Shown in pieces: positions 1 through 7,725 of a stretch of DNA of 7,725 nucleotides. The position numbers and the translations under genes were made by a program. The notes below the pieces were generated by a model that had not been told where the DNA came from, did no database searches, and worked only from the letters and a program-made list of their open reading frames with translations. The stretch lies in IMG/VR virus record IMGVR_UViG_2778261422_000002; one strand, given 5' to 3'. Numbering within the stretch: the stretch's first letter is position 1; each line of letters starts with the position of its first letter. This DNA comes from a virus. Taxonomy: Duplodnaviria > Heunggongvirae > Uroviricota > Caudoviricetes.

Positions 1-18
1 GCCCAGCCCAGCCCAGCC
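1..18. repeat. Pentanucleotide tandem repeat (GCCCA)x3 plus GCC, truncated by the window edge
   Basis: Read directly: gcccagcccagcccagcc at positions 1-18. Its full extent is unknown because the window starts inside it. Confidence 0.6.
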
Positions 19-134
19 AATGTAGCCTTTGATTTACAAATTGTTACATATATTGTTCATCAAATTTCATCATTATCAGAGATTAACAAGCACTGGCAAA
101 GGTTGTCACTCAGTAATATTCCCTAACATTCACT

Positions 135-154
135 ATTATTCACCATTATTCACC
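135..154. repeat. Perfect 10-bp tandem direct repeat ATTATTCACC x2
   Basis: Read directly: attattcacc at 135-144 and again at 145-154, in the AT-rich region upstream of the AlpA-like gene. Possible protein-binding site (operator or recombinase arm-type site). Confidence 0.6.
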
Positions 155-155
155 A

Positions 156-170
156 TTCAAATTATTTGAA
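156..170. promoter_or_regulatory. Near-perfect palindrome TTCAAA-tta-TTTGAA, candidate operator
   Basis: Read directly: ttcaaa (156-161) and tttgaa (165-170) are reverse complements around a 3-nt centre, immediately after the tandem repeat. Function inferred only. Confidence 0.3.
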
Positions 171-281
171 TAAGTTTGAAGGTGTCATTCTTTACGTATT
201 AATTCTTCTGTGCAAGTATATATACACCCAATAGAGACTAATTAAGTCTTAGTATAAATATCTAATGTGAAGGACATAGCC

Positions 282-509
282 ATGAGCTTATTGCCTCGGG
301 AAAACGCACCCCAAAAAAACTATAGACTTCTGAGAATATCTGAAGTGATTAATTTGACTGGCTTACCCAAGTCAACAATTTATCTAAAGATAAAGAATGA
401 TGAATTTCCGAACCAAGTTTCTATCGGTTCTCGTTCTGTTGCATGGGTGGAGCATGAAGTTAATGAATGGATAGAGAAAAATATTCTCAATAGAAAATTA
501 AACTCCTAA
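282..509 (+). CDS. alpA: AlpA-family phage transcriptional regulator (excisionase-like HTH), 75 aa from ATG 282
   Basis: Translation MSLLPRENAPQKNYRLLRISEVINLTGLPKSTIYLKIKNDEFPNQVSIGSRSVAWVEHEVNEWIEK has the AlpA/MerR-like HTH pattern (compare E. coli AlpA, 70 aa, recalled). AAGGA at 270-274 lies 7 nt before ATG 282; the ORF-track GTG at 267 has no ribosome-binding site. Stop TAA 507-509. Confidence 0.8.
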   Translation: MSLLPRENAPQKNYRLLRISEVINLTGLPKSTIYLKIKNDEFPNQVSIGSRSVAWVEHEVNEWIEKNILNRKLNS

Positions 510-526
510 ATTGAGGTGGCAATTAT

Positions 527-1387
527 ATGATTGACAATGTTTTTAAGAAAAAACTGGCATCAATTAAGAACGAACATGTGTCGGTGTTAGATAGTTACAA
601 AGTAAGCCCATTTAAAGAAACTCATAGCGACATAGCCTGTATTGTGCGTATTATCGAAATCTATTCACTGAATAAGCTGCGTGCTATAGGTGAAAAGCTG
701 TATTCACTTACGGGGTTAACAGTACCTGATACGGAAGCTGTGGCGAATGAGATCAACCTGCTCCTGACCCGTTATGCCCAGTTGTGTCGTCAGGAAGAGG
801 AAGAGTTATCTTTTCGGCAGCGTGAAGTGACAAATGCGGAAGTTGCATGGAAAAGCACATCCTCAAAAAACGGCGTCAGTAGCATTGCTGAAGCCAAAAC
901 GAATAAAACGGGGCATGCTGAACGAGCGGATGCTGAACGGTGTTATCATCTGGCTGTTTCCCGGCTGAATGAGCAACATAGCCGACTGAGCACAATCAAG
1001 CTTTTACCGGGCGTACTGGCCGATGAAGTTAACTACATTGGTAAGGGAGTTGAGAAGCGTTTACTGAACATATTTCCTCAATCCGGCCAGATCCCTGCTG
1101 ATTTTATTTCTGTTTTTAATGACGGTGACGTTGTCCGTGATATTAAATTTATTACAGATGCACTCAAATCTTTGTCTGATTCTGTGAGTGAAATTATTAG
1201 CCGTTGTAGCGTTCCAACTGATCGTTATGTATTAAATAACGGTGGAATGGCAAGAGCTATGGCTTACAGGGAGTACTATCGAGCAGATAATTATGTATTA
1301 CGTTCAGTCGTAAGTGACCGGGATTATGTTGAGCATGTAATGAAATACAATCGGGTTACTGAGTACAAAAATAAAATCTTTTCTTAA
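527..1387 (+). CDS. Hypothetical protein, 286 aa; candidate scaffold or capsid-morphogenesis partner of the downstream capsid homolog (function not recognised)
   Basis: Long ORF with GAGGTGG (513-519) 7 nt before ATG 527, starting 17 nt after the alpA stop and ending 22 nt before the capsid gene, so operon-like. Central region is charged and helix-like. Same position and similar size as P2 gpO (scaffold, 284 aa) relative to gpN, but I see no sequence similarity to recalled gpO or Sid. Confidence 0.7.
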   Translation: MIDNVFKKKLASIKNEHVSVLDSYKVSPFKETHSDIACIVRIIEIYSLNKLRAIGEKLYSLTGLTVPDTEAVANEINLLLTRYAQLCRQEEEELSFRQREVTNAEVAWKSTSSKNGVSSIAEAKTNKTGHAERADAERCYHLAVSRLNEQHSRLSTIKLLPGVLADEVNYIGKGVEKRLLNIFPQSGQIPADFISVFNDGDVVRDIKFITDALKSLSDSVSEIISRCSVPTDRYVLNNGGMARAMAYREYYRADNYVLRSVVSDRDYVEHVMKYNRVTEYKNKIFS

Positions 1388-1409
1388 ATACTTAAAAAGG
1401 TGAAAAACT

Positions 1410-2414
1410 ATGTATGCCTTCAAAACTGAAAGGCCGGACGCAGCACGTCGTTATCATAATAAATTCGTCACTGGCACTAACTATCAGGAAGAATCAAACA
1501 GACGCTTTGAATTAAGCGAACCCACTGAAAATATACTGCGTACCTCAATTCTGGAATCCGGGTGGCTTATTAAAAATATCACCCTACGTGATGTTAACGC
1601 CGTGTCAGGTAATGCCGTCAATATTGGTGCCAGTGAACTGCATACCGGACGTGTGGATGGTGGCCGTTTCCACAAAAAAATGGCAATCAATGGTACGGAG
1701 TTCTTTCTGACAGAGACGGATACCTGCGCCCGGATCAGCTATTCCGATATGTCTCATATTTACCATACCGGTGTGCCGGATGAGTTTGAGAAAACGGTTG
1801 AGAGCTTTTTTGCTCAGGCATATGCGCTGGACATGCTGCGGGTCGGTTTCAATGGTGTGTCGATTGCAAATACTACAAACCCGGAAATCAATAAAAAAGG
1901 CGAGGATGTCAATATTGGCTGGCATGCACTGGCGAAAGCCTACGGGAACGGAAAGCAAATCATCTCTGAGCCTGTCACTCTGGGAGAGACTGGCACCTGG
2001 AAAAATATTGATTCTCTGGCCAACCATCTGATTACTGAGCTTATTGCTGAGCAGTTTCGTGAAGATCCCCGTCTGGTTGTACTGGTTGGGGCAGAGCTGG
2101 CAGCACATCAACGCCTGAAGTTATTTAATGCCGCAGACCGCCCGGCTGATGTGAATGCTGCACAGATGGCTACAAGTTCTGTTGCTGGCCGCTTTGCGTT
2201 TATTCCCCCGTTTATGCCGGGTAAGCGTCTGGCAGTAACGACGCTGGATAATCTGCATATTTACACTCAGGCGATAACACGGTGGTTTCGTGCTGAGTTT
2301 GATGATGAAAACAGTGAATACGTACATTCCTACCTGCGCAATGAAGGCTATGCACTCGGTGAACCTGAACTGTACGCGGCTGTTGATGAGAGCGCCCTGA
2401 CGTTTGCTGATTGA
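1410..2414 (+). CDS. P2 gpN-family major capsid protein homolog (Phage_cap_P2-like), 334 aa
   Basis: AAGGTGA (1397-1403) 6 nt before ATG 1410. Blocks matching recalled P2 gpN: LDMLRVGFNGV vs LDFIMAGFNGV; NIGW vs AVGW; LITELIAEQFREDPRLVVLVGAELAA vs LIEPWYQEDPDLVVIVGRQLLA; TTLDNLHIYT vs TKLENLSIYY. Colinear over most of the length. Based on memory of the P2 sequence, not a search. Confidence 0.75.
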   Translation: MYAFKTERPDAARRYHNKFVTGTNYQEESNRRFELSEPTENILRTSILESGWLIKNITLRDVNAVSGNAVNIGASELHTGRVDGGRFHKKMAINGTEFFLTETDTCARISYSDMSHIYHTGVPDEFEKTVESFFAQAYALDMLRVGFNGVSIANTTNPEINKKGEDVNIGWHALAKAYGNGKQIISEPVTLGETGTWKNIDSLANHLITELIAEQFREDPRLVVLVGAELAAHQRLKLFNAADRPADVNAAQMATSSVAGRFAFIPPFMPGKRLAVTTLDNLHIYTQAITRWFRAEFDDENSEYVHSYLRNEGYALGEPELYAAVDESALTFAD

Positions 2415-2427
2415 CTTCGCGACAGAA

Positions 2428-2454
2428 AGACCCGCTCAGAAGCGGGTCTCGTTT
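2428..2454 (+). terminator. Stem-loop after the capsid gene (9-bp stem AGACCCGCT / AGCGGGTCT, loop CAGA) with a weak U-tract
   Basis: Read directly: 2428-2436 pairs with 2441-2449, followed by cgtttac. Lies 14 nt after the capsid stop (2412-2414). The T-run is short, so this may be a weak terminator or an RNA-stability hairpin. Confidence 0.3.
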
Positions 2455-2552
2455 ACAGCATCAGGAAAAATGAAGAACTATTTTTAAGCAGAGGCTTAAG
2501 CATGCCAGCGTTAATTAATCCAGGCAATGTTCAGTTTTCGGTTATAAATTTC

Positions 2553-2582
2553 TTGCCTCACCAGGAATGCGCGGGATATAGT
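2553..2582 (+). promoter_or_regulatory. Candidate sigma70 promoter: -35 TTGCCT (2553-2558), -10 TATAGT (2577-2582), 18-bp spacer
   Basis: Hexamers read directly; predicted start near 2587-2590. This would drive the short terminated transcript and/or the leader of the replication operon. No experimental support. Confidence 0.3.
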
Positions 2583-2587
2583 TTAAA

Positions 2588-2667
2588 GGTTGCCGCAAAA
2601 TCGGCAGCCGGGCGTAGGAACCCGTGTAATCTAACGGCGACACAACACGCGCCAGGCGTGTTTTTTT
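2588..2667 (+). ncRNA. Putative small terminated RNA of about 80 nt, possible analogue of the P4 CI immunity RNA or an attenuator leader
   Basis: Region between the candidate promoter and the intrinsic terminator. It contains box1 CGTAGGAAC (2613-2621) and box2 ATCTAACGG (2629-2637), both repeated at the RBS of the downstream gene. The overlapping ORF has an implausible translation. Length and position recall the P4 CI RNA; that is an analogy, not demonstrated homology. Confidence 0.3.
2644..2667 (+). terminator. Rho-independent terminator: stem 2644-2650 / 2656-2662, loop GCCAG, U-tract to 2667
   Basis: Read directly: ACACGC (2645-2650) pairs with GCGTGT (2656-2661), then seven consecutive T (2661-2667). 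An alternative outer helix CGACACAA (2638-2645) / TTGTGTCG (2666-2673) is also possible. Confidence 0.5.
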
Positions 2668-2790
2668 GTGTCGTAGCTTTGACTCACCTAAAATTTATGG
2701 TGTGGTGGCTGACTGCATGTTTTTATTTTTTACGCCACATCATCAGAATTATGGTAGTCCAGGCGGGGCAGCTTTCGGGCTGGCCGGTAT

Positions 2791-2880
2791 CCGTTAGAGC
2801 CGGTATTCCTACCCCCGTCTGGGCTACCACCCATGAGCGTAGGAACTCCGGTGGTAGCGTTACCCGCTATCTAACGGAGG
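2791..2880 (+). promoter_or_regulatory. Leader RNA element: an upstream arm complementary to box1 and box2, plus a second box1/box2 copy overlapping the Shine-Dalgarno of the 2889 gene
   Basis: Read directly: arm CCGTTAGA (2791-2798) is the exact complement of TCTAACGG, and TTCCTAC (2806-2812) is the exact complement of GTAGGAA. Downstream copy: CGTAGGAAC at 2838-2846 and ATCTAACGG at 2869-2877, whose final GG are the first two bases of GGAGG (2876-2880), 8 nt before ATG 2889. Interpretation as an RBS-sequestering switch is inference. Confidence 0.3.
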
Positions 2881-2888
2881 TTGCCATT

Positions 2889-3092
2889 ATGGCTACAGTC
2901 CCTGCTTTATCTCACCCTGAATTTACCTTTGTCTTTCTGGCTGTTCGCCGTACAGACCGTGATGCCTGTCCACGTCCTGTGCGTGTAATCGCAGACTGCG
3001 AGCATGCTGCACGCCTTAAACTTGCCACTGAATTTATCCTGAGCTTTGCTGCCCGTATCCCTGTGAAAAGTGCCGGGGAGGTGGTTGCATGA
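2889..3092 (+). CDS. Small hypothetical protein, 67 aa, first gene of the replication operon
   Basis: GGAGG (2876-2880) 8 nt before ATG 2889; stop TGA 3090-3092 overlaps the next start as ATGA. The ORF-track ORF 2502-3092 is this gene plus an upstream in-frame extension that I consider non-coding. Confidence 0.5.
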   Translation: MATVPALSHPEFTFVFLAVRRTDRDACPRPVRVIADCEHAARLKLATEFILSFAARIPVKSAGEVVA

Positions 3093-3325
3093 AATCCATG
3101 AATTTTAAGCAAGGCTGCATATTGAGCGAACTGGGTGAGAGTCGTCTGTTACGGGCGGCACTGGCCAGTGAGTTTCTTGCAGAGGTCCTGTCCGTTCCCA
3201 CAGTGAATGGAGCGAGAACTGTTTCCGCGGAAGGCGCTGCGGCTTTAGTGGCCTGTATTGCCGAACAACTGGATGGCGTTGTTAAGGAAACCAGCACAAT
3301 TAAGGGAGAGATGCGCGATGAATAA
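3089..3325 (+). CDS. Small hypothetical protein, 78 aa (possibly epsilon-like by position; not recognised by sequence)
   Basis: GGGGAGG at 3075-3081, 7 nt before ATG 3089, which overlaps the upstream stop (ATGA). The translation is rich in Ala, Leu and Glu and looks helical. The positional analogy to the P4 left operon is inference. Confidence 0.5.
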   Translation: MKSMNFKQGCILSELGESRLLRAALASEFLAEVLSVPTVNGARTVSAEGAAALVACIAEQLDGVVKETSTIKGEMRDE

Positions 3326-3728
3326 TAATCAAAATTTAAAGGCGCATGCTTTACGAACAGCAGTCTTACGGTACTACATTGCTGATGCATTCATTTCCTT
3401 AATGGAGCGTGTTCATAATGAACCTGTTTATATTGAAGATGGCGAACGAATAGAACTCACCCACGAAAAAGTGGTGAGCAATATTATTTACCATATTGAA
3501 ATGCCGTGGGTGAATGAGTTTGGGGCTGATGCTGGTTGCATACTGGCCGCAGAGAAACTGGAAAAAATGCTTAAACCAGGCTTTATGTCAGAAAATATTC
3601 GCCTGTCAGTTTTTGGTGTCACAGAGATGCGTGAGGTTTACCGGGATATTATTTTCGGTGCACCTGATGGCGAACTACCCGAAGGTTTTGAATTTGTGAA
3701 GCCGGAAGGTCAGGAGGTGCTGCTGTGA
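3318..3728 (+). CDS. Hypothetical protein, 136 aa from ATG 3318, immediately upstream of and coupled to the primase
   Basis: AAGGGAGAG (3302-3310) 7 nt before ATG 3318; the ORF-track start at 3258 lacks an RBS and overlaps the preceding gene. Stop TGA 3726-3728 overlaps primase start GTG 3725 (GTGA). By position it is analogous to the ORF preceding alpha in P4; no sequence identification. Confidence 0.6.
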   Translation: MNNNQNLKAHALRTAVLRYYIADAFISLMERVHNEPVYIEDGERIELTHEKVVSNIIYHIEMPWVNEFGADAGCILAAEKLEKMLKPGFMSENIRLSVFGVTEMREVYRDIIFGAPDGELPEGFEFVKPEGQEVLL

Positions 3729-6022
3729 AAACACAGTCTGTATCCACGATTTCCGGGGCTGCGACTGGGCGCTGGCCTTATATCCTGTCAGCATTAGGTA
3801 TCAAAGTACCGTCCGCAGGACATCATGGGGCTTGCCCTGCCTGTGGTGGCAAAGATCGCTTTCGACTGGACGATAAAGCGGGGCGTGGGACGTGGTTTTG
3901 TAATCAGTGCGGTCATGGCGATGGTCTTGATCTGGTTCGTCTGGTGACAGGAAGAAAGATAAAAGAAGCCGCCGGGATGGTATCTGAGGCGCTTGCATTA
4001 CCAGAAATACAGGAGAAGCCCGCTTTGCCCGCCAGGAAAAAGGCCGCAGGAAAAGAAGCGGGTGCGGAGCGATATACCAGACTCAGACAGCAGTCCTGCA
4101 ATGGTGAGCCGGTCTATCTGACAAACAAGGGCTTACACGGCTATTCACTTCCCTTGCTGTCACAGCCTTTGAATCTGGCCGGAATAACATTTTCCTCCGG
4201 TTCATTACTGCTGCCGTTGACGGATATCTCCGGGAATATTACTGGTGGTCAGCTTATCAATCCTGACGGGGATAAAAGTCTGCTGCCAGGTAGCCAGCTG
4301 TCTGGCGCATTCATTGCCCTGACCGATATACCCGCTGAAACACCTGAACAGGTGATTATCACTGAGGGTTTTGCCACGGCGCTTACCGTCAGTCTGCTGA
4401 CTGAAGGATGGATCGTGGCGGCTGTCGCTGCCACCAATTTACTGAAGGTGACGGAGCAGATCCGAAAACGCTGGCCGGAAACCCGGATCATTCTGGCCGG
4501 AGATAATGATCTGGCTGACGGGAAAGAAAACACCGGGCGTATTCAGGCAGAGAAAGCCGCCAAAGCGGTGGATGGCTGGGTAACGCTCCCTCCGGTACGC
4601 CATAAGGCTGACTGGGATGATTATCGGCAGGAAGTTGGGAAAGAACGGGCGAGAGATGCCTTTCGTGAAGAAATGACGCTGCATGGCAAAGGGCAGACCC
4701 GTTTACCAGAAGGGTTCCGGCTGACAAAAGAATATTTGTGGTACGACAAGCTGGTTAATAAGTCGGATGGCGATACGGAGATACGTAATATCAAAATTTG
4801 CAGTCCGTTGCGGGTGACGGCAATCACCAGTGATGCTGATGGGAGTAATTACGGGCGTTTGCTGGAATGGGAAGATACCAACGGAAACAGCCGTAAATGG
4901 GCAATGCCGATGGAGATGCTGGGTGGCAGCGGGGAAGAGCTGCGCCGCGTTCTGCTGGTTAACGGGCTTTCGTACATCAACATTAACGGCATGGCCAGAG
5001 CATTCCTGATGGAATATATCTCGCTGTGTAAACCGGACAGAAAAGTAACCTGTGTGAATAAAACGGGCTGGCACGGCGGGGTTTACGTTCTCCAGGATGA
5101 AGTGATAGGGCGCGAAGCCCAGTCAGTCATCTTACAAACATCGAGCGTGCAGGGGCGTGATTTTCGTGTCAGCGGCACATCAGCGGACTGGCGTGAAAAT
5201 ATAGGCCGTTACTGCATAAAGAATGCCCGTCTGGCCTTTGCGGTGAGTCTGGCATTTGCTGCCCCCCTTCTGAAACTGGTTGGTATCGGCGGTGGAGGTT
5301 ATCACCTCAAAGGGGAATCAACAGACGGTAAAACCACGACGATGAAAGTGGCTGCATCAGTATGTGGTGGAACAGATTTCTGGCATACGTGGCGGGCGAC
5401 GGGGAATGCCTTAGAAGGAACGGCGAGCCGCCGCAATGATGCCACGCTGATGCTGGATGAAATCCGGGAGGTTGACGGCAGGGAGGCGGGGAATATCGCT
5501 TATATGCTGGCTAACGGGCAGGGCAAAGCCAGAGCCAGAACAGATGGTTCGGTAAGGGAAACCAACCGCTGGAATCTGTTGTTTCTGTCCACCGGGGAAC
5601 TGTCACTGGTGGAACATGCGGCAAGCGCCGGGGAACGTACGTATGCCGGGGTTGAGGTCAGAATGATCCAGATCCCAAGCGATTCGGGCAAATATGGCGT
5701 GTTTGAAGAACTTCATGGCTTCAGTAGCGGGAAAAACCTGGCTGAGCATCTTGAGCAGCACGTAGCGCATTATCATGGCGCACCATTCCGCGACTGGCTG
5801 CATTGCCTGACCGCTGATCTGCCGGAACTGACCAGCCAGGCGAAAGCCTTATTGAAAGAGTACACCCGAAGGCTGACGCCGGAAAATGCCGGGAATCAGG
5901 ATGGCCGGAGGGAGAAGCCTTTCGTGCCGCTCAACGTTGTCTGGCTGCATGGATGGCTGACCGGGGCCATACAGCTAATCAGGAAGATAAAGCGGCACTT
6001 GAACAAGTACGGGACTTCATGA
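3725..6022 (+). CDS. Alpha-type bifunctional primase-helicase (zinc-ribbon, TOPRIM primase, SF3/D5-like P-loop helicase), 765 aa
   Basis: CAGGAGGTG (3711-3719) 5 nt before GTG 3725. Zinc ribbon CPACGG...CNQCGHGDG; TOPRIM motifs ITEGFATA and ILAGDND; Walker A GESTDGKTT; Walker B LMLDEI. This architecture is the hallmark of the P4 alpha / PICI pri-rep family. Size is close to P4 alpha (777 aa, recalled). Confidence 0.9.
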   Translation: MKTQSVSTISGAATGRWPYILSALGIKVPSAGHHGACPACGGKDRFRLDDKAGRGTWFCNQCGHGDGLDLVRLVTGRKIKEAAGMVSEALALPEIQEKPALPARKKAAGKEAGAERYTRLRQQSCNGEPVYLTNKGLHGYSLPLLSQPLNLAGITFSSGSLLLPLTDISGNITGGQLINPDGDKSLLPGSQLSGAFIALTDIPAETPEQVIITEGFATALTVSLLTEGWIVAAVAATNLLKVTEQIRKRWPETRIILAGDNDLADGKENTGRIQAEKAAKAVDGWVTLPPVRHKADWDDYRQEVGKERARDAFREEMTLHGKGQTRLPEGFRLTKEYLWYDKLVNKSDGDTEIRNIKICSPLRVTAITSDADGSNYGRLLEWEDTNGNSRKWAMPMEMLGGSGEELRRVLLVNGLSYININGMARAFLMEYISLCKPDRKVTCVNKTGWHGGVYVLQDEVIGREAQSVILQTSSVQGRDFRVSGTSADWRENIGRYCIKNARLAFAVSLAFAAPLLKLVGIGGGGYHLKGESTDGKTTTMKVAASVCGGTDFWHTWRATGNALEGTASRRNDATLMLDEIREVDGREAGNIAYMLANGQGKARARTDGSVRETNRWNLLFLSTGELSLVEHAASAGERTYAGVEVRMIQIPSDSGKYGVFEELHGFSSGKNLAEHLEQHVAHYHGAPFRDWLHCLTADLPELTSQAKALLKEYTRRLTPENAGNQDGRREKPFVPLNVVWLHGWLTGAIQLIRKIKRHLNKYGTS

Positions 6023-6339
6023 CGCGTAATCAGTTCAGTCGGTTTGCTGACTGGAATGACGACAGGAACCGGCCTGTTTCAATGATGGGATTCAGAAAAG
6101 TCGATAAAGGAGACAACGTAACGGAGCCGGTTGTGACGTTTTACGTTCTCCCGTCTGGCTGGAAGGAGATCTGTAAGGGATTTGATTCGCGTAAGGTGGC
6201 CAGGTTGTGTGTGGACGCGGGCTGGCTGAAACCCGGTGAAGATGGTCGGACGCAAAACAGCATTCGCCTGCCAGAAATAGGACTTAAACGTGTGTACCAG
6301 TTCAATACACAGGTACTGGGAAGCGCCGAACCGGAGTAA
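6019..6339 (+). CDS. 106-aa ORF coupled to the primase stop (ATGA at 6019-6022), or a primase C-terminal domain separated by a -1 frameshift
   Basis: ATG 6019-6021 overlaps primase stop TGA 6020-6022. The same frame is open from 5818 and contains an earlier ATG at 5953 (the ORF-track start) with no clear RBS. The translation (FYVLPSGWKEICKGFDSRKVARLCVDAGWLKPGEDGRTQNSIRLPEIGLKRVY) looks like a small basic DNA-binding domain and ends 27 bp before the iterons. Confidence 0.45.
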   Translation: MTRNQFSRFADWNDDRNRPVSMMGFRKVDKGDNVTEPVVTFYVLPSGWKEICKGFDSRKVARLCVDAGWLKPGEDGRTQNSIRLPEIGLKRVYQFNTQVLGSAEPE

Positions 6340-6365
6340 TTATCGCGTGAGTCTTATTTTTATGA

Positions 6366-6554
6366 GGTAACACTGGTAACAGAGGTAACGCCTGCTACTG
6401 ATGCGGTTCTTCAGTGTTACCAGTCAAAAATACTGACTGGTAACACTGGTAACAAAAAATGGTGTGTTACCACGCGTTACCTCTTGATTATGCTAACTGG
6501 TAACGGATTAAGTCCTTTTAAATCAATAACGTTACACGTGTTACCAGTGTTACA
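6366..6554. repeat. Iteron array: at least 10 copies of GGTAAC/GTTACC in both orientations plus 2 GTTACA variants; probable replication origin
   Basis: Read directly: GGTAAC at 6366, 6375, 6384, 6439, 6448 and 6499; GTTACC at 6416, 6466, 6476 and 6540; GTTACA at 6531 and 6549. Several sit in the longer unit CACTGGTAACA or its complement. P4 ori and crr consist of short iterons (type I TGTTCACC, recalled) bound by the alpha C-terminal domain; here the core is TGTTACC. Confidence 0.6.
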
Positions 6555-6565
6555 CGTTTAGAACA

Positions 6566-6593
6566 AGAGGTAGGGACTCAAATCCCTTCCTCT
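6566..6593 (+). other. Interrupted hairpin AGAGG-t-AGGGA-ctcaaa-TCCCT-t-CCTCT between the iterons and the ogr-like gene
   Basis: Read directly: 6566-6570 pairs with 6589-6593 and 6572-6576 pairs with 6583-6587, with a 6-nt loop. No U-tract follows, so it is unlikely to be a terminator; it may be a protein-binding dyad or RNA structure in the 5' region of the ogr-like gene. Confidence 0.25.
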
Positions 6594-6621
6594 GGCGGGC
6601 AACAGTATAGGGCACAGAACG

Positions 6622-6894
6622 ATGAAGATGATGAGAATGTACTGCCCCACATGTCAGGCAGTAGCGCGGATAGGTAAAACAAACAGGAAACACCCACAAC
6701 TGTATGATGTGTACTGCTATTGCTCTAATGTGGAGTGCGGTCACTCGTTTGTGATGAATGTTGCATTCTCCCATTCCGTTAGTCCAAGCGCGCTGAACGG
6801 GCAGGGGAGGGTTAAAGAGCTAATTGATGCCATTCCACCCGAGGAGCGGGAAAAGGCTTTAAAGTTGCTGCTGGCTGCGCAAAAGAACAGGTAA
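6622..6894 (+). CDS. Ogr/Delta-family zinc-finger transcriptional activator (single-domain, Ogr-like), 90 aa or less
   Basis: Translation contains C-P-T-C ... C-Y-C-S-N-V-E-C-G-H-S-F, matching the Ogr/Delta pattern (P2 Ogr: CPLC ... CQNVNC, recalled). The start is ambiguous among ATG 6622, 6628, 6631 and 6637; Ogr-like proteins begin just before the first Cys pair, so the true start may be 6637. Confidence 0.8.
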   Translation: MKMMRMYCPTCQAVARIGKTNRKHPQLYDVYCYCSNVECGHSFVMNVAFSHSVSPSALNGQGRVKELIDAIPPEEREKALKLLLAAQKNR

Positions 6895-7725
6895 AGTATG
6901 CGTCGGGAATGGCCGATCCGTTCCCGAAACCTGAACACAGGATTTCAGTTAATTAGAATATAAAGTTATTATTTTTCATATGGTTATATTTTTCGCGTTT
7001 TACGAGCCTTCATAAAATCACACACCTAAAATAAATTATCCATTTAATATCATAGTGTTGCGTATTCAGACCACAGACACAACGGACAGTAAAACTGAAA
7101 AAATCTGAATTTTTTTTCATTCTTTTCAGTTCCTGTATCGCAGTACATCCCCAGCACCGGCGCGGACTGGCGGTGTCGTTTGTAAAAAATCCTGACTGAA
7201 AAATTTTAGTGATATGAAAACCGCAGGCGGGTGCGGTGTAGTGCGATTTTTGTCAAAAATGGTTTTCGTGTGTATGCCATAGTTCTATGCACGATTATGA
7301 AAAGAACATTATTTCATAGTGTTGATATCAAAGAAAAATTTTCTGAAAGTAAATGAATTTTCATAGAAATCAATTGGTTGATATGTCTTGGTGACGATAT
7401 TTTTGATGTCTAGAACGTATAGTTTTAGTGACTACTCATAAAACTATTGATTGAATAGTATAAATGTACTTTGAAGTGATTTGTTAAAGTTAATAAATAC
7501 AATGAGTTATAATGAATTCCATGAAAAAAATGAGAGATTGGGTAATGTTGCAAATTGCAAAAAACGCAAGTGATAGACTGTAAAAGTAACGAGTACTTTT
7601 GTTATAGTAGAGAGGTTATGATTGGTTTTCAATGTAATAAATTTTTTGTTAAAGGAATATACAATTGTTTATATTATCTCAAAAAACATTTACTAAATAT
7701 ATTTTAAAGGTGGCTAAATATATTC

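Follow-up and report, generated by a model that had tools for sequence, protein, structure and literature searches.

The 7,725-nucleotide window analysed here makes up most of a 10.7-kb P4-related satellite island at tRNA-Arg, in which a full-length capsid gene of the P2 gpN family forms one tight operon with alpA and with orf286, the gene of a conserved 286-aa protein. Our preferred model, to which we give slightly better than even chances, is that of a P4-related cos satellite with an ESSI-2-like helper, whose operon would act as a capsid-morphogenesis module replacing Sid and Psu. P4 and P2 are the textbook example of capsid piracy, with Sid caging the helper coat protein. The island family described here suggests that a P4-related backbone solved capsid piracy differently, by means of a private coat paralogue and a novel partner, and with other peduovirus helpers. 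The features of the window are listed below.

282..509, + strand: alpA/vis-type regulator or excisionase gene, first of the operon (PF05930, E=6e-20; PGAP start at 282)
527..1387, + strand: orf286, all-helical 32-kDa conserved protein, always upstream of the satellite MCP gene
1410..2414, + strand: satellite major capsid protein (MCP), a P2-family (HK97-fold) paralogue (PF05125, E=3.4e-66 over the full length)
2427..2448, + strand: GC-rich hairpin 3' of the MCP stop codon, AGACCCGCT-CAGA-AGCGGGTCT, read directly from the sequence
2589..2834, + strand: isrK-like (2589-2666) and C4 antisense (2747-2834) RNAs (Rfam RF01394, 71.8 bits, and RF01695, 81 bits, both above the gathering scores)
3725..6339, + strand: P4-alpha-like primase/helicase (Pfam zinc ribbon Zn_Ribbon_Prim, Toprim_3 and DUF927)
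6366..6554, no strand assigned: iteron-like GGTAACA repeats (5 matches versus 0.07 expected by chance)
6622..6894, + strand: single-domain Ogr/Delta-type late-gene activator, 90 aa (PF04606, E=5e-14)
7094..7254, + strand: ESSI-2-type cos region with the 17-nt cohesive-end core AGGCGGGTGCGGTGTAG at 7225-7241
7665..7725, + strand: start of a variable cargo gene, 482 aa, between cos and integrase (record L001, 19738-21186)

A P2-family capsid gene in the alpA operon

The original prediction had placed alpA, a 286-aa ORF and a gpN-family gene in a single operon, and both the coordinates and the gaps of 17 and 22 nt were confirmed, with all three genes on the + strand. The alpA ORF has an alternative GTG start at 267, and its product is 46% identical to P4 ORF88/Vis. 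Shine-Dalgarno sequences lie upstream of both orf286 and the MCP gene, and a terminator scan revealed no + strand terminator within the operon. The hairpin at 2427-2448, whose T tract is weak, went uncalled in the same scan; it is the probable end of the transcription unit. An Ogr-type activator site (TGT-N12-ACA, window positions 209-226) upstream of alpA was considered and dropped: the motif showed no enrichment (4 found versus 2.0 expected) and distant islands do not conserve it, a non-conservation that counts against the capsid-module model.

As claimed, the third gene encodes a full-length capsid protein of the gpN family. The 334-aa product covers profile positions 16-325 of the 327 in PF05125 with 224 bits (cut-off 27), hits the PHROG 70 'major head protein' family (E=2.8e-85) and matches in sequence the solved P2-family MCPs 7oz4 and 7jw1; its score against the TIGR01551 equivalog, 197.5 bits, is under the cut-off of 219.65. 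The PGAP label of the gene is plain phage capsid protein. Its description as a homolog of P2 gpN holds for the family but not for closeness to P2, with 25% identity to P2 gpN versus 48-50.5% to ESSI-2-type MCPs, and in a set of 50,697 phage records the closest MCPs are the ESSI-2-like ones. In the tree, the satellite MCPs make up a single monophyletic clade, sister to the helper MCPs and tracking host taxonomy; compared with the helper MCPs they carry 20 substitutions specific to the clade, and their N-arm is remodelled. The greatest remodelling falls in the N-terminal ~45 aa, whose equivalent in P2 gpN is the cleaved, scaffold-facing region. AF2 modelled the satellite MCP with low confidence (pLDDT 54.7), and the model was set aside.

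Anatomy of the island

The surroundings of the operon agree with the proposed satellite-type module, as they include cos, an RNA immunity region, genes for an integrase, a primase and an Ogr-like protein, and att repeats at tRNA-Arg. The island measures 10,699 bp between its 19-nt att repeats at tRNA-Arg, and a tyrosine-type integrase, 40% identical to P4 Int, adjoins tRNA-Arg beyond the window (record L001, 21194-22366). Judged by their Rfam matches, the two RNAs at 2589-2834 are the predicted P4/P1-type RNA immunity region; they are enclosed in an annotated Ash/Icd ORF (2502-3092, matching PF10554 and NF033153). A backbone in common with canonical P4-like elements was considered and rejected, as the partial matches in E. 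coli, ~1,500 in number, span no more than this C4/isrK RNA segment. A tblastn search with P4 epsilon gave a match only in the alternative-backbone Salmonella island. The primase aligns at 39-41% identity with P4 alpha over the N-terminal third of the latter (residues ~1-315); in the window it is broken by a 73-nt deletion near 5908 that results in a frameshift, and in the otherwise identical record NZ_CM146014 it is intact (896 aa). The iteron-like repeats at 6366-6554 are a probable replication origin.

The cargo hotspot holds KwaAB, DndB, SduA_C, Abi_alpha or HATPase genes in related islands, and with such defence cargo (Kiwa, Dnd-like genes) the route of island transfer bears on the spread of immunity genes. 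The small ORFs, the cargo gene, orf286 and the MCP all lack a PADLOC match. The predicted absence of sid, psu and a two-domain delta was upheld by tblastn: Sid, Psu and a P4-type delta were missing from the window, the whole island and 27 related loci (28 loci in the searches with Sid and Psu), and two-domain P4 Delta gave no match at 1e-4. The single-domain Ogr/Delta gene at 6622-6894 is closer to the Ogr of the helper.

The helper is probably an ESSI-2-like peduovirus

The original prediction had spoken of a P2-like helper; cos, MCP and Ogr all point to the ESSI-2-like group. The cos region matches the last 148 nt of the ESSI-2 record at 76% identity, the match running on into the first ~28 nt of that record, and the cos core is present at both record ends. 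Each of the 27 full islands (27/27) has a 17-nt core with 0 mismatches to the end of the ESSI-2 genome, and so does the co-resident prophage of strain SC477. Between the satellite Ogr and the Ogr-like regulators of ESSI-2 and the SC477 prophage, identity is 50-52%. Because the island carries an ESSI-2-type cos, and because its MCP and Ogr are nearest the ESSI-2 type, the sequences indicate that the helper is probably an ESSI-2-like peduovirus (Seongnamvirus/Quadragintavirus group) rather than P2. As a candidate helper P2 was rejected, since its cos, GGCGAGGCGGGGAAAGCAC, is absent at up to 3 mismatches and the MCP is 25% identical to gpN. With this helper group named, the system has a natural strain in which it could be tested, E. 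coli SC477 (NZ_LR778152), where the island lies at about 244-252 kb and an ESSI2-like prophage at about 1.81-1.83 Mb.

Helper genomes are 29-31 kb long, with gpO-gpN-gpM next to portal and terminase. The island/helper size ratio of 0.35-0.37 compares with 0.346 for P4/P2; a head of helper size could hold a trimer of the 10.7-kb island (32 kb) and therefore the ratio is no proof of small capsids. The island occurs in ~8% of complete E. coli genomes (~447) and helper-type prophages in 29 of 5,426, a rarity of the latter that counts against the capsid-module model.

orf286 as a candidate scaffold or size determinant

The 286-aa protein had been described as unlike gpO or Sid, and this was sustained. 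Tried as a diverged gpO, Sid or Psu, it reached hhalign probabilities of at most 0.4% (Sid 0.1%, Psu 0.1%). The family amounts to ~56 clusters (50% identity) among 1.84e9 representatives, nearly all of 273-308 aa, and the exhaustive search produced no informative domain fusion in the 56 clusters. Matches were lacking in Pfam, NCBIfam and PADLOC, among PDB sequences and among 50,697 phage records, and orf286 was found only in satellites of the present kind. By hhalign it is related, at probabilities of 97-99.5%, to the genes that precede the MCP gene in the islands of Yersinia and Providencia and in those of Salmonella with the alternative backbone. The AF2 model is all-helical (pLDDT 88, pTM 0.82). 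A structure search of 527-1387 had been suggested as a way to scaffold or decoration relatives and yielded none, the model having no fold match in PDB or BFVD and no fold resemblance to Sid, Psu, CpmB, TcaP or known scaffolds. The protein is basic (pI 8.2); gpO and Sid are acidic.

The placement of the 286-aa gene at the gpO position is in agreement with the helper gene order. The lack of fold resemblance to known scaffolds counts against the capsid-module model, and it is from the genomic context that we propose a dedicated scaffold or size determinant. A scaffold-type function is suggested because orf286 takes the gpO position, is all-helical and satellite-only, and is paired with an MCP whose N-terminus is remodelled. 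Its plausibility is raised by related islands in which a gpO protease domain is encoded by a gene of its own behind that of the MCP; in Yersinia and Providencia this gene follows directly on the MCP gene and lacks the scaffolding half. If this proposal is true, orf286 would represent a new head-assembly protein family.

The pair is conserved as a unit

In the survey of homologous islands that the original prediction had called for, the orf286-MCP pair was kept, with the two genes adjacent, in 27/27 loci from Escherichia to Providencia, and sid and psu were absent. The pair is also found on a second backbone, with a different integrase, repressor and primase, and the module is spread across Enterobacterales. 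Intact ORFs of full length occur in hundreds of genomes and in many genera. The MCP and orf286 are under purifying selection, with dN/dS values of 0.06 for the MCP, 0.18 for orf286 and 0.045 for the primase.

Proposed mechanism and alternative readings

We infer that the operon functions in capsid morphogenesis, in a Ccm-like or a minimally capsid-forming manner. Upon activation of the island, AlpA, the diverged coat-protein paralogue and orf286 would be co-expressed; orf286, as a scaffold or size determinant, would engage the satellite MCP at its remodelled N-terminal arm, and the two proteins together would nucleate small heads with about one-third of the genome capacity. Such heads may consist of satellite MCP alone or be mixed with helper MCP, as Ccm does. 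From the helper would come the portal, gpO protease, terminase, tails and the proteins of head completion; islands of Yersinia and Providencia would contribute a gpO protease domain of their own. The satellite Ogr homolog would switch helper late genes on, and the helper terminase would cut and package the satellite at the matching cos. What the sequences show is the anatomy of the satellite, its match to the helper in cos, MCP and Ogr, and a gene pair that is conserved, linked and under selection; the timing of expression, a contact between the two proteins, small heads and the entry of satellite MCP into particles are the parts of this scheme that we infer. The original prediction had named three roles and chosen none; a morphogenesis role is favoured, and co-assembly, a self-built shell and pure interference fit alike.

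That the islands are minimal capsid-forming satellites, in which orf286, as a new type of scaffold or size determinant, assembles their own MCP into a satellite-only small shell on the helper portal, is possible, at odds clearly short of even. The helper coat protein would then be bypassed rather than remodelled, maturation of the shell would fall, in Yersinia and Providencia, to the gpO-type protease of the satellite itself, and these elements would be intermediate between P4, which has no head genes, and the capsid-forming PICIs (cf-PICIs), which have all of them. We consider it unlikely that the pair serves interference only, the MCP paralogue and orf286 being dominant-negative or decoy subunits that poison or misdirect helper procapsids and are dispensable for packaging of the island itself. 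The MCP is 48-50% like that of the helper, which is enough for co-assembly, and yet it carries the 20 clade-specific substitutions and the remodelled N-arm; in addition, the island sits beside a defence-cargo hotspot and is far commoner than the helper prophage, consistent with a defence benefit to the host, and the MCP homolog of EcCICFT073 is not needed for transfer (PMC10111431). However, no PADLOC model matches orf286 or the MCP, and the pair belongs to the core alpA operon, outside the variable hotspot, and has long been kept across families (MCP dN/dS 0.06). The extra gpO protease gene of the Yersinia and Providencia islands is also hard to square with a pure poison, and in SaPIbov5 interference and small-capsid formation are one act (PMC8569155), so that this alternative overlaps with our main model.

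Quite unlikely, in our estimate, is a spare late gene, in which case the MCP would be a captured back-up or dosage copy, orf286 an unrelated regulator, and island multimers would go into full-size heads as in EcCICFT073. The basic charge of orf286, set against that of gpO and Sid, fits with this, as does the length of three island genomes (~32 kb, near the 29-31 kb of the helper), and the MCP is the most frequent captured late gene in Gram-negative PICIs (21/29; PMC10111431). A back-up copy is nevertheless expected to be helper-like and repeatedly re-captured, whereas the satellite clade reflects a single ancient acquisition and is ~50% diverged from every known phage MCP. Furthermore, the strict adjacency of orf286 and MCP and their co-transfer over two backbones point to a joint function, and the island size is held to about one-third of that of the helper, like P4. 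We give almost no credence to a decaying P2-like prophage fragment lying by chance beside satellite genes, a reading in line with a P2-family MCP that PGAP labels merely as a phage capsid protein. Adjacent portal, terminase and gpO remnants, which the original prediction had named as signs of decay, are absent, and homologs are free of premature stops: portal, terL, terS and full-length gpO were found in none of the islands (27 loci), and tblastn detected no gpO_N remnant in the E. coli island. The ORFs are intact and under strong purifying selection, in an element that has a cos site, a replication module and an integrase and whose att ends are defined.

Relation to known satellites

Under the seven-component SatelliteFinder definition, by which the P4-like class was judged, the island is probably of 'Type C', with five of the seven components. 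Like P4 elements, it is a ~11-kb island at a tRNA gene with AlpA/Vis, C4/cI-type RNA immunity, a DUF5375-like ORF and an alpha-type primase; it also shares an Ogr/Delta-family activator homologous to that of the helper, a helper-matching cos, a defence hotspot between cos and integrase and a size of about one-third of the helper's. Unlike P4, it is devoid of Sid, Psu and two-domain Delta, epsilon was undetected and its cos is ESSI-2-type, not P2-type; where P4 has a divergent sid-delta-psu operon, the island has the MCP paralogue and orf286 downstream of alpA. The missing functions of 'Type C' P4-like elements were said to 'remain unknown' (PMC10085698), and our model, if true, would explain their substitute for Sid and Psu.

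The operon had been presented as an undescribed variation on P4-type hijacking. This stands for the combination of a P4-type backbone with a P2-family MCP and orf286, an architecture that was not found in a literature search of incomplete coverage and for which an earlier description is possible; it does not stand for satellite MCP homologs as such, which are already documented (SaPIbov5 Ccm, PmCI172, 21/29 PICIs). The SaPIbov5 Ccm protein is 24% identical to the helper capsid protein and occupies the pentamers of T=4 shells, which are small and exclude the helper genome (PMC8569155). SaPIbov5 (helper phi12) likewise is a cos satellite that encodes a diverged homolog of the helper's HK97-fold MCP. 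In contrast, Ccm acts in a Gram-positive host, Staphylococcus, stems from an unrelated MCP lineage and has its own delta (scaffold) domain, whereas the MCP of the island belongs to the separate-scaffold (gpO) family and is always paired with orf286. If our model is true, the island would offer a tractable Gram-negative counterpart of Ccm for how a coat paralogue sets capsid geometry.

MCP homologs are carried by 21/29 reference Gram-negative PICIs (PMC10111431). In EcCICFT073 (c1499/c1500), deletion of the lambda-type homolog relieved neither interference nor transfer, and EcCICFT073 DNA goes into full-size heads (PMC6092414; PMC10111431). This result, from the only Gram-negative PICI tested, counts against the capsid-module model. 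PmCI172 forms small heads (PMC6092414). Both resemble the present element in being int-alpA-primase islands with an MCP homolog, ~45% identical to a helper-type MCP, and differ from it in that their MCPs belong to lambda-type or Mu-helper systems with no sequence relation to the island MCP, and in that they have neither orf286 nor Ogr, EcCICFT073 using Rpp. As members of the same family we rejected both EcCICFT073 c1499, a lambda-type MCP of unrelated sequence, and PmCI172, whose helper is Mu-like. The Gram-negative PICI definition (Fillol-Salom 2018) fits the island, which has int, alpA, pri-rep with an adjacent ori and a capsid-morphogenesis gene within ~10-15 kb, and which, as in that definition, has no lysis or tail genes. 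The island is nonetheless tied more closely to the P4 lineage, through an Ogr-like gene, immunity of the C4 type, a primase of the P4-alpha type and a peduovirus cos.

The cf-PICIs, like the island, encode an MCP of their own, and a head protease is common to them and the relatives in Yersinia and Providencia. They possess a full head set (portal, head-tail connectors, terminase subunits and HNH) and depend on the helper for tails alone, unlike the island, which has at most three head genes and for which portal and terminase must come from the helper. Finally, orf286 is comparable to P4 Sid, SaPI CpmB, SaPIpT1028 Rcm and PLE TcaP in being satellite-specific, all-helical and in a morphogenesis position; it differs from Sid, CpmB, Rcm and TcaP in that no sequence or fold similarity to them was detected and in that it always accompanies a satellite-encoded MCP.

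The alpA, orf286 and MCP genes form an operon in a P4-related satellite island

The original prediction placed alpA, an ORF for a 286-aa protein (orf286) and a gpN-family major capsid protein (MCP) gene close together on one strand, and we confirmed three ORFs at these positions, with intergenic gaps of 17 nt (alpA/orf286) and 22 nt (orf286/MCP).

Features of the window (nucleotide positions)
267/282-509, + strand, alpA, co-directional ORF
527-1387, + strand, orf286, co-directional ORF
1410-2414, + strand, 334-aa MCP ORF with a PF05125 match
2427-2448, GC-rich hairpin 3' of the MCP stop codon
2502-3092, 196-aa ORF annotated 'Ash / host cell division inhibitor Icd-like protein', enclosing the isrK-like and C4 RNAs
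2589-2666, isrK-like RNA (Rfam, above gathering score)
2747-2834, C4 antisense RNA (Rfam, above gathering score)
3725-6339, primase with zinc-ribbon/Toprim/DUF927 regions
7225-7241, 17-nt cos core, AGGCGGGTGCGGTGTAG
7665-7725, start of the 482-aa cargo gene, between cos and the integrase (19738-21186 in L001, the E. coli chromosome locus carrying the complete island)

Shine-Dalgarno sequences precede orf286 and the MCP gene, no + strand terminator was found between the three genes, and a separate promoter-like site lies ahead of the feature downstream of the hairpin. The profile search identified the 334-aa product as a full-length gpN-family homolog, as proposed: it matches nearly the entire length of PF05125, the P2-family major capsid protein profile (E=3.4e-66), as well as PHROG 70, and its TIGR01551 score is slightly under the NCBI equivalog cut-off. 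The orf286 product has no match in Pfam, NCBIfam or PADLOC.

The complete island is visible in an E. coli chromosome record identical to the window, where it spans 10,699 bp between 19-nt direct repeats at the 3' end of a tRNA-Arg gene, in the order alpA, orf286, MCP, RNA immunity, primase, ogr, 482-aa cargo gene and tyrosine integrase. It lacks genes for portal, terminase, gpO, tail and lysis. The backbone is P4-related, as shown by identities of 46% between AlpA and P4 Vis, 39-41% between the N-terminal third of the primase and P4 alpha, and about 40% between the integrase and P4 Int; Sid and Psu are absent from the island, and the P4 two-domain Delta gave no tblastn match. The central claim, a P4-type satellite with its own gpN-family capsid gene, is real and more coherent than the sequence alone could show. 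Also in the window are iteron-like repeats, a gene for a 90-aa Ogr/Delta protein and two small ORFs, of which one is DUF5375-like, a feature shared with P4. The Icd-like model covers only the C-terminal ~48 aa of the 2502-3092 ORF, which is probably an over-call across a P1/P4-type c4-icd immunity region. At 95-100% identity the island occurs in ~440-447 of 5,426 complete E. coli genomes, and ~1,500 further partial matches correspond to the C4/isrK segment alone.

The window primase is short of 73 nt (~5897-5908) found in all matching E. coli records, two of which are otherwise 100% identical, and as a result the 896-aa protein is split between ORFs of 765 and 128 aa. Short repeats (…ATCAGG / …CACAGG) flank the break point. 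The two explanations are a private, inactivating deletion and an artefact of assembly; if the deletion is real, the window copy may be replication-deficient.

Several minor observations concern the island ends. About 11 tandem CCCAG pentanucleotides, which could be slippage-prone, lie just within the left end, 5' of alpA (window 1-18; L001 11967-12021). Immediately outside attL is a DUF4942 pseudogene fragment (L001 11529-11618), probably left by a CP4-type element that once occupied this tRNA-Arg site. One Logan contig (SRR32120834_2253, 10,456 nt) holds exactly one island, from 287 nt 5' of alpA to 140 nt beyond the integrase, and could represent an excised circular or packaged form or a mere assembly break at the tRNA/att repeat. 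In many viral predictions from isolate genomes (IMG/VR UViGs of ~48-51 kb, L017-L027) the island sits at the extreme edge of a ~50-kb predicted prophage region, and is therefore often fused with the adjoining prophage by prediction tools.

The orf286-MCP pair is conserved and moves as a unit

Homologs of orf286 occur throughout Enterobacteriaceae with conserved length (~288 aa) and identity down to 42%. The context of distant MCP homologs extends this further: in Yersinia ruckeri and Providencia islands a gene for a 278-284-aa protein separates alpA from the MCP gene, and profile comparison identifies these proteins as orf286 homologs (probability 99.4-99.5%). Some Salmonella islands (L007 6296-16600; L008) retain the orf286-MCP pair and an identical cos core on an alternative backbone, with a 326-aa integrase, an HTH_3 (cI-type) repressor, a Toprim_2 primase, a 162-aa faint Ogr/Delta protein and a P4-epsilon-like 'Derepression' protein (41% identity to P4 epsilon). 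The Salmonella orf286 homolog (290 aa; profile comparison, 97% probability) lies immediately 5' of the MCP gene. The pair therefore moves between backbones as a unit, and these islands are evidence for exchange of the morphogenesis and cos modules between satellite backbones.

The survey of homologous islands suggested in the original prediction found the pair conserved and sid and psu missing: orf286-MCP adjacency and the exact cos core were present in 27/27 loci with sufficient sequence, while Sid, Psu, P4-type Delta, portal and terminase were found in none of the 28 loci surveyed. A P4-alpha-like primase is present in all 27 except the alternative-backbone Salmonella locus, which has its own. 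Against a relative at dS ~1, dN/dS was 0.06 for the MCP, 0.18 for orf286 and 0.045 for the primase, values that are approximate because dS is near saturation. In a neighbour-joining tree on identity distances, 22 satellite MCPs form a single clade; its split from the sister group, the helper-type phage MCPs, has a bootstrap of 94, and its internal branching tracks host families; this fits one old acquisition, kept since. Satellite context was checked directly for seven MCP lineages and 21 IMG/VR loci, of 597 homologs. A decaying P2 prophage fragment, the alternative raised originally, is excluded by purifying selection, together with the lack of portal, terminase and gpO remnants in the island.

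The probable helper is an ESSI-2-like phage

P2 itself was rejected as helper, since the satellite MCP is only 25% identical to P2 gpN and no P2 cos site is present in the island. When the non-coding stretch 3' of ogr served as query in a sensitive DNA search, it matched the very end of Cronobacter phage ESSI-2 and of related Escherichia and Yersinia phages, Peduoviridae of 29-31 kb. In the ESSI-2 GenBank record (NC_047854), where cos is unannotated, ~15-17 nt (GCGGGTGCGGTGTAG) are present at each terminus, as expected for a cohesive end recorded in duplicate. The island sequence runs across this end junction: its identity to the final 148 nt of the phage record is 76%, and the alignment then extends into the first ~28 nt. 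The 17-nt cos core has no mismatch in any full island examined (Escherichia, Enterobacter, Kosakonia, Yersinia, Providencia, Salmonella) and always lies between ogr and the cargo slot. The satellite MCP shares 48-50.5% identity with MCPs of ESSI-2-like phages, with no nearer phage MCP among 50,697 records, and the satellite Ogr is 50% identical to the ESSI-2 Ogr-family regulator. Because cos, MCP lineage and Ogr are three independent matches, the assignment of the helper to the ESSI-2-like phage group, not P2, is well supported at the sequence level.

Both elements coexist in E. coli SC477 (NZ_LR778152), which carries the island at 244-252 kb and an ESSI2-like prophage in the 1.80-1.85 Mb region, inserted between mntS and mntR; the cos cores are identical, and the MCPs and Ogr proteins share 49% and 52% identity, respectively. 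The same pair is found in two sister isolates (LR778146, LR778142). SC477 is a natural, ready-made system for testing helper dependence. The island/helper genome size ratio is 0.35-0.37, against 0.346 for P4/P2.

orf286 as a putative assembly partner of the satellite MCP

In the Yersinia and Providencia islands a gene for a 173-177-aa protein lies directly 3' of the MCP gene (L003 10011-10532; L005 10017-10550), and in Providencia the MCP stop codon overlaps its start codon. This protein aligns with gpO over the serine-peptidase half alone (PF05929 positions 3-145 of 268) and shares 46-48% identity with the N-terminal portion of the ESSI-2 scaffold; these satellites therefore encode coat and maturation protease without the scaffolding half of gpO. 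No trace of this gene was found in Enterobacteriaceae islands, including that of the window.

The orf286 gene occupies the position of gpO in the helper. Its product had been described as lacking recognisable similarity to gpO or Sid, and both profile and fold comparisons bore this out: they revealed no relative in sequence or fold among gpO-family scaffolds, Sid and Psu, nor among solved or predicted viral structures. The predicted structure is confidently all-helical (pLDDT 88, pTM 0.82). When 1.84 billion representatives were searched exhaustively by HMM, only 56 clusters emerged, with no informative fusion among them, and none of 50,697 phage records encodes orf286, which is confined to these islands. 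Collinear with helper MCPs, the satellite MCP is most remodelled in its first ~45 residues (14-22% identity to helper MCPs versus ~50% overall). In P2 gpN this stretch comprises the segment cleaved off by gpO as well as the N-arm, which in HK97-fold proteins is usually turned towards the scaffold.

Taken together, the gpO-protease variant, the gpO position, the all-helical model, the island restriction and the remodelled MCP N terminus point to orf286 as a putative assembly partner of the satellite-encoded coat protein, acting as its scaffold or setting its shell size. The orf286-MCP module would then take over from Sid and Psu as the route to satellite-size heads. This is the most economical reading, one that reaches beyond linkage and conservation. 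The satellite MCP may co-assemble with helper MCP, or the satellite may build its own shell, act by pure interference or carry a dispensable spare gene; here the precedent of EcCICFT073, whose MCP gene is dispensable (PMC10111431), warns against assuming that the satellite MCP is needed. The EcCICFT073 protein is lambda-type: it is 45% identical to the MCP of a lambdoid prophage in its own genome and has no sequence relationship with the satellite MCP described here.

Relation to known satellites

Coat-protein homologs encoded by satellites are already known, and cf-PICIs encode entire heads. SaPIbov5 Ccm, 24% identical to the helper capsid protein, occupies pentamer positions to give T=4 shells (PMC8569155); PmCI172 of Pasteurella combines an MCP homolog with small heads and a Mu-like helper (PMC6092414); and MCP genes are found in 21/29 reference Gram-negative PICIs (PMC10111431). 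To this extent the claim of an undescribed variation on P4-type hijacking did not stand. What did stand is the combination: in P4-like surveys (PMC8628076, PMC10085698, bioRxiv 2026.02.27.708500) and full-text literature searches, of incomplete coverage, we found no prior description of a P4-related backbone with a P2-family MCP, of orf286 as an obligate MCP partner, of the gpO-protease variant or of the ESSI-2-like helper link.

With 5/7 SatelliteFinder P4 components, the island would probably be scored as 'Type C' in that scheme; a 'very distinctive' Type C subfamily, to which the island may or may not belong, was reported in Escherichia, and that paper calls it unknown whether the absent components are compensated by others (PMC10085698). 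Canonical P4-like elements have Sid, Psu and the P2 cos, whereas the island lacks all three, and unlike cf-PICIs it has neither portal nor terminase of its own. On this analysis it would be best filed as resembling a Ccm-type or minimal capsid-forming satellite.

The cargo slot

Neither Pfam nor PADLOC gives a match for the 482-aa cargo protein. Related islands carry in this slot KwaA/KwaB (Kiwa), DndB, an SduA_C protein, or an Abi_alpha or HATPase_c_3 protein. Given these defence-type occupants in relatives, the E. coli cargo gene is a candidate uncharacterised defence gene.

Follow-up and report, generated by a model that had tools for sequence, protein, structure and literature searches.

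Upstream of the replication genes in the window (the whole 7,725-nucleotide stretch of DNA analysed) lies a region in which two short sequences each occur twice and are complemented by an arm between the copies. An earlier note, made from the sequence alone, read this layout as an RNA-based switch that places a short terminated transcript ahead of a replication operon. Two questions follow: is the layout real, and, if so, is the switch of a kind already known? The analysis below indicates that the locus is very probably the immunity (lysogeny-maintenance) region of a P4-like satellite prophage, orthologous to the P4 PLE-seqA-cI-seqC-kil/eta region and built around an antisense RNA of the C4 family. 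The switch type is already known, and knowledge of its mechanism is unchanged by this element. What is new is the element's own recognition sequence, in an unstudied E. coli P4-like prophage.

Architecture of the locus

The features of the locus are listed below in window coordinates.

2502-3092, + strand: eta-like open reading frame of 196 aa, with a Phage_ASH region and an Icd-like C-terminus; it holds the promoter, both RNAs and kil
2553-2582, + strand: PLE-like sigma-70 promoter from a promoter scan, TTGCCT (2553-2558), 18-nt spacer, TATAGT (2577-2582)
2589-2667, + strand: SeqA/IsrK-like leader RNA of about 78 nt (Rfam isrK, RF01394), with hairpin 1 (2589-2608), hairpin 2 (2609-2624, a1 in its loop), a linker with b1, and the t1-like terminator at which it ends
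2614-2620, + strand: a1 box GUAGGAA of seqA (box 1 of the earlier note), complementary to a'
2630-2637, + strand: b1 box UCUAACGG of seqA (box 2 of the earlier note), complementary to b'
2644-2667, + strand: intrinsic terminator from a terminator scan, equivalent to P4 t1, with a hairpin (2644-2662) followed by a T7 run
2747-2834, + strand: C4/CI antisense RNA gene (Rfam C4, RF01695), with a closing stem (2752-2768 with 2813-2829) and two internal hairpins
2790-2798, + strand: b' of seqB, UCCGUUAGA, in the loop of the second C4 hairpin; specificity determinant
2806-2812, + strand: a' of seqB, UUCCUAC, in the single-stranded C4 junction
2823-2858, + strand: alternative hairpin, pairing the 3' strand of the C4 stem (2823-2831) with 2850-2858, a2 in its loop
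2839-2845, + strand: a2 box GUAGGAA of seqC, with 96% of cells paired in the 66-locus alignment
2870-2880, + strand: b2 box of seqC, UCUAACGGA (b2 itself 2870-2878), overlapping the Shine-Dalgarno GGAGG (2876-2880)
2889-3092, + strand: kil/icd-like gene of 67 aa, in frame within eta and the first to be translated from the PLE-like promoter
3089-6022, + strand: downstream controlled operon, comprising genes for a 78-aa protein, a protein weakly matching DUF5375 and a primase-helicase; its position matches the P4 alpha operon

Checked against the sequence, the positions given in the earlier note for the promoter, the terminator, the boxes, their second copies and the arm all proved accurate. The repeats read (G)CGTAGGAAC at 2612/2613-2621 and 2837/2838-2846 for box 1 and ATCTAACGG at 2629-2637 and 2869-2877 for box 2, and at the DNA level the arm comprises CCGTTAGA (2791-2798) and TTCCTAC (2806-2812), exact complements of both boxes in antiparallel order. 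The Shine-Dalgarno GGAGG stands 8 nt ahead of the kil ATG. Single repeats of 8-10 nt are frequent in the window, where seven direct-repeat families were found.

The promoter scan matches 9 of 12 consensus positions, and pairwise alignment shows the same promoter hexamers in P4. Across an alignment of 66 related loci the -10 hexamer is TAYAGT in 49, most have TTGCnn or TTGACn as the -35, and the distance to the RNA start is fixed; the sequence of the promoter spacer is variable. Over about 400 nt the window is 71% identical to the P4 immunity region (blastn, E = 3e-49). The earlier note had likened the locus to P4 in logic, not sequence; the analogy holds, but the denial of sequence resemblance was mistaken.

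Covariation and RNA structure

Covariation was scored in the 66-sequence alignment, with partners slid by 1-3 columns as the control, and specificity was counted in 67 related loci with full flanks. For the upstream pairings (a1/a' and b1/b' together), 96.3% of cells are paired and the covariation score reaches 0.484, the slid controls staying at or below 0.097; taken singly, a1/a' has 97% of cells paired with three covarying pairs, and b1/b' 95% with six. Pairing of the arm with the downstream boxes holds in 94-96% of cells, both partners having changed in six of the b pairs and three of the a pairs; b2/b' alone has 94% of cells paired and six covarying pairs. When the internal C4 and isrK helices are taken together with a'/a2 and b'/b2, 95.4% of cells are paired, 29 pairs are double-changed, and the score is 0.278 against at most 0.074 when slid. 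Within this set the C4 closing stem pairs in 97.5% of cells with nine covarying pairs, and all seven pairs of isrK hairpin 1 have changed on both sides. One pair of the terminator stem occurs as G-C in 36 loci and as C-G in 24, with an invariant T run, in line with the short terminated leader transcript that the earlier note had predicted. A further helix around the terminator (2638-2645/2666-2673) was without covariation and was dropped.

The b' loop carries 22 different hexamers among the 67 loci, each matched by its targets. Counting G-U pairs, the 8-nt complement is fully paired upstream in 59 of these loci and downstream in 60. For b1 the complement is exact in 51 and fully paired with G-U in 59, a difference which argues that the pairing operates at the level of RNA and not DNA. 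Chance does not readily generate such an arrangement: the full layout, defined as a pair of 7-mers inside 25 nt that are both complemented by two or more copies elsewhere, arose in 2 of 3000 dinucleotide-preserving shuffles of 2540-2900. The comparative data thus settle that the box and arm layout is real. They bear out the view that control is RNA-based, with reverse-complement covariation that tolerates G-U, and that there are three complementary copies whose pairings covary across the 66 loci, the copy at the ribosome binding site being open to occlusion since b2 overlaps GGAGG.

The Rfam search suggested by the earlier note identifies the RNAs concerned. The C4 model (RF01695) matches over positions 1-87 of 87 with 81 bits against a gathering score of 45 (E = 3.1e-15), and isrK (RF01394) matches 2589-2666 with 71.8 bits against 50. 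The c4-a1b1 model (RF03163) falls below its gathering score in the window (43.7 versus 46.7 bits); P4 itself gives the same three matches, with c4-a1b1 likewise slightly under the gathering score at 44.1 bits. The bases of the c4-a1b1 match are also covered by the isrK match.

The 88-nt C4 RNA has a minimum free energy of -47.8 kcal/mol (z = -5.08), and the predicted fold recovers the closing stem and both hairpins. In this modelled structure the recognition sequences are exposed, b' in a loop and a' in the junction. What the earlier note had taken for a bare cis-acting arm is hence better described as the exposed loop and junction of a stable C4/CI RNA. By homology the mature RNA would run from about 2752/2753 to about 2821-2833, and the 3' ACCACCCA tail after the C4 stem is compatible with an RNase P substrate. 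Predicted duplex energies are -11.3 kcal/mol for b1 with b', -9.3 for a2 with a' and -13.5 for b2 with b'; cognate duplexes thus span -9.3 to -13.5 kcal/mol, while those with P4 targets reach only -3 to -6.6, at other positions.

In the minimum free energy fold of the longer read-through leader, a1 and b1 are paired in cis with a' and b', and this seqA-seqB form (-129.5 kcal/mol) is near isoenergetic with the C4-folded form (-128.3 kcal/mol). The 3' strand of the C4 stem also has a second partner: the alternative hairpin at 2823-2831/2850-2858 is paired in 96% of cells, with six pairs changed on both sides in the 66 loci, and is mutually exclusive with the outer C4 stem. It is present in all seven C4 systems examined, this element included, and recurs at the same offset with 9/9 pairs in P4, a P1-like plasmid, PY54, an Stx2a phage, an O157 P4-like element and a lambdoid ash gene. 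We found no description of it in the literature consulted on C4/P4 systems. Both C4 strands thus have conserved alternative partners (seqB with seqA, the stem 3' strand with 2850-2858), and we tentatively raise the idea, to which we give about one chance in four, that the leader is truly bistable. If so, the alternative hairpin might set the fate of the read-through transcript as repressor RNA or as target, and the short SeqA RNA might adjust the outcome in trans in the manner of IsrK; the hairpin might instead mark a 3' processing site or a site of CI-dependent t4 termination. A cis hairpin over the Shine-Dalgarno (2846-2850/2875-2879 plus 2853-2859/2865-2871) also appears in minimum free energy folds; 71% of its cells pair, with covariation barely above the slid controls.

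The nested reading frame and the genes downstream

The open reading frame at 2502-3092 matches Pfam Phage_ASH (PF10554) over aa 26-141 (E = 3.1e-34) and the NCBIfam phage_ICD_like family over aa 141-188. Its ATG lies upstream of the -35 hexamer (2553) and in frame with the kil ATG, an arrangement conserved in most loci, and 64 of 70 loci share this same open frame across C4. The eta gene of P4 encloses the promoter, seqA and CI, with kil nested in frame (PMC10111431). The frame is thus a homologue of P4 eta and coexists with the RNAs. The earlier note had set a conserved protein across this region against its RNA switch; the frame is indeed conserved, but the RNA system stands beside it, as in P4. 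We also considered whether the Phage_ASH frame is a spurious, mis-called protein and rejected this, given that it is open in 64 of 70 loci, follows indels, and has a counterpart in the literature on P4 eta.

Codon-position entropies in the spacer are 0.63, 0.92 and 0.85, without the signature of third-position wobble, while those of kil are 0.64, 0.53 and 1.16, with that signature present. In the spacer, selection therefore seems to act on translatability and not on amino-acid sequence. The Kil protein is 51% identical to P4 Kil (E = 8e-17) and scores 66.9 bits against a cut-off of 25 in phage_ICD_like.

Two small genes precede the primase-helicase gene (3725-6022), whose product carries Zn_Ribbon_Prim, Toprim_3 and DUF927 domains. 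The controlled operon thus encodes satellite replication functions, and the placement of the switch ahead of an alpha-like primase operon in the earlier note is upheld. The replication protein has a DUF927/Toprim architecture and is likened to P4 alpha by position. No Ant-type gene lies downstream, replication genes being found there instead. In the annotation of an identical locus in E. coli A5, the element has an integrase adjoining tRNA-Arg, an AlpA gene and an Ogr/Delta gene, with neither sid nor psu annotated. Between eta and alpA stand a hairpin (2428-2449) and two extra genes, with a P2-family capsid gene among them.

Proposed mechanism and relation to known immunity systems

C4-type RNAs (CI in P4, C4 in P1) are processed trans-acting repressors, cut from a longer transcript by RNase P and stable at about 70-80 nt. 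In P4, CI RNA brings about premature termination at t1, t4 and the Rho-dependent timm, and the replication operon stays off; the details of t1, t4 and autoregulation in P4 are reportedly set out by Briani et al. in 2000. Of these sites, only a t1-like intrinsic terminator is visible in the sequence here. CI RNA of P4 acts by pairing with seqA and seqC, and IsrK is a structural homologue of SeqA RNA (PMC4825925); in P4-like prophages, IsrK is the counterpart of seqA, and C4 that of CI (PMC3632133).

Taking all dynamic steps over from P4, P1 or Gifsy-1, we propose the following. The constitutive promoter at 2553-2582 would initiate transcription at about 2589, and many transcripts would end at the terminator (2644-2667), yielding the leader of about 78 nt with the first target copy (seqA, that is a1 plus b1). 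Read-through transcripts would carry the C4/CI RNA with its long closing stem and two hairpins, which, as in P4 and P1, would be excised by RNase P and 3' trimming and accumulate. Its exposed b' (UCCGUUAGA) and a' (UUCCUAC) could then pair in trans with seqC (a2, b2) on nascent transcripts, hiding the kil Shine-Dalgarno; with kil untranslated, transcription would end prematurely and the primase/replication operon would remain off. Pairing of CI with seqA would strengthen the first terminator and reduce CI synthesis, giving autoregulation. On transcripts from an upstream helper-activated promoter, eta would be translated from its ATG through the whole region, blocking RNA folding and termination and so permitting escape from immunity. 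Such escape by eta translation, together with eta, kil and the internal promoter, has been described for P4 (PMC10111431). The earlier note had suggested that the switch could respond to a helper; in P4 that response runs through an upstream late promoter and eta translation, not through the boxes (PMC10111431). Because eta adjoins alpA in P4 but not here, a link to an upstream promoter activated by a helper is less secure in this element.

How far could other readings account for the same data? One is that the short RNA (2589-2667) is itself an active trans decoy, or anti-antisense, that binds seqB, whether in free CI RNA or in the read-through mRNA, and by uncovering the kil ribosome binding site activates the operon. 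It carries exact copies of both boxes and matches isrK above threshold, the read-through fold described above pairs these boxes with the arm in cis at nearly the same energy as the C4 form, and in Gifsy-1 the transcript that reads through from isrK is bound in trans by short IsrK and so switched to a translatable structure (PMC4825925). Against this, in P4, the direct homologue, seqA is the target by which CI RNA promotes termination (PMC4825925) and is essential to establish lysogeny (PMC3632133). In S. Typhi, transposon data class the IsrK-like element of P4-like prophages as required (PMC3632133), a result more in keeping with repression than with activation, and the architecture differs in that the regulated ORF of Gifsy-1 lies inside the C4-like region, not downstream. 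We consider the decoy reading unlikely, at about one in five, and the short transcript, cast as primary effector in the earlier note, is better seen as carrying a target copy (seqA, IsrK-like). Because competition for the arm matches the IsrK mechanism in Gifsy-1 (PMC4825925), it may act as a secondary layer, and the two models may coexist.

The remaining readings dispense with RNA altogether. That this is a plain protein-coding Ash/Eta gene, its repeats and complements being by-products of protein sequence or chance, draws on the Phage_ASH match (E = 3e-34), on annotation of the ORF as a protein by PGAP, and on a frame that is open in most homologues, with spacer length differences mostly multiples of 3. 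Protein constraints do not, however, produce base-pairing-type covariation over 150-250 nt with G-U tolerated; the spacer lacks the wobble signature that kil has, and the covariance-model scores and the z-score of -5.1 are those of RNA structure. Since the P4 RNAs are known to lie inside eta (PMC10111431), the frame can be real and yet coexist with them, and we regard the purely protein-coding reading as highly improbable. Still less credible is that the repeats are DNA-level sites, operators or iterons for a DNA-binding protein, as direct and inverted repeats near a promoter and upstream of replication genes might suggest: the G-U (G-T) wobble changes are strand-specific and preserve RNA pairing only, the box sequences are free to vary given complementarity (22 types), and the boxes are located in loops of conserved RNA hairpins. 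We therefore retain the P4-type immunity model.

On this basis the region should be annotated as a P4-type immunity locus (CI/C4 RNA, SeqA/IsrK-like leader, kil, eta), given that the database labels "ash family protein", "transcriptional repressor" and "Icd-like protein" mask two RNA genes. More generally, the RNA scaffold stays fixed while the 8-nt specificity codes it carries are many and interchangeable, 22 among the 67 loci across many Enterobacterales genera, and each code would determine mutual exclusion among satellites. About 8% of complete E. coli genomes have the code described here together with its capsid-carrying satellite backbone.

Compared with P4, the order of parts is the same, with seqC over the kil Shine-Dalgarno, replication genes downstream, identical promoter hexamers, an eta-like frame that begins upstream of the promoter and a Kil that is half identical. 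The recognition sequences differ: the boxes are GTAGGAA and TCTAACGG here versus GTGAGAA and TTCACAGG in P4, b' is CCGUUAGA versus CCUGUGAA, and a' is UUCCUAC versus UUCUCAC, all three box copies changing together in the pairwise alignment. This predicts heteroimmunity, the element being immune to itself and not to P4. In addition, the seqA-CI spacer is 27 nt shorter, eta is kept from alpA by the two extra genes, one of them for the P2-family capsid, and sid and psu are not annotated in this element.

The immI region of P1/P7 (c4, a1/b1, a2/b2, icd, ant) belongs to the same RNA families (Rfam C4 and c4-a1b1) and shares the two-box logic, b2 lying over the ribosome binding site of a small Icd-like gene that must be translated for downstream expression; Kil here also matches the Icd-like family. 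In P1 immI the Ant antirepressor is translationally coupled to icd, whereas the cargo here is a replication operon. The promoter here is also P4-type, and similarity to P1-like plasmids is limited to the C4-a2 segment (85% over 112 nt).

The isrK-orf45-anrP module of Gifsy-1 (IsrK, STnc1160) likewise places an IsrK-type short terminated RNA and then a C4-like processed RNA behind one promoter, and alternative cis structures join the two parts (PMC4825925), as predicted here. In Gifsy-1, however, the short RNA is a documented trans-activator and the regulated orf45, which leads on to an antirepressor, overlaps with the C4-like segment, whereas here the ribosome binding site target is downstream of C4 and leads to kil and the replication genes. 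Finally, N15-like linear plasmid-prophages (PY54, phiKO2) carry the same isrK-C4 tandem followed by icd, 83-86% identical to the window over the two RNA segments, but in a different host replicon and with different downstream genes; the b' of PY54 is CCGUUGGG, hence another specificity.

Layout of the region and its RNA families

The promoter, terminator, boxes and complementary arm that the earlier note had read from the sequence were all found in place.

Features of the proposed switch, 5' to 3' (coordinates refer to the window)
2553-2582: promoter-like site, TTGCCT, 18-nt spacer, TATAGT
2612/2613-2621: box 1, (G)CGTAGGAAC; second copy at 2837/2838-2846
2629-2637: box 2, ATCTAACGG; second copy at 2869-2877
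2644-2662: terminator hairpin, followed by seven T
2791-2798 and 2806-2812: arm, CCGTTAGA and TTCCTAC, complementary to both boxes

The second copy of box 2 overlaps GGAGG, 8 nt ahead of the ATG at 2889. Short repeats of 8-10 nt are common in this stretch (seven direct-repeat families); the combined layout of boxes and arm is uncommon, being recovered in 2 of 3000 dinucleotide-preserving shuffles.

An Rfam scan for families resembling the P4 CI RNA, which the earlier note had suggested, placed both C4 antisense RNA (RF01695; 2747-2834, 81 bits against a gathering score of 45) and isrK (RF01394; 2589-2666, 71.8 bits against 50) above threshold, with c4-a1b1 (RF03163; 2576-2628) falling slightly below (43.7 bits against 46.7). 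Satellite phage P4 gives the same three matches. In the naming used for P4, the arm corresponds to seqB, which lies within the CI RNA, and the upstream and downstream boxes to seqA and seqC; the P1 names of seqB, seqA and seqC are a'/b', a1/b1 and a2/b2, respectively. In P4-like prophages, seqA is the counterpart of IsrK, and CI RNA that of C4 (PMC3632133); structural homology between IsrK and SeqA RNA is also stated in PMC4825925. The predicted fold of the C4 segment follows the Rfam consensus (-47.8 kcal/mol, z = -5.1), with b' in a hairpin loop and a' in a junction.

Covariation among related loci

An exact-pattern scan for the C4 core, taking one genome per bacterial species, yielded 68 loci, most of them in Enterobacterales and a few in other Proteobacteria. 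Full flanks are available for 67 of these. In this set the b' loop takes 22 different hexamers; allowing G-U pairs, its 8-nt complement is fully paired upstream in 59 loci (exact in 51) and downstream in 60 (exact in 57). That G-U pairs are tolerated indicates that the constraint acts on RNA, not DNA.

Pairs in the named structures were counted on a 66-sequence alignment. For the internal helices of C4 and isrK together with a'/a2 and b'/b2, 95.4% of cells are paired, 29 pairs have changed on both sides and the covariation score is 0.278 (best control with partners offset by 1-3 columns, 0.074). For a1/a' and b1/b' the corresponding values are 96.3%, nine pairs and 0.484 (best offset control, 0.097), and no shuffle matched the observed percentage paired or covariation score for either set. 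The first leader hairpin covaries at 7/7 pairs. Three-way pairing between boxes and arm is thus retained while the sequence changes, as the earlier note had proposed to check, and the RNA folds and the covarying pairing of seqB with both targets are directly supported. The promoter and terminator are likewise conserved: in fixed register from the RNA start, 49 of 66 loci have TAYAGT as the -10 and most have TTGCnn or TTGACn as the -35, with variable spacer sequence, and one pair of the terminator stem occurs as G-C (36 loci) or C-G (24).

A segment 16 nt downstream of C4 (2850-2858) is a second complement to the 3' strand of the C4 closing stem (2823-2831). Pairing of the two would give a hairpin (2823-2858) that holds the a2 target in its loop and excludes the outer part of the C4 stem. 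Across the 66 loci 96% of its cells are paired and six pairs have changed on both sides; all 9 pairs recur, with the offset unchanged, in P4, a P1-like plasmid, PY54, an Stx2a phage, an O157 P4-like element and a lambdoid ash gene, so that, this element included, each of the seven C4 systems examined has the hairpin. We found no earlier description of it in the accessible literature. It could mark 3' processing, display a2 or form part of a CI-dependent termination site. Support was not found for two other candidate helices.

The eta frame and the surrounding satellite

The earlier note had set a conserved protein frame at 2502-3092 against the RNA system. The frame (eta) is indeed conserved: 64 of 70 loci share the frame of the ORF that spans C4, which usually has 180-250 codons and its first ATG ahead of the promoter; in 50 of 65 loci the frame of the nested gene kil (ATG 2889) extends open for 300 nt or more upstream of the kil start; and spacer lengths differ mostly by multiples of three. 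Loci in which the kil ATG is displaced by a single base keep the long open frame in register with the RNAs. The kil product shares 51% identity with P4 Kil and has a match to the Icd-like family. Frame and RNAs are therefore both real and overlap by design, and the frame does not tell against the RNAs. The nesting is that published for P4, in which eta contains the constitutive promoter, seqA and CI, Kil is a truncated Eta from an internal start, and full-length Eta is made only from an upstream late promoter, its translation preventing termination (PMC10111431, summarising Forti et al. 1999). Codon-position entropy has an ordinary coding signature in kil (0.64, 0.53 and 1.16 at positions 1, 2 and 3) and no wobble signature in the spacer between the RNAs (0.63, 0.92 and 0.85); from this split, the frame seems to be kept for translatability rather than for its amino-acid sequence.

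Pfam Phage_ASH matches residues 26-141 of this ORF (nt 2577-2924, E = 3e-34). That the match is an RNA shadow on a spurious ORF was rejected, the frame being conserved across loci. The stretch of the isrK-like and C4 RNAs coincides exactly with the matches to Phage_ASH, to the PGAP 'ash family protein' and to several 'transcriptional regulator/repressor' families of PHROG; in other phages, longer Ash-domain ORFs enclose the C4 segment, and PGAP calls the whole eta frame of strain A5 "Icd-like protein". Annotation by Ash or repressor protein families thus hides RNA genes.

An element of ~10.5 kb in E. coli strain A5 matches the window at 99.9% identity (100% over 2540-3100); it is located between the csc genes and an integrase adjoining tRNA-Arg. 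Of 5426 complete E. coli genomes, 454 carry the immunity region (at least 80% query coverage, 95-99% identity), and more distant relatives occur in 2822 genomes, P1-like plasmids included. Between alpA and eta of this P4-like satellite, in which no sid or psu is annotated, lies a block (527-2414) present in ~440-450 of the 5426 genomes. It comprises an uncharacterised 286-aa gene (527-1387) and a diverged P2-family major capsid gene (1410-2414; PF05125, E = 3.4e-66; PHROG major head protein, E = 2.8e-85), whose identity to the phage capsids of the collection does not exceed ~50%; a satellite with its own capsid gene may merit separate study. Directly after the capsid stop and before eta is a perfect 9-bp hairpin (2428-2449; AGACCCGCT / AGCGGGTCT), whose T run is weak and which may therefore act as a partial terminator separating eta from the genes before it. 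TGT-N12-ACA dyads, of the P2 Ogr/P4 Delta activator-site type, lie upstream of alpA (21-38 and 209-226) and of an ogr/delta-like gene (6548-6565) and may be late promoters that respond to a helper, although four dyads in the window, against 2.0 expected, are by themselves not significantly more than chance. The primase-helicase gene lacks 73 nt relative to A5, at a direct repeat of 12 nt (5897-5908), and encodes 765 rather than 895 aa; this copy may therefore have a truncated replication protein.

Proposed mechanism and comparison with P4

From P4, P1 and Gifsy-1 we infer transcript fate, RNA processing, repression in trans, autoregulation and escape through eta. Transcripts from the promoter would stop at the first terminator or read through, and RNase P would excise the C4/CI RNA, its 3' end then being trimmed. 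Pairing of this RNA with seqC in trans would block kil translation, causing premature termination ahead of the primase operon, while pairing with seqA would strengthen the first terminator and limit the RNA's own synthesis. Both effects of pairing with seqA were reportedly described by Briani et al. (2000). Transcripts from an upstream late promoter would escape by translation of eta through the region.

The covariation of seqB with its targets and the position of seqC over the Shine-Dalgarno bear out the proposed logic of alternative pairing and occlusion of the ribosome binding site; the effector is most probably the C4/CI RNA, not, as the earlier note had it, the short transcript. A decoy role for the short RNA towards the arm is a secondary possibility: the mechanism has been shown for IsrK in Gifsy-1 (PMC4825925), but published evidence in P4-like elements gives seqA a repressive role. 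Folding of the read-through leader (2589-2900) predicts two global folds of near-equal energy, and the minimum-energy one, with seqA and seqB paired in cis (-129.5 kcal/mol, against -128.3 for the C4-folded state), is in keeping with a decoy. Both folds pair the Shine-Dalgarno with CUCCG (2846-2850), a helix to which covariation lends no support. We favour the C4/CI RNA as repressor.

The likeness to P4 had been described as one of logic, not sequence. Homology was wrongly excluded: the two immunity regions are 71% identical (blastn against phage genomes, E = 3e-49), and pairwise alignment shows promoter hexamers, both leader hairpins, terminator, C4 scaffold and downstream gene start in common. 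The boxes, in contrast, differ in a coordinated manner, with GTAGGAA and TCTAACGG in both target copies and CCGTTAGA and TTCCTAC in the arm here, against GTGAGAA and TTCACAGG in the targets and CCTGTGAA and TTCTCAC in the arm of P4. Cognate duplexes reach -11.3 (b'/b1), -13.5 (b'/b2) and -9.3 kcal/mol (a'/a1 and a'/a2); the best duplexes of this arm with P4 targets reach only -3 to -6.6 kcal/mol, at other positions, and heteroimmunity to P4 is therefore predicted. An immunity system already well characterised is found here in a P4-like prophage that is itself uncharacterised and has a specificity code of its own; the conserved alternative hairpin and the specificity types catalogued here extend existing knowledge of it.

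Follow-up and report, generated by a model that had tools for sequence, protein, structure and literature searches.

A second reading frame in a P4-like satellite island as the probable out-of-frame end of a primase gene split by a 73-bp deletion

The second "gene" overlapping the 3' end of the primase gene in this island is very probably the out-of-frame tail of the primase gene itself, which, as judged from sequence comparison, was split by a 73-bp deletion in the course of ordinary decay. The pseudogenisation is recent, lineage-specific and of a known kind. The event is regarded as recent because only one SNP separates the window, that is, the whole stretch of 7,725 nucleotides that was analysed, from an island carrying the intact allele. 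The window carries an E. coli island of a P4-like phage satellite. The genes of the island include those for an AlpA-type regulator and Ogr/Delta and, immediately before the primase gene, a DUF5375 gene; the integrase adjoins a tRNA-Arg gene beyond the window. The cargo of the island lies between ogr/delta and the integrase gene. Apart from these genes, Rfam placed a C4 antisense RNA at 2747-2834 and isrK at 2589-2666.

Overlapping frames and the intact gene of E. coli A5

The 765-aa primase ORF occupies positions 3725-6022 of the plus strand, and the second frame, closed by a TGA at 5815-5817, is open from 5818 up to a TAA ending at 6339 (174 codons). The two overlap over 5818-6022, with the second frame being -1 relative to the primase frame (3725 = 2 mod 3; 5818 = 1 mod 3), and give an ATGA in which ATG 6019 meets the primase stop TGA at 6020-6022, the first stop reached in the shifted frame. 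Two ORFs can be read in the second frame, one of 106 aa from ATG 6019 and one of 128 aa from ATG 5953. This recount of ORFs bore out the coordinates, the -1 overlap of 205 nt and the ATGA junction described in the initial annotation. Upstream of ATG 6019 there is a weak GGGA only and no convincing Shine-Dalgarno sequence for the 106-aa ORF, and a promoter and terminator scan of 5700-6700 gave nothing exceeding the shuffle expectation, so that an internal promoter for the second ORF was not seen in this region.

When window positions 3725-6560 were compared by megablast with complete E. coli genomes, 465 records matched, the best of them at 100% identity and each divided in two pieces that span 73 bases more than the query. 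In E. coli A5 (NZ_CP028769.1, locus L001) the gene is annotated by RefSeq as a single CDS of 2,688 nt encoding 895 aa (WP_032217241.1), under the name 'DUF927 domain-containing protein'. This locus and the window agree over all 7,725 bases apart from a gap of 73 bp in the window and a single SNP at 6993. Blastn aligned the two in blocks that overlap by 12 nt (window 1-5908 to L001 1277-7184, and window 5897-7725 to L001 7246-9074), leaving 73 extra bases in L001, which carries imperfect 12-bp direct repeats 73 bp apart, CAGGTTGGCCGG (7173-7184) and CAGGATGGCCGG (7246-7257). The deletion, at window 5900/5901, is flanked by the imperfect direct repeats CAGGtTGGCCGG and CAGGaTGGCCGG, and the junction of the deletion allele reads 5'-GGGAATCAGGATGGCCGGAGGG-3'.

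The 765-aa ORF of the window consists of residues 1-725 of the intact protein followed by 40 frame-shifted residues, and 24 residues, the conserved helix VGRAVTRFALVAMAGELATKAGIT, are missing. From 5899 onwards the second frame reproduces the C-terminal 146 residues of the 895-aa orthologue without a difference, an identity by which the overlap is to be read as no chance ORF, and the translation of 5818-5898 in that frame (SAGTDQPGESLIERVHPKADAGKCRES) is without counterpart in the intact protein, the primase frame being identical to it there. The gene therefore has a continuous intact orthologue, the 895-aa CDS, a length that the majority of the named proteins in the 90%-identity cluster share, and an identifiable lesion on whose two sides the fragments match this orthologue in their own frames. 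The initial annotation had suggested, as one of two readings, a C-terminal ori-binding domain cut off from the primase where the plausibility of the frames swaps at about 5890-5915. The kind of event and its position hold, with the breakpoint found within 5897-5908, and the proposed 1-nt indel or sequencing error gives way to a deletion of 73 bp. When both translations were aligned to intact homologs, as had been proposed, the C-terminus was indeed seen to continue into the sequence of the second ORF in the 895-aa orthologue. The features of the region and the lesions found in other strains are collected in Table 1.

Table 1. Features of the split gene in the window and lesions of the same gene at other loci
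Feature	Window position or locus	Strand	Description
5' part of primase-helicase-initiator gene, native frame	3725..5899	+	codons 1-725, identical to WP_032217241.1
Upstream open stretch of second frame	5818..5898	+	-1 frame of native primase codons; non-coding in second frame
Deletion junction	5897..5908	+	remaining second repeat copy CAGGATGGCCGG; breakpoint ambiguous within CAGG
3' part of gene, original frame	5899..6339	+	last 146 codons and stop; C-terminal domain, predicted winged helix
Out-of-frame tail of 765-aa ORF	5900..6022	+	40 missense codons DGRREKPF...KYGTS, then TGA
ATGA overlap, fortuitous	6019..6022	+	in the intact protein this ATG is an internal Met (..VRDFMTRNQ..)
Iteron array, putative origin or P4 crr equivalent	6366..6554	both	GGTAAC(A) units, partly with 9-nt spacing, directly downstream
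Nonsense codons in gene	L007, L021		positions 751 (L007) and 785 (L021), from alignment to intact gene
Nonsense codon 863	L002 (RefSeq match H3 of megablast)		RefSeq pseudogene, internal stop
Small deletions	L006, L008		2-nt in L006; 14-nt in L008
IS insertion	L022		Salmonella Heidelberg
Homopolymer 1-nt deletions	L005, L012		look like long-read errors
Common large left-arm deletion, Salmonella remnants	L013-L020, L023, L024		all left of gene position 2329 lost

Domain layout, C-terminal fold and iterons

Pfam detected Zn_Ribbon_Prim (33-68), Toprim_3 (210-307) and DUF927 (331-614, E 3e-91) in the intact and the truncated protein alike, and the Walker A (GESTDGKTT) and Walker B (LMLDE) motifs are present in the window ORF. 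In a phmmer search of the intact protein against PDB sequences the helicase core matched 8tch (E 3.1e-12) and 5dgk (E 1.4e-12), and there was no match for the C-terminal domain (CTD) nor to the C-terminal domain of P4 alpha. In its normal form the gene would thus encode a protein with the Zn-ribbon/Toprim primase at its N-terminus, followed by a DUF927 helicase of the SaPI Rep/Cch type, then a connecting helix and, at the C-terminus, a winged-helix domain. On these similarities of sequence the intact 895-aa protein is a mosaic in which a P4-type primase is fused to a Rep/Cch-type initiator-helicase; it is alpha-like in its working and a member of the alpha family in its N-terminal third only.

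Pfam gave no family for the 128-aa ORF alone, nothing for the last ~280 residues of the intact protein and no match for the out-of-frame tail. An exhaustive HMMER search with the 145-aa C-terminal part among 1.84 billion representatives returned 2,019 matches at E <= 1e-3. Among the best 150 of these, 95 were of at least 400 aa, and in 87 of the 95 the domain ended not more than 30 residues from the C-terminus. The short representatives that were inspected have their first residue, in several cases not a Met, within the conserved connecting helix (..RFALVAAAGELAT..GLTGWPEGEA..), and by these starts they are to be taken as fragments and not as stand-alone genes. A homologous-protein search with the C-terminal 145 aa yielded nearly all short partial entries, which do not discriminate between a fused and a separate domain.

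An AlphaFold2 model was built for the last 187 residues of the intact protein (P0031, 16 homologs) and had a mean pLDDT of 84.9. In this model the 24 deleted residues make up the greater part of a long helix (16-37), and the C-terminal part is predicted to run helix-helix-strands-helix-helix-hairpin. The only convincing Foldseek matches in the PDB were SaPIbov1 Rep (8tch, E 4.6e-5) and SCCmec Cch (5dgk), and the predicted fold of the last 187 aa also resembles the DNA-bound protein TcpK. Besides, GGTAAC occurs in 12 copies in the window, 10 of them in 6366-6545 (6 on the plus and 4 on the minus strand), where 2.7 copies would be expected in the whole window and none of 200 shuffles reached 12. 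The iterons that had been noticed adjoining the gene are hence real, and the description of the neighbouring domain as DNA-binding-like finds support in the structure prediction and in the analogy with SaPI. From the model and this analogy, it is most likely that the C-terminal winged-helix domain recognises the GGTAAC iterons lying just downstream.

Short ORFs in other strains, alternative explanations and probable consequences

Entries of 106 aa named 'helicase' and entries of 128 aa are numerous in the database records of Salmonella and E. coli. The genomic contexts of the exact 106/128-aa ORFs were retrieved and aligned to the intact gene, and in every context examined the gene proved to be broken in another way, without a junction in common (Table 1). 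In the Salmonella remnants that have lost the left arm, the 3' end of the gene now adjoins an omptin gene. The two-gene arrangement with the junction of the window was conserved in no relative examined, these being either fused or broken elsewhere. A break hot spot at codons ~750-785 was considered and rejected as an ascertainment bias of the retrieval by exact 128/106-aa ORFs; the breaks cluster near the C-terminus because such ORFs exist only where a break lies just upstream. Hundreds of Salmonella and E. coli records list the 106/128-aa ORFs as 'helicase' or 'alkaline-shock protein'; these ORFs are thus pseudogene parts and should be flagged as broken fragments of a primase-helicase-initiator. 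The main use of the present analysis is this correction of annotation, and it opens no new biological question.

The deletion allele is rare and is absent from the complete RefSeq genomes of E. coli, as a 40-nt junction probe that seeds only on the deleted allele matched 0 of 5,426 complete E. coli genomes, and, of the 447 complete genomes matched by a 141-nt probe spanning the junction, the 40 listed records all have the flanks 73 bp further apart. This absence and the short repeat flanking the deletion would suit an artefact of sequencing or assembly, by which the 73 bp present in the true genome were lost in assembly. We hold such an artefact to be highly unlikely. An imperfect repeat of 12 bp is too short to have been collapsed by a standard assembly; the 765-aa product recurs without change on 51 contigs and in 110 index blocks, drawn from NCBI, Logan and ENA, three sources with different pipelines; and two ENA metagenome scaffolds (L003 and L004), which come from different samples, contain the whole window letter for letter. 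The allele is judged real from its recurrence in independent assemblies.

The overlap could also be read as an evolved pair of genes translationally coupled through the ATGA, the first for a 765-aa primase-helicase and the second for a separate iteron-binding protein of 106 aa. Gene callers do report the 106-aa ORF at this junction, and 106-aa 'helicase' entries are frequent in Salmonella and E. coli records. This arrangement, which the initial annotation mildly preferred, appears very improbable, as each of the 106/128-aa contexts examined is a separate lesion and the junction is not common to them, the near-identical island of E. coli A5 has one 895-aa ORF, distant homologs carry the domain fused, and the 765-aa ORF ends in 40 missense residues read out of frame. 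The Shine-Dalgarno sequence is not convincing either, and the Met residues of the 128-aa and 106-aa ORFs (5953 and 6019) both lie within helices predicted by the AlphaFold2 model. Neither Met is conserved, with homologs of 64-82% identity having AWM/AWL and DFM/DFF/DFI/SFF at the two positions, and invariant residues continue N-terminal of Met 6019, so that a putative product from ATG 6019 would begin mid-helix without the conserved residues N-terminal to the start. The preference for a separate gene is thus refuted by the continuous 895-aa ORF of the homologs, which had itself been named as the observation to decide against it. The supporting argument that 765 aa is close to the length of P4 alpha was misleading, since the intact protein has 895 aa and only its primase module is common to P4 alpha. 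A programmed -1 ribosomal frameshift joining both frames into one protein would agree with the 205-nt -1 overlap, which has the geometry of programmed frameshift sites, but it is hardly credible, as the relatives are single-frame and need no frameshift, the overlap is produced by the deletion alone and the 24 deleted residues are not restorable by frameshifting.

We therefore favour the split of a single gene, in which the 73-bp deletion between the imperfect 12-bp direct repeats would have arisen probably by replication slippage or microhomology-mediated deletion. The loss removes 24 codons (those of the conserved helix VGRAVTRFALVAMAGELATKAGIT) and shifts the frame by one base, and the upstream part then reads 40 missense codons up to a fortuitous TGA, giving the 765-aa ORF. 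As the loss of 73 bp shifts the frame, the true CTD is stranded in the -1 frame, where it is called as a 106/128-aa ORF. The 765-aa product would keep the primase and the Walker motifs and is probably unable to bind the origin or to unwind DNA, by analogy with the distant staphylococcal PriRep5, which, once its CTD is deleted, still assembles into hexamers but no longer binds the origin and has neither ATPase nor helicase activity (PMC9371898). If the truncated protein cannot initiate replication, as the same analogy suggests, the island would be a recently disabled and probably replication-defective satellite that has lost autonomous replication following induction, which matters for predicting its mobilisation by a helper phage. 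The rest of the island, one SNP away from the intact-allele island, is intact and has no further sign of decay, an observation that counts against the decay view.

Low-level reinitiation at ATG 6019 could yield a free C-terminal fragment. There is a slim chance that the split is non-neutral in this way, with reinitiation at the ATGA producing a free 106-aa winged-helix fragment that would sit on the GGTAAC iterons as a dominant-negative regulator and would lock the island and its cargo in the chromosome or block incoming related satellites. If so, the repeated independent loss of the gene, with the 3' end, iterons, ogr/delta and cargo kept, would amount to selection for immobilised islands.

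Comparison with P4 and staphylococcal islands

The gp alpha of P4 (777 aa, with primase, helicase and origin-binding functions) shares with the window protein a homologous Zn-ribbon/Toprim primase, BLASTP aligning residues 1-317 at 39% identity (E 8e-51) and giving no similarity beyond residue 317. Both proteins have the Pfam families Zn_Ribbon_Prim and Toprim_3, whereas the helicase and C-terminus of P4 alpha belong to D5_N/DUF5906/Pox_D5, none of which Pfam found in the intact 895-aa protein, where DUF927 and a different CTD take their place. The synteny of P4 is the same as that of the window, a DUF5375 gene being followed by the primase gene and an iteron block (crr in P4), and so is the satellite context with AlpA, Ogr/Delta, integrase and the C4 antisense RNA. 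The iterons are GGTGAACA in P4 and GGTAACA in the window, with a 9-nt spacing in both. The position of the iterons relative to the gene in the window is that of crr relative to alpha in P4 and of the SaPI ori relative to rep (PMC9371898).

The SaPI Rep/PriRep5 proteins and SCCmec Cch (PDB 8tch, 5dgk) have a helicase core of the same type as the window protein, in which it is covered by Pfam DUF927. The SaPI5 PriRep5 is a fused primase-Rep (PMC9371898), with the primase fused N-terminally as in the protein of the window, although the primase module of the latter is of the P4-alpha type, unlike SaPI Rep/Cch. The CTD of SaPI Rep contains a winged-helix domain recognising penta- or hexanucleotide iterons immediately downstream of rep (PMC9371898), and in these systems, as in the window, the iterons stand in both orientations directly downstream of the gene. 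The window protein differs in being enterobacterial and not staphylococcal, in a CTD of only ~15% identity, and in that its CTD has been disconnected by the deletion whereas the Rep/Cch-type CTD is contiguous with the helicase.

Frameshifted or degraded replication genes are also found in integrated P4-like satellites and their remnants, where, as in the window, a lineage-specific lesion lies in an otherwise intact island. In other strains this gene has been hit independently by nonsense, indel, IS and large-deletion lesions, and the 73-bp allele of the window differs from these cases in being absent from the complete RefSeq genomes of E. coli.

Decay of the primase-helicase gene and its remnants

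Inactivating lesions of the primase-helicase gene have arisen independently in other strains, as seen in the E. coli relative NZ_CM148320.1 (L002) and in five further loci (L006, L007, L008, L021 and L022). In three of these six the lesion is a nonsense codon, two have deletions (of 2 nt and of 14 nt) and one has an IS insertion. The gene is lost recurrently, in a sample that is biased by its mode of retrieval.

A remnant of the island is also present in many genomes of Salmonella enterica (L013-L020, L023 and L024), where a deletion covers everything to the left of primase gene position 2329 and an omptin gene adjoins the surviving 3' end. As this boundary is common to all of them, the deletion is a single old event. 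The iterons were kept in every one of these remnants. In those where the flank was read (L018-L020 and L023), ogr/delta, the cargo and the integrase gene were called; there were no calls for these three in L013-L016.

Hundreds of NCBI and UniRef entries, including the records for P0016-P0030, P0047 and P0055, represent 3'-end fragments of the primase-helicase gene under the labels 'helicase' or 'alkaline-shock protein'. Such labels are propagated mis-annotations of pseudogene pieces.

Immunity RNAs and variable cargo

Two P4-type immunity RNAs are enclosed by an ORF that RefSeq names 'Icd-like' (Table), and therefore this ORF call may in part represent RNA genes.

The cargo between ogr/delta and the integrase gene differs among the relatives, which carry an AAA ATPase and DUF4435 pair, a reverse transcriptase with a Retron_Ec48 effector, an AIPR protein or, in L006 and L021, a P4 cII-like gene, and the lineage of the window carries an unannotated 482-aa protein. 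The GC content falls to 0.30-0.38 from window position 6901 on. The slot looks like a hot spot of variable cargo.

Table. Positions of the satellite features and of the cargo slot (window positions unless a locus is named)
Feature	Position	Strand	Evidence or remark
Unannotated ORF, 286 aa	527-1387		upstream of capsid-protein homolog
P2-family major capsid protein homolog, 334 aa	1410-2414	+	Pfam Phage_cap_P2; RefSeq 'P2 family phage major capsid protein'
'Icd-like' ORF, 196 aa	2502-3092		RefSeq; Phage_ASH
isrK	2589-2666	+	Rfam, 71.8 bits
C4 antisense RNA	2747-2834	+	Rfam, 81 bits
482-aa cargo protein, ORF start	7665-7725
Cargo slot, L002	8761-11023
Cargo slot, L019/L020	7659-9549
Cargo slot, L022	7324-10749

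Comparison with P4

Canonical P4 has sid and psu and is devoid of a capsid gene, whereas the satellite in the window encodes a P2-family capsid homolog. No homology was detectable between the C-terminal modules of the satellite protein and that of P4, despite their similar iterons. The window iteron GGTAACA, some copies of which are spaced 9 nt apart, is similar to the type 1 repeat of P4, GGTGAACA, whose start-to-start distance is also 9 nt, and the array (6366-6554) occupies the position of P4 crr (4291-4590 in P4, L025), just 3' of the primase gene.

Follow-up and report, generated by a model that had tools for sequence, protein, structure and literature searches.

Known origins of related elements

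In staphylococcal SaPIs such as SaPI1 and SaPIbov1, the origin lies directly 3' of the initiator-helicase gene. There the ori consists of 6-12 iterons immediately 3' of rep, to which Rep binds through a winged-helix domain at its C-terminus (PMC9371898). These iterons are short (5-7 bp) and fall into two opposed sets, and the initiator that reads them through its C-terminal winged-helix domain is a self-loading hexameric helicase (PMC9371898); in SaPI5, primase and helicase are fused in one protein (PriRep). Gram-negative PICIs share the pri-rep-ori plan. In the E. coli satellite EcCICFT073, two opposite sets of iterons (GGTAGAC/GTCTACC) directly follow pri-rep, and pri-rep-ori drives plasmid replication (Fillol-Salom et al. 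2018, PMC6092414). Satellite P4 requires in cis both an ori and a crr cluster, separated by about 4.5 kb, and its type I iteron TGTTCACC is bound by the alpha protein. The crr, directly 3' of the primase gene, packs 10 iterons of either orientation into 300 bp as two 120-bp direct repeats; its tandem copies are 9 bp apart. In the core origins of SV40 and papillomaviruses, inverted initiator-binding repeats are arranged about a dyad with flanking A/T tracts, and two hexamers of a self-loading initiator-helicase assemble there head to head.

Here we describe a field of repeats in a 7,725-nucleotide stretch of viral DNA (hereafter the window) that resembles the SaPI and PICI origins. The field directly follows the gene for a fused primase-helicase, Pri-Rep, and has 12 iterons in two opposed sets. 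The helicase belongs to the same Pfam family (DUF927) as the SaPI initiators and matches SaPIbov1 Rep and Cch in sequence, and the C-terminal domain matches SaPIbov1 Rep by predicted fold. The element differs from SaPIs in its host clade (Enterobacterales), in a primase module of the P4-alpha type (Zn-ribbon plus Toprim_3), in a 12-site layout that is conserved across genera and in its remaining genes, which are P4-like (C4/isrK immunity RNA, Ash/Icd, Ogr/Delta and a P2-family capsid gene). In our reading, positions 6349-6560 very probably serve a P4-like satellite prophage as its vegetative replication origin and follow the pri-rep-ori plan of SaPIs and PICIs, a function suggested by co-variation and analogy. 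Origin function was demonstrated experimentally for EcCICFT073, whereas here it is inferred from sequence. Our literature search (DUF927 with iterons; P4-like origins of this kind) returned no description of an origin for this Pri-Rep family.

Twelve sites in a mirror-symmetric array

The hexamer GGTAAC occurs 12 times on both strands of the whole window, compared to 2.71 ± 1.63 copies expected from dinucleotide shuffles, and none of 200 shuffles reached 12. This is the count against shuffled sequence that an earlier note on this DNA had proposed, and it confirms the repeat field described there. Ten of the twelve exact GGTAAC/GTTACC hexamers fall within 180 bp (6366-6545); both orientations occur, as that note had stated. 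The six on the + strand begin at 6366, 6375 and 6384 (iterons 1-3, direct copies of GGTAAC(A) 9 bp apart, 6366-6390), at 6439 and 6448 (iterons 5-6, direct, 6439-6454) and at 6499 (iteron 9, direct, 6499-6505). The four on the - strand lie at 6416 (iteron 4, TGTTACC, inverted, 6415-6421), 6466 and 6476 (iterons 7-8, inverted, 6465-6481) and 6540, the middle one of the inverted iterons 10-12 (6530-6554). Its two neighbours, at 6531-6536 and 6549-6554, are one-mismatch copies (GTTACA) in slots that hold full iterons in relatives. The ten exact and two degenerate sites make twelve, all inside 189 bp (6366-6554); the twelve hexamers in about 190 bp of the earlier note were therefore right as to span, but only ten of them are exact. 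The extended iteron consensus is (A)ctGGTAACA. The longer unit that occurs twice, at 6366 and 6439, is the 16-mer GGTAACACTGGTAACA and not quite the CACTGGTAACACTGGTAAC that had been named; a 15-nt portion of the reverse complement is found a single time (6539-6553).

Spacing that had appeared irregular proved to be ordered. The twelve sites are oriented >>> < >> / << > <<<, six mostly rightward sites followed by six mostly leftward, and the array is mirror-symmetric about ~6460: when the starts and ends of partner sites are added, five of the six pairs sum to 12920 and the sixth to 12919. The dyad centre (6455-6464) is a spacer with a short A-tract, AAAAAATGGT, the length of which varies in some relatives. 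The sites of EcCICFT073 are less regularly placed.

The origin of EcCICFT073 also has a clear A/T-rich block. A long central A/T-rich unwinding region, as described for SaPI and PICI origins and presumed to be their melting site, was not found in the field, where A/T tracts measure only 12-25 bp. The centre (6430-6469) has a GC fraction of 0.33, and the richest conserved A/T tracts are off-centre, at 6349-6364 and 6501-6525. The first of these is a leader, GAGTCTTATTTTTATG (6349-6364, + strand), recognised by alignment; family-wide it is 75-82% A+T and about 80% conserved, and its CTTAT (6353-6357) is invariant in 21 of 21 aligned origins. The leader could be an outer site of melting or have an auxiliary role. 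The second tract overlaps a conserved A/T-rich spacer (6505-6530), a candidate bending or unwinding element, which contains TTTTAAATCAA with an IHF-core-like WATCAA. A possible IHF site is suggested by comparison of TTTTAAATCAA/TAAATCAA with the IHF consensus WATCAANNNNTTR. The A-rich stretch previously proposed as an unwinding element, caaaaatactgac, is real (6425-6436). It makes up the loop and spacer within an inverted repeat that is perfect over 15 nt (6412-6448), and relatives show little conservation of its sequence.

This inverted repeat, together with a DNA fold of -43.7 kcal/mol (z = -5.8 vs shuffles, single strand), could point to a structured nucleic acid, either a cruciform or a folded 3'-UTR/5'-UTR RNA, in which concerted changes among the sites would be compensatory. 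We regard this as extremely unlikely. All twelve sites share one core, even the tandem direct copies that need no mutual pairing. Across the dyad axis 33 of 41 iteron bases are complementary, whereas spacer bases pair at 25 of 65 positions, which is near chance. Class changes among relatives track a protein domain (see below), and no Rfam match was found in the field. Searches for a tRNA or known RNA family in the field were likewise negative, and a terminator scan returned only a weak hairpin (6572-6587) scored on the - strand. A P2/P4 cos site was also considered; no match to GGCGAGGCGGGGAAAGCAC at ≤4 mismatches was found in the 20-kb locus of strain A5, and the field is not cos.

Conservation of the field beside Pri-Rep genes

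The same 12-site layout directly follows the stop codon of homologous ~895-aa primase-helicases at about 45 loci from many genera of the Enterobacterales. The first iteron lies 27 bp past the stop of the full-length 895-aa gene, and in most loci the offsets are near-identical (27, 36, 45, 76, 100, 109, 126, 136, 160, 191, 200 and 209), with no change in orientation pattern; a field typically has 9-13 sites. In three more loci (L037, L044 and L057), which were candidates for lacking the field, an inserted gene intervenes and a similar field of 10-13 core copies follows 1.15 kb downstream. The tie between the iteron field and the adjacent primase gene that the earlier note had proposed is borne out: in about 48 loci the motif is conserved next to homologous primase genes, the opposite of the outcome that was to refute it. 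Within E. coli, the common allele differs from the field of the window at 13 of 261 positions, none inside a GGTAAC hexamer, and two of these changes bring the seventh base to the consensus A.

The suggestion of an "ori or crr-like" element was narrowed by these loci. A crr-like cis enhancer, looping to a separate ori elsewhere in the element, would occupy the position seen here, directly 3' of the primase gene. The field also resembles P4 crr, whose 10 iterons point both ways inside 300 bp, and in both the tandem copies are 9 bp apart. The iteron cores are also alike (GGTGAACA in P4 vs GGTAACA, GGTGTAACA and GGTGGAACA in this family). P4 needs two clusters, whereas each element here has a single one: no second cluster of class iterons was found in the whole 11-kb A5 element or within ±4 kb at 47 other loci, and other 300-bp segments at these loci held at most 0-3 copies. 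A cluster of TGTTCACC was not found in the window either, where the core is TGTTACC. The field is one dyad-symmetric unit, in contrast to the two 120-bp direct repeats of crr, and the initiator is without the helicase and C-terminal domains of P4 alpha (D5_N, DUF5906, Pox_D5). We consider a crr-like role very unlikely, and of the two original terms ori is the one that fits.

A probable initiator of the SaPI type with a P4-type primase

Pri-Rep in strain A5 is a single 895-aa CDS ending at window position 6339. In the window its ORF is truncated (3725-6022, + strand) and encodes a Zn-ribbon primase, Toprim_3 and a DUF927 helicase by Pfam, the DUF927 match having E = 3e-91. In a PDB sequence search the helicase part matched Cch (5dgk) and SaPIbov1 Rep (8tch). 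The replicon is not of the P4 type. In BLASTP of full-length Pri-Rep against P4 alpha, only the primase part aligned (aa 1-317, 39% identity), in keeping with homologous N-terminal primase domains; the helicase and DNA-binding domains of alpha are absent here, unrelated by sequence or profile. The Pri-Rep of EcCICFT073 likewise has a P4-alpha-like SF3 helicase (D5_N/DUF5906/Pox_D5) with no similarity to the protein described here.

Residues 790-895 of the native protein form a C-terminal domain that appears in the window as a 106-aa ORF (6019-6339, + strand). It had been taken for a separate product, but in the family it is the end of the 895-aa primase-helicase, from which a 73-bp deletion has detached it here, and it aligns to positions 778-893 of 895 of the PHROG 1139 "DNA primase" profile. 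An AF2 model of the domain (pLDDT 84) shows two helices followed by a beta-hairpin, which we read as a winged-helix-like fold. The best Foldseek match of this model in the PDB was SaPIbov1 Rep (8tch; prob 1.0, TMq 0.59), followed by the relaxosome accessory protein of plasmid pCW3 (5vfy).

An origin-binding domain of the P4 type was tried as an alternative identity and rejected. BLASTP had joined the two proteins through the primase only, a family profile aligned by hhalign to the C-terminal 154 aa of P4 alpha gave a probability of 0.6%, and Pfam yielded no match for the domain at E ≤ 10; homology is thus unsupported. PDB 1KA8, the solved origin-binding domain of P4 alpha, was absent among the Foldseek matches listed. 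The earlier note had seen a related specificity in the one-base difference between TGTTACC and TGTTCACC. Since the C-terminal domain is unlike that of P4 alpha in sequence and profile, this likeness gives no grounds for deriving the two specificities from a common ancestor.

Iteron class switches together with the C-terminal domain

The iteron core of the family falls into at least seven classes. The window belongs to class A (GGTAACA); GGTGTAACA defines class B and GGTGGAACA class C, and the other cores are GGGTAACA, GGATACA, GGTTACA/GGTGACA, CATGTAGTACA and GTGGGAACA. Within one element the sites have the same class core, or close variants of that core, and elements that share a genome differ in class. 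The idea that different iterons would make satellite replication orthogonal fits both the existence of several specificity classes and this distribution.

When residues were scored column by column for mutual information with iteron class, phylogeny dominated, the N-terminal region scoring as high as the hot region, and sister-pair contrasts were used instead. Within sister pairs picked by hand, residues 845-890 differed at 12.6% of positions in five class-switch pairs but at 0.2% in the ten pairs of unchanged class (Fisher p = 9e-14). For the helicase core the figures were 1.2% and 1.1%, respectively. The N-terminal primase region differed by 8.2% in class-switch pairs and 5.2% in same-class pairs, so that the contrast is not perfectly clean. 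In class-switch pairs the drop in DNA identity is confined to the final ~100 bp of the gene and the ~200 bp that follow. The iterons thus change class in concert with residues 845-890, which suggests cognate specificity between the C-terminal domain and the iterons. Near-isogenic natural pairs of differing class are found in Proteus (L018/L019) and Xenorhabdus (L013/L010).

The same comparison bears on a regulatory reading, in which the field would be an array of operators for Ogr/Delta, AlpA or the Pri-Rep C-terminal domain as autorepressor, controlling ogr/delta or read-through from pri-rep with no part in initiation. The field does fill the entire intergenic region upstream of the gene for the Ogr/Delta-like zinc-finger activator (6622-6894, + strand, Pfam), and iteron-binding initiators commonly autoregulate. 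Across class switches, however, DNA identity is back to 88-99% in ogr/delta, which shows no co-variation with iteron class, while the Pri-Rep C-terminus changes. Twelve dyad-symmetric sites exceed the usual need of an operator, no + strand sigma-70-like promoter was found in 6250-6950, and three loci keep the field despite an insertion that breaks the gene order. We think it very unlikely that the field is only an operator array, although it may have a regulatory side-role alongside that of an origin. A conserved motif found by alignment between the origin and ogr/delta, TCTGGCGGGC (6587-6599, + strand; family consensus TTCTGGCnGGC), may lie outside the origin.

A proposed mechanism of initiation

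On the origin reading, the fused primase-helicase (P4-type Zn-ribbon/Toprim primase, DUF927 helicase and C-terminal winged-helix domain) would recognise the 7-bp GGTAACA through its C-terminal domain. The twelve sites would make up two mirror-image half-origins of six, in which one site per subunit templates two hexamers facing in opposite directions. The helicases would load themselves onto the origin, and melting would occur at the short A/T tracts, in the flanks, at the centre or in the 6505-6530 spacer. After excision, theta replication would proceed in both directions from primers made by the N-terminal primase domain. The double hexamer proposed here has an analogue at the SV40 and papillomavirus origins; the viral initiators belong to another helicase superfamily and have another DNA-binding fold, and SV40 has four pentanucleotides vs the twelve heptamers here. 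Iteron core and recognition residues would evolve together, yielding mutually orthogonal replicons.

A more far-reaching version joins these proposals, and we offer it tentatively, as doubtful when taken whole. In it the 2 x 6 sites would be a hard-wired template for a double hexamer, with a geometry (3-1-2/2-1-3) frozen across the Enterobacterales. The iteron code and a few recognition residues of the C-terminal winged helix (for example R866 vs K866, 846, 861-870 and 878) would have been rewritten repeatedly, giving at least seven orthogonal classes and allowing several satellites to coexist in one cell. The freed 106-aa domain, with its ATGA-coupled start, would act as a stand-alone blocker of incoming satellites of the same class.

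A recent deletion splits Pri-Rep in the window

The 73-bp deletion, identified by alignment of the window with locus L001, has its junction at 5897-5908 and lies between two direct repeats, CAGGtTGGCCGG and CAGGaTGGCCGG, which match imperfectly. Approximately residues 729-753 are lost and the frame is shifted, and in the ORF of the window native residues 1-728 are followed by a frameshifted tail of 37 aa. A 641-nt query spanned 711-714 bp in every E. coli relative listed. Between the window and the intact A5 element the field shows 100% identity, and only 2 of ~7,700 bases in the flanks differ; the deletion is therefore recent. As Pri-Rep is split, the origin of the window is probably inactive unless an element of the same class supplies the initiator in trans.

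A further possibility, compatible with the origin reading, is that the origin of the window is an orphan relic. The field would then have no current function, or its only use would be as a target or titration site, either for the free 106-aa domain or for a satellite of the same class in the same cell. We see the chances of this as evenly balanced. Besides the loss of residues and the frameshift, it is favoured by the report that the C-terminal domain of SaPI Rep is necessary for full ATPase and helicase activity (PMC9371898), and by the deletion allele being present on many public contigs (the exact 765-aa truncated product occurs on at least 24). The titration variant gains from the arrangement at 6019-6022, where the ATG of the 106-aa ORF overlaps the upstream stop (ATGA) and could permit translation of the domain alone; the in-frame ORF from 5953 would give 128 aa. 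A deletion so recent, on the other hand, leaving the field identical to that of A5, gives no basis for an inference on decay or retention. With its initiator truncated and separated from its DNA-binding domain, the copy in the window may be a relic.

Significance for P4-like satellites

The field is in our view very probably an origin of an expected kind, a single SaPI-type origin in a P4-like E. coli satellite. P4-like satellites are present in a large share of Enterobacterales genomes, and P4 ori/crr-alpha is still the reference model for their replication. The branch to which the window belongs is large, its closest protein cluster having more than 2,000 member sequences and its allele group occurring in about 8% of complete E. 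coli genomes, and on our reading it has a SaPI-type initiator and a single origin, unlike the P4 model. Annotation pipelines at present leave the region of the field blank. The comparative data give a map of twelve putative binding sites, the likely recognition residues and near-isogenic pairs, so that specificity swapping, incompatibility and double-hexamer loading are directly testable. The iteron classes might also find use as parts for orthogonal replicons.

The element and its genes

The window covers part of a P4-like E. coli satellite prophage and is 99.9% identical to a locus adjoining a tRNA-Arg gene of strain A5 (locus L001), in which the intact element is integrated. It carries an AlpA gene (267-509), a 286-aa ORF without a family match (between AlpA and the capsid gene, in the passage 527-2414), a P2-family major capsid gene (1410-2414; Pfam E = 3e-66, PHROG 70), an Ash/Icd-like ORF of 196 aa (2502-3092) followed by two small ORFs, the primase-helicase gene (start at 3725), the repeat field and, 3' of the field, an Ogr/Delta zinc-finger gene (6622-6894) with A/T-rich cargo after it. 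The Rfam families isrK (2589-2666) and C4 antisense RNA (2747-2834) both lie inside the Ash/Icd-like ORF and form an RNA immunity region of the P4/P1 type. The right part of the A5 element runs from a 482-aa ORF through the integrase to tRNA-Arg.

A P2-family major capsid gene of its own is unusual for a P4-like element; such elements normally remodel the capsid of the helper. The window shows no homologue of sid or psu, and the P2/P4-type cos sequence GGCGAGGCGGGGAAAGCAC was not found at up to 4 mismatches in the whole 20-kb A5 locus. The A/T-rich stretch (6940-7725) is followed in A5 by the 482-aa ORF (L001 11326-12774), which had no match in Pfam, PHROG or PADLOC and lies between ogr/delta and integrase, a frequent place of defence cargo in P4-like satellites. 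At the left edge of the element the pentanucleotide CCCAG is repeated in tandem about 12 times (L001 3546-3606, window 1-18), and (C)ATTATTCAC(C) is present three times in direct orientation 5' of alpA (L001 3719-3747, window 131-159); possible roles are those of integrase arm sites or operators.

Geometry of the iteron field

The window has 12 copies of GGTAAC compared to 2.7 ± 1.6 in shuffled sequence, and 12 copies were reached in 0 of 200 shuffles, which confirms the excess that an earlier note had proposed to check in this way. Ten of the 12 copies fall in 6366-6545; together with two GTTACA sites (6531 and 6549) they make up the twelve sites within 189 bp, the number given in the earlier note. 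The extended consensus is ctGGTAACA, and tandem iterons are spaced 9-10 bp apart. The sites are ordered >>> < >> << > <<<, with their coordinates mirrored about an axis at ~6460. Around this axis 33 of 41 iteron bases are complementary, compared to only 25 of 65 spacer bases; the symmetry belongs to the arrangement of sites, not to a sequence palindrome.

Conservation and iteron classes

A search profile made from 19 homologues (59-89% identity) retrieved 55 loci, at one genome per species. In the 48 loci with usable downstream sequence, which come from many Enterobacterales genera, one short motif is typically repeated 9-13 times in the 330 bp that follow the stop codon, so the refuting outcome named in the earlier note, a motif not conserved beside related primase genes, did not occur. 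Site offsets from the stop are near-identical in most loci (27, 36, 45, 76, 100, 109, 126, 136, 160, 191, 200 and 209), and most of the 48 share the orientation string >>><>><<><<<. In three more distant loci (50-61% identity) an integrase-like gene is inserted between the primase-helicase and the field, which here consists of 10-13 copies of GTGGGAACA 1.15 kb past the stop (L037 7841-8044, L044 7814-8037, L057 7860-8061). The field was not detected only in L036, a very short contig, and L056, in which the gene is truncated.

The motif falls into classes A (GGTAACA; this window and the majority of loci), Ag (GGGTAACA), B (GGTGTAACA), C (GGTGGAACA), D (GGATACA; L009), E (GGTTACA and GGTGACA, mixed; L008), F (CATGTAGTACA; L033, L034 and L040) and G (GTGGGAACA; L037, L044 and L057). 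The sites of one element match its class core or deviate little from it, and both the layout and several of the spacer motifs are the same from class to class. No second iteron cluster was found elsewhere in any element (the A5 element and the flanks of 47 other loci). Between the window and the common E. coli allele (SA186), 13 of 261 field positions differ; none of these is in a GGTAAC hexamer, and two of the changes turn the seventh base into the consensus A. The class D iteron of Brenneria, TGTATCCAC(A) (L009 6712-6900), is one base from the DnaA box consensus TTATCCACA; the likeness is possibly coincidental.

Three genomes contain two or more family members, and the classes differ in each: Pantoea stewartii (L027, C; L053, B), Pantoea leporis (L042, B; L043, A) and Enterobacter intestinihominis (L004, A; L050, C). 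This agrees with the earlier suggestion that different iterons make replication orthogonal, although three cases, with about 0.3 expected by chance on our estimate from class frequencies, are not statistically meaningful.

The predicted initiator and its split allele

The Pfam domains of the primase-helicase are a Zn-ribbon primase, Toprim_3 and DUF927. Likeness to P4 alpha is confined to residues 1-317 (39% identity), and both P4 alpha and Pri-Rep of the E. coli PICI EcCICFT073 have D5_N/DUF5906/Pox_D5 instead. At the sequence level, matches of the DUF927 part are Cch, the helicase of SCCmec (5dgk), and SaPIbov1 Rep (8tch). The last 128 residues, modelled with AlphaFold2 (pLDDT 84, pTM 0.76), have helices at 834-841 and 846-856 (A5 numbering) and then a beta-hairpin (869-884), an arrangement that we read as a winged-helix-like unit. 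The best PDB match of the model was SaPIbov1 Rep (prob 1.0, TMq 0.59, 113 aligned columns), followed by a relaxosome accessory protein of plasmid pCW3 (5vfy); no match to the C-terminal 154 aa of P4 alpha came from a comparison of profiles.

In A5 the protein is annotated as a single 895-aa CDS ending at window position 6339. The window lacks 73 bp of A5 between imperfect 12-bp direct repeats, CAGGtTGGCCGG and CAGGaTGGCCGG (junction 5897-5908). A 641-nt query covered 711-714 bp in all listed E. coli relatives (a spread sample, 30 of 447 matches); the extra segment is therefore present in all 30. The deletion cuts the protein after residue 728, leaving a 765-aa ORF and a 106-aa ORF (residues 790-895) whose ATG overlaps the new stop (ATGA, 6019-6022). 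What had been taken for a separate product at 6019-6339 is thus the C-terminal domain of the A5 protein; positions 778-893 of PHROG 1139 ('DNA primase', 895 profile positions) match the 128-aa in-frame ORF. Since the exact 765-aa product is present on at least 24 public contigs, and in 110 index blocks of public assemblies, the split allele is circulating and is not an assembly error. The flanks differ from A5 at only 2 of ~7,700 bases, so the deletion is too recent for decay of this copy to be judged.

Co-variation of iterons and protein

Near-identical elements with unlike classes were found in Proteus (L018, B; L019, Ag), Xenorhabdus (L013, B; L010, A), Pectobacterium/Brenneria (L008, E; L009, D; L021, A) and Pantoea (L053, B; L027, C). 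In such class-switch pairs the DNA is 90-100% identical across the gene and again in ogr downstream; identity falls to 60-84% in one stretch only, made up of the final ~100 bp of the gene and the ~200 bp that follow the stop. When five class-switch pairs were compared to ten same-class sister pairs, all picked by hand, residues 845-890 differed at 12.6% and 0.2% of positions, respectively (Fisher p = 9e-14), the helicase core (321-780) at 1.2% and 1.1% (p = 0.63) and the N-terminal region at 8.2% and 5.2% (p = 4e-05). A general pairwise comparison, in which pairs are non-independent, gave a Mann-Whitney p of 7e-13. Positions 846, 850, 861-867, 870 and 878 change recurrently and map, in the model, to the start of the second helix, the loop after it and the beta-hairpin. 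Residue 866 is Arg in classes A, D, E and F and Lys in Ag, B and C.

A probable SaPI/PICI-type origin

The origin of SaPIs lies immediately 3' of rep and contains 6-12 iterons of five or six nucleotides, arranged as opposed sets and read by a winged-helix domain at the C-terminus of Rep, a self-loading hexameric helicase that in SaPI5 is fused to the primase (PMC9371898). Gram-negative PICIs follow the same plan, and pri-rep-ori of EcCICFT073 drives plasmid replication (PMC6092414); GGTAGAC iterons and an A/T-rich block are visible in its sequence. Because layout, classes, co-variation and initiator type fit this plan, we read 6349-6560 as the probable origin of the satellite, to which the satellite's own primase-helicase would bind through its C-terminal domain. 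Twelve sites (2 x 6) in a dyad layout suggest that each subunit of two opposed hexamers might occupy one site. With the helicase truncated and parted from its DNA-binding domain, the origin of the window copy is probably silent unless complemented in trans.

The conserved tracts 6349-6364 and 6505-6530 (TTTTAAATCAA) are candidate melting or auxiliary elements. Directly 5' of iteron 1, CTTAT (6353-6357) is invariant in 21 of 21 aligned origins and is followed by a T-tract; between iterons 9 and 10, TAAATCAA (6517-6524) resembles the IHF core WATCAA. Both non-iteron motifs are kept in all iteron classes. The stretch previously proposed for unwinding (6425-6436) has the A/T bias but is not conserved. 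Most aligned loci also conserve the motif TCTGGCGGGC (6587-6599), whose family consensus is TTCTGGCnGGC. It lies ~35 nt past the last iteron and ~25 nt ahead of the start of ogr/delta, often behind a run of T, and has no match to a sigma-70 promoter.

The element shares with the P4 replicon the outline of a primase-helicase initiator with iterons. The field holds the same position as crr, and the P4 type I iteron GGTGAACA looks like one of the iteron series of the family. Three hallmarks of the P4 system were looked for and are missing: the P4 iteron sequence, helicase and origin-binding domains of the alpha type, and ori paired with crr, in place of which the element has a single cluster. Of the initial description as "ori or crr-like", only the first part is likely to hold. 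The element belongs to the SaPI/PICI-type class, with a grafted P4-type primase module.

The field is a real and functionally coherent feature, and strongly supported as such. Its kind is already known and its mechanism is not new; what is added is a frozen 12-site geometry, several specificity classes and a mapped putative recognition segment.
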